From NCBI GenBank assembly GCA_964187785.1, contig OZ076411.1:44268001-44332000 (forward strand): a stretch of 64,000 bases of DNA. Direction: 5' to 3'. Shown here piece after piece: positions 1 to 64,000 of the stretch; the first letter of the stretch is position 1; each line of letters begins with the position of its first letter. This stretch comes from Amphiscolops sp. MND2022. Its lineage: Eukaryota. The translations under genes were made by a program, and so were the position numbers. The notes under the pieces were generated by a model, which had not been told where the DNA came from, made no database searches, and saw nothing but the letters and a program-made list of their open reading frames with translations.

Positions 1-436
1 TCGTCCTATACACTTTCAACCTATGCATTTTCAACCGCTGCCATTTCATCCGCGCACAATTTCAACCTATTGCATTTTCAACCGTCCGCAATTTCGACCT
101 ATTAGTTTTGGCTATTTGGTAATCATTCGATTGAGCTATTAATTCAGTTCAATTATTACTAATGAATCAACCAGCCCTAATTAATGGTAATTGTACATGA
201 AGAAGCCAAAAGGTATCAAAATTGCCGTAAAATTAGCAAATTTCAATTCAGAAATGTATGAAAGTTAAAACCACCAAAATAACTATGTAACTAATTAGGA
301 TCCATTAGCCAAAATTAGTTTAGGTCGAAATTGCCGACGGTTGAAAATGCAATTGGTTTAAATTGTAAGCGGTTGAAATGGCAACGGTTGAAATTGCATA
401 GGTTGAAATTGCATAGGATGAAATGTCCTGACACCC
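1..436. mobile_element. Foldback/MITE-like element with long inverted arms built from TTCAACC(TATGCA) subrepeats; left end lies outside the window
   Basis: The reverse complement of ~300-436 (GGGTGTCAGGACATTTCATCCTATGCAATTTCAACC...) aligns with 1-120. The right end is ...GACACCC, the same CACCC terminus as other MITEs in the window. Confidence 0.8.
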
Positions 437-445
437 TTTTTTGAA

Positions 446-990
446 CCAAGAGTGCTGGTCGCTTCTCACGTCATGCTACTCTCAATTCTCTCATAAAGCA
501 GACGTTGGGATCTCTCGACTTGCCTTCAATGCTCGAACCGCGTGGACTGTACCGAACTGATGGCAAACGCCCAGAGGGTGTTACCATGTTTCCTTGGGAA
601 TGGGTAGACAGCTGGTATGGGATGTCATGGTTGTGGATCCTCTTGCACCCAGTCGCCCGAATCAAGGCTCTTTATGCAAACCAGGAACCACCGCGACCGA
701 GGCTGAAGCGCGTAAAATTGAGAAGTATCGCGAATTAAAAGACAATGGTTACATTTTTCAGCCGGTGGCCTTGGAAGTACAGGGTTATTTAGGCGAGGGC
801 AGTGAAATTTTCATCACGCGTCTCTGTAAAATGCTCTGTCGTTCGCACGACAATCAACGTGCTGGCAGCTTTTTGATGCAACGGATTTCAATGGCTCTTC
901 AGATCGGCAATGCGGCCTGTGTTCTAGGAACTGTGAGCTACAAAGATGCGTTCGAAGAAGTTTATTACATATAACCTAAATTTTTTGACC
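446..990 (+). mobile_element. CRE-clade non-LTR retrotransposon, 3' fragment (restriction-like endonuclease domain), frameshifted near 597
   Basis: Translates as SAGRFSRH...[19 protein letters not shown] / GRQLVWDV..DPLA...AEARKIEKY...FQPVALE..G...QRISMALQIGNAACVLGT, the RPDG/PW/WD/KY/QRxSxAxQxGNA pattern of CRE-type endonucleases. Confidence 0.85.
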
Positions 991-1289
991 TTTATATCAT
1001 AGCAGCTTTAAAAAATTCTACCGGTCGACTGCATAGTGGCTGGTTTGAGTAGTTTGTTGGTTTGGTGGCTGGTATGTGGTTCCCCTACATTCGTTGCAGA
1101 CCACGGGTGTGTGTCTTCTCCCCCCAACATGATGATACACATGGCACTTGATTGATGACGAAGATCCATGATATCTGATAGAGAAAGGAAAAAATCTAGC
1201 CAGTACCTGTCGTCAAAAAACGGTTTAGGGCCAAGAAAGAACATTTTACAAGAACATGAAGGAGTTCGGTTTCTAGAACAAGAAGCATA

Positions 1290-1470
1290 CCACGGGGCAC
1301 CAAAGACGTGGGCATCACATACTGGCGGAACTGCGAGGCACATTTGGCAGGGTACTCAGACGCGGATTACGCGAGCTGCAAGGACGACCGCTAAAACGTG
1401 ACTGGATAGTGTTTCAGCTACGGGAGTGGCGCAATCTCGTGGTCAGCGAAAAAACAGACATGCGTCTCAG
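1290..1470 (+). mobile_element. Ty1/copia RNase H N-terminal fragment (duplicate of 9955-10105)
   Basis: An alternative frame reads GTKDVGITYWRNCEAHLAGYSDADYASCKDDR*NVTG*CFSYGSGAISWSAKKQTCVS, matching copia SDADY...SWxSKKQ. It is near-identical to 9955-10105. Confidence 0.85.
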
Positions 1471-1690
1471 AAATTGAGAGCGGGAATAAACTCTTAGAAA
1501 CAATTTCCAAACGTCCAAGAGGACTAACGTCTAAAGAAAGAACCGAAAAATGGAATAACGTCTGAAAGAAGGAACAACGTATAAAAATTGGACTAACGTC
1601 TAATTTTGATGAGTGTCTAAAATCAGACAAAAAATGTCAAAAACATCAAAAAACCATCGAAACAATTCTGATCAAAAAAGCATCAAAACA
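1471..1690. repeat. Arm of a subrepeat (foldback-like) element with TAACGTCT units; duplicate of ~10106-10310
   Basis: Repeated (GAA/GAC)TAACGTCT units; near-identical to 10106-10310. Confidence 0.65.
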
Positions 1691-1968
1691 ATTTTGAAAA
1701 ACGGTAATAGAAGAAGTTAATTTTCGTTGGTGTAGTATATACATATATGATACAATAAAGTATATTATATAAGTATAGCTAACATTTTTCCATTGGTAAT
1801 TATCTAGACCAAAGGGGGACCCTCCAAAATAGAAATACTAAGACGGGGGAGGACCTCCTTACACAGGACATTACACAAAAACTATATTAGCCAGACACTC
1901 ACTCTTTATTCGGTTTTGGATGTTACGGAGACTTTTGCAAAGCTCTCGACTTTCGCATATCTCGTAAT

Positions 1969-2478
1969 GGGTGGGCGCAAATAGGTCGAAGGAACAGGAT
2001 CGAAAATCAGAGTTAGTCCTTGGGTCGACATACCAAATTTTTGAATGGGATCGAAACAACTCGGATCGAAATTTTGATTTTTGGGAAACGAATCGAATTG
2101 CCGCAGATAGAATTTTCTAGAAATGTATAAAACGTGTCTCGGATATGTCCCCATTTCCTCTAGTGCCCCGCGGCCCCTTGGGGCCGTTCATGTTCCCATC
2201 TTGCTAAGAGAGGTAGAACAGGAGCAAAGACCTAGCAGGAACGGAGATCGGGAAGCGACTGTAGTGGGAGCTGGTCTTTGGGACGGTAATGGCGAGCGTG
2301 CATACACAGCATATGTCCCACATTTTGATAGCCAATCGACTTGAGGCAAACAAAGAACGTTTTCGACCCGAACGTTTCGATCAAACTCGGCCGCACTCCA
2401 TTCGATCCTTGAAATTCAATCGAAAGGTTCGACCTCTGTCAATTGGACCAGAAAAATTCGACCTATTTACAGCCACCC
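1969..2478 (+). mobile_element. Non-autonomous TIR element (MULE-like MITE family M), copy 1, carrying cassette B
   Basis: 22-bp imperfect TIRs GGGTGGGCGCAAATAGGTCGAA / TTCGACCTATTTACAGCCACCC; perfect 9-bp TSD TCTCGTAAT (1960-1968 and 2479-2487). A 9-bp TSD points to the Mutator superfamily. Confidence 0.85.
2125..2324 (+). repeat. Short structured dispersed repeat, cassette B, copy 1
   Basis: GATATGTCCCCATTTCCTCTAGTGCCCCGCGGCCCCTTGGGGCCG...GCAAAGACC...GGTCTTTG...GCGAGCGTGCATAC; five copies in the window. Confidence 0.85.
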
Positions 2479-5268
2479 TCTCGTAATCAGGAGGCAAATG
2501 GTTTTTCCTCAGAAGGTGATTCAGTAGTAACGTTCCACGATACTTCAGAGACTGTCGTTGAACTTCCAAACCTAGCTGCGGTACATGAAACATATTGGTG
2601 CTAACATTTCGTGTGAAAGTCGATGAGCTCTTATGTGTGAAGAGACTTTCTACATTTTTATCAGTTTTGCCTCTCGTTGAATGAACGGCATATTTCAAAA
2701 GTTCACAAACATTCACAAACATAGAGATCATAAACATTCATTATACTGCTTCGTTTGAACAGCTCATCGGATTCGAAGAAAACATTTCGAAGTACTTTCT
2801 TTTGGAGCAAAAGTATGTCCTTCAATTTACTTTCCTTCGTGAAACCGTATACTAAAAGACCTTATTGGGTGATAGGCTTCATGTAAATGTTATAATATCT
2901 GATCACTATTGAACTTTTACAAAAATGTCTCAACCGCATTATCACTGATACATGTTTAGCCAATTTACCAAGTACACTTTGAACATGGACTTCGGAAATC
3001 AGATTTTTATCCAAGTGAAGGTCGTAGGTCAGTCTATCACAAATCACATCAAGACTAACCTTCAAAACTTCAGCAGTTACACCATCTAATCCCGCCGCAT
3101 TGTGGTTCTTGAGGTTGTGTACAATTTTAGAGATTTCCAGGGAATCAGTTGGATTGAAAAAGAGAAACTTCTCATTATTACATAATCCTTCAGTAGTAAA
3201 TGGAACAGTGGGAATTGAAGTAGCTAAAGTTTTGCTAATCGAAACGAACTACTCATTGAACACGTTTGATACGGCAAACTCATCAGTGTTCAATTTCTTT
3301 TCAGTGTCTGTGATTATAAAATTACTTTTCTCCTTCTGTCTACCAGTTAGTCGATTCAATTCGATGAAAAGGCGTTTTTGCGAATTCAAGAAACGGGTAA
3401 GTCGATTATCAAAGTATTCTCGTTTCTTCGACCGCATGAGTTCGCAGACGCGACTTCTCATTTTTGTGTATTTAGCTTTGTTACACGGAGTGCGATATCG
3501 CTTGTATCTGTTAAACGCGAAATTTCGTCGGATTATGCTTTTCTTTACATCTTTGTTAAACCAAGGTTTATTTGATTTTGTAACCTTTCTTTTTTCTTTG
3601 AAAGTGAAAACGTTGACGACTGTTGTGAGTGCATCAGCCAGACTTTCAGTTAACCTATCGACGTCCTGTCCTAAATTTGACAGTTCCAGACAATGCCTTG
3701 AGTAGTTTAGGTAATTCTCTTTATGATACCCATTTCGAAGAAATGGCTTTTTTGGCCTGGTTTGTTGAAAACGAATGGATTGAAAATTTGTTATATCCAA
3801 TTGAACATAGGTTGCATAATGATCTGTAATGTTGGTAGGTTTTTTTATACCTTGATAGGTAGGTTCTTGACGCGTAGGTTCTTGACTCGTAGGTTCTTTT
3901 ATACCTTGATAACACCCATTCAATTTCAAAGAGATTAAATACTTATTACCCAATCGCAGATGTTTACAGTAGATCGATATTCATGTCACCAACAAATAAA
4001 CATTTGCTAATATGACAACAAGTTTCAAGAAGAAGAAGAAGTTCTAATTGCTCCAAGAAGTTTTGTTTATTGACCGAAGGGGGATTGTATAAACAAACTA
4101 CATTAATTTTCTCCTTCATTAGATTGGTACAACTAATTGCAATGTAATTCAAATCAATTCCAATGTCAAATTCTAGTATTTCAAAAGATAGTGATTCATG
4201 GACGTATATTGCCACACCTTCATTTATAGTTTTTCCTGGTTGAATTTTCATTGGTGCATAATTATCTAAGACATAGAGGTCTTCAGCGGATGATTCAACC
4301 ATCCACGTTTCGGAGCAACAATCTAGGGATGTTTTATTGACTCCAAACGATTCTATCAATGTTTCTAATTCCTCGAAATGGTTGCCAATTGATCTCACAT
4401 TTAGGTGAAAAATCCACTCGTTTTCAACATTATCAGAAATAACAGTTTTGCATTTTTTTTCACGTTTCCGTTGTAATTTTTTTACGTTTTATTGTATAAA
4501 TGAGAGGGCCCCCTATCAAAAATGTAAGCTCGTCTTGCAAACAGTATATATGAAATCTGGACGCCATTCATATAAATTGACCAGGTTTTCAAAAGTAATT
4601 TTAGATTCATCAGTTTTTATAAAAGACTACTTTCTCATTTAACATGGCCACAGATTTGATCTCGGCTCGCAATCTTAACGCTTCAGCTAATCGCGCCCTG
4701 AACAAGGTGATGTCGTTGTTGATAAAGATTTTCTCTTCACATTCTTTCAGTGATTTTTTGTTCGCTATCAGCCCAATTTCTGTTTGTCAGCGTACAAATT
4801 TCACCATGATAGGGCGCCCTTCATATTTTTTCCGCTAGGTACCCGGTGACATATGCTGATGTCTGTTTTTGAAATTTGATGTCCCACTTTCATAGCAACA
4901 TCAACAACTTTTTGGTAGACATCCTCGTCGGCTTCTTCTTTCACTCCGAATATTCTGACATTATCTCGCCTTCCATACTGCTCGATAGAATCAGCATTGA
5001 ATCGGCTGGAAAGTTTACCAGTAATTGGGGATTGCTCGGAGTCTTGGGACTGCTTCTCACGGAGCTCCGAGACCTCAGAAGTTGCACAGAAGCCACACAA
5101 AAAAGGACTATTCATGAAACTTTTGGGTATTTGTTTTGGATATTTTTTTTGGATCCACGCCACACAGCTCTTTCCATTTTGCCCTTTTCCTGTAGATTCA
5201 ATCAGGTGTGACGAGCCCTCATCTTCATCTTGACTGGATGATGCCATTCTAGTAGAAGGCATGTTTCT

Positions 5269-5301
5269 CTATTTAATACGTTTATCACAACAATTAGGCT
5301 T
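5269..5301 (-). other. 33-nt spliced-leader-like sequence at the LINE 5' end (AAGCCTAATTGTTGTGATAAACGTATTAAATAG)
   Basis: Identical over 33 nt to 56511-56543, with unrelated flanks on both sides. Ends in AG 6 nt before the ORF1 ATG. The spliced-leader identity is an inference. Confidence 0.55.
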
Positions 5302-5449
5302 GTGAATGACTTTCGAAATCGGAAAAACGCCCATAAGATCTATACATCATAAAAACACTTCTGAAATACGAGATTAGAGTAATATATTGAGAGAAATTTG
5401 AGTCAATTAGGATCTGCAATGAAAAAGTGGAATGAAGTGTATATCGTGA

Positions 5450-5595
5450 CTCGGATATGTCCCCATTTCCTCTAGCGTCCGCGGCTACTTATGTTCTCAT
5501 CTTGCTAAGCGAGGTCGAACAGGAGGAGAGACTTAGTCGGAACTGAGCTGTTCTTTGCGACAGTGAGGGCGAGCGTGCTTACGAAGCATATGTGA
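5450..5595 (+). repeat. Cassette B, copy 2 (GC hairpin deleted)
   Basis: Matches cassette B, but CCCCTTGGGGCCG is replaced by a short variant shared with copy 3. Confidence 0.8.
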
Positions 5596-6125
5596 TGAAC
5601 TTGTTAGTCTCATATTTTGCATGGCAAAGGTTGATGTTGATCATGGAAGATGCATAAAGTGTGCAAGGAATGCTAGAGTGTGATGAGCGAAAATGGGGCA
5701 GTCTTCAAATGTCGTGCAATTGTGTGATGCATCTTAACGAGTGTGCAGGGGTATCAAAGAGGTCACAAGTCACTTTGCTTCAAGTCATTTGACCTAATTT
5801 TTTTGTCGAGTAATTTCGCTCACAATTTTCATGCCAAATCACCACAAAATGAGGTCGAGTCCATTCTGGTGAAACAATGGCTAAAAGCAACTTATTCACG
5901 ACCAAAACTTCGTCTCAGATCTGGATGGCTGAACCGACAGCCGATGAAAGGATTGAGGTCGAAATGGATGGCAGGCTAGACAGGTACCGTCCAGACAGTG
6001 AACTAAGTTTAACTTTTTCTGGCACCAGCTGTGACATGTAAACATTAGTATAAACATCGCATGCAATGTCGTTTGTGTCATTCCAACAATCAATTCAATG
6101 AATAACCACTGCATCAATTTTGAGA

Positions 6126-6138
6126 CGTTATGGACCCA
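6126..6138 (+). promoter_or_regulatory. Candidate copia primer-binding site of the internal tRNA-iMet (half-tRNA) type
   Basis: CGTTATGGACCCA is 11/13 identical to GGTTATGGGCCCA, the Drosophila copia-type PBS, and lies ~130 nt upstream of gag. Confidence 0.5.
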
Positions 6139-7346
6139 CACCATAACTTACATACAACGACGACGACCAACTCCACCTCGGTACGATTACAGCCTTACCA
6201 GCCAAGATCTACCAGTTGACGTGGAGCCAAGCAGTCAGCAGCTGAGACGATAGCCACCCACTCGAAGTTGGAGAAGCTCTCCTTCTCTGGCATGGACGAG
6301 GATTTTGCGGCGTTCAGCGAGCAGTTCGAGGCGTGGATGCACATGTCAAACAAGAGGAAGTGCCTCGAGGACAAGCTGACTGTGCCTGTCTACAAACAAG
6401 ACGAGACGAGGGGAGATAAAACTGCGAGGGTCAAAGCAGAGGACGAGCGCAAGAAGCAGCGTTTCATGATATGGTGCGAGCTTTTGCAGTGCTTGGACAA
6501 GGCCTCAATCAATTTCATCCGCATTCACAAGCCAGACGGGTGGAAGCCTGGAAATCCGTTTTGAGGAAGCACCGCAGCACCGAGAGGCCCCAAATCCAGA
6601 CATTGCTCACTCAGCTGGCTGAATTGAAGATGGCAACAGGGGAGAAGGTGACCGACTACCTCACCCGTCTGGACGACCGTCAAGAAGCAGGCGAGATGAC
6701 TTCCAATGCGATTTTCAGCGCAATGGTGGTAAAGGGCCTTCCTCCAACTTTTGAAAGCATCGCGACTGTTCTCAACTTCGGACCACGAAAGGGCTACGAG
6801 GAGATGAAGCAGGACCTCATGAACTTAGCCAACACGAGGCCAGAACCTTGCACTGACATGGGTTCAACTGCCTTTCAACTCAAGCGGGGGCAACACCAGC
6901 AGCAGGAAGATCACGTGCTTCAAGTGCCAAAAGGAGGAAAACAAGGCGAGCGACTGCAGATCAAAGGAAAACAGCGCGTGCTTAAAGTGCAATACGAAAA
7001 GCTATCTTGCAAGAGATTGCAAGAGCAAAAAGTGTCAGTCCAGTGGTACCAGCAGGGGTCCAGAAAAGCAAGGCGTCTTGAGCTTCGGAAGCTTCGAAGG
7101 GGCTTCAAAGGAAGAAGTACTCGAGCTATCTGTGGATTCGGGTTGCAACGGGTTCATGCTGAAGACCGGGTCTCTCTTCAAAGACCTCGACGAGGCTCTC
7201 AACACCAATTTGGGCCATGCCAACGGGAGTCCAACACGAGTGGAAGGTAGAGGCACAGCAAGGGCAGGATATGTGAGCTCGAGCTGAAGCAGGCCTTTTG
7301 GGTACCCACCTACACCCGCAACCTGAAATCGGTGAAAAAGCTAGCA

Positions 7347-7541
7347 GATTCTGGACGTTTCGGTGACAGACATTTCGGCGACAAAAGTGTCGCCGAAACG
7401 TCCGCGGCCATATTGTCGTCGAAACGTCTGTCGCCGAAACGTCTGTCACCGAAACGTCTGTCGACGAAACGTCTGTCGTCGAAACGTCTGTCGCCGAAAC
7501 GTCTGTCGCCGAAACGTCTGTCGCCGAAACGTCTTGTTCCC
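7347..7541. mobile_element. Small foldback/MITE made of 15-bp GAAACGTCTGTCGCC units, inserted in copia pol
   Basis: Seven full units plus a partial one (7421-7534) face two inverted units (~7355-7383); the element ends in ...GTTCCC. Copia frame NLKSVKKL...LEQGAMLRFG resumes after it. No convincing TSD. Confidence 0.75.
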
Positions 7542-10105
7542 ACTGGAGCAGGGTGCAATGTTGAGGTTCGGGTAGGAAGCCAACATCATGACACAAGACG
7601 GGATTCTTTTTCTTTTGGTTTGTACCAGTGATGACTTACACATTTTCGTGTCCTTCCTTTTGTGTGTAACCTTGGACCAAGAGCGCTCCCAGTGAGACGT
7701 CTCCCAGGCATTGCACAAGGAAGTGGACGCGCAAGGGTTGGCCACCCTGGTTGAGCAGCCATGCAGCCCAAAGCAGAACCCTGGTTCAGTGGCACAGGGC
7801 GGTGGGACACAACAACTTCAATGATGTGCCACGGCTAACGAAGCTAGTCGATGGCATGAATATCGACGCTGCAGCAAGGTATTGTGACACATGCGCGGAA
7901 GAAAAGGCCAAGCGGGCACCTGTGAACGAAGCATTGGACACCAGAGCGAAAAAGAAGCTGAACATTGTTCACACTGATGTGTTGGGGCCAATACAACAGA
8001 AGTCATTTGAAGGTTTTTGATATGCAATCGGGTTCATTGACAGCTACTCTCGATATGTTGTCATATACCCATTGCGGACACGAGACGAGGTCTTTGAGAA
8101 GCCAGAACTCTTCACTGAGGATGTGGGCTCACCTGGAACAATTGTCCCAGACGGGGCACAAGAGTTCAAATCACAAGGTTTCAACGAGGCGACTCGCAAG
8201 AATGGCCGCCGTCAGGAGTACTCAACGCTTTACACTCCACAGAAAAATGGCAAAAACGAGCGCTTGTGGGGCACTGTCACAGGAATGGCGAGGTGCTTGC
8301 TCGATACGGCGGGTCTGCCAAAAAACTCTGGCCTTATTCTTTGGCTACATGTTTCTATGTCGAAAACAGATGTTTCCACTATGCCCGCAACAATGCACCG
8401 TATCAAATATCATTTGGCGAGTGGGCAAAAGTTAGCGAGATGCAACCTTGTGGATGTCGAGCGTTTGCACTCACCAAAAACAGAAAGAGACTGGACAGCA
8501 AGGCTCAAACGGAGACCTTTCTGGGCTACTCGAGCAGGAGCAAGTGGTTCATCGTGTACACTGAAGATGGATTTCTCGAGCAAGAGCCGGGCAAGATGTG
8601 GATATCAAGGAATGTGGCGTTCAACATGGACTGCTTCCCAGGAGCCTTTACATCTGTCGACAGAGACTTGCCTCACGATCGATGCGTGGAGAAGACATTT
8701 CATTATGAAACTGGTCTACACGACGTGAAGGGTTCCCCAGATGTTGGGAAAGCAGAAGTAGCCGCCGAACCAATTCCAAACACTGGACACGTGGACGACG
8801 AGCACCACAACACACAGCCGCAGAGGAACGACCCAGAGCGACTGCGGAGGAATGTCAGACAGCCTCGACGACTCGATGTTTTTTCTGACAGGGGGTTGAG
8901 CTCGAGAACCTGGCACTACACAGCGAGGCATTGGTGAAATCGACAGTCCAGTGTCCGCGGTCGACGCTCTGGCTGACCCTAACTGGGAAGCAGCGATGAA
9001 GCGAGAATACGATTCTTTGATGACGAACGTTGTGTGGTCTCTGGATTCACGGCCAACGGAGCGACAGCCAATCACTGGAACGTAGAAAATACCACTTTGC
9101 GGTGAAAGTCAACGACGACGGCACGTTTTGTGGTGCGGGGCTTCACGCAGACACCTGGCGTAGACTACCACGAGACGTACTCACCAATGGCCAGACTGTC
9201 AACATTGAAGACAGTGTTCGCGTGCAGCGTGAGAGAGGCCATCAAGTTCCGGCATATGGACATGAAGACAGCATACCTGAACGCACCGATAGGCGAAGAG
9301 ATTTTTCTGGAGCAACCAGAAGGGTTCAAGCAGGGCGACGACGATAGTCTGTAAACTGAAAAAATCGTTGTACGGGCTCAAACAGTCAGGGCGCAACTGG
9401 TACGAGTGCCTAGCGAATCGACTGGAGCAGCTGGGGTTTCACTTTTTGCGGCACAACATGTGTCTTTGGACACAAAAAAGGACCGACCGTCATTTCTGGG
9501 CTTTGATTTGGGTTGACAACATCGTCTACGGTTCAACCGACGAGGATTTTGGACAAGGATTTGAGCCAGAGGTGAGCAAACAGTTCACAATTGGCTCTCT
9601 TGTGTGGTTCCTGGGCATCGAATTAATAGCGGAGCAATACGATTTGACGTTGAGCCACCAGCTGTACATACCAAACTTGCTGACGAACTCCGGAATGCTT
9701 AACTGCAAGTTTGCTTTCACACCCCCAGCAGAGAAATGTGCACTCAACAAAGACGACCAGCCGGAAGACGGCTCAGAGGATGCTTCTAGGATAGGTGGAT
9801 GCAACTACCGAGGACTAGTGGGAAGCATCTCCTTTCTGGCGATGACGACGTGACCTGTCCTGCCATTTGCAGCTCAACTCCTGTCGAGGTTCCTCAACAA
9901 ACCTAATCTGGTTCACTGTCAGGCGGCGAAATATGTGTTGCGGTACCTCGCATTCCACGGGGCACCGAAGACGTGGGCATCACATACTGGCGGAACTGCG
10001 AGGCACATTTGACAGGGTGCTCAGACGCGGATTACGCGAGCTGCAAGGACGTTTCCGCTACGGGAGTGGCACAATCTCGTGATCAGCGAAAAAACAGACA
10101 TGCGT

Positions 10106-11880
10106 CTCAGAAATTAAGAGCGGGAATAAACTATTAGGAACAATTTCCAAACGTCCAAGAGGACTAACGTCTAAAGGAAGAACTGAAAAATGGAATAACG
10201 TCTGAAAAAAGGAGCAACGTATAAAAAATGGACTAAAATCTAAATTCGATGAGTGTCTAAAATCAGACAAAAAAACGTCAAAAATATCAAAAAACCATCA
10301 AAACAATTCTAAAAAACGGGAAAGACTTTGCAAATTGGAAAAACGCCCAAACGACCTATAAATCATGAAAAAAATTAGCGTAAAAAAGTGAGAAAAATTT
10401 GAGACAATAAGGATCTAAAATAAAAAAGTGATATGACTCGGAAATGTCCCCATTTCCTCTAGCGTCCGCGGCTACTTATGTTCCCGTCTTGCTAAGCGAG
10501 GTCGAACAGGAGCAAAAACCCAGCGGGATGGAGATCGCGAAGCGATCGAAGTGGTAACTGGTCTTTGCGACGGTGAAGGCGGGCTTGCATACACCGTATG
10601 TTACCTCATATTAGGTGGGTAGAAGTACACTAATCTTTTTAAACGCTTTTAAACGCTTTGCAGGAGCAAACACTTAGCAAAATTGGAACAATTCGATCTC
10701 AAAATTTCATATTCTTTCCCGTTCTCGTATTTCGTTTGCCCAAAAATTCGACTTCAAAATACCCCACTACCATGGTAACTTCTCTGCAAGGTTTGTGGAT
10801 GCTGAAAGAAGCAAGGTGATTGAGAAGGGAAGCTTTAACGATGAAAAAATGAATTGCTGCTTTGAGAGATTAGTCAATTGTTCCCACTGGAAACCGACCG
10901 CCCCTTGAAACAAAAAATCACAAGCCTTGAAATTCGAACAGCTAGATTGGACGAATATAGGTCAAAGACAAATGAAAAAACGCCCTTGGCTATTATTGAT
11001 GTCGAAATTCAGCAAATAGAAGAAGTCTTGGATTTTCTAGGGGACGAAAAACTTGAAAAGATGAAATGAAATTGCTTGGGCAGTTCCAAGTTTTTGGAAA
11101 CGAAATAATGAGACTGATCGACCTCGGGCATTGCTCCTATCACTGTCGAATCCTTGAGTGGATCGAAAACTTCTGTCAAAAGCACCTTCGTTAAAAATTT
11201 TCGAACCCAATGATGCAAACAAAGTTTTCATATTAAAATCATTGACCAAGATGAAGAGCTGAAAGAGAAATGTCTAAAAAAAGATAGAAATTGATAACGG
11301 TGGATGGAACTAACAGAAATGTAGGTGTTTTCGCATTTGCTTCTAAATTCTAATCATATCAGTTTCAGATCTTATTCCGTTTTTCGAAGTTAAGTATGTC
11401 AAACTTAAGATCTTATTCTTTCAGAACTTATTCCTGTTTTCTATCTGAAAACTCGGGATTTACAGCCAGAGGAATTGCTTTTCAGAATTAGAAACAGATT
11501 TTCGAAATCAAACTTATCAAGTAAAGAAAATATACATTGTTACCTTTGCAAGGAGTGTTTCAGAATAGGCCATTTGAAGGTGTAAAAAGTGTTTATAAAA
11601 ATGATATTTTAATTTGCTGAGAATGCAGTTTTCAAAAGAATGGCGTCTTAAAAGGTAGTAAAACGTCTAGTACTTTAGACGTTATTCCAGAAAAATGTTC
11701 AAGAAAAACTCGGTTTTGTCTTTAGGGGTAATTCCTAGATCAGAAATAACGCTGGAAGAGTTTTGAAAGGTCCTAAATTTAAAGTTTTTAAAATTAGGCG
11801 TGAGCATGAAATAGCTTTAGACATTATCCTGGTTTGGCAATTTAGAACTATTAGTATTTAGGGGTTCAAACACAAGGATG
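10106..11880. mobile_element. Probable large foldback-like element truncating the copia RNase H; left arm GGAATAACGTCT units, degenerate inverse units at ~11340-11880; contains cassette B copy 3
   Basis: TAGACGTTATTCC at ~11674 is the reverse complement of the left-arm unit, and related CTTATTCC motifs recur at 11370-11830. Boundaries are approximate. Confidence 0.45.
10436..10610 (+). repeat. Cassette B, copy 3 (hairpin-less variant)
   Basis: Matches copy 2, including ~110 bp of shared upstream sequence (GGAAAAACGCCC...). Confidence 0.8.
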
Positions 11881-11949
11881 TTAACTTTCTCATTTGTTAG
11901 AGTTCCGTGAGTTTTGCTTCTGGGTTGCATTTTCCATAGGAACATGGAA

Positions 11950-14400
11950 TTGTCCAAGTCCAGAAGTTTGTTTCGTCATAGCATCAATCTAAAACGTCCC
12001 AGTAGAGTGTTGTAAGGTTGCACTTCGGTGAAACGACGATTGTTCTTCAAAATTCAACTTTTTGCTGAATAGATTGTACGGACAAACTGCTCTGTGCCGA
12101 TTGTTTTGTTTTGTTTGTCTGTAATTTTACCGGGAAAATTACCTAAACGTTCTTATCTGGTTCTCGTTTCGTTAACTTCATACACTTGATCATTGGTCTG
12201 AAAAGTCAGGCTGATTCAAAATAATCAAGTGAAAGAAAAGAAGGACGTGGAGTTCAAAGCATATCGACAGTAATGTCTGTTTCTGGTAGTAATCAACTTG
12301 TGAGTTATCATTAATCCATGCCACAGCTTTCTGTTGAACGTTTCCAACTTCTCTTTTATCCTTTTTGCAGTCATACCACGGAGGATATGAGTAGCATAAA
12401 ATGGGGACTTTGCAGGTTTCGTTTTCTGATCACAGTAGTTCTTAGCTTGATTGAATGAAAGGTTTTCGATGCTTTTTGTACCCTTTTACACAGTTAGGTA
12501 TCCAAGCCAAAATGTCACGAATCATCAACCCCAGATCCTTCTGACAACTCGTTTCTGCAATGAAAAAATTCTTATTCCTTTGAGGTTCGGATTTTCGCAA
12601 TTCGTTGAATTCAATACCATTTTGTTATCCCCGCAACAAAGTGATTTAACATCGTTCTGAAGTAATTCAGGGCTGTAAAACTTTTTAAATACCATTACAA
12701 TACCGATAGTTGGAATTCGATTAAATATGCAGGGTGGTCAATGATGAACCCGATCAGAAATAGAGACCGACGATGAAACTTTGTGGTACTCCATCGGTCA
12801 CCAACTTTGGTGACGAAAATGACCTTTTGATTTTGACACTCTGAGTTCTATTTGTGAAGTAGCTCGAGACTAGAAACAAAACTGTGCAAGAAATTCGAAT
12901 TTTTGATACTTTTGAGATCAAAAGACAGTGCGTGAGGCACCTTGTCAAATCTTCCGCAAAGTGTTTACAAAACTGTTGGGTCTGTCACTGCAATGTCGTT
13001 GTAGTTGACTTGCACTTTGTTCAAAAGTAACAAAATTTTAAAGACGACTGATCCATATTGGTTTTCGTCAAAATGTTTCCGACTTTGCTGTAGATTGTAT
13101 CAAACATTAATTTTTTGTTAACATTGGACGTTGAGCAGAGGAGACTCAGTGGCTTGTAGCAATCAATCGATAACTTTCTCCCCTTTTTCGAAAAAAGGAG
13201 TTATTAGTACCAGTTTCTAAACATCGGGATAGGTGCCTTTTTGTGATTTAAAGAGAAGTTTCTGCAAGAGAAAAGTTTCTTCGTATTTTTCATGGTTAAA
13301 ATCCAGAGCCTCATTAACGTTTTTCTCGAGTCTTTTCATTTTCAGTATGTCCGAGAAGACTTTTTTCAATGTCTTTAGCTTTTTCATAATAGGAGACGTA
13401 GTTGAAGTTACACAGGTTGGCAGACTTGTTTTCCGAACTCTAACTCGAGGTGTGAACATTTGGTTTATTTTTTTGGGAAGCTTGGCATACCACTGACTGA
13501 CGTAGTTCATCGACGCTACTGGTGCGGTACGGAAAAAACGGATTTTCGTGTAAACTTCGCTCCATCGCGGCCCAGTTTGAAGTTTTGAAGGGTTATTGCA
13601 CAAATTTTTTGTCGCTAAAGTGGATACTGTTTCCTTGCAAGTCCTAGGTAGAAACGATTGAACCATGGTCCAATCAGGGAACGCGATCAACGCTGTAACT
13701 GTTAAACGTAGCTTTGTCTCCCTACGAACTCAGACCACTGTCACTGTTGTTGACGAGCAGTATATCTAGCTAATAATCCAAAATCTTTTAAAATTTGTGC
13801 GAAGAAAGCACATTGAGGAATCAGTCTTCGTAATCATCAGTAAAGCTATTTTGTTCCAGTTTGTTTGATCGCAATTGTCATTTCCAGTAATCAAAATTCC
13901 GCGGCATCTCTCTTCGCCCTTTAAAATTTCTTGAGCTGTTCTAGCATATTCACGAGAACGCTAGCTGATTGTCTGTACGAGCTTTTACTTGGTGGATAGT
14001 AAAGGCAACAAAGTATAAAACTACTTTCCTGTCTACATTGCCCAATGGTTTTTTGCCTCTGCTTCACTGCAGAGGGATAGATGCTTAAAATGTATTTCGT
14101 GCGAGAGTCTTAAAAGAACACCACCATTCGTGCAGACTGAAGGCAATTATGTTGTCTCTGAATATTTTTTCTAATTCGCTGACCTTCAAATTCGACGATG
14201 TAACTGCACATGGCTTAGTGGTTAAAGACCTGCTCGTCAACCATTTGTCTGTCTTTTGTTCGATTGTTCGTAATAAATTTAACTGAACATGTAACTTGTC
14301 AATTGCGTGATTGTCTAACAGCCTAGTTTTTGAACAACATACTGGAACAACATGTGGTCCTATATTTGAATTGACAGGACTTTGAAATCTCACTGTAAGG
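11950..14400 (-). mobile_element. Highly degenerate CR1/L2-like LINE ORF2 relic (APE + RT)
   Basis: Minus-strand remnants: ELEKIFRDNIIAF (APE start), LDILLVNN (APE end), G.YPDV*K...PFFEKG, ENQYG, SYFTNRTQSVKI...TDGVPQ. Boundaries are approximate. Confidence 0.7.
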
Positions 14401-16812
14401 TTTGATGCCTGAAGTTATGGGCGATTATCAATTGACTTACTTTTTATCTCGAAACGACGAATAGCAGACCTTGAGTTGAAATTTTTGGTCCGTCGACCTG
14501 AAATCCGCTAGCACTCGAGAACTCGAGCAACCGTCGAAACCGAGCCAACCTAACCCTATCCTTGACAGAGCACATCGACAACAGAAGTGATTTGGTTACA
14601 ATTTCAGGTGGATTTTATGGTCTTTTACTTCCGAATCCGCAGTTCTGAGCAGGCGTGGATGGTACAGTCATTGATGCACCCGCAACCCACAACAAAGGTG
14701 AAGCGAGGGATTTTGAAATGCTTGGTCCCTTTGGTGGACCGGTGAGAAACAAGACGATGGAACCTAATCCTGCCATTTTCTTTTCGCAGTAACAATCGGT
14801 TCTTTTCACTGAAAATTGGATCCCAAAAGGAAAATCACAGTTGATTCTCCTATAAAAGAATGCTCATCTGAAAACCATTATCCGTTGTCTTTTCCCGGCA
14901 ACGAAATATTGAACAAGGTGAGGAAAATTTCCTCATCCATCGAAACGATGTTTTCATCCCTGTTATCGGAAACATGTGCTATCAAGACATTGGAACTGAT
15001 ACTTGAAGGGTTCTGTTGTTTAGTTTTCCGTTCATTCATCTGCTGCGATTGTCCATTCTCCGGTTACTTACAATAGTCAAAAATTTTCAATTGAGAACAA
15101 TTTGTGTTGTGGCGATTTCAACATTTTTATCAATCGAATATACCTAACTTCTGATGATTTTCAAGAATTTCTCAAACCAAGTTTGGCATCGTGCAGGCAT
15201 AATAGTAGCAATACTATTGATCTCATCTCTGGATTACAAAAGTGTGAATGAACTCTTGTTACTGTCTCTATATTGCGTCACAAGTGACTAAATTTCGATT
15301 GCTTGAAGAGTCCTATCGAAAACCGTTAAAAATCCGTCAACAAATTCAGAAATCGGAAAAAAATTATCTTAGAGGGTTTTAATGATGATTGTTTTTCTCA
15401 TCTGTTGTGTCTCTTCAGGTGGCCTTTGGTTGACAGTTTTCGGAAACCCTTCAAACGAAAAAGGGACTAAAATCCAGAGAAATTGAAAACCATCTCGATA
15501 CACGACTGCTCTTTTTTCGATAGTGAACTGAGAGCATGTGAAAATATGTCGAAAGGAAAGCGTTTTCAGTAGGGCGCGGGAAATCATTGCTGGACTGCAA
15601 ATGCAAATTGTGAAAGATCGAAACTTCACGCCTTTGCATTAGACACGGTTCTAGTGTTCGGAGAAATAATTAATTGACGCTGATACTTGCAATCTGAAGT
15701 TTGCGACTATTGAATTGTTACTTGGATCCAAAATAAACAAACTCTATCGTCAAGGTTGCTACGTGTTATATTAGCCAACAAACTTTTTGTTTTTTATTCT
15801 TATGCGAAATTCGGAATATTTTTGTTGAAATCCAGGTGTGTATATTTTCAAAAGCCCGGTGTCTTGTGAATTTCTGGATGTCTTTGAAACCAAAGATGAC
15901 TTATCCGTAGAGAATGTTGGCAACCAAGTTTCGTCCAAATCTCAAACGAATCAAAGTGGGCCACCTAGAACTCTCAAGAAACCATTTTTTTCAGTCATAG
16001 GTCCGACATTAAAATTGAATCATTCGAAAGGAGTGTCTTCCCCATTGCTTTCAAAGATGGGGTAAATTGTCCAATGTCTGAAACTGTTGATTCCGACGAA
16101 ATGTCAAATTAGAGATCTATTACGATCAAAAGCCACCATGAACGCTCTAGAAACTCTGCAAAAGAAATTCAACGTCAAGCTACCTGTGTACATACTAGAG
16201 CCGAGATATGGCCTTGACAGGAGACCATGGTCTTACTACAACTCTAGACACGAAGTTTTCTCCCGGAAACAGTCCCCTAGAAAACATTTCCAACGTCAAG
16301 AAGCTCCGTGGCAACGTACCGATCCGGTTTTCTCAAAGTACGGACATTTCCCACAAGCAAGGATAAACAAATCATAAGGTTCCTAGCGTGTTTTCCTGAG
16401 ACCCGTACATACACCCGAGTTATAACTCCAATGAAGCAAAAAACTGAAATGCATTTTATTGAACAGATTTACTAAAAGTACAGGATCCACAGATCGTGCA
16501 TTTCCAAATACTTGGAATCATGCACTAATGACGAAATAACTGCCATTTACCATGGAGTCAAATTTTACGCGAGACGTTAACTTACGTCATACTGTATACC
16601 GGAAAAAGCACACACTGCAGTTTTTGTATTTTTTTGATGTCATGAAAGACTTTAAGCATTTCTGGACGTTTTTTTTGCTGCAGTTGACGTTTTGTGTTTG
16701 TCAGGCTTTTCATTGGGTGTAAATAGTTTGTTTCTTGGGGCGGCTCGGTGTCATTCCTATGTTGCGCTTCCGCCTTCCAAACTGATTTTCAGCTACCTGC
16801 ATGTTTGGCCAT

Positions 16813-18386
16813 TGTCCCAGGCGTCCGCCTGTGATGGCAATACATACTCAATCTGCCACAGTTACAAGAAAGCAGAACCCTTCACCCTTCCATTAAATTA
16901 GAAAACTTACAAGGAAAACTATTATTGTTGCTTTAAAAGTCATGTAAAACCTTATATATTTCATTTTGTACGAGCTATATTATGTAATTCTATGTATTAG
17001 TACGAGTTAATTGGACACCAAGGCGTACAGCTAAAGGAAACGCGTTCAAATGTTTTCTTGCCTGTCGCCTTGGTCCGCAAGTCCGATTAACTCGTCATCC
17101 AATCATAGCGCAGTGTTATGTAAACTTTACTCGTGCTAGCATAATAGATTAAAGGACTAGACAGCTATATGCCGCCTGCTAATAAAGCGCCGGGCTGTAC
17201 CAGTCTATTGGACACTGAGTCCGCGCTTTAATTGAGAGTGCTATTCTAACTAGCAGTACTGGTTATGTAATAATTAATCTTTTGATAACTAATAGAAGGC
17301 GCTATTGGTCCTCAAAGGACTGATTTAATATTTTAGAATTAGTTTGATGGTGTTGCTTCATATGTAATTTGCGCAATATATTTAGTTTGGAATATATGTA
17401 AAATTACTATCTATACATGTAGTAAGCATTTCATACATGTAATATGTATTTCACACATGTAGTACGTTGCTTAGTATGCATGTAAGCAGTTGCTTGTCCT
17501 AACGGACTCATGGTCCCGCCGCCATATTTGCCGCCAAGAAGGACCTTTGATCTATATGATGTAATGTTGACGTTGCCTGCTATTTATAGATTGTAGCTAT
17601 ATTTAGAAAGCCCTTAAGGCTATTTTTAGAATATGATCACCATTTTATTGAGTGTCATGCAGATTCAAATATATATAACCGGGACTGGTGGTCTCGGGGA
17701 CAGAATTATCTTGATGATACTTTGATACGTTACTGTTGCGTTACTGTTGCGAATTGTTTATCAAAACTACCCGTTCATTTTCACTTTGCAAGCCCGAGAT
17801 ATTAATTTAAATTCTTGCCTCTTGCAATAATCTCTTATGCCTTCTACTAGACGACAAAAGGCCAAAGCTAGGAGATCTAGAGAAATGGACATGCTGTCCG
17901 ACTATGATAACCTAGATGTGATGCTGGGAAATGAAAATAATAATCCCATCGAAAAAGAACTAGCTGAAGCGATAGATCGGTCATCGGCCCACGGGGACGA
18001 TGATACAAACGTGTACCATGAAAATGAGTTTAGAGATTACTTACATGAAAATGAACCCTTGAGGCAAAACGAAGTCAGGCAATCCTTTGAGGCCTTTTCA
18101 AGTGAGTTTAATCTTAGATTGTCTCAAGAAATGGAATCTATGATGTCAATAATGCATAGTCAAATAAATAGAGCTATAACAACAGCTATAGCTGAAAGAG
18201 TTATTCCAGAAATCCAGAATATTGCAAACTCAATGTCTTCTATGGGACACAGGGACACTGAGGCCAGCTCGTCCCCAAATAGTCAGGAGAACAGGGAAAA
18301 CGCATCTGGGCCTAAAATAAAAATTGCAAAGAAAGATTCAAGATCTGTAGGTGACTTAAGAGACACCATGGGTCATGGTTCTTACA
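16813..18386 (+). repeat. 5' LTR (TGTCCCAGG...TTCTTACA)
   Basis: Direct repeat of 30779-32352 with the same length; four substitutions counted by eye. Confidence 0.95.
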
Positions 18387-19525
18387 TGGTGACAGGAGCT
18401 ACCGACACCCAACCGCAAATTCCCGAATTTCTGACCGGACGAATCCACTCAATCCCAAACCTAGAGAGACAGCAATCTACACACAATATCTCTCTGGACA
18501 CGACTCTGCCAGCCCCGGCCCCAGAGGTTCCTGAACCTCCTCAGGACCCGTTTAATAGACTAGCCGACGTATTGGTCAATTTGCAAAACAAACCGCAATC
18601 TATGACCATCAGACCCGTACAAACAACCCCGATGACATTTGATGGGAAAAGTGAAAAATTTGAGCTCTTTGAGGACTTGTTCCATACGATGATCAAAATG
18701 CAGCCCACAATGACAGAACAAATGAAAATTAATCACTTTCATTCTTTGCTACGAAAAGGAGCATTACAGACATTTAGGAACATAAACTCAATCAACCGTC
18801 AAACTCTCGAGGACGTACTGGTCATATTCCGGAGGAAATATGTCAAACCGGAATCACAAGCAACGGCAAAGCATAAATGGCACCGATTGACCTTCGATCC
18901 AAGTACAATGAAACTACCAGACTTCTTGGAAGAACTGAACCAAGGTGCAGAAAAAGCATTTGGGGAAAACGCTAAAAGCATGATTGACAGCTTGTTATAC
19001 GCGAAATTACCCCCAAAACTGAAACGATCTGTCAACATGGCCCGTCTGGAGAACGGCACGTATGAAGAAATAGTCGCTCATCTTGAAAGAGAACTGGAAC
19101 TCAATGCATTGGAAGAGTCAGATGATCTGCCAATGGCCACTATGGCCTCGGCGTCCACGAGCCATAACAATTTACTGTCCAATGGCATCAACACAAATAA
19201 AGACGCCCAATGCTCATACTGCAAGGCGACGGGTCACTATTACAAAAACTGCCCGAAACTCAAGAAGAAAAAGGAAACGGAGGACAAAGACGGTAAAAAA
19301 CCTCAGCGTCCAACTTACCCACCGTGTGACACATGTGGCAAAAAGAACCACCCAACCGAAAGGTGCTGGCAAGGCGCTGGCGCCCACCTGCGACCCAAAA
19401 GGATGCAGACAGAACAAAATGACCGAAATGCTATAGACTCCGAAGGAAAGCCTAAAAAAGCAAATGACCCAGAAACGGCTACTTCAAGCCAACCCAATAC
19501 TAAAAAATCTGATTCAAAAAACTAA
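17837..19525 (+). CDS. gag: Gag, 562 aa, two CCHC zinc knuckles; first 183 codons lie inside the LTR
   Basis: Intact ORF; capsid-like FDGKSEKFELFEDLFHTM; knuckles CSYCKATGHYYKNC and CDTCGKKNHPTERC. Confidence 0.93.
   Translation: MPSTRRQKAKARRSREMDMLSDYDNLDVMLGNENNNPIEKELAEAIDRSSAHGDDDTNVYHENEFRDYLHENEPLRQNEVRQSFEAFSSEFNLRLSQEMESMMSIMHSQINRAITTAIAERVIPEIQNIANSMSSMGHRDTEASSSPNSQENRENASGPKIKIAKKDSRSVGDLRDTMGHGSYMVTGATDTQPQIPEFLTGRIHSIPNLERQQSTHNISLDTTLPAPAPEVPEPPQDPFNRLADVLVNLQNKPQSMTIRPVQTTPMTFDGKSEKFELFEDLFHTMIKMQPTMTEQMKINHFHSLLRKGALQTFRNINSINRQTLEDVLVIFRRKYVKPESQATAKHKWHRLTFDPSTMKLPDFLEELNQGAEKAFGENAKSMIDSLLYAKLPPKLKRSVNMARLENGTYEEIVAHLERELELNALEESDDLPMATMASASTSHNNLLSNGINTNKDAQCSYCKATGHYYKNCPKLKKKKETEDKDGKKPQRPTYPPCDTCGKKNHPTERCWQGAGAHLRPKRMQTEQNDRNAIDSEGKPKKANDPETATSSQPNTKKSDSKN
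18387..18399 (+). promoter_or_regulatory. Primer-binding site (TGGTGACAGGAGC), tRNA-Leu-like (uncertain)
   Basis: TGG immediately follows the LTR CA; the sequence resembles the Leu-type PBS TGGTGTCAGGAG. The tRNA identity is an inference. Confidence 0.75.
19516..19522 (+). promoter_or_regulatory. -1 ribosomal frameshift slippery heptamer A AAA AAC
   Basis: An X XXY YYZ heptamer sits directly before the gag TAA; the -1 frame (KLILPRLQ...) is the pol frame. Confidence 0.85.
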
Positions 19526-22500
19526 TTTTGCCACGACTCCAAATACATGACTATATGTCGGTTCGACAATATGTCATTTCAGATCCTCCAATAATCAAAT
19601 ACAGCCAAACAATCAAGGATACAAAAGGAATTCCCACTGTTGTCTGGCAGCAACAAATGGAAAAAGCCTGTATTCGAACTTATAAAATAGTACATAATGA
19701 TCGCCCAGACCGATTTTACGAAACTGACTATACTAAAGACTTCGAGACTCAATTCCGTCCCTTACCCTTGATCGAAGATTATCACCCTCAATACCCCGAT
19801 CCTGATTACGGCAAAGACCCGTATTGGGACGACGAAATCTACGACAGACAAAAACTCCAGTTTAGACAAGACGAATATCCACCAACGGACGACGAGGACG
19901 ATCCCCCGATAGTGGACAACAAACTATCCAGGGCCCTCATTGAACTTTGGCAGCCAAATTCCGAAGCATTGTTAGAAGAAATAGAGGAAACTCAAGAGCA
20001 AGAAGACTTTCAAGGCCCCGACAGCCTTTTAGACGAAACAGCCTTCTTGCACATCCTAGTGGAAAAACAAGGAGAACCGTCATACGTTCCCCTCTCCACC
20101 AACCTTGGCCTCAAAATCAAAAGGCGGATGCTATATTTCCCAATGGACTTTGGAGAACTAACATTAGATGGTCTCATAGACACTGGGGCCCACTCCAGCG
20201 CGATACCAGAAGCTGACCTTAGGAAAATACGGCTACTTGCACCCCAATCAATAGTGAAAGAGGGTCCTGCCACGTCATTCCAAATTATGGTCGCAAATGG
20301 AGACCTGGAAACTCCGAAGAGTACAGTAGAACTGAAGTTCGAAGTAGGGGACATAGAGTTCCACGAAATCTTCATAGTGATGGAAAAATTATCCAGCCCC
20401 ATAATTGGACTTATGTTCTTACAAAGAAACCACACAGTCCTAGATATGCGCCAAGGCATACTTAACTTTCCCTTCTTCTCGATGCAATTGAAAACAGCTG
20501 ACCATAAGTACTCCAATGTAATGGAACTTATCCTCAACCCCGAGGATATAACGATTCCGCCAAATGGACGTACAATCATCCCTATCCAATCTCAAATTTA
20601 TGCAGAAAACGCTGTCACTGGAATCTTACAACCCAGTGACCTTCTAAACGAAGAAAATGATATAACATTTTGTGCCGCCATAGTCACACTGGACGAAGGG
20701 ACTACGAGGATCCATGTCAACAACTTCACAGACCAGCCCTTTAAACTCAAAAAAGGGATGCACATAGCGAATTTCTCAGTGATGACTCCAGAGCAAATGA
20801 AACATGTTAGGCCAATAGACCCAGTGTCCACTTGGCACCTACTCAATGAAAATGAAGAAGATGCTATTTATTATATCAGCAGCCTTCTCAAAGCCAACAG
20901 GAACAATGACCAATACGAACAATACTGGTTTCCAACACCCGAAAACCCAGGGGACGAAGAGTCCCATACTCCAATACAAAAGAGAATTCTTAGAGAATTA
21001 CGAAACCTGCAAGAAGCAGAAAAACTAAATCCACAAGACAATGAAGAATCTCGACAAAAATTCCTCAGTAACTTTGACTGGAAGGACTCAATGCTACAAC
21101 AGCATGAAATCAAACAGATAGAAGCGCTATTAGTCGAATTTCACGACATATTTGCCCGTCATAGGTTTGACATTGGTATGAATGAGGAGTTCACGGTCAA
21201 ATTGACCCCGAAGGACGACTCTCCCGCCTACAGCCAGAGCTTACCAACTCCGGTCAATTTAAAAGAGGACATATTGGTCGAATTAGCGTCACTACACAAA
21301 TATGGTATTATAACAACATTACCATTCTCAAAGTACGCTAGCCCTATCTTTGCACAAAAGAAGCCTAATGGGAAACTGCGGCTACTGGTAGACCCCCGGA
21401 AGATCAACAATCTCATTTCTGATGACTATATCAACAACAACCATCCAGTCAGCACCTTAACGGACGCTGCACAACATATGGCCGGAAAGAAACTTTTCTG
21501 TAAGCTTGACTGTTCGCAAGCATACCATTGCCTTCAAATGGCGGACCAACGGTCCATAGAGATGTTGGCCTTCAACTTTGCCAGCCGAATGTTTGCATAT
21601 CGAAGATTGGCCCAAGGTCTCAGTAGAGCCTTATCGGCATTCTCCAGTTTTATGAGAGAATATTTGGACCGTGTCATCAAAGCCGATCAATGTGCCCAAT
21701 ACGTGGATGATATTGGCATCGCGGCAAACGACGCTGAGCATCTCATTAAAAATCTCAGAGCAACTTTCGAATGCATCCGAGAGGCTGGATTGAAATTAAC
21801 GATGCATAAATGCCACTTCGGAGCAACTGAGATTGATTTCTTAGGAAGGACAATCACCCCTGAGGGTGTCAAGCCCCAGAAGGAACGAGTCATACAATTC
21901 CTAGAAAAAACGAAATTCCCAAAATCCAAAAAAGCCTTACAACGGTACCTCGGATTCCTTAACTATTATAGAAACTACATACCGAGGTTATCAGAAAAAT
22001 TAGTCCCTTTCTTTCAACTATTAAAGAAGGACGAAAAGGTCTTAGTCACAACGGAATTGATTGAAAAATTCAACGAGATCAATAGAGATTTGGACAGATG
22101 CACCCAGCTAGCCCTGAGGCAGCCCTTGCCAAATCGACAGCTAGTCCTGATGACAGATGCTAGCTTCACAGCAGCCGGATATGCTATACTTACTGAAGAT
22201 GATCCAAATCAGAAATTTACCTCAGTCAAGAAATCCTATGCGCCTATTGCATATGGTTCAAAAACTTTTACTCCTTCACAGCTTAAAATGTCAATTTATG
22301 CGAAGGAATTTTTAGCCATCTATTACGCCTTCAAAGAATTTGGACTTATATTCTGGGGCACACCTAAGCCGGTGATTATCCTCACAGACAACAAATCGGT
22401 CACAAGGTTCTTCCAGACTAAAATAATACCGCCGCCATTATGGAACGCGTGTGACTTTGTTATTCAGTTCAATTTCACTATAGCGCACATTCCAGGCAAA

Positions 22501-24593
22501 AACAACACAGCGGCGGACTACCTGTCCCGCATGGAAATGGACCCCACTGAAAAGTTAGTCCTAAAAATCCGAGCGGACGTTGAAACCCAACCTATTGAAG
22601 TTAATGTCCAATCAGCCGGCGTGTCTGAAGAAGAACAAGTGTTCTTTACAGAAGAAGACAATGAAACAGAAGAACAAATTTGGGAAAGGAAAAAACAATC
22701 AAAAGCAGGACTCAAGGTCGATGAGACCGTCATCCAAATCGATACCATATCTGAAAATGTAGTAGATGAAATTACCAATTTCACTCAGAAACTACGCAGA
22801 ACCAACCAAATACTACTAGAACAATCCAAAGATCCGATTTTGCTTCATTTAAAAGCAAAAATTCAAAATGAAGAATACTCTGAAGAAATCCTTCAGCAGG
22901 ACATTCGGTATAAACATTATTTAAATAACTTAGACCGTATAGTCCTCAAGGACGAAATAGTGACCCGACAGTATTACGACGAAACGGGACAAATCAAATA
23001 CCACCAAATCTTACTGCCAAAGCACCTGTTGAAAGAACTACTGCAAGCAATACATGGCCGGCACATCGACATCCAGGCATCTCTAAAATGCTGCAAGAGA
23101 TCCGCCAAAAATACTACTACCCTGGCATAGCAAAATACGTCAAAAAATGGGTAGAGGGATGCGAAACGTGTGCTAGAGACAAAAGAGTCCCAAATAATAC
23201 AATTACACCAGAATTGTTAAACTTGCCCGAATGGGACCTTGGTCCAGAAGATGCCATGCAGATAGACTTATTACCAAACTTACCGACTAGTGGCGGATAC
23301 CAGACGGTTATGACGGCTATAGATGTATTCTCAAGATACTTATTCGCCTACCCGCTAATTGAGGCAACAGCCACGAATGTAGCCAAGGTGATAATTGATA
23401 TCATGACGAAACATTCATATTTACCAACAACTCTCATCACAGACAAAGGGTCCGCATTTACATCGACCATCATAGCTGAGATAACTCAAATTTTGGGTAT
23501 AACACTCAAATGCGCTACTACAAAGCACCCGCAAACAATTGGCAAACTCGAAAGGACCCATGCCTCACTCAAAACAAATTTGAAAATGGCCTCAGGGGAA
23601 TATCGACGCCAATGGCATAAATATTTACCATTAGCAGTACTCAACTACAATACCACATACCACTCTAGTATTGGATGTGAACCGAGTAAAGTCTTCCACG
23701 GCCGGATTCCCTATAACGTCCTAGACCACAAATTGGGAAATAACCCCAATAAAAATTTTCTGCCAACTACAGAATTTGCGGAGGAAGTACAGCAGAGGAC
23801 ACAAATCCTCATAGATCAAACAAAAAAGAACATAATGCAGTCTTATTTGAAATATAAGGACTATTACGACCGAAAGGCAAAGGCTGCCCCGCTTAAAGAA
23901 AAGGACTACTGTTTTGTTCTACAGCCTAAAGCGGACAGTCAGGCATCAAAAATTCCTTTCAGGGAATACAGATGGATTGGCCCGTTCGTCATTCAGAAAG
24001 TATTGTCCAACGACAATTATATTGTCCGTCGCCTAAATACAAACAAAACTCAAATACTTCATCGCATTAGATTAAAGAAATTCGTCCCGAATGCCCCTTT
24101 AGAGGACAAATACGATGGAGAAAAATTACAACCCGACAATGAGATAGTAATCCCGCAAGACGATTTGTACACTATCTCATGGGAAGTAGACTTTGAGTAC
24201 GACTTATTTGAACCGAGGAAGGAAAATTGGACAGACGTGGCCACACGCCGGCCGACGGACGCCGAGTCCACTAATACGGACAATGACGTTACCGACGAGG
24301 AAAGCGCTAGCAATGAAAGCTGCAGCGAGCGCACGACAAGAAATGACGTCACCGAGAAGCAAATGAGACCGCGAGAGAACAATAGCGGTGATGAATTTAA
24401 TCGGATTGAGAATGAAAGTGACGTCACTAATGATTTAAAAGACAGTGAAAACGTTTCAAATACAGGCGCAGATATTACCGTACCCGGAATATCAGAAAAT
24501 GGAAATTCAAATGAAAACTCGAGCCCTAGAGGAGGGAAATACAATCTTCGACCTAACCCTACCCCCAACTTTACTGATGAATACAGATACTAG
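19516..24593 (+). CDS. pol: Pol polyprotein (acidic transframe region, protease, dUTPase-like segment, RT, RNase H, integrase); one 1-nt deletion near 23057
   Basis: PR LIDTGAHSS; RT KLDCSQAYH and QYVDDIG; RH LMTDASF; IN DLLP/ITDKGS/KLERTH plus WIGPF. Restoring one base at ~23057 gives HGTAHRHPGISKMLQEIRQKYYYPG and joins ORFs 19528-23130 and 23088-24593. Confidence 0.93.
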
Positions 24594-24827
24594 TCAGAAA
24601 ACTTGAATTACCAGTCCCTTTATTTCACTTCTAGCCCTTGAGGACTTTTATTTTTTACTTGGGACTACTCTGACTGACTTTTTACCGATTACTGGAACGA
24701 TTATATACAAAAAGAGAGACTCAGTGGCGAATAATACAAAGCCACGCAAACAAGCAACAAAGAAGAAAGTATACAAAACAGTTTACAGAAACTACAAAGT
24801 CTAGAAACAAATGTACTCTTTGTACAT

Positions 24828-27800
24828 TTAAGATTTAGAAGTTCCAGGAGCGTTTATATTGGAGGACTGATTGGCGTCTGATCCACTCGTGGGCTTGAAG
24901 CAAACCTTTCTACTCTTCTCGGGGGACTGCTTGCGGGATTTACCTCCTTCTTTCGATGAGGAACTTGAGACGCACTCAGGGTCGGGCCGGACACCTTTAC
25001 ACAGAGCTTTATATACAGCGGCCAGAGTCTTGTGAAAATTAGCCCTGCCAAAGCTGTCAACGTGAGTCCAAGGATCTCCGGGGACATTGCCGCTGCTGAA
25101 CCGCAACTCCAGATCCTTGAATGTACCCAAGGAAGCTTCAGTAGTGCAAGCAGCTACTTCGCCCGAAACGTTGGCGAGATAAGACTGGGCGGGCATGATT
25201 ACGTCGAACAGCCGACTGCGGGGTTCACTACAATCGACCCCAGAAAACTTGACGGCTGGGAGCTCTGGCGATTTGCATGTGAGACACAAACAGCTCAGCT
25301 GGAAGAGGTGGAATAAATGCTTGCGCATCTTCAGCTCTGGCATTCCCATCAAGGTCACAACCATGTCTGTGAAGACCTCTGGGGTGTTCTTGGCTCCAGA
25401 GTTGACTTCCCGAAAGTACTCTAGAAATTCGACGTACTCGTCGCGGATGTCGGCCTCTGAGGAATTATCCAACCACCCTCGCAGGCTGAAGGAACGGTGG
25501 AGCGCGGAAAAGCAATATGTGGCCTGCTCAAGAGGCAAGTTCAGGAGGGCTACCGGGTCGAAACTGGCTAGACCCCTGACGATACCGGCATTGAGGCTAA
25601 TATCGGCCAAGAAGACTTTCAGCAGGTAGACGAGGTAGCTTCGGGCCTTGGTGGCGAACTCGTCCCGGGTGGCTTCAACTGCGGCTTCTGTCTCTTCTGG
25701 AGTCAACTGCTTTTCGCTGTAAATTCTCTTTACTCGCGCAAGACAACAGGCATCGAGATTCTCTTTCAGCTTCAGTCGACTCAGGAAATCGCGGTTTGAC
25801 AACTGCTTCCAATTTTGTCCCTGCATGTCATCCAGGGCCTTCCAGTCCAAAATCTCTGGAACATGCTTGGGAAGCAGGGCACGCGCAGCTAACTTGCGGA
25901 TGAAGGTGTGGAATTCCCGGAAGGTGTAGAATCCACTGTCCCTTCGCTGGGCAAACTGGCTCTCGAAGCTCTTGGTGTCTGGAATACAAAATATATATGA
26001 TTACCCTAATTGGTCCATTCTACAGCTACGGACCTAAAGTTGGCAGTCTACTACATTTTGGTCAGGTTTCTTGTAAAAGCAAACAAAAATAGGACTCTGT
26101 GGCCATGTGACAAGACAAAAGAGGTAGATACTAACAATCACGAACGATCCGCGCGAAGAATTCCAGTTTCATGGTGAAGAAATCATCACCGATGATCTCC
26201 CATTCCAAACTCTGGGGTTTGTGTTTGACACCCTGGTGCACTTGTGGGGGAGCAATCTTGGTGAGATACTGGTGGATGGCCTTCCAGTTCGCGATCAGTT
26301 CGGAGCATATGGCGGGCACGGCAGAAATCTCCAGATGGCAGGTCGACATAGCCTATAGACAATATCAAAATTAAAATCGACCTATGGTTGGACCTACAGT
26401 CGATGTGACGTTGTCCTTACCTTGACGAATTCAGGCATCAGTGCAGCCCAGGGTTGTCCGCCGCAACCGTCTAGAAAGGTGACCAGAAACTTCAGCTGCG
26501 AGAAGAAGCTAATGGCCCCAAACACGCTGCCCCATCGCTCGTGCATCATGCTGGGCAGACTCAGTGCATCGAATCGGAAGGGGTACTCTATTCCCTTCTG
26601 GAAGAATTGAGAATGCTCAAGCAGAGGGATCAATTCTGCGGGACAACCAGACACACTCACGATTTGAGGCTGAGCGGACAACACGGACAAGAGGCGAGAA
26701 AGAGCAAGCAGGAAGCCTGCAGCAGGTTCCGAGGCTGTGCGATAACGCAGTAGTCGGACAACGTTGAGACAGTCGCCCTTCCAGAATCGGATTGACACGA
26801 AACTATAGGTGCCTCGTGTCTCAAACTCCAAGGAGTACTGTCCAGTGACGCTGACGTGGTACGCAATGTCCGCGATACCACAGAGGAAGATGTGATGGAA
26901 GATCGTCTAAAATGAACCAACAGGGATGAAAATATGCTCAGGCTATAATAGCCTGAAGGACCTTGAGGCTTAAAATGGATGATACTTACAGTCAGCGTGG
27001 TAGAACCCCAATCGTAGGGGGAGAACAGGTTCTGGTGATTGGTCACGGTGCCAATCTGCGCCCACAGCAGCTCGAGGACATGGAGGTCTCCGCATCGGGG
27101 AGCGAAGAGGGCTACCATGGAGATTTGGACGCACAGTCTGATTTCCTCCTGCCCAGCAACAGATCCTAGCCCGGCCATGTGGTCCTCGTAGAACGGATAA
27201 CTACATCCCATCTCGACTAGGGGAACCTGCATGAAAAGGGGTTTCTCACGCTCTAGCTCAAGAGGGGTCAGCACTTGTCCTTTCTTCCCTCTGACTTCAT
27301 GGACAATTCGACCAGTCACTGCGTCCTTCTTCTTCAGGTGTTCATATCTCCAGCGCTGGTCCTTGCGGAAATGGGCCTCGCACTGGAAATGCCGCACAAT
27401 CTCTCGGGCGCCTTTGGAAAACATGGACACGTTGGTCTTGCATATCTGGCAATAAAACTTGTGTTTATTATGCTCAGGGTCCAACGGTCCAGTAACAAAA
27501 GTACGAGTCCACTGTATTCCCTTGAAATAGGCCTCCTTCATTATTTTGCCACTTCGGGCAGGAACTCGGCGGCGCTTGCGGGGAGGACTAACGGCAGAAG
27601 CTTGATCCCCTGTCAAGGTAGCTAATGGCTCATAGTCCGTGGAGCAGAACCCAGGACTAGGAACTTGCTGGCTGGTTGACGGCTCACTTACATTGAAGGA
27701 ATCTTGAGCAGGAGGACTAGGAGGAGGGGCAATGTTGAGTTCTTTTCCGGTTCTTCGGGAATTCACCACGAACTCATCCTCAGAACTGAGGGCTCCACTT

Positions 27801-28762
27801 GTGTACCCTTCGGTACCAGCGTCACTATCCTGACCTTCTAAACCAGGGCTATCGGATTTCTTTCGGAAGCACTTGATGCGTTGTTTAGCGGGACCCTGAT
27901 GGGTACTTTGGGAACGACCCACACGAATTGCCTCCTCTAAGATGTTCTTCATCTGATGAAGGGATAAAATAATGGTCTCAGAGGACACAGCACGCAGAAT
28001 AGAATGTACTTGGCCCTGATTAAAGGCCACTGTGGCATGCCCGACTGGAAGGATACTCGGATTCGTTTCGCTGAAATGTTGATTGATGAGAGTCCGAGCA
28101 GAAGCAGACAAAGGCCTAGTAGGGCTAAGAAGCTTCGGGGACGGAGCATCGGGCAACCCAGCTGAAGTCGACGGTCCAGCCTGCTTGGGGACTTCAGTCT
28201 CCACAACGCTCAAATTCTCCATGTTAATTAGGAAAGGGGGTTCTTTAAGGGTCTCTGCGCCAGAACTGTCAAGCAACTCTTCGTTGTCACTTGTGTCAGT
28301 CTGGAAATAATCTGCCTTAGCAACAGAAAAGCCAGTTTCACTTTGGATGTCAGCCGCAGGGTCGACATCGGCTCCACTCGACTCCTGATTGGAGGCTTCT
28401 CCCACTACCTGAGGGATGGGGTCCGACTCGGAGGCTTTCTCAATAGCTGAATGGACAACCTTATCTTCAATAGCAGTGCTAGTAGGGGGCAAGAAGGAGA
28501 TGTCAAGACCAAAGCCCTGGCAACCCAAAGTCTGCAGTTGACGGTCAATGTAGGCGGAAATGCTTTCATCCGTAGAAGGGCTTGGGGTCGGAGCAGTCTT
28601 ATCAGGATTATCTCCTGGCGGCACAAGTTGTGTGGACTCAGTGTCTACAGGGATCGAAGTGGCCTGACTGGTACCAGCTTCTTCGGGAATGGCAACTTCT
28701 TCTTCAGTCATGGATGCAGTAGCAGTGGCAGGAACAATATCATTTCGCTCTTCGGACGACAT
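24828..28762 (-). CDS. Antisense spliced accessory gene, about 1208 aa: acidic N-terminus, BED-like C2H2 finger, hAT-transposase-like (probably inactive) body
   Basis: Exons 28762-26990, 26906-26421, 26352-26136, 25978-24828. Introns: 83 bp (GTAAGT..TTTAG, phase 0), 68 bp (AAG|GTAAGG..CTATAG, phase 0) and 157 bp (GTTAGT..TTCCAG, phase 1). Splicing joins four separate ORF-track pieces with no stops. Finger: CQIC-x16-H-x5-H. An in-frame ATG also exists at 28816. Confidence 0.85.
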
Positions 28763-30036
28763 GTCTAAACAGAAAGAGATAAACTCAAGCTGAAAACTTC
28801 CTGAGAAAGAGTCCATTACCGCATTAAAAATCTTCCGGAAGTAGATATTTCGAACTCAAGTGAACACTTGTGTTATGGGACAGGAAGTACGTGAATGAAA
28901 TGAGAGCCCTGATCAAGCCTCAGATTAATTCAATACTAAATTAGAAACAAAACCTGAAAAGCTACTGACCTGTTTGAATGCAAAGAAGGATGTCTTGAGA
29001 GGGGAGTGCTGTGGACAGTTAGACTGGTGGTCACTGAATTGGAAGCTGAGCGATCAATAGAGGAGGATGACGAAGCTGGACTGGTGACAATACAGCAGCA
29101 GTTGTAAGGAGAAGACAAATTCTTCTTTGATGAGGGACAAGAAAGATTACTGGAGATGAATTAGTGAAAAGGGACTCAGTGTCGATTGTCCTAGGATCAC
29201 CCAAGAAATCCACAAAAGACGTAATCGGAAGAAATTACAAATGAGTACTTCAAATGAATACGGAGTAAATACGACTAGAAGACTAAAAGACTAAAGATGA
29301 TTAAATACTGGACGATAATACAAAGAGTAACTGGAAAGAATTTGAAAGTAATGAATTGAAAAGAGAATTGGCAATGTGACAAGATGTCAAAGTTGGAGTT
29401 CGTGGCTATACAGTTTGGTGTCAAATTTACAAGATATTTACAATTTACACTATTATGTGGATAGAGTCTGCCAGCGATATCTACATTCTTTCATTTATCT
29501 TATTTCGAAACTTTACCATTTTATAAAATATTTCATGGTTTTACCAGGATTTTATTTAATTTCAGGCCATTTTATATTATTCCTTATATGGATTTACGAC
29601 CTTGGGGAGCCATTTTTACTCAAGAGAAATTTTGCTGCATTCCTATTGGTTGATCAGAAACGCTGATGGACGGCGTGGCCGTCTGCCATAGCTTCACCCT
29701 CCTAAAACTTTTAAGTGCTTGTTGAGTGTTAATAAACACTTGAAGCGACGCTCTTAATATGAAAGTATTGATGGAGTTGATGTAAGTCAACAAAGCCTCA
29801 GTCGGCATTTTCAAAGAAGACCGAGCGGCTAGTTGAAAGGTTCCGAAAGAAAGGAATTTTGTTATTGAGGATTTGGTAAGCCGGGAAGGGCAAAACCCCG
29901 GGAAACCGAAAAGAAAATCCCGCTAGTCGGCGGAGGAAGAAATCGCCATTGTTTCAGTTTCAATCTCAAAATTCAGCTGCTTATCAAACTTCAAAACTTA
30001 AAACTAATAACTTCCAAGATTGCCAAAAAAGCAATA

Positions 30037-30867
30037 ATGAATAAATTCCTAGCAAGTCAATTTGACTCAGAGTCCCCTGAGTATTATCCTGAAGATTTTC
30101 AAGGAGCGGCCCCGGGAGATGGGGTAATTAACATCTCTAGCGACGACGAGATGGAGCGCGCAAGCAGTGCGTCCGTGGACGACTTAGAGAGTCTGTCTGA
30201 CGACGATGAGATGGCCCTCCTGGCCCAATGTGTGGAAAGACAACTGGACTTGCCATCAACTTCAGCAGGTATTCAAATCCCCTCAGCTTCAGGAAAGCAA
30301 GAAGTGACTCGCGCTACGACTCCCAGGCTTGCATACGTGCCGGGACCAATGTTCGACGCTGGGTACTTTGATCTGGGAATGGGCAGAGGACCAATTGCGA
30401 GGGACTCACGGCTTAGAAATGACCACCCAATTAACTTGTGCAGCCAATTGATCCCGATGGTCGACACACCTATGTCACCCCCTGCAATCGATAAATATCC
30501 TACGGGCGACTGGAGGATAACCGCAGAAGCCACTACTAGCAGTTCCCAACGACACGAAGGTGGCATTCACTTCCGTGCACCGACCGCAGCAGACAACCCG
30601 TATATTACAGGGTGTACAGATTGTCTCGTATGTGGAAAATCTGTGGAACAAATTCAGGATGAGGCGGTCATAGATTATCTGCACAAGACGGCCGTCCGGG
30701 GGGAATCTGTCGAGCAATTCAACGCGAGACGACTAGCTTTCTTGGAAGGAATGAAGGTGGGCTGTTTGAAGGTGGGAGTGTCCCAGGCGTCCGCCTGTGA
30801 TGGCAATACATACTCAATCTGCCACAGTTACAAGAAAGCAGAACCCTTCACCCTTCCATTAAATTAG
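30037..30867 (+). CDS. Accessory ORF, 276 aa, unknown function (acidic N-terminus, CxxCxxC motif); crosses the PPT and ends 89 nt inside the 3' LTR
   Basis: Intact ATG-to-TAG ORF in the ORF track; motif GCTDCLVCG; no signal peptide or transmembrane stretch visible. Confidence 0.7.
   Translation: MNKFLASQFDSESPEYYPEDFQGAAPGDGVINISSDDEMERASSASVDDLESLSDDDEMALLAQCVERQLDLPSTSAGIQIPSASGKQEVTRATTPRLAYVPGPMFDAGYFDLGMGRGPIARDSRLRNDHPINLCSQLIPMVDTPMSPPAIDKYPTGDWRITAEATTSSSQRHEGGIHFRAPTAADNPYITGCTDCLVCGKSVEQIQDEAVIDYLHKTAVRGESVEQFNARRLAFLEGMKVGCLKVGVSQASACDGNTYSICHSYKKAEPFTLPLN
30768..30778 (+). promoter_or_regulatory. Polypurine tract (GAAGGTGGGAG)
   Basis: Purine-rich run immediately before the 3' LTR TG. 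Confidence 0.8.
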
Positions 30868-32352
30868 AAAACTTACAAGGAAAACTATTATTGTTGCTTT
30901 AAAAGTCATGTAAAACCTTATATATTTCATTTTGTACGAGCTATATTATGTAATTCTATGTATTAGTACGAGTTAATTGGACACCAAGGCGTACAGGTAA
31001 AGGAAACGCGTTCAAATGTTTTCTTGCCTGTCGCCTTGGTCCGCAAGTCCGAATAACTCGTCATCCAATCATAGCGCAGTGTTATGTAACCTTTACTCGT
31101 GCTAGCATAATAGATTAAAGGACTAGACAGCTATATGCCGCCTGCTAATAAAGCGCCGGGCTGTACCAGTCTATTGGACACTGAGTCCGCGCTTTAATTG
31201 AGAGTGCTATTCTAACTAGCAGTACTGGTTATGTAATAATTAATCTTTTGATAACTAATAGAAGGCGCTATTGGTCCTCAAAGGACTGATTTAATATTTT
31301 AGAATTAGTTTGATGGTGTTGCTTCATATGTAATTTGCGCAATATATTTAGTTTGGAATATATGTAAAATTACTATCTATACATGTAGTAAGCATTTCAT
31401 ACATGTAATATGTATTTCACACATGTAGTACGTTGCTTAGTATGCATGTAAGCAGTTGCTTGTCCTAACGGACTCATGGTCCCGCCGCCATATTTGCCGC
31501 CAAGAAGGACCTTTGATCTATATGATGTAATGTTGACGTTGCCTGCTATTTATAGATTGTAGCTATATTTAGAAAGCCCTTAAGGCTATTTTTAGAATAT
31601 GATCACCATTTTATTGAGTGTCATGCAGATTCAAATATATATAACCGGGACTGGTGGTCTCGGGGACAGAATTATCTTGATGATACTTTGATACGTTACT
31701 GTTGCGTTACTGTTGCGAATTGTTTATCAAAACTACCCGTTCATTTTCACTTTGCAAGCCCGAGATATTAATTTAAATTCTTGCCTCTTGCAATAATCTC
31801 TTATGCCTTCTACTAGACGACAAAAGGCCAAAGCTAGGAGATCTAGAGAAATGGACATGCTGTCCGACTATGATAACCTAGATGTGATGCTGGGAAATGA
31901 AAATAATAATCCCATCGAAAAAGAACTAGCTGAAGCGATAGATCGGTCATCGGCCCACGGGGACGATGATACAAACGTGTACCATGAAAATGAGTTTAGA
32001 GATTACTTACATGAAAATGAACCCTTGAGGCAAAACGAAGTCAGGCAATCCTTTGAGGCCTTTTCAAGTGAGTTTAATCTTAGATTGTCTCAAGAAATGG
32101 AATCTATGATGTCAATAATGCATAGTCAAATAAATAGAGCTATAACAACAGCTATAGCTGAAAGAGTTATTCCAGAAATCCAGAATATTGCAAACTCAAT
32201 GTCTTCTATAGGACACAGGGACACTGAGGCCAGCTCGTCCCCAAATAGTCAGGAGAACAGGGAAAACGCATCTGGGCCTAAAATAAAAATTGCAAAGAAA
32301 GATTCAAGATCTGTAGGTGACTTAAGAGACACCATGGGTCATGGTTCTTACA
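30779..32352 (+). repeat. 3' LTR (contains the first 183 gag codons; ORF-track 31803-32447 is this copy reading into the flank)
   Basis: Direct repeat of 16813-18386, followed by the TSD GCCAT. Confidence 0.95.
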
Positions 32353-34074
32353 GCCATGTCACAATATTCTCGAAAAATTTTCAACAGATTTTCTTTCTTT
32401 GGCACTCACCACAACAAATTTGGCTCGAACCTCGAGCCCCTCTTTAAATAAGCATTAACTAAATGCATAAAAGCACTTGAAGGGCGTAAAATAACTGCTG
32501 TTAACTTGATAAAATGTCGTAATTCATGTCAAACAGAAACTGTACTAGTTATAGCACCAATAGGGATGCAAATATAAAAAATCCACAAAATCTAAAAATT
32601 ATAAACCATTAGGTCTATTGAGTTAGGAAAGAAGTCACTGTTCAAACTACGCTCTATCGGATGGGTGATTAGCAACCGTATCTGTCACTGCATTCCTGTC
32701 GACTTTCTCTCGAACTTTTTCCAAATTTTCAAAAAGTTTTATGAAGGTCCGGCCGAAGAAGCCGAAGAATCGGCAAAATACTGCAGCATTTTATAAAACG
32801 AGACAGAAGTGGCATATATGAAAGCATGAAACACCAGTGTATTAAACAAAAGAGATGGTAGAAAACTGCATACTTTTCCAGAAATTGATCAAGTTGATAG
32901 GGATGATAGACTAAGACAAACAGAGGTTGAAAATCAGGCATCTGAGTAGATTTTGAAATAATGTTCGGCAAGAAAACAAGTTCCAGAGCATTCCCTTGAG
33001 TTTTAGAAATACTTCAAGGCCAACCTCCTCTTGTCCGGCCTCTTCACATCGACATCGTTCAGGCAACTGCAGCAACGGGACTCGCAGGTAGACTGTAGGG
33101 TTGAGTCGAGCAACGAACACTTGGTTTTGAGAAACATGCTTGGCTACGGTCGTTAGAGTGTTGGAAAAAGTGTTTTTGTTGCCTGTGGTGCCCTAGTTTT
33201 GGAGAGCACAAGTAAACAATTGAGTGAATCAGGGACAGGGGTAGACCTTGTGATGAGTAGGAAGGAAGACACTGATTTTCGAGTGATTTATTCAATTACG
33301 ATCAAAAGTACTCTTTTTAGTCTGCGTTAGTCTCCACTGTACTAAATGTTGTTTCGAGATGTATGCGCACTAAGTGGAAACCTCTAAAATGGTGCCAATA
33401 ATGGCGTGCACAAATATTTGGCAGTTGGTACCGTGTGTGCCAAGATGCAAATCTTTCGCTGCTGGGATATCCCGGAGATAACACACTGCTCAACTAAATC
33501 GATTCCCAAAATGTTGCAAAGTTTGTACGTTTTTATTGCAATATCTCGGCAACCATTGGCGAGACCTACTGGTTGTTTTTGCGTCACCAATTTTACACTA
33601 TGTAATAATTGGAAAAAGAAGCGAAATGCCATATAAGATGGAGTCTAATCCTAAGCGAGACGTTGACGCTAATCATTTTGTATACTTGATAAAGCACACA
33701 CTGACGTTTTTTGGACCTTTGACGTAACGAGTAGATTTTGGATTTTTTGGACGTTCTTTTTGCTGCAGTTGACATTTTGGGTGTGTCAGGATTGAAACTG
33801 AGTGTATAACGTTTGTCTCTTGGGGTTGCTGGGGGTGGGCTCTTTCTATGTTACTTTATTGTCTTCCAAACTGACTTTGATGTACCTACAAGATCGGTCT
33901 TGTCACAAGTCGAATTTTTCAGAAATTCCTATTAAATATCCTGTCAAAATGTGGCTGGACATTACAAAAGCTGTGAAGTGGATAATAAGCATCAAACAGA
34001 CTTGATATGCAAACATTTTGAGGCTACTGAACATTTTGCCGCTGTCTTTGTTTGTGCAAATGAACACCTTCCTA

Positions 34075-34230
34075 CAATATTTGGTGAAAAGTCACTTGGC
34101 CTAAAATTCTTTCGCTAAAGTCAATTGGCCTAATCCAATTGGTTACTTGATTCATTCTTCTGAAATCAAAGCTCTCGAGTAATTGGTCACTATTAGCCGT
34201 TTACCACTTAGCTGAAAACCACTAAAAGGA
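34075..34230. repeat. Degenerate subrepeat arm (TTGGCCTA/GTCACTT units) related to 56554-56715
   Basis: Recurrent GTCACTTGGCCTA / CAATTGGCCTA / AATTGGTCAC motifs. Confidence 0.45.
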
Positions 34231-34265
34231 AAATGGGTGGCGAGGTTATTGAAATTTATCATCAC

Positions 34266-37200
34266 TGTACGACGTCGTAAACTGCATGATAACAGATCGT
34301 GAAATGTACAAATATATTTTCAAAGTAACATTTTATTTCAGAGGATCAATGCATGAAAAAACTTTTTGACTCCCTTCCTACAAATAGACAGTAAAACCCA
34401 ACACCTAGTCAAATGACGACGTTGCGGAAAACCAGGCCATGATGGGATTGGAAGGAGACGTGTAAGGCTCGGGAACAAACTTGTTCAAATTGTTACAAAA
34501 AAACTTTCGCCAACCCCTGTAGGTCTAAGACAATGGGCTATGAGGAGCTGGGGTATAGCTTTCACACACCGACTTGCCAATTACGATAGCCATGACGGCT
34601 GACACTGGTTGTCAATCTGTCCTAGTTGGGATCAAAAATTATCTACAGGCTGGGTTTCTAACAATGGGACCTCATGCCCGTGAAAACAAAAATATCGGCG
34701 GTGAATCCTGACGTCATCCCATTTCTGGAGGCAGTCATCCTACGACTGTACGGAAAGCCTGGGCCTGGCGAAATACTACAGACTGCACAAGTATGCTATG
34801 TGCCCGACGTGTTTAAAGGTGCATACTTGATTGAGGAAGCTTGTACAGCACTGGGAATCATACCTAGCAACCTATCGCGCATCGGATCAGCCACTCAGCA
34901 ACGCATGTCACGTAGTTCAGCTGTAGCAAGCTCACCCGATGAGTAGTGCGGCTGCTCCTGCTTCATAGGCACCATATCGCCACCCTTACCAGCTGCTCTA
35001 CCATTCTCAGCAACAGACGCTATCCGACCTGTTCTCAAAGATGGATACTAGACCGACACTGAGACAGCATGTTCAACAACCACGAATCACGAATGCTAAA
35101 CACTCCCTCTGATGAAGGACCCGCTGTTGGATCTTGTCGACCGAAAGGCCAAGCCGACAGCAGTCCACAATCCATTCCAGTCGAAGTCGGGGTTCTGAAG
35201 GCTGTTCCAGAAGGCTGTCGGGATCTGAAGCCGCTGGTTACCTGGTGCTATCGAATGGTCACGGTACGGAAGAAAAACGGCAAGCCAAGATGCACAGTGG
35301 ACATCTATGTTCTAAGCAAACATGCTGTTCGTGAAACACACCACATCCAATCCCCGTTTCACTACGCAACGCTGGTGCCTTCAGGAACCAAGAAGACGAT
35401 CACTGATGCCTAGAACGCTTATCAGAGTGTGTCAATCCGTTAAATAGCCGCCACCTGACTACGTTCATCTTGCCACGGGGCCTGTCTCTATTCAAAACTT
35501 GTTTACTCACTACGTTGCGTCACAGGACGGGTACAACAGAAGATTCGACGGGATTGTCATTGACTCTCACAACAAGGCCAAACGCATCGATAACACATGC
35601 TTACGGGCAGACACTATCGAAGAACGCTTTTTTAAAACTGACTAGACATTTGCGGTCGACATGGAATTGTGCAGAATTCCAAAAAGTTTCGGTTTGGCTC
35701 CAACTCGGTGGAAGTTACTGGCTTCGTTATCAAGCCGCCTGATATCCAGCCAAATGACAAACATATCCGCGGAATCCGTGACTTTCCTGCGCCACAAAAT
35801 CCTACTGACATTCGATCTTTGTTCGGCCTCATCAATCAAGTGTCGTTACTGCAATTCCCTCCGCAAATACATGGCACCTTTTCGCGAGTATCTCAATCCG
35901 TCGGCAACATTCTATTGGGATGATCAGCTACAACAAATTGTTTTGCAAACGAAGGCTGCTGTACATGACAAAATTATCAGACGTGTCCGGATAGTCAATT
36001 CCAAACGTGTCACTTGCCTCGCCACAAGTTGGTTCAAAAAAGGTATCGGTTTTGGACTCTTGCATGCACCTTAAAGGTCATAATCCCTATTTGTTGCTCA
36101 AGGGGAAGGAAAAACAATTTCGCGGGTAGCAGGATCACACACCCAGCAGAAACCAGATTTGCTGTGGTTGAACGGGAAGCATTGATTCTGGTTTATGCAT
36201 GGACTCGCCCCACAATGTGTACTCGATTGCGACAATTTAGCTACTGATCACAAACCGCTTCTGGGGGTTCTCGACAACCGGCACTTCGGCGACATCAAGA
36301 AGAAAAGAAAAGAGTGCTGTCGTAAAGGTCACTCAAGAAGAAGACGCTGCCATACCTGCCTCTATCATCCATATACTTGGGCAAAAACAAAAAGCGCCGG
36401 ATGCAAACTGGAGCAATTCTACTGGTGATGCAAAATGCTTCCTCGGGATTGCGATCTTGAGGAATTGGTCTCCATCGCATGTATTGAACCGTGCCAATAC
36501 CTTCCTGAGGCTACCATGACGTAGGAACCCGATACATCAGCTGATCTGGAAGAAAACCATGCCGTTGCTGGGGCTACTAATTTCGACGACATTCGCGCTT
36601 TCACATGGGCAGATGTCTGAGAACCCACTCTGGGCAATAAAAATCTCCAAACCCTCCGAACAAAGGTTGAAGACTGTTCGCAAGGCATTTTCTCACGATT
36701 GGTTCTTGCCCGGGTGTACGAGTGTACTGCATTCTACTGATCAAAGTGTCTCCTGCATGCCTTCCAGGGCAAAGTTTAGTGTATTTCGCCGGGCATTACG
36801 CCGGCTATTGCAAACATGAGGTCCCGGTGCCAGTTATGCTACGGGCGTGCATCCAGTCAGACTCCGCTTGCGGCTCAGGAACCAATTACCCTTTGCAGTG
36901 CATCTGTGCGAAATACTTTAATTACAAGAGCTGCAATTACGTGGTGGGTGTGGACCGCTACTCTGGTTGGACGGTTGTGCAGCAATCACGAGATGGTTCT
37001 TCGTGTCTTGTAAAATGCCTTCGCGAACTTTTTCACATATAGGATTGCAGACAATCCATCTTCAGATGGCAGACCTGAATTTACCGCCGAGGAGACACCA
37101 AAACTGTTGTCAACTTGCGGTTTCCATCATCGCCTCTAGTCAGTTGTGCTTGCCCATTCAAACGGACGAGCTGAGCTCGGGGTCAAAACCTGCACGTGCA

Positions 37201-38226
37201 TGCTTATGGACAACACTGGCTCGAGCTGCGTGATCAATCTCGACAAATTTCAGAAAAGCATGCTTTAATACCAAAACACCCCCGACCGCGACACTTGTTT
37301 ATTCCTGACACAAATGAACGACCCATACAGGGCTTCAACTCCATTTTGCCCGGTTCGTACAGACCACACAACACCTGCATGCAAATATCGCAGGCCAGGG
37401 AAGAGGCGTAGCGTGCTAGAAACGTCAGAAACTCCTAACCGAACACACGATACGATTGCACTCTTAAAGTTGGCGATCAAGTTTTTATCCAGAACTAGAC
37501 ACTAAAACATTCACTACGTTGGGATCGAACCAGCTTGGTGATCGAGGTGAAACAGTTCGACCAGAACGCGGTCAGAGTGAACGGCTCGGGCAGAGTTATT
37601 CTCCGGAATAAAAATTTTCTATCTATGTTCGACAAGATGGTTGTGTATCGCATAGTTGGTGCTGCCCGCACCATGCAGTTTTAACAAACAACTAACAAGA
37701 ACGAAAATCATCCTCCAGCGAATCAACGAACTCGGTCAATTTCTGAGTGTTGCACAGTAAACACAATGCCCCTAGAATCACCGACGGTTACAATTAAAAC
37801 TCCACTCAAGTACAACTGCGCTCCAAATGAGTCCCCACAGATGAGAACGAACGAGCTCTTGCTGGACAGAGGCTTCATGTCCAACATCTTTTCTACTGGA
37901 TCACCCGACAAGGAGTCCAATTGCTGTGATAAATCTATTGAAACCTATTCACCTCACAAGGGGTCACCCCAAGCACAGATTCCCTTGGATAACCCACGGA
38001 CTCCCCCAGACGATCCCAGAGAGAAACGCGACCCCTTGCTAGATATAGGATTACATTCGATTCTGACTGTCATCCGCGACAAACTACGACCAGTTCGGAC
38101 TGGAGGAGCGAGCGAGATGTACAGTGTCGTAACCTCATTTTAACAGATAGTGAAATGTATAGATGTATAATTACAGTATCTTTTAGTTTCAGAGGATCAT
38201 TGTATGAAATAAATGTTTCAATGACA
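34266..38226 (+). mobile_element. Degenerate Ty3/Gypsy element (Mag-like inferred) with ~107-bp diverged LTRs; most of gag missing
   Basis: LTR-like direct repeats at 34266-34371 and 38118-38226 (TGTAC..AACAGAT.GTGAAATGTA..TTTCAGAGGATCA..); PPT GGAGGAGCGAGCGAGA before the 3' copy. Coding remnants: knuckle RCGKPGH; RT VTWCYRMV..KKNGKPRC.VD...RETHH..SPFH; RH REAL..ATDHKPLLGVL; IN VDRYSGW. No TSD found. Confidence 0.8.
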
Positions 38227-38255
38227 CTGTTTCTTCAAAGAGAGGTTTCTGCCGT

Positions 38256-38395
38256 TATAACGTAGTCAGCAGACATACCGCAAGTGCGTCAAATGCAGGA
38301 GTAAAGAGAAGCGGAGCGATATGCCATATCGCCATACTTCAAAGTGGTTACTTGGCAAAAAGAAGGATGCGACTGAGCCATACAACCAACAAGTA
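38256..38395 (+). repeat. Short structured repeat, cassette C, diverged copy
   Basis: TTATAACGTAGTCAG...AATGCAGGAG...GCGGAGCGA..TGCCATAT...ACTTGGC...GAGCCATAC; matches 43857-43996. Confidence 0.75.
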
Positions 38396-39259
38396 TGCTG
38401 AACGTTGAAAACCAATTTTCGTTTCTTGAAGATTTCGTTAGACATTACTTTTCTTTGGTACTTAAAAGGTTGTTCTCAGACATTGCTTGAGTTAGAATTG
38501 ACTTCGATTAATTATTTTGTGGTCATTTGGTTCAAAACAACTAAACTAAATGACTAGAAAAAAAATTGAGCTGAAAAACTTTATGGCAAGTGACTTGTAA
38601 CCGACCTGGCGAGCATTCTGACGTTACATATCAAAATACATGCAGCGCACACAGACTCATGAGTTATGGAATGAAAATCACCCGCACCGAAAGACGCTAC
38701 TGTGAATTTTTTCGGCAACTGTCATATGGTGAACAATGTCGAAATTTGGTTTGAGATTGGCAACGGAACCCGTTTCAAAGACAGACATAACTGCGACATG
38801 TGGAGGCACTTCTATAACCGGTTCGACGAAACAACTCTCATACAGCGTTAAGGGTGTGCTACTGTGGACAATGTAGGAAGATGACACAAAGATATTGAAA
38901 AGAAAATGAGAGAAATTTCATCCGCGATTGGTGAAATTCCAAAACAACAAAAACATTTCGAAGTGTGAGTAGCCTCTCCAGCCCAATAGATTCCCTGTAC
39001 CGGACTCAATAGGCACCTAGTTCCTTTTTAAGAGACAATATTTGTGACTATAGGTGTTCAAAGGTTAATGGCAATTTATCGAAGGCAATTTTTTTTGAAT
39101 CGAATAATCAGGTAATTTTGGATGACATCAACAATCGATTAATCGCTGATTGTTGGCGTAAAACAATTCAGAGAAAACAAACTCACAATTGCTTGAATAA
39201 CACCAAAGCAAAGAAATCGTCCTTTCAAGCATTGATAGCGTCCTGGACAGTGTTATTAT

Positions 39260-40390
39260 TATTTTAAAAAATGCAATTAGCGGTTTTTCCACAGTGGAAT
39301 TCTTCCTCAGAGATCAGTCAGACCTTTTTCCAAACTCATAAAATAGATCTCCTGGTATAATTCCTGGCGTTCTTTTTTGTAGAGGCACAAGGTGCGCGTC
39401 AGCTTATGTGTTTTTGGTAGCTTCGACTAAATACATCCCAGAGCCATACCAATATGCGATGTTTCAAGTCAGGAGAGCAAATGAAGTTGACAAAGGGTGG
39501 ACACAGGTTTGCTAATCTAGCAGTTCGAAAACTGAAATTCTGTTCACATTTTTCGTTATGTTGTCTTTCGCACCCAGACATATTAGAAGTTACCAACCGG
39601 GTTGATTAGTTTGAGAGTTTGTGAAAACGTTTCAGTTAGGTCGGCATCAGGGCTTCGGAGAAGGTAATCAAACCTGCTAAGTGAAAGTAGTATGGCAAAA
39701 GGAGAATCTTGAAGTTCAACAATGTTTTTCGATAATCAAGATTAGGACAGATCCAGCGAAAAAGTCTTTTTTGTACTTATTGTAGCATTCCCATGCATAC
39801 AACATTCGGATCTCTTCAAGGATGTGCGTAGGTTAAAATTGGAATTACCATATTTTTGTTTAGGTTTGAGTTTTTGTCAAGCAGAAATGTTTGGAGAAAT
39901 GCGTATAAGCATAACTAAAACTTTCATTGCTTTGGTTATTGTCTTTTCGAGATGTGGTTGCCACGTCAAACTGCTGCTAATATTATGTGCAAGGTCTTTA
40001 TGTGACCCATTTTTCGAAACTTTTTCATTGAAGCATAATTGGGGAGATGTTCACAGAAAGATCTCATTCAACTGATTTTGGAAACGATGAATGTCACTAG
40101 TAAAATTCCGGAGATTTGCATCATCTGCATTCAATAATGATTAACTGGATATGCCAACTTTTGGCAGATTTTTAATGAAGACCAAAAACGAGGGAGCAGA
40201 GCAGCTGGAATAGCTTCTTGAGCTACCCCACTACTTGCAAGAAAGTATTGCAACAGCGTTTCATTAATTTTCGCCCTCCGATGTCAAATCCGCAAGTATG
40301 ATTGAACAAGGATCAGAAGCTTGCCTCGAATTCCAAAGATTTGAAGCTTTCGTTGGAAAATATCGTGATGCATTCTACTGAGTATTGATC
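39260..40390 (-). mobile_element. Degenerate LINE RT and C-terminal fragment
   Basis: Minus-strand remnants: KLQIFGIRGKLLILVQSYL, SSGVAQ, LLNADDANL, and C-terminal RLANLCPPFV..LKHRILVWLWDVF. Confidence 0.65.
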
Positions 40391-40391
40391 A

Positions 40392-42640
40392 TTACTGAGT
40401 TGGGCGATCGAGATCGCGGCAGACGAAGGCTTCGATCCATCCAGATTCCGCATCAATTATTATGAGAATATTGTTAACTTGTTGTATATGGGCCCAGTCC
40501 ATGATGTGTAGTCGTTCCCACGCAGCAACTTTGGGCCTTTTTCCGATGAATTTCCCAACACGAGGTCGAATTTCGTTGCATTTGGTGCAGACATTCACGT
40601 AGTTCTCAATATCGCAGCTCATTCTGGGCCACCGAGATGTTATCTTCATCATTATTTTCCTTTCAAATGTACCTGCATCGGTTTCATGAGCTCTTTCCAA
40701 AACGTTTCGCCGTAGGTAAAAATCGCCTTGTACACTAGGTCATTCTCGACAGTTAAAAAATATGCCAGTTTCTTGAAAAGCATTTCTTGTTGGGAACATT
40801 CTGACCATTTGCCGCTACTGATGCCCTTTATTACTGTCTGATTCAGAGAGTACGTTAAATATTTGATTTCGAGGTTTTTATTTTCTTCATTAATATTGCT
40901 TTGCAGATTACAATTTTGATTTCATTGTAATTATTCGTGGCTTCAAGCTCTTCGCGTTCGTTGGTTTGAAGATGGAGACGGCTCATGGCATATGCAGGTG
41001 GAATTTTACGCCTTTCCTGATAAACATTGTAGTCCAAAGCCATCAAAGAGATAGCCCACCTGCAATTCCACGCGAAGGCGGACTTGAGAATCTCTTGCCC
41101 GAAAGAAAATTAACTCTCCAGCGGTTTATGGTCAGTGATTAGTTAGACATTTCGTACCATCAAGAATTGTCATATACGACCGATGACATTTACTATGGGC
41201 AATGCTTCTCTTCCAATACTACAATAACGCTCAATATTACAATGACTCAGCTGCCGACCTTCTCCTTGACACGTAGATCACCGGATGACCTTCTTGTGAC
41301 AATACTCCGCTGATGCCATTTTCTAATGCATTAGTTGTCACAGTTTTTTTCTTTTTCGGGCAATGATGTTGGACCAAGGTTTTTGATGATTTTTTTTCAG
41401 TGAATCGAAACCATTTTGACAATTGGTTGTCCATTTGAAAATTGTATCAGTTTTTTGTAATTCAAAGATAGGCCTCATTTTAGTTGTAAAATTTGGGAAG
41501 AACCTCCCAATGAAATTAAGTGATCCACAAGAACGTTCCACTTCTCTGACGTTGGATGGTAACATTTTCAATATTTTTTGACATTTTGATCATATGGATG
41601 TATGCCCATTGCCGAAGAGGTGTTTCCCGGAAAAGATATTTGTTTGGCAATTGTACGAGACTTTATTTCGTTCACAATAAAATTTATGTCTTTTAATCGA
41701 TCCCTCAGTGATTGAAATCGCAACCTGCATTGACTGTCATTACTTACCAAAACCAGGACGTCATCTTGAAAGATAATACCTCCTGTCATTTTTTTCAAGG
41801 TCTCCTCAGTTCTCTCTTCGAAGATGGCTGAACTGTTTTTCATACATTGTTGGAGCCGCATCACTGGGTACAGTCCCTGCATTGTATTACTGGTAGCTTA
41901 TTCTGGCCTTCGTCATCTAATTCGATTTGATAATATAATGACAAGTCGTTCTTCGCAAACAATTTGGCACCATTCAATTTGTGGAATAGTATTTCCGTGC
42001 CAAGCAATGGGTAAGCCTCTATCAATTTTGTCAATGACATGGATTTTAAATTCAGCGCATAGTTGAACAGTTGCGTCCTGTTTTCTTTCAATCTACAGGA
42101 GGAGAGGAGTTTATCGGTCCACCAGGGTCGACTGGTTCTAGGATTTCCTGAGCTTCCAGTTTGGCTAATTCTTTTTTGACTTGATCCTTCAAGGCTAATG
42201 GGACTTTCCGAGCACGGAAAAAAATTAGGTTTGGCATCTGGTTTCAGGTTCATTGTCGCAGGATGACCATTCATGTCTGGTAAAACTGCAGTGAGGTTCG
42301 AATCTTCTAATCGGTTTATTTGGTTGATTTGTGTAATGTCTCGTCCAAATAACTAGAAACGTTTCTCGGATTCGATTTGTGTGTGTTTGCGTCCTTTCTA
42401 TATTATGTCACAGTCCAATAACCCCTCGTGTCTCAATGAGTGGTCATCATATGCTTCAATGAAGTGCGTATGTGACGTCAGGCTGGTTGAGCACAATTTT
42501 TCCTACCTTTCTGTCAACAATATTGTGCATTTCAAGACTATGTCCATCAATTTCAATTTCCTCCCATCAGGAGCAGGTTGAACAGTTTTTATTTCTTCAA
42601 AATGTTCCGTAGAAAACATTTCTTCAATCCTTGTTTTGAT
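40392..42640 (-). mobile_element. Degenerate Ty3/Gypsy pol fragment (RT-RH-IN)
   Basis: KLNGAKLFAKNDLS..YYQIELD, IIFQDDVLV, GISGVLSQEGHPVIYVSR, WPRMSCDIENYVNVC.KC, WERLHIMDWA..IIIDAESGWIEA. No LTRs recognised. Confidence 0.8.
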
Positions 42641-43609
42641 AACCTGTTAATCAGCCAAGTCAGAAGCGTGGATCACGTTGTTTTTTCGTTCTTTCTTTCT
42701 TTCTTTCTATCAGCCACGAATACCATGTGTTCAAAAGTTTAGAGAGCTGTTTACTTACTTCAATGCTTCAAGGCCACACCGGCTGACAAAAAAATCCGTG
42801 ACTTGGTAATATTTCCCTCGTCCACTTGTCGGATCGGCTTTTTAATCCTGCTTCTTTTCAACTCTCGCCGTTGCTTTGGAAGAAGTTTCTCGGAGACTCA
42901 ACAGGTTGCGCTTCATTTTACAATCCAGTCACATGTCGTCCTGAGAACTTGATTTCTGCAGAGACCTCGACTTGACCAAAAAGATTTATCTGTATTTTTT
43001 TTTGGCATCGATACAACTTTAAATTTTCTCTAGACAGACTTCAAGTCAGTTTTAGCTCCAGGAAACCGAATCCAACTGAGAGCAAAACTGATGAACTTTA
43101 ATATTACTCAACCAACTCTTTCCATCTTGTTACTTTGGTGTGTTTTTTCGGGTCCAACTTGGTCGAATGGTTTTTCCTTTTTCGCGTTGACAATGTTTTG
43201 TTCTCGTGTATTGTAGTGAACCCGCTGGACTTCAGATGATAGAAGGTGTTTTTTTCGTTGACAGTACACAATCGCAGCAGTTCTTGGCTTCAAGGTTCCG
43301 CTTATCTCAAAGAACTGCTTCACAGTCGAACTCTTGAAGTTGTTCGGAAATACCAGCCCTAACTATGTCGTGTCAAGGCGCTTTTCGTTCTTGAGCACAC
43401 CTTGGTTGATGATGTCCTATATTAGTTTGAGTTTATTGTTCGAGAAATAATCGAACGACAAACCCCTGATTGCGGATGCTTGTTTCTTGACTACATGTCT
43501 TTGGGAATATTTTAAGTCGTTGACGGCATATCCAAACTAGAGGCACCCAGGAAAATTATCATTGCTTAGTCTGGACCCCAATTTGTCGTATCAAAGTTTC
43601 AATTTAAGG

Positions 43610-44090
43610 GTAGTTAGTAAGTTTGTGGAAAACAAGTTCGTAGAAGTGAGTTTGTAAGAAAATGATAGTAAGTTCGTAGACTTTTTTTTCTCCAAGACTG
43701 TCATCCTTTTTTTGACAATTTTTGACTTTCAGAGCATGATTGTAGATGATTTTAATGTTGATTGGGTCGTTTCCCAAATGACACGAATGTAACAAATTGA
43801 AATAGGAAACATTTAAATTTGTTGACCGTGTGGCGCACAGCGGCGAATTATTTACGATAACGTAGTCAGCTATGCTCACATACCCCTAGTGCCCTAAATG
43901 CAGGAGCGAAGCGGAGCGACGTGCCATATGGTCATGCCTCAATGATGCTACTTGGCGAAGGGAGAGAAGCGAGCGAGCCATACATCGAATATACTATTCC
44001 CAAGTTTGTAGAATTGTAGGTCAAGTTCGTAGAATTTCAGGATAAGTTTGTAGAATCGTATAGTAAGTTTGTAGAAAAAAATTCCACAAA
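43610..44090. repeat. Element with AAGTT(T/C)GTAGAA subrepeat blocks flanking cassette C
   Basis: 12-bp degenerate units at ~43615-43680 and ~44000-44080, with cassette C at 43857-43996 between them. Confidence 0.5.
43857..43996 (+). repeat. Cassette C copy
   Basis: ATAACGTAGTCAG.TATG..CACATACCCCTAGTGCCCT.AATGCAGGAGCGAAGCGGAGCGACGTGCCATATG...; near-identical to the reverse copies at 56104 and 57880. Confidence 0.85.
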
Positions 44091-44091
44091 G

Positions 44092-46860
44092 GTAGGTAGG
44101 TAAGTAATATGGATTTTTCCATCACGGCCTGTGATTTCCTCCCCTTCAATATTCGTCGCAGTTGTTCGGATTCTCCAGGAGTAGACCAAGAGTCGTTGAT
44201 TTAGCCTTGAGGGTGTATGAAATTGACTGATTTCGGAAGTCTGTTTATGACAGCAACAGTCCTGTAGAAGAAACTGTCTCAGCCTATTTTCATTTTGGGT
44301 TTCTTCTCAAAAAGTCACTCGATCTAAGCAATCGATCAGAGTCCCTCAATTGAATACAACCTTTAAAGTTGTTATCATAATGACCGTTCAAACATTTTGA
44401 CTTTGTCAGTAGACCCCGGATTTGGCAGTAAAATGTAAGAGGGAGAATTTTGCTTTTTCCGAATAATCTAGATAACTTTAGTCTCCATTGATCCATCTCA
44501 AAATTTCTTTTAGGATTTTTTCAAGAGTTTTGCAACATTGAATATTCGGGTACCATACGTTACTGCCGTAGATCAAAATGGGCACTATCATGGCTTTGTA
44601 ATTTTTTAGCTTAGCTGTAGGAGATAACATTGATGAACTTCTCTTGACCATCCAGAGGATTTTCCTTGCTTTAGTAACTGCTTTTTTATGTGTTCGTACT
44701 ATTTCAGATCGTCAGACAAAGCAACACCAAAATCATTCTGTAGCAATTTCTTTTTAATTGGTTGACCTGAAAAGTACAGGAGATTATCTTGTGGTGGGAT
44801 TGACATGTGTGAACACTGGTCAAAGTTTATGGGTAACTTTTTCTATTTTTTAATGTGTAGCATATTTAAATTTATGTAGCAATTTTTTTTATTTTTATCT
44901 TGGTTGACCTGAAAGTATAGCAGATTATCTTGTAGTGGGATTGACATGTGTGAACACTTGTCAAGGATTATGGGTAACTCCATTTCTTATTTCGGGAAAG
45001 AAAGTTATTATTGCTTGTTACGTTGTCTAAAATAGTGGCCGGACTGGACGTCTGAATAGTGACGGTTGACTCTGACCGTTGACGATTGGTTAGATATGAT
45101 TTCAGGAGATTAGGCAGTTTGCCTCGAACATCATATTCGTGGAACTTTTGCAACTGTAGGCAGTGATCAACATGGTCGAAGGCTTTATCGTAGTCTGTAC
45201 ATAACATACTGACTTGTTCACCTTTCTCCAGTGATACTTGTCTGTGATTTTCGACATCGTATTTCGCAGTCTTTTTTGAAAGTTAGAGACACTGTTGATG
45301 CATTCCAAATATTTGGGAATACACCTGTTTCTTTTGTTTTGTAGAACATTTGAGATAAGGATTTGCTCAATGTTTGGGCACACTTTTTGAACTAAATTGG
45401 TTGGATTCCGTCAGGCACACTGGCTTTTGTAATATCAAGACCTTCTGAGATACACTGAATCCTGTTGATAGATGTGTCAACTTCTTCTAAAATTGAGACA
45501 ACTGAAACCTTTGAGGTGTGTATGAAGTCACTAGATTCGATGACAATTGATGCAAAGAGTTTTGAAAAAAGTTTCGCTTGCGAAAGTTGGTCAGTTGCAA
45601 TTTCGTTCTTGACATGAACTGAGGTTCGGATTTGAGTGGTTAAAATGTTCGATCGTACTTGAATAGAGACCCGGTTTTGCGGGATGCAGAAAAAATCGCT
45701 TCAAAGTCAGAGTTGTCTTCTTCCAGCATTTCTTCATATACCGTTTGAAGTTATTCGATTTTAGGTTTCTTGGTAAAGCTTTGCAGTTTCTACTTTCTTT
45801 ATAAAACTGGATGTGGCAGTTTGACCCAGGAGACAAACTGCTACGATGTGCGGCACGTTTTGGGACAGTTCTTTGTAGAATATCTTTCAACCAGTCGTAC
45901 CACAGCTCAAGAAGTACTTCAACATTGCTCCAACAAATACCGTTGAATGGTTTTTCTGCTATTAAGTTGTTCATCATATTAATGTTCATTTCTACTTGAG
46001 TGTTGTATAGTTTTAAATTACAAATTTTCAGGCTCTCTCTAGAGTAACTTATTTCGTTGATCAGTTTCCATCTCTTGGATAGGCGTTTCCTTTCGAGTTC
46101 TTGTTCACCTTTAATGAGCAATTTTCCAACATAAATTTCACAATTGTTTGCTTTATTGTAATCATTCATAGTGTATGCTCTGGACAAGAGTTTTCGTACT
46201 GTCCACGGGCTTGTAAGACTCAACACAAGTGGCCGGGGTCTTTGATCTTTTTTACCTGATTTCCGCTTTCCCAGTCTACGAACATCTGAGACACGAGAAC
46301 GGTCTTCGCAAAAGTGATTCAAAACATTTTCAACTTCAATTTTATCATGTTCCATCGTTTGAAGAGGGCCGACTTTTTCAGTTTTTTCTTTTGAATGATA
46401 TTCATTGATTCCTGTACTTTCAGTTTTTATGAGATATTTGTTGTCTAGGATAGTGAGTTTTGTTATTGTTAGCATGAGAGTTAACATGGGGGTGATTTGA
46501 GATTAGTGGAATTGTCTTATCTTTAAGTTCGTTGATGCTTGCTTTGATTTCCTCGCTGTATTTTTCAATCTCCAGTTTGTCGACTTTCTGGTTCTGATTC
46601 AGTACACGCACGGCAAAACCAGATACAACTATCTGCTTCTATGATTGTCATGGCGCCTTCGGGTAGTTTTGAGCAGCTATGATGAACCAAACTGTCACAT
46701 TTGTTGCATTTGATAGAGTCATCAGTTTCTTTAACTACATTCAAAAACGGACACGAGAGGGAAGATTTCCTGATGGTTTTCCCTCGTCGAGCCATTATCG
46801 TTGATGTCATACTGTGATATGAAACTATTTAATAGGTTTCTAAATAGTTTATCTAATAAG
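44092..46860 (-). mobile_element. CR1/L2-like LINE with PHD-finger ORF1; APE and RT domains 4-6 deleted; (TACC)n tail
   Basis: PHD: CNKCDSLVHHSC...IWFCRAC. ORF1: VRRLG..RPRPLVL..WTVRKLL. RT remnants: DGIQP, TDYDKAFDHVDH, SYLTNRQ. C-terminus: MIVPILIYGSNVW. 3' tail TTACTTACCTACCTACC. Confidence 0.85.
44741..44980. repeat. Tandem duplication, unit about 140 bp
   Basis: TTGGTTGACCTGAAA..AGATTATCTTGT.GTGGGATTGACATGTGTGAACACT.GTCAA..TTATGGGTAACT occurs at ~44759 and ~44900. Confidence 0.8.
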
Positions 46861-47639
46861 TTTCATAGTTTCAACCAACTTGCTTCCTACTAACTAACTT
46901 ACTATTATCGAAATGGAAGTCGATAACATTTAGAGCACTGGAATGCAAATTAAAATAAACAAGAATGCAAACTAAATTGAAGATTATAACACGCGATGTT
47001 AGAATTTAAACGAGACGATGCGACAAGCTACAACCAGAGCTCTGTCCATCTAAGCCATCGACCAATCAGTTGAAAGATATTGTCACATTTTTGAGGTCCT
47101 TTTTTGCGTACATCTAATGTGAAGTATTGAAGTTTTTTGTGGTTTCCTTGTCGTTGACGTCGGCTGTTTTACAATATTGATTAAGACAGTATCGGTCCTT
47201 TTGTTGAAGTTTGAATTTATTAGGAACTTGCGGGTGACTTGGGCTGACTTGGGCTGAAAAAATTTTCACAACCAGGTGAGATAATTCCATTTATATTTCA
47301 TTTTAACAATTTAAGGTTTTGTTTCATATACCGATCGCTTCAAAGTGGTGGTTGCTTTTCTGGGGAGATTGGCACGGCCCAAATGTAGAATTCCTGCAAT
47401 TGGTTAGGTCTCGAGGTTGAGTTTTGATGAAAAACAACGACACCAGCAACGCTCTGAAGTGTCCAAAGCCCTCAGTGTTGATAGACTGGGTAAATTGCAG
47501 GCTTTGCAACTAATGACTTCATATAAAATGTGCCAATTTATCATGATAAGAGGTTCGGAGCGTAGCAGAATTTAAATGTTATAGGTGCTCTTCGGTGATC
47601 ACTATCCCTCCTTGTCACGATTAGAACTTTATACCAGAT

Positions 47640-48420
47640 ACCCTTTTAAATTCAGGCGTTGTTCCCTCGAAAAAAGCTGCTAAAAATTCATAGATCCCCC
47701 TAGCTGAAAACGTGATACCCAAATTCACTGATCTTTGTGAAACCCCGTCGGTCGAACATTGCCTTGTGGTGGTTATTGCTTCCTCTCTAAGCTGTTTTTT
47801 TTGGAAAAACAACCCCGAGGAGGTAAACGCAAAGGTCATCACTGAGTGCAATTATCAACAAGCGTAATCGCGATGGCATTAGAAACAAAACCAAAACGCG
47901 GCAGAAAAGCGCAACAGAAAAGCAAGTTAGATCGAAGACTGCGTTCCATCTGCACTAAATTAAACGAAGGTAAAGGCCGGAATCAGAATGGCAGTAGGCA
48001 ACGACAAGATTGCAGATTTGACGGTCAACAACTACGCGGCCCTCAAGTTGAAACATCCGCAGAGGGAAACTGGCTCTGTTCCGGACCCCACAGATCTCGA
48101 TTATTTTTCAACTTCTGAGTTCTTCGTCCACAAGACTTCTATGTCCTCTCTCAACGGCTCTAGTGCATGTTTGGATGGCTTTTTGCCCCAAGTTTTGAAA
48201 AAAGTGACTGTCGAGTCGAACGGGCAAACTGGACGGAATTCTGTCAGTGCCTTAACAATTTTTGTGAAAGGAGAAGTACCTTTCGAAATGCGGCCGTTCC
48301 TCTTCGGTGCGCAACTAATTGCGCTAAAAAAAGCCCGATGAAGGACTTCGATTTAAAGCTGTAGGCAATACTCTCCTCCGGTTGTCCGCAAAATGTGCCG
48401 GATATCATATTTTCGAATAA
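47640..48420 (+). mobile_element. CRE-clade non-LTR retrotransposon fragment (pre-RT and RT N-terminus)
   Basis: QPRGGKRK, LKLKHP, GSSACLDGFLPQVLK, GEVPFEMRPFLFGAQLIALKK...AVGNTLLRLSAKCA match the CRE RT entry motifs. Confidence 0.75.
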
Positions 48421-51400
48421 AGAAGATTTGTGGCGACAGAACCATTCTTAGGGATGGTGCGTTTCTGAAATTGAGAAGACTTGCGAGCTGCCACTAACTT
48501 CGCCTGAATGTAACCTTTTCATGAAATTGAGCTTTGGACATAAATACTTAAGTCTTTGATGCAGTTGACAATAGGACTTTCATTTCCATCCAACATGACA
48601 GTTACACTTGAATTATTTCGCCCATCAAAGTAGAGACTTTTGCATTCATCAATATTGAAATACATGAGATTTCCGGTAGCCCAATTCTGAATGTTGACAA
48701 TGTCATGTTGTAGGTCAAGAATGGATCGAGATAGTAAATTGCTATCATGAGCGAACAGGTAACATGACGATTTTGTGATAATATCGGATAGGTTGTTGAT
48801 AAAAATGATAAAAAAGAGGTTACTTTTGACAACTGTGATAGAACACCGTTGACGGAAAGCTGGAACCTTGAGGGGAGATATGATTGGAAACATTCGAGGA
48901 AATCACTATCGAATCCAACGTTAGCTAAATTGTGAAGGAGAAGGTGACGAGGGACAATATCAAAAGTTTTCCGAAAATCAAAATAGACAGCATAGCTCGG
49001 AATGTTTGAGTCCTTTCGATTATAGAACTCTTCTAAAAAATCGAGAAGCTGTGTTACTGTCGACCGTTTTCTCATGAAACCGTGTTGTTCGGTACAAACT
49101 TTTTCCCTCACATGGGATAAGATAGCGAAAGAGTAGCTTCTCGAGTATAATTGACACCTGAGGCAAAACACTGATAGGTCGATAAATTTCGACACTTTCT
49201 GGACCATCTGATTTGTATTTTGGTGTTATCGTTGAACACTTCCAGAGACTTAGCCACTCTTTGGTTTGATAATCTTTTCAAATAACTGTGTGACTAATAG
49301 CGCTAATATATCTGGGCAGCGGTTGAGGAAACGTTTGTGGTTGGATCGGAGCTTTTACAGCTAGTTGAGGCCTTTAACAACAGTTCCGGAACTTCATAAG
49401 TGTTAATTTCGAAGTTGCACAAAACGATTTCAGGGTTTTGAGGATTAGGCAATGATGTAGAGAGACTCGTTACATAGATTGAGCAGAAGAAAGTGTTCAA
49501 GAGATTTGCTATTGTATTGATCGATTAAGCTGATAAGTTTTGCCAATGCATTCGGTACGGTAACAGATTTGAAGAGAAGGACCGAAGATATTTAAAACAT
49601 GTACGCGTTGAATGTGGGGAAAGGCTGTCGATAAGAAGGGTCTTGTCTAGCTCAATAGACTGGTTGGCATCTTCACGGAGTTTTGAGGTATATTCAAGTT
49701 TATAGTTGTTTTTGACGGCAGTACGTGTCTTGTTCAGCAAGTGGATTGTATAGGAACAGTAGTGAAAGGGAAACTGCATCCGGCGAGAGTTTTTCATGGA
49801 GCAGGTTTGAACGCAGGCATCGAAAATGGTTCTGTGCCATAGCTCAAAATATTCTTCCAGAATTTGTCCGAATTGGAACGAGACAAGAGTGTGTGAAACT
49901 TTGGAGAGAGGCTTTCATTGAAATGTGTTTTTGAGAAAGAAGACATTGAAAAATTGGAAACACCTTCAGTATTAGGTTCAGTCAGGGCTGATGGAATAAT
50001 GAACAGAGCGAACAAAATATAATTGTCTGAGTAAAAGTTCCCATCCACGAACACTGTATACAGTTCCGGAGAGGTAGACAGAATAACATCTAGAGTGTTT
50101 CCCGATATATGCGTAAATTTAAACACAAGTGGCTACATATTAGGACTCTCCGCATTAGCTAGTAAGGCGCCAGATTAATCAGATTTGGCGGTGATAGTTG
50201 CCCAACAAACGTCTTCAAGATTCAGATCACCCAACAAATTGAAAGAATTAGTGGGTTGGTCTTGGAAATGTTTATGACAGGTAGTAATGCTTGCGCTGAG
50301 TCCGTCTGCTTAGAATCTGTAGGTATATTTGGACGGAGGGTTGTAAATCAACAAGAACAAGTGGGAGCTTTGTATAGCTAGGAAAGAGATTGCAACAGAG
50401 TTCGTTGAGGGTTTCAACTTGAAAGTAGTTCAAAGCAAAGGTTGTTTCACAGCAATAAGGACACCACCGTGTTCTCTATTGACACGATCTTGTCCAGCAA
50501 GGACGCCATATTTGGTCCTCAAAGGAAGTACTTCTGACTTAGAAATGCATCTGTACAACCACGTCTTTGTTCAAAAAAGAATATCGGGTGAAAGCAGGAT
50601 CAAAAGCTTGAGGATTTTCAGGCGTTGTTGTAAACTTTTCCGAATTTGCACATTAACAAGGCTTGCTTTCAATTGATGTCATTTCTGGAATTCAACATTA
50701 TCACTATTTTTCAGAGCTTTCAGCCCTGATATGAAGCTCTTCACGGGAGAAACCCTCACTGATCAGCTGATAGCGCTTTTCAAGAAGTTTGCGTTTAGTG
50801 GCCTGGTCATCTTTAGTGATTTGAAAATGATGATTTTGGATGGGTAATTCTTTAGTTTTTGGCTCTTGATAAGCATTTTCTCATGTCCCATTCTGAATAA
50901 AAGCGGCCGAAAAAGGGCCTTGGTTGGGTTGATTCTTTCTTGTACATCCCGAGTCCTCGTGTATTTTTGATGTTGTAATGGGATGTATCAAAGTATTTCA
51001 GAACTTATTGTAGTTTGTTATTATCTGCCTCAATAAGTCTCTGCGCCTCACCTTTTTCCTCCATAAGACCAGTTATATAATTTTTTTTAGAAAATAGACT
51101 CTAAATTTCGTGACTTTGCCCGGGTCCTAAAGGTCTTTAGAGTGGCTTTCATTTCATCAAGGGTGTTTTGAATGTTTTTCATGGTCTTTTTCACTGTTCA
51201 ATTTGTAATCACAGAAGACTATTAGCTTCGGAATAGAAGACGTTGTCGTCGAGGCAGCCATTACCCAACCAGAGACAACCACTGATTCTTCACAGAGTGG
51301 TGACATCGTGCTCGGAAAGACCAACATATGTACAATGTGTCGTGAGGGAAAGACTACTTGCAGGAAGTTTCCAATTGATGAGCAATCATATTAGGCATAC

Positions 51401-54400
51401 CTAAGACAATTAGGCTAACATAAACAACACAACGAAAGTATGTACCAATAATAATAACTTCATATATATTACATTCATAACACTCCTTCCCGCTGCGAAC
51501 GTCTCTAGTTCCTCACCAACACAAAATCGCCCAGGTATGTAGGCGGTTTTGTGTTCCTTGCCGAGCGTCGCAATGTGGAAGCAAGAGAAACCGGACTAGC
51601 TTGAGATTCCTTTCTGGTTCTACAGGTTCAGGTGGCTCACACTGGGTTCCGATGTCGGAGTCTACGTTAGTCTCTGCACTGTTCGCATGGTTGCGAGATC
51701 GTTCCTTCGTTGTCATCCCGCGGTCGTCGAGAGAAGTCACTGGTAAAAACCGTGTCAACGCGCCCATCGCCAAAGGAGACTCGTGCAAGGTGAGGGGAGA
51801 TTACTTCGGGTATCTGTACAGGAACAACTGGAGCTTGGTCTTTTGCCCTTACGAATTTCCGGAGGTAAGCGGAAGTGTCTGTCTTGAGTCAAGGTGCGCT
51901 CCTGAAGGGACGGATCAGTGGCTCACCGCGCTTGAAACAAAAGAAGCGGTCATCTGGACTCTTCTTGGTGACGGTATTGATGAGTGTCAGTATCGATAAG
52001 CGCCGAAGTAGGACACTTTCCTGGTCAGAGAGTGGGCGGTTTGCGGAATGTAACAAGCACTGAACGGTTTTCCACACAATTCGGTAGTAGCGTTCCTTTT
52101 GGCCATTGCCTTGAGGATGGTACGGCGTAGTGTTGGAAGTCGCAATTCCATTTTAGCGGCAGAAGTTTTGGAACTCCGATGAAACGAACCGCGTCGCCCG
52201 GTCGGAGTGGATGAACCCGGGGTTCCGAAGATGACAAAAAGTGTCAAACGACAATTAATGACGTTATTAGACGTGAAGTTCCGGAGAGGTAAGGTGACCG
52301 GAAATCTACTAAACTCATCCACCACTGTAAGAATGTTTTCGTTTTTGCTTCGAGTTATTGGTTTAGGGGCAAAAATGTCTATTGATAGTCGCTCCCAGGT
52401 TTGGAGGACCGGATAAGATCGCTGCCGGGCGGCCGCAAAAAGTGCGGTTTCTATAGAGCGCACGGTTTGCAGTTCTCAGTAACCCTTTTTGCCTCATCTA
52501 GAGAGATTGGGACTTTGTATCGTTGATTGTACTCGTACAATCGGGAAACTCCCGGATGTGCAAGTGTCTCGTGTAAGGTTTTACAGCTGAGCTGTATGGT
52601 CGCTAATCGAGACAAGGCGTCAGCTGGCATGTTCTGAGCACCCTTCTGATAACTTATTTCGGAGTCGTATTTCAATAGTTCCAAACGCCAGCGAATCAAC
52701 TTGTCAGTTTTTACTTTGGATGAGTTGGGTTCAAATAGCAAAGAGAGCGCCTATTGGTCGGTGCGAACCAAAACTCGTGACGTACGTAGGAGGTCCGAGA
52801 AACGGCGAAAGCCTTCCAATATAGCCATAGCTTCCCGTTTGACAACCGAGAACGCCATTTCACTATGTTTCAAAGTTCTCGAGAAGAAGCCGATAGGTTT
52901 GTCGCCCTGATTGAGTGTCGCTCCGATACCTGTTCCAGACGCGTCGGTTTGGAGAACGAGTCTCGTTTGCCCGAGAAGACAGAATAAAGCGGAGGCAACT
53001 TCCTTCTTGAGAGTTGTGATAGCCAGTCGAGATGCTTGATTGAGCAGAAAGGCAAGTTGTTTCTGTGCTGCGAGAAGAAGAGCAACCTTATTTGAGTAAT
53101 CTGCAACCCACTTTGCGCTGTACGCGAAGAATCCAAGAAAACGTTTCAACTGGGACGAGTTTTCGGAGATAGGGAAATCCATCAGAGTCTTGATTCGGCT
53201 CGGATCAGGGCGTTTAGATCCTGCTCCTACGATGTGACCAAGCATTGGCACTGGCTTGGTTTTGTTCAGCGTCAGACCTTCAATCTCGGTCGCTTTTAAG
53301 AAGTTCTTCAGGTTTTCTTGGTGTTCTTCCTCGGATCTGCTACGGGTGATCACATCATCAAGATATAGTAGCGCTTGTTTCAGGTTGTGCCTGCGCACAA
53401 ATGCTGTCATTTCTCTTTGAAATGCCGCTACAGCGTTTGTGACACCAAAGGGAAGTCTGGTGAACTCAGAAAGACGTCCGTTTACTCCGAACGCAGTGAA
53501 TGGCATGGTGTTGCGATGGAGTGGTATTTGATGATCCGCAGATTTCAAATCGATTTTCGAAAAAACAGTGTTCTGAACTGTTTGATCAAACAAGTCTTGC
53601 ATATTTGGGAAAGAAAACGCATGCTTGGACGTATGAAGATATATTGTCTGCGGATAGTTGATAACCATCCGTGGCTTGGGGCCGTCCCTAACGACAGAGG
53701 CTTGTGCCCGCCAGGGAGACGTTGAAACTTGAATAATGCCATCAGTGAGCATGCGGGTAACTTCGGACTCCATAAAGCGATATCTTGCAGTTTGTGGCAG
53801 CGCGATTTTGTAGCGATCAGTTTCGCACCATAGACTGAACAGAAATTTTTGGTCGGAGGGGCGATTTTCATTTCCGGGAAGACCATTTCCTTGATTCCGG
53901 CTCAAATATCATTCTCTGGTCGATCACCATCTATATCCAGTCTGACAGAGTGTTGTTGTCGGAGAACGTCAAGTCCGAGAATAACATCCGCAACAAGGTG
54001 TTTTGCAACAGTGAAGGTAACTTCGTAGGTCCTTTGGTTTATCCAATTTTCCCTTGAGCGGTACCTGACGTAACCAGGGAGTCGCCATTTGCCACGTCAG
54101 TCACCTTGCGTTTCGCTCGGACCTTCAGACCATATTGGCAGCTGTTGAGGCGCTGATAAAAGAGCGCGAGGACCCGGTAGCAACCATCGCTTGATCTGGT
54201 TCATTGCGTCCGGCAAATTTGAGGCTAACTTTCAATTTGGCAAGTGACTGGCCAGTACTACACGAAACAGCGGCAGTCTCGAGTTCGTCATCACAATACT
54301 GTTGCAAGACGGCAGCAGTCGATCTACATCCCGACGCCCAGTGTCCTGCTTTGGAGCAATTGTGGAAAGTGTCCTTTTTGGCGGGGCACTTCGAGCGTGG

Positions 54401-55052
54401 GTGCTGTTTTAGACAGCAGAACTGACAGCGCGGACGGGTCTTGTTCGCAACCTGATGGGCAGCGGATGTGCCAGGTCGATCAGGTTGTCGCCGGGTTGTC
54501 CGAGAGAACGGCTTGGCCGCAGCTACAGTTGAAGATTCAGCGCTCCCAAAAGATTTCGAAAAGTCACTGGATAGTTCGATAGCACATGCAAGCGACATGC
54601 AGCTATCGTTGTCGGCCTTTGATTCTTCAAGCTCCAACAGTTTTGCCCGATTGTCGTCTGACCTGAGCCCTGATATTAAGGGGTCTCGTAGTAATTTTTA
54701 TGTGCTTGAATGGTCAGACTCGTTTTAGTCTTCCAGAAAACTGTACGATGGATTCATTGTGCCTTTGGCTGGCACTGAGCATTTGATTACGGGCAAAAAG
54801 CACCCTCGTGGGCTTGGCTTTAAAAACTGCCTGTCCAACGTTCTCAGTGCGTCTGCAAAGGTTGCAGAACTTTTGAGGAGGATGAAATAGTCGGAGTCGA
54901 CAAATGTACGAAGGAAAACTAATTTGTCAGCATCTTCGGTTGTGCCGTTGATACATTTCTGCCACCATTTCCAATTCGCAGGAGAAGGGTTTGATGGCAT
55001 GTCGGGTGGCTTGAACTTCACGAGAGACAAAAGAAGGAATACAGCGCATCGA

Positions 55053-55236
55053 CAATTGCTACGAGGAACATAAGAAAGTACCGTAGTAGCAGAATGGACA
55101 ATAGCTACGAGGAACTTAAGAAAGTACCGTATCAGCTGAATAGACGATAGCTACGAGGAATTTAAGGAAGTACCCTAGTAGCAGAAAGGACAACAGCTAC
55201 GAGGAATTTAAGGAAGTACCTTAGCAGCAGAATAGT
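55053..55236. repeat. Tandem array, 4 x 46 bp, between the SGNH-like ORF and gag
   Basis: Unit starts at 55053, 55099, 55145 and 55191; core GCTACGAGGAA.TTAAG.AAGTACC.TAG.AGC.GAA. Confidence 0.9.
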
Positions 55237-55283
55237 GAAGTCGTTTACCTGAAGACAGGTTGCGTGGCTTAGCGCGGGCAGGT

Positions 55284-55833
55284 TCAATGACCCCGACGGC
55301 ACTCGTATGTTTGGAGGTGACCTCGTTTGTCGATCTGGGGGCAGAAGGCTTTCCGAAGCACTCGAGTCTTTAAGATAGACCGAATTCCACTGATGGTTTT
55401 TGGCTCGAGGTGGATGTCATCTCTGGTAGTATGCTTTCGATGCTGTAGATGCTTCGGGATGTGCCTCTGTGAAGCCACCTGTGATCGTTGTCGCTTTTAG
55501 GAGTCGATATAAAATCTTGGAAAGGTGAAGGATGTTTAGCCGGGGAGGAGCCGCGATGACGAAGATTCTGAGTGCGACTTCAGAGGCTGCCACAGCAAGG
55601 TCGGAGATGTTCCTGGCAAAAGTTTTAGTGTTGCCGGTTGTTGAGTCGTTGCCTCCGACGAGGAGCACGATCAAATCATACTGTCACTTTGCAGGTAAGA
55701 AGGGTCTCACGTCTTCAACTTGTTAATCTAGTAGGACGAGGATATTGAAGTTAGGGAACATCAGGTTCCTTCCTTGTGAATCCGTGATAATGAGATTACG
55801 CGTGGGCGAGGTCTTGAAGAGGTGATAACACAT
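55284..55833 (-). pseudogene. SGNH/GDSL-hydrolase-like ORF (two in-frame stops, one frameshift)
   Basis: From ATG at 55833: LIITDSQGRNL (block I-like) ... YDLIVLLVGGNDS (block III) ... and in a shifted frame RDDIHL (block V DxxH). Confidence 0.7.
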
Positions 55834-56004
55834 GAGGTATTATCATATTGAACTGTCGTGATGGATTATCAAACTTAATTGTCGTGAGGGAAAACACTAC
55901 TTGCGGGAAGTTTCTATTTGATAAGCATTCATCTGAAGCATACATACAACACTTAGGCTAACATAAGTAACACAACGACATTATATACCAGTAATATTAA
56001 CTAC

Positions 56005-56352
56005 GGGTTGCTGTAAACAGGTCGAGTTTTCTGGTCGAAAGGACAGAGGTCGAACCTTTTGATCGAATCGCAGGGTTCGAATGGAATGCGGTCGAATTTT
56101 ATCGTATTTGTTGTATGGCTCGGTCGCTTCGCTCCTTTCGCCAAGTAGCGATATTGAGGCATGGTCATATGGCACGTCGCTCCGCTTCGCTTCGCTCCTG
56201 CATTCAGGGCACTAGGGGTATGTGAACATATCTGACTACGTTATTGAAAATTCGATCCGAGTTCTTTCGATCCCATTCAAAAATTTGGTAGGTCGACCTG
56301 AGGACTAACTCTGATTTTCGATTCCGTTCCTTCGACCTACTTCCGGCCACCC
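56005..56352 (-). mobile_element. MITE family M, copy 2, carrying cassette C (56104-56244); inserted in the Gypsy 5' LTR
   Basis: TIRs GGGTTGCTGTAAACAGGTCGA / TCGACCTACTTCCGGCCACCC; TSD ATTAACTAC/AATAACTAC (8/9). The other LTR shows the empty site. Confidence 0.85.
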
Positions 56353-56510
56353 AATAACTACATATATATTACATTCATAACACCATGATACCAAGTAGAA
56401 CAGTTGTCACTTGGTATGCCAGTTTTGTCAACTTCTCTCACGACCTTCTTGCAACTTCCGCACTTGGAGTCTGAGGTTGATGTCGTCTTGGTTACCTTCA
56501 CAACCGGAAA

Positions 56511-56543
56511 CTATTTAATACGTTTATCACAACAATTAGGCTT
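56511..56543 (-). other. Second copy of the 33-nt spliced-leader-like sequence, at the 5' end of a different LINE
   Basis: Identical to 5269-5301; followed on the minus strand by the PHD-type ORF1 of the LINE. Confidence 0.55.
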
Positions 56544-56757
56544 TTGTTTACAAGGGACGGTTTACACGGTAAATGGTCACTTGGCTTAATGCCATTTGGC
56601 TTATAATCATTTGGCTTAATACAATTGGTCACTTGGCTTATTTTTTTAAGCTAAGTGTCTCGGGTATTGGTCACTTGGCTTAAAATCACTTGACTTAAAA
56701 CCACTTAGTTGAAACACGTGGCAGATTTTGTCGAATTTACCTTTATAACGTAGTCAG

Positions 56758-57490
56758 CGTATTATTATTATTAATAATAATAATAATATTAATAATAAAA
56801 GTTTTATCCATAGACGAAAGTGTGTTGAGCCCTCAAGTTCGCTCATCTTTTCGCCTTTTTCAATGAGAATTCAAAACTCTCCAAGTCTTCTTGTCGTCAT
56901 AGTCGTAATAAATTGCGAAACACTTCTGATAATACACAGTTAGTTCTGCTTTTAAATTGCTCGAATAAATGCTGACTTTCTTGCCAATGATCGAATATAG
57001 TTGTACGACACGGTACCAAAAGTTTCCTTTGCTTACGGATAAATTAGTCATCTGGTTGTAAAAATTATCTTGAAGATTTTCGTGATTTGTAGATCTTGTT
57101 GGTCTTTTCCCTTGAATTGTAGCCAATTTCCCTTGAATTCTTGCCAATCAATTTGATATTCTCCTCTAATTATATTCCCAAATAGTAAAAGGTCATGGAG
57201 CTCCATATACAAGGAGATAGGTAGCAACCCAAGTCTCACCAATCGACTTTTATAACCATTTAGCCCATGGGAGCAGAGCTCCACTTTGTAGCTCGTTTTT
57301 GGAATATTTCCAAGTTTGCCAGAGAAGTTGAACTTGCGTAACATACCTGCATTCCGTACGTTAAAATTGGTACTAAATAACTTTTGAACAGATTAAGCTT
57401 TGTTGATAGAGTAGTCACACTTGAGACGTTTCGTTTGATCATGAAAAACGCTGCGTAAGCTTTATTACATCTCCTTTTTCAATGCTCGGT
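56758..57490 (-). mobile_element. 5'-truncated LINE 3' fragment with (TTA)n-rich tail
   Basis: KLNLFKSYLVPILTYG...LEIFQKRATKW, LLPISLYMELHDLLLF, NFWYRVVQL..., then a (TTA/ATT)n tail at 56758-56800. Confidence 0.8.
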
Positions 57491-57502
57491 CCAGTGCAGC
57501 CC

Positions 57503-57675
57503 CTCGGATATGTCCCCATTTCCTCTTGGGGCCGCTTATATTCCCATCTTGCTAAGCGAGGTCGAACAGGAGCAAAGACCTAGCGGGAACGAAGATCGCG
57601 AAGCGATCGTAGTGGGAGCTGGTTTTTGCGACGGTGAGGGCGAGCGTGCATACACCGCATATGCCCCATATTATG
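57503..57675 (+). repeat. Cassette B, copy 4 (left half of hairpin deleted)
   Basis: CTCGGATATGTCCCCATTTCCTC|TTGGGGCCGCTTATATTCCC...; otherwise matches copy 5. Confidence 0.85.
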
Positions 57676-57774
57676 ATATCCCGGGAGTTGACATATTTAT
57701 TCCTTGAGTTGGAATGGAGTTGGCTTAACTTTGACTAAACTTTGAGCTAAACCAAATGACTCGACAATAAAATT

Positions 57775-58753
57775 GGGTGGCTGTAAATAGGTCGAATTTT
57801 TCTGGTCGAAAGGACAGAGATCGAACCTTTTGATCGAATTGCAGGGATCGAATGGAATGCGGTCGAATTTTATCGTTTTTGTTGTATGACTCGGTCGCTT
57901 TGCTCCCTTCGCCAAGTAGCAACATTGAGGCATGGCCATATGGCACGTCGCTCCGCTTTGCTCCTGCATTCAGGACACTAGGGGTATGTGAACATATCTG
58001 ACTACGTTAAAAAATTTAGATCCGAGTTGTTTCGATCCCATTCAAAATTTTGGTATGTCGACCTGAGGGACTGTCATAATAGGTCTGAAAGAATAGGTCC
58101 GAGTTTTTTAGTCCGACCATAAGTCCGAAAGAATAAGTCCGAATCGAATAAGACCGAAAACTGACCGACTGATTAAGTTCGAACGTGCGATTTTTTGGAA
58201 ATAGTTCGAATTTGTCAAATGGCAGAGACTTTTAGTTTATATAATGTGGGGCATATGCGATGTATGCACGCTCGCCCTCACCGTCGCAAAGACCAGCTCC
58301 CACTACGATCGCTTCGCGATCTCCGTTCCCGCTAGGTCTTTGCTCCTGTTCGACCTCGCTTAGCAAGATGGGAATATAAGCGGCCCCAAGGGGCCGCGGG
58401 GCACTAGAGGAAATGGGGAAATATCAGAGGCACGTTTTGTACTTAAAAAAACCGCGTTAAATTTCGTCCATTCTGCAAAAAATCGCATTAAATTTCGTTA
58501 GTTTTTCATAACAATTGACTATTTTTTCATAAAAAACCGATTCGGACTTCGTTAGGTTTAAGTCATTCGTATTTCTTCCATTTTGCATTCCAGTCGAACT
58601 TATTCTTTCTGACTTATAGCCTTGTTGAAATAGTCGGACTTCTTACTTCTTTCTTGCAATTCGGTCATCGGCATTCGGACCTATTCGCCGCACCCGACCT
58701 GAGGACTAACTCTGAGTTTCGATCCCGTTCCTTCGACCTACTTCCGCTCACCC
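57775..58753 (-). mobile_element. MITE family M, copy 3, carrying cassette C (57880-58008) and a nested MITE
   Basis: TIRs GGGTGGCTGTAAATAGGTCGAA / TTCGACCTACTTCCGCTCACCC; TSD AATAAAATT/GAAAAAATT (7/9). Confidence 0.8.
58069..58695. mobile_element. Nested MITE with AATA(A/G)GTCCGAA subrepeat arms, carrying cassette B copy 5 (58243-58443, minus strand)
   Basis: GACCTGAGG is duplicated on both sides (58060-58068 and 58696-58704; 8 vs 9 bp ambiguous), and the uninterrupted site GTCGACCTGAGGACTAAC is seen at ~56293. Ends ...TTCGGACCTATTCGCCGCACCC. Confidence 0.8.
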
Positions 58754-58796
58754 GAAAAAATTAAGCCAAATGGTATTGAGCCAAGTGACTGGTAAC

Positions 58797-59310
58797 CGTT
58801 TACGCGGTCTTTGTTGCTACTGGTCGCTTCTCACGTCATACTGCTCTCAATTCTCTCATAAAGCAGACGTTGGGACCTCTCGGCTTGCCTTCAATGCTGG
58901 AACCGCGTGGACTGTATCGAACAGATGGCGAACGCCCGGACGGTGTTACCATGATTCCTTGGGAAATGGGTAAGTAGCTGGTGTGGGATGTCACGCTTGT
59001 GGATGCTCTTGCACTCAACCGCCTGAATCATGGCTCCTTATGCAACCCGGGAACCACCTCCACCGAGGCTGAAGCGCGTAAAATTGAGAAGTATCACGAA
59101 TTGATAGACAATGGATACATTTTTCAACCTGTGGCCATGGAAGTATAGGGTTCTTTAGGCGAGAGCAGTGAAATTTTCATCACGCGTCTCTAAAATGCTG
59201 TCGTTCTCTCGACGATAAACGAGCTGGCAGCTTTTTGAAGCAACGGATTTCAATGGCTCTTCAGATCGGCAATGCGGCCTGTGTTCTAGGAACTGTGAGC
59301 GACAGTGATG
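58797..59310 (+). mobile_element. CRE-clade 3' fragment (zinc-knuckle end and restriction-like endonuclease), paralogue of 446-990
   Basis: Long near-identity to 455-950, with additional stops and small deletions. Confidence 0.85.
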
Positions 59311-59448
59311 CCCGATAGTGAAAAAAAACTTTGGAAGGTGTTTGTTTGTTTTTCCCTAACAATTCTGTTGTCTGCCTAATCTAATCATGATTGTCTCGAG
59401 TTTGATGAAATGAGTTTTGAAAGTGTCTTGACATTTTTCAGTCTCGCA

Positions 59449-62400
59449 ATGTCGGATGCAGCTGTTGAAACACCAAATGTAACAAAAGACGTCCAACACG
59501 TCCAGGATGTTTTTGCGGAGCCCACTGAGCCAAATAATGAAGTTCCATCTGCTTCTCTCAACTTAGTTTGTTCAAAATGTGATGCAGCTTCTTCAATTGT
59601 ACTTTTTTTCAACGTCAATTGTCAGCATGTTCTCTGTATCAAATGCCTATCTCCTCTGGGCGAAAAAACTCAGATGAAGTGTGCCAGTAACAAATCTTGT
59701 GAGGCTCTCTGGACACGTAAAAGCACCACGATAATGAGTTTCATTCATCCTCTATTTGTTGACCAAATAAAGATGATTGCGGAAAGTTCGGATACCTTCA
59801 TTGTTGATAAATCTGAACTGGACGTTGCGAAACATTTCAACGCCCAAAGCCTTAAATTGCTGAAATTCTTGAAACCTTGTTTACCGACCTCACTTTCTAC
59901 GGAATCGCTTCCTGTGGTGTCTGCGATTGCTTCGGATACTGATACTTCAGAATCTCTTCAGAATAAGAGTAGAACTGAGCGCTCTTCAAGATCGACGCAG
60001 GTATTGTATGTCACTCTTCATCTCGTTTGCATGTACCATTTTCCTTGAACCCTTCATCCAGTTATGCCCTGTGAACTGTGTGTTATCGCTATGAATTTGG
60101 AAGTACCACGGCAGTGAAAACCATACTTTTTGAATTGAAAGTTGAGTTGGCCTTCTAATCGTTCTGTGAATATCGAAAGACCTCACCCATGATGAGAGCT
60201 ATGAATTGTCTTGAACTGCAGAAGCATGCAAAGCAATAATCTTTTAGTTGAATAAAGCTTTCAAGGCTTTCCCTCAGTTTTTGTTCGAGTCTCTTCAGCA
60301 GAAAGCATAGTCTTTTTCCTGATAGTGGTCAGGTGGTTATTTTGAATGTTTCCTTCAATTTCCAAAAATTAATAAGGTCCGCGCGTAATGAAACCACAAA
60401 TTAATTTATTTTTTTAGCCTATATTTCTGGTCACAACGCCAAAATTTCCGGTATCGAACTGGATTTAGAATCAATATAATACAGAAGCACCTTGACTTTT
60501 TCAACCAACTAAACCTGAAACAGACTGCTTAATCTGATGTGGAAGTATCTTAAATATTATTGGGCAGACAACAATCCGTGTACTTGGATTTTTGTGTGTC
60601 TATGTCAACCATGTCGTGCTAACCCCTTGATTTAATTAAGGGAACTTCTCCCTGTGGCATATCCTCGAAGCCCTAATAATAACAATAGTAATAATATGTG
60701 CCCATAGTGCAGAGGGAACGTGTCGGTAAAGATAAATTTAAAAAGTTATTTTGAACTTATTTGTTTCAGGAAATAATCGGAACCTACTGAACTGTTTCAA
60801 TCATTTTCGAAGTTTACTTTCAGTTTCTGTTGTAATGTTTTCGGCAGGCACTTCAGCAGGTTCTCATATCCGAGTGCTCGTGGAGCTGTTCATGGTGATT
60901 AAACTCTTAGTATAGAACGGGCCACAGAGTTAACATCATACAAAAAGTGATGGATTTCTGTGATGACGAGAACTTGAAAAAAACTATTTCCCCCTCCATT
61001 TCCATTTCATTTTTAATTTTCTAGGACTGGCCCTCGGTCCATGTTTATGACTTCTACTGTTGGTAATAAATTTCTGAACTACTAGAATACTACTTTGAAA
61101 GTGGAGCTACTTTGAAAGAAACTGGATCGAACAGAACTCATGCACATGGACTTTTAATAGTGTTTGTGAAAACTGTCGTGTCAATTCTAGAACATAAATA
61201 CGGGGCTAACACCCCAGTGGCATATCCACAAAGTTATAATAATTTTTATTGTCTATGAATTGTTTCAGGAAGTGAAATCGAATGAAGATGATAAAGAAAC
61301 TTCGCCACCTCGGAAGCGAAGCAAGCGCGAAGAGACACAGAAGGATTCTGCGATTGAGTCAGCATCCTCTACTGTGAAAAGTGAGAAAAAGCCCGAGAAA
61401 GAAAAACCTCAACGAAATTCGGGAAAAAAGGAAGCTGCCGCCAAAAGAGGGTCTACCAATGACGGAAAGAATGAAAACGAGGAAGACCCTTCGTTGAAAG
61501 CTTTGAAGGACAATCCACTGTTGCAGAGACCATTGGCAAGTGTGGAAAACCAAGTGAAGTATGGATCAGCTGCTAATGATCCAGCGACCTACAAGAAAGT
61601 GATGAAAAAGAACTTCAAAGGCGAAACAAAGTTGCATGAATCTTGTCAACGAGGGCTGCTTGATAAGGCTAAAGAATGGTTGCAGATGGGTTCGGATCCA
61701 AACACTTGTGATAACGCTTCTCTCAGACCTATTCACGAACATGGCGTCATTATGGTAAGACTTATTTTAAATCTCTGATAATAGAACTCACGATGGACAA
61801 AACTGAGGAAGTGCAATAAACCGGTAAACTTGGGATATTCGAGTGTGATACTCATAGGTAAGGAAACCGTATTCTAAACTGGTTAGTTAATTCTCAAGAT
61901 CTCAGATTGTTGCTAAAGATGTGACGGCTCTAAGGTGAAGAAACTGCGATAGTTTCATTGATCTCTGCTCTCACTGTTGTATTTCTGCCAGTATTCGTAA
62001 CGACAGATGTGCTGTGACACTCCAGTTGCTGAACAGAGGAAAATAAAGTTAACTATTTAATCTTATTCATTTGTTTTATTTCCTATTTTTTCTTTTGTTT
62101 TTAGAACCCAGAGTTGTGCCAACTGCTTTTGGAGTACGGGGCAGAGGTCAACGTAGTGGGAGGTGAAGACCAATTGACTCCTTTGCATATCGCGGTCAGC
62201 AACAACTGTCCTGCCACCGCTGCTCTCCTTATCAAGTATGGCGCAGACATCAACGCCTCTGCCAAGGTCAGCCAATGAATTTAGACGCCCAATGAGCACC
62301 GCTATATTTTCCTGCTGTATTTCAGCAACGTGTATACAGAAGTTTTAGGAAAAATTGCATCAAATGGGAGTGAAAATTGAGATTTTTCAGGAAGAATACC

Positions 62401-63450
62401 ACGTCCCAGGTGCACTCTCATTTTAGCATCCCAAAAATTTTTCAAAGTTATTTCGAAATTCAAAAATTCAATTTTAGGTTCTTCTGTGGAAAGTTGAGAT
62501 ACATATCAGTATGAAAGCATATCTCAGAACGTAATTAAACTCTGTGACACAACCTCTATCTTTATAGTATGAAATTGGTCTGTGACGAAACTTGAAGTAA
62601 AGCGTAGGCTTAGAAGTACTATCCTTTCCCATGAAAGATATACGGCCGGAGAATCATGAAACCACGTTCATGTTTGAAAGTTTGTTCGTCGAATGATTGC
62701 ATATAAACAATGATGACAGAGTAAAGCAAGAGTGATGACTATTCATTCGACATGAGCAAAATAAGTGTTATTTTACTTTTTGAACTCTTTCGAGTTTTGG
62801 TGTAACATTCTGGCTTGAACAATGACCAAAATTTCTTGTATATCCTCATCCTCTATCTTGGAACTATAGGAAGTATCAGAGACCTCATTTTTCCGAAGCC
62901 TTTTTTGCTACGGGTGCTAATGGCTTTCTGAATTACCTTTTTTCTAAGTTTCTGGAATTGATTTTTGTTAAATTTCTAGCTCATGTGTTATCGCCATTGG
63001 ATGCTACCATGACTTTTTTCATTGGTCTCTTTGTAATGTCAAGTTGACACTACAAAGAGACCAATGGAAAAAGGCATTCAGTCGAACTGCATCTGGAAAA
63101 AAAAGAAACTTCCGAACATATCAAAAGTACAGATGAAGTGGCGGTGCTAATGTCTTGTCTCTTGAAAGGATTTCTATCTGATTCAATGTTTTATTTTTTC
63201 TCAGGATGCAAATGGAGCTGAATTCACGGCCCTGTCGTTGGCCGAACGGATGGCCAAAGACTTTAACTGCGAAGAACTGCTGAAGGTTGTGAAGGAAACG
63301 AAGCGTGAGATATTCGAGCCAGTCGTTCCGCCCATGGCTCCAATCTGTGGACCTCCCCCCAAGCCTGGAAAGTCCATTATCTTCTCGGCCACTCTTGTCG
63401 AAGACGAGAAAGACCTTGCAATGAGATTCGCTGAGAAGTTCCATGATCGG
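59449..63450 (+). CDS. BARD1: Host gene, 5' part: RING finger + ankyrin repeats + probable start of a BRCT domain; BARD1-like (continues beyond the window)
   Basis: Predicted exons 59449-60000, 61269-61754, 62105-62266, 63205-~63450, all GT-AG and phase 0. RING: CSKC..CQHVLCIKC..C..C. Ankyrins: KNFKGETKLHESCQRG...QMGSDPNTCDNASLRPIHE and LTPLHIAVSNN..LLIKYGADINA. IIFSATLVEDEKDLAMRFAEKF resembles a BRCT entry. The RING-ANK-BRCT order defines BARD1, but orthology is inferred. Small extra exons and an upstream ATG (59410) are possible. Confidence 0.7.
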
Positions 63451-64000
63451 GTTGGTGCATTTGGTTGATTGTTGCGATGTTTTCTTTACGTACCAAGGAC
63501 ATTTGAACTTGTACTGTAATAAACCGGTTACAAAACTTTTGAATTTTGGGCAAATTGATGGACTAAAATGGCTGTTACTGGTAATAATCCAATGAAGGAT
63601 ACATGTATAATATTCCAGAAACTTTCAACTCTGACCAGATTGAATTTTTTCGGAGAATATCCATAGTTTCGACCTAAATCAAAAAAGTATCGGAAGGTTT
63701 TGTTAGATATAAGCAACGGTCTTTCTACTTTTTTTTCCGAAAAACGAAACAATCTTATAAACAAAATATCAACATTACAAGAGGGGTAATCTTCTTTACA
63801 AAACATATTTTGACAATTGATGTCTTTTCCAAATGACAATGAGATAATCAAACCTACCTTAACAAGTGGAAACGTTCCTTTTCGAATTTTGTTAGACTGT
63901 TGAATGCTCTAAATGATACTTTGAAAAATACTTCAATTTTGTCATCCTATTATAAACGGTTTTCAAGTCGAAAGTTTTGCGTGTTAATAATACCAGGTCA

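Follow-up and report, generated by a model that had tools for sequence, protein, structure and literature searches.

Two LINEs at this locus differ in their coding sequences and begin with the same 33-nt motif, and the question is where that shared 5' end comes from. The original prediction regarded the motif as a spliced leader (SL) that had been trans-spliced onto LINE RNAs and then carried into the genome by retrotransposition. The motif was analysed in the window, which is the whole stretch of 64,000 nucleotides, and in the 1.07-Gb genome from which the window was taken.

The two motif copies and the LINEs behind them

The exact-match count of the 33-mer in the window is two. The copies lie at 5269-5301 and 56511-56543, each on the minus strand. 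The chance expectation for such a repeat is zero, and allowing up to three mismatches yields no extra matches. The sequences on both sides of the two copies are unrelated, upstream as well as downstream, and the count and the flank comparison agree with the original prediction of two identical 33-mers with diverging flanks. The base ahead of AGCC is random among copies that were picked by LINE body and not by motif. The leader proper is therefore 32 nt long (AGCC...ATAG), and the first A that is common to both window 33-mers is probably flank. The features of the window, together with related copies elsewhere, are as follows.

1709 to 5268, minus strand: LINE 1, a decayed element of family 1 (Group I ORF1 superfamily) with internal deletions and small insertions
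5269 to 5301, minus strand: SL relic 1, genome-encoded (SL proper 5269-5300); SL position 23 is G, and AGAAACATG follows without a gap (junction class A)
46825 to 46839, minus strand: SL relic 3, truncated at its 5' end to the final 15 nt of the SL, with C at position 23
48416 to 51337, minus strand: continuation of LINE 2, 86% identical to the family-2 copy L129 over 2.8 kb
51338 to 56381, about 5 kb: later insertions that are nested in LINE 2 and split it
about 51513 to 53905, minus strand: Gypsy-like LTR element inside LINE 2, with RVT_1, RT-RNase H, and an integrase H2C2 zinc finger
56382 to 56510, minus strand: 5' fragment of LINE 2, an element of family 2 (Group II PHD-finger ORF1 superfamily)
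56511 to 56543, minus strand: SL relic 2, genome-encoded, with G at position 23, joined to TTTCCGGTTGTG
56005 to 56352, 57773 to 58068, and 1966 to 2478: dispersed repeat of about 350 bp, also at L130:408-756, with 85-94% identity between copies

A LINE ORF1 directly after each 33-mer had been claimed, and one is found behind both copies. The ORF1 of LINE 1 (4801-5262, minus strand, 153 aa) has its ATG 6 nt past the motif. Behind SL relic 2 come TTTCCGG and then the ORF1 of LINE 2, which is cysteine-rich and PHD-like and has a mutated start codon in this copy. LINE 1 also retains a weak AP-endonuclease fragment (3964-4398), and its 3' end (...AACTTCTTCT) lies at about 1709 with a short TCT repeat. 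Both window LINEs are old and decayed. Over 2.3 kb, LINE 1 shares 86% identity with the family-1 copy L128, which carries a reverse transcriptase (RVT_1). The continuation of LINE 2 holds an RT fragment at 48602-49207, and the better-preserved L129 carries both Exo_endo_phos_2 and RVT_1. SL relic 3 leads into TTTCAT and then, at 46565-46810 on the minus strand, into an ORF1 of the PHD-finger type. Further partial SL-like pieces adjoin this relic on its upstream side (window 46565-46880, minus strand). The dispersed repeat of about 350 bp is also inserted into several of the LINE copies that were compared, and its copy at 56005-56352 is one of the insertions nested in LINE 2.

The products behind 51 SL-bearing loci were translated and clustered, and they form two ORF1 superfamilies. 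The type of window copy 1 is found at 14 of these loci and the PHD type, like window copy 2, at 13. The clustering puts the two window LINEs in different superfamilies, just as their ORF1s had been described as dissimilar. A young family elsewhere in the genome is 3.76 kb long and has two copies that are 99.5% identical. Its member L171 encodes a PHD-finger ORF1, an Exo_endo_phos_2 AP endonuclease, and RVT_1. The elements are LINEs of the AP-endonuclease type, with reverse transcriptase and AP endonuclease in ORF2 and ORF1 upstream. They are dispersed in many copies (40 of family 1 and more than 20 of family 2) that have unrelated flanks and share 3' ends carrying short repeats of TCT or TAC.

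The motif as the spliced leader of the host

The genome contains 277 matches to the 33-mer at one mismatch or fewer. Most of these matches differ solely by T in place of G at position 23, and many of them lie in tandem arrays on contig 1 (C1). In the arrays, GTAAGT comes right after the motif, and beyond it lie a stem-loop of 10 bp without mispairs and AAUUUUUGA, a standard Sm site. Genome-wide, the SL 3' half joined to GTAAGT gives about 1,282 matches, in tandem arrays that repeat roughly every 0.9 or 2.9 kb. The large arrays of SL RNA genes, with units of about 904 bp and about 2.9 kb, are located as follows.

C1:15.41-15.47 Mb: SL RNA gene array
C1:16.23-16.67 Mb: SL RNA gene array
C2 and C12: further SL RNA gene arrays

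The 2.9-kb repeat unit also carries a 5S rRNA gene (L016:1729-1847). The 120-nt SL transcript is predicted to fold like a canonical SL RNA (z -3.16): the 3' part of the exon is base-paired to the intron sequence that surrounds the splice site, and the Sm site is unpaired after the 10-bp stem-loop. A search against Rfam recognised the 5S rRNA neighbour alone and gave no match for the SL RNA itself. An SL RNA gene had been proposed as a check on the motif, and such genes, composed of the motif, GTAAGT, the stem-loop, and the Sm site, are present in these 5S-linked arrays.

The use of the motif on RNA was examined with contigs from four poly(A)/total-RNA metatranscriptome runs of three studies, which were aligned to one SL-LINE locus. 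Dozens of the contigs start with the SL and then diverge into unrelated sequences. One of them encodes a protein that starts with MAKSKNHTA, which we take to be an RPL29-like mRNA. In another case, an Illumina adapter is joined straight to base 4 of the motif. LINE 5' ends stand behind the SL in two contigs, and a few contigs read from other (flank) sequence into the SL. In all of these assembled metatranscriptome contigs, which may include related species, fresh trans-splicing and a transcribed genomic relic are not separable. The LINE fragments among the contigs are of low depth, and transcript starts are not readable from such contigs. For one family-1 copy, none of the runs recorded as RNA contains the sequence, and only small shares of a young LINE family were found in the RNA runs.

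Apart from lacking the first two bases, the SL published for the acoel Symsagittifera roscoffensis is identical to the motif, and SL trans-splicing in that species has been reported for 10,433 genes, which is 30.2% of the total (PMC9911081). Both the RNA contigs and this published SL answer the proposal that the 33-mer be sought at the 5' ends of host mRNAs. The 33-base motif is the host's own spliced leader, with the host taken to be the acoel S. roscoffensis or a species very close to it. The acoel SL and SL-bearing LINE RNAs are also present in seawater poly(A) metatranscriptomes (three runs), and the SL could mark acoel transcripts in environmental data.

These results bear on the reading in which the motif is an ordinary 5' UTR common to related LINEs or a chance repeat. 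That reading has nothing in its favour beyond the repeat itself, and it meets a motif for which zero chance matches are expected, which more than 1,000 SL RNA genes carry as their exon, and which is present on host mRNAs. Its probability is practically nil.

SL position 23 (window 5279 and 56521, minus strand) is G in both 33-mers of the window. The same position is T in the SL genes and rarely A or C. Among about 650 otherwise perfect cores in the 1.07-Gb genome, G23 occurs in eight, which differ in their downstream sequences. None of the assembled SL genes has G23, and all eight G23 cores are retrocopies. Two of the eight stand just 51 kb apart, in the window. The pair could be the product of an SL gene variant that is lost or unassembled, or a coincidence. 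G23 was also considered as proof that the SL on LINE copies is renewed, and it was dropped since random mutation in old copies gives a similar count.

The insertion boundary and the junction variants

A perfect 24-nt SL core whose next base is not G is found at no fewer than 649 dispersed loci, on both strands and on all large contigs. Forty dispersed full-length matches were sampled in genome order. None of the 40 is an SL gene; all are retrocopies, mostly of LINEs from many families, and they form at least 30 sequence clusters. A genome-wide look at the motif next to LINEs had been suggested, and the association extends far beyond the window. When copies were chosen by their body, nearly all of the 40 copies of family 1 and about 20 of the 25 aligned copies of family 2 begin with the SL or its truncated or decayed form. 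The upstream flank is individual to each SL-bearing copy of both families. The original prediction had named an upstream extension of the similarity in other copies as the result that would speak against it; such an extension was looked for, and the other copies each have their own flank.

The start of the inserted DNA can be read directly from L171. The left and right flanks of this young copy directly adjoin each other in a paralogous repeat, which lies at 5522 to 5435 of the window (minus strand). Because the flanks are joined in this paralogous empty site, the inserted DNA starts at the SL, within 1-3 nt. The 5' edge of the inserted sequence is formed by the SL itself. Target-site duplications that begin right at the motif had also been suggested, and no clean duplication was found for either window copy or for three young copies. 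At window copy 1, the comparison of the 29 nt upstream with the element and its 3' flank gives only an 8-mer, which lies away from the junctions. The duplication at L171 is at most 2 bp (TA). The upstream flank of window copy 2 abuts the end of another repeat, and no empty site is derivable there.

In another reading, the LINEs would insert site-specifically into SL genes or SL-like targets, with the motif as target DNA. Such elements exist in nematodes and trypanosomes, where NeSL-1, SLACS, and CZAR are LINEs that target SL RNA genes and carry a restriction-like endonuclease. The LINEs described here resemble them in their association with spliced-leader sequence. However, the insertions here are dispersed, their flanks are unrelated to SL genes, and their endonuclease is of the AP type and not restriction-like, which sets them outside this group. 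The upstream sequence differs at every locus and does not resemble the upstream region of the SL genes, the 3' flanks are not the SL intron, and the flanks of L171 join in an unrelated repeat. Insertion specific to SL genes is excluded because the flanks are never SL-gene sequence, and site-specific insertion as a whole has a negligible probability.

The junctions between the SL and the LINE body exist in several forms. The SL followed by TTTC is found at 515 loci, or about two thirds of the SL retrocopies, with continuations that include TTTCAG, TTTCCGG, and TTTCAT. These loci are dispersed and not arrayed, they comprise both ORF1 superfamilies, and the ATG of ORF1 follows within a few bases (window example at 56505-56510). 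The TTTC extension is absent from the SL genes. In family 1, the SL is joined either directly to AGAAAC, as in the window copy, or to TTTCAG that is then followed by AGAAAC. The hexamer TTTCAG matches the consensus of a 3' splice site. One candidate source of the two junctions, a longer SL that itself ends in TTTCAG, was rejected, as no SL gene has a TTTCAG extension and the 515 loci are dispersed.

The maximum-likelihood tree of family 1 was constructed from 300 nt of the body. The two junction classes are interspersed on this tree as if at random, with 10 changes where shuffling gives 10.5 on average. At least 3-4 switches are forced by well-supported branches, for example by a sister pair of opposite classes with 98/93 support. 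The same alternation of junctions is found in another family (L158 and L159 versus L148, L149, and L152). A third family has 32 long copies with a leader region that ends in TTTTCAG, and seven copies where the SL is attached precisely behind that AG. These seven copies comprise both subfamily variants and have independent flanks. In family 2, to which LINE 2 of the window belongs, no second acceptor lies behind the SL (TTTCCGG), and hence this family offers no internal test.

At four loci in four families, a new 5'-truncated SL is joined to an older relic just past the AAG of that relic. By our own estimate, about 0.2 such loci would be expected by chance. These copies prove that an RNA whose transcription began ahead of an integrated relic went through trans-splicing and then retrotransposition. 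Every alternative LINE junction comes after AG. Trans-splicing of the host SL onto LINE transcripts has occurred many times and at several AG acceptors.

One LINE clade carries the reverse complement of the 3' part of the SL about 6 nt past the SL, and the two form a 13-14-bp hairpin that is followed by TTTTCAG. The copies of this clade are as follows.

L003:1420-1533, minus strand: copy of the hairpin clade
L155:60-120: copy of the hairpin clade
L135, L157, L154, L165, L167, L151, L166, and L177: further copies of the hairpin clade

The hairpin in L155 has a fold z of -5.1 and resembles stem I of the SL RNA. The copies that were spliced at TTTTCAG lose the anti-SL hairpin. The hairpin could be a bait for the SL RNA or a mimic of it.

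Three copies of family 1 on contigs 11 and 12 (L090, L093, and L096) carry a full SL that is preceded by partial SL pieces, and these pieces do not end in AG. The pieces may be template jumps of the reverse transcriptase between SL-bearing RNAs.

Template switching could also be proposed for the SL as a whole, where the LINE reverse transcriptase would have switched onto SL RNA or onto an SL-bearing mRNA. The U6-L1 chimeras of mammals are chimeric retrocopies that arose by template switching, and splicing is insufficient to account for the partial pieces of the three copies above. As a general source of the leader, template switching is nevertheless very improbable. The SL part stops exactly at the exon-intron boundary, and the SL intron is never present. 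Had the enzyme switched onto SL RNA, the 3' portion of that RNA would have been copied too. The LINE side of each junction comes after AG.

A proposed life cycle and its comparison with known systems

The SL genes, the use of the SL on mRNAs, the boundary at L171, and the AG junctions agree with the claim of trans-splicing followed by retrotransposition. We hold it to be very probable that LINE RNAs are SL trans-spliced, copied to their very 5' end, and integrated, with the consequence that full-length copies start with the SL. No shared unspliced upstream region was found among the copies sampled from families 1 and 2. Family 1 exhibits about 2-12% terminal divergence and a turnover of subfamilies. 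From the two observations together we infer that the SL-bearing copies themselves are the sources of new copies.

The life cycle that we propose would proceed as follows. The LINE transcripts would receive the host SL as mRNAs do, and the capped SL-LINE RNA would be reverse transcribed to its first base and then integrated. The integrated copies would act as sources, and their transcription would come from upstream, by read-through or from a nearby promoter. The new transcripts would be trans-spliced mostly at the AG that ends the old relic and would give the same RNA again, and this renewal would go unmarked in the sequence. Less often, splicing at a TTTCAG a few bases downstream would give shorter 5' ends, and splicing at the AG of relic bases 2-3 would give tandem SLs. 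The SL relic would thus be a self-renewing acceptor that gives a defined capped 5' end to any transcript that runs through it.

The alternative to such renewal is inheritance. The SL would have been captured rarely and passed on as an ordinary 5' UTR, an internal promoter would start at relic base 1, and trans-splicing would be a dead-end side event. The SL exon itself would then possibly be an intragenic promoter element, and in Ascaris the transcription of the SL gene requires the SL sequence itself, which counts for inheritance. On the tree of family 1, the short junctions of class A occur singly and scattered rather than in large clades, which fits dead ends of long-form masters, and family 2 has one junction only. 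On the other hand, the 32-nt SL is identical to the exon of the SL genes in young copies of families that are unalignable right behind the SL. Inheritance would need strong selection on all 32 bases to keep it so, and this perfect identity favours renewal over inheritance. The tandem SL-on-relic copies prove that transcripts started upstream were trans-spliced and retrotransposed, and some RNA contigs run from flank into the SL. As the main mode of propagation, we consider inheritance unlikely on this evidence, though much less so than the other alternatives.

A stronger form of the renewal reading is that whole LINE lineages have lost a 5' promoter of their own and depend on host trans-splicing instead. 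The SL relic together with the conserved TTTC(A/C)G behind it or, in one clade, the anti-SL hairpin would then be a portable and self-regenerating acceptor cassette. We put this forward tentatively, at somewhat below an even chance. If true, the cassette would turn any read-through transcript into a capped, translatable, and retrotransposition-competent RNA.

The retrogenes of dinoflagellates are known to carry relic SLs as a result of mRNA recycling (reviewed in PMC6050394 and PMC12014239). Like them, the retrocopies in this genome have a genome-encoded SL at their 5' end and, at four loci, a new SL on an older, truncated relic at an internal AG. The marks of relic-SL recycling are thus present here, in the dispersed SL cores (at least 649) as in the SL-on-relic loci. 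However, the relics of dinoflagellates are carried by host genes, whereas the carriers here are autonomous LINE families. The dinoflagellate relics also pile up, as their acceptor lies inside the SL, whereas the SL here ends in AG and re-splicing would leave a single SL.

In Hydra, host SLs have been reported on the 5' ends of transposon RNAs, and about 30% of the TE Iso-Seq reads carry one according to the SL-related passages of that report (PMC12220107). The Hydra case is at the RNA level, and the same passages contain no report of an SL that is fixed in DNA copies or defines their 5' end (PMC12220107). In the literature outside subscription journals, no description of genome-encoded SLs on animal LINEs was found.

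The R2, RTE, and L1Tc elements have HDV-like self-cleaving ribozymes at their 5' end (PMC3185411, PMC4035085). The SL relics resemble these ribozymes in that a defined LINE 5' end is released from a longer co-transcript without an upstream promoter of its own. The element itself encodes the HDV-like ribozyme, whose cleavage produces an end without a cap, whereas here the host spliceosome would process the transcript and supply a capped leader. No HDV-like ribozyme was recognised in the window, where no Rfam family reaches the gathering score, and the 5' regions of both window LINEs fold no better than shuffled sequences.

The finding has consequences for the annotation of this genome as well as for the biology of the LINEs. 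SL-based calling of gene boundaries in this species will catch LINE copies. Within host transcription units, the dispersed SL relics, which number in the hundreds, could act as acceptors for trans-splicing. The SL relic marks full-length retrotransposition events, and the junction variants record repeated rounds of RNA processing, such that the life cycle of the element is readable from the genome alone. Reverse transcription copies RNA only, and a LINE therefore needs an internal promoter, self-excision from a co-transcript, or landing by a promoter. A host SL that is copied into DNA and whose terminal AG is re-used by the next transcript would be a further answer to this 5'-end problem of LINEs, and the element would gain the same cap and leader as the host mRNAs.
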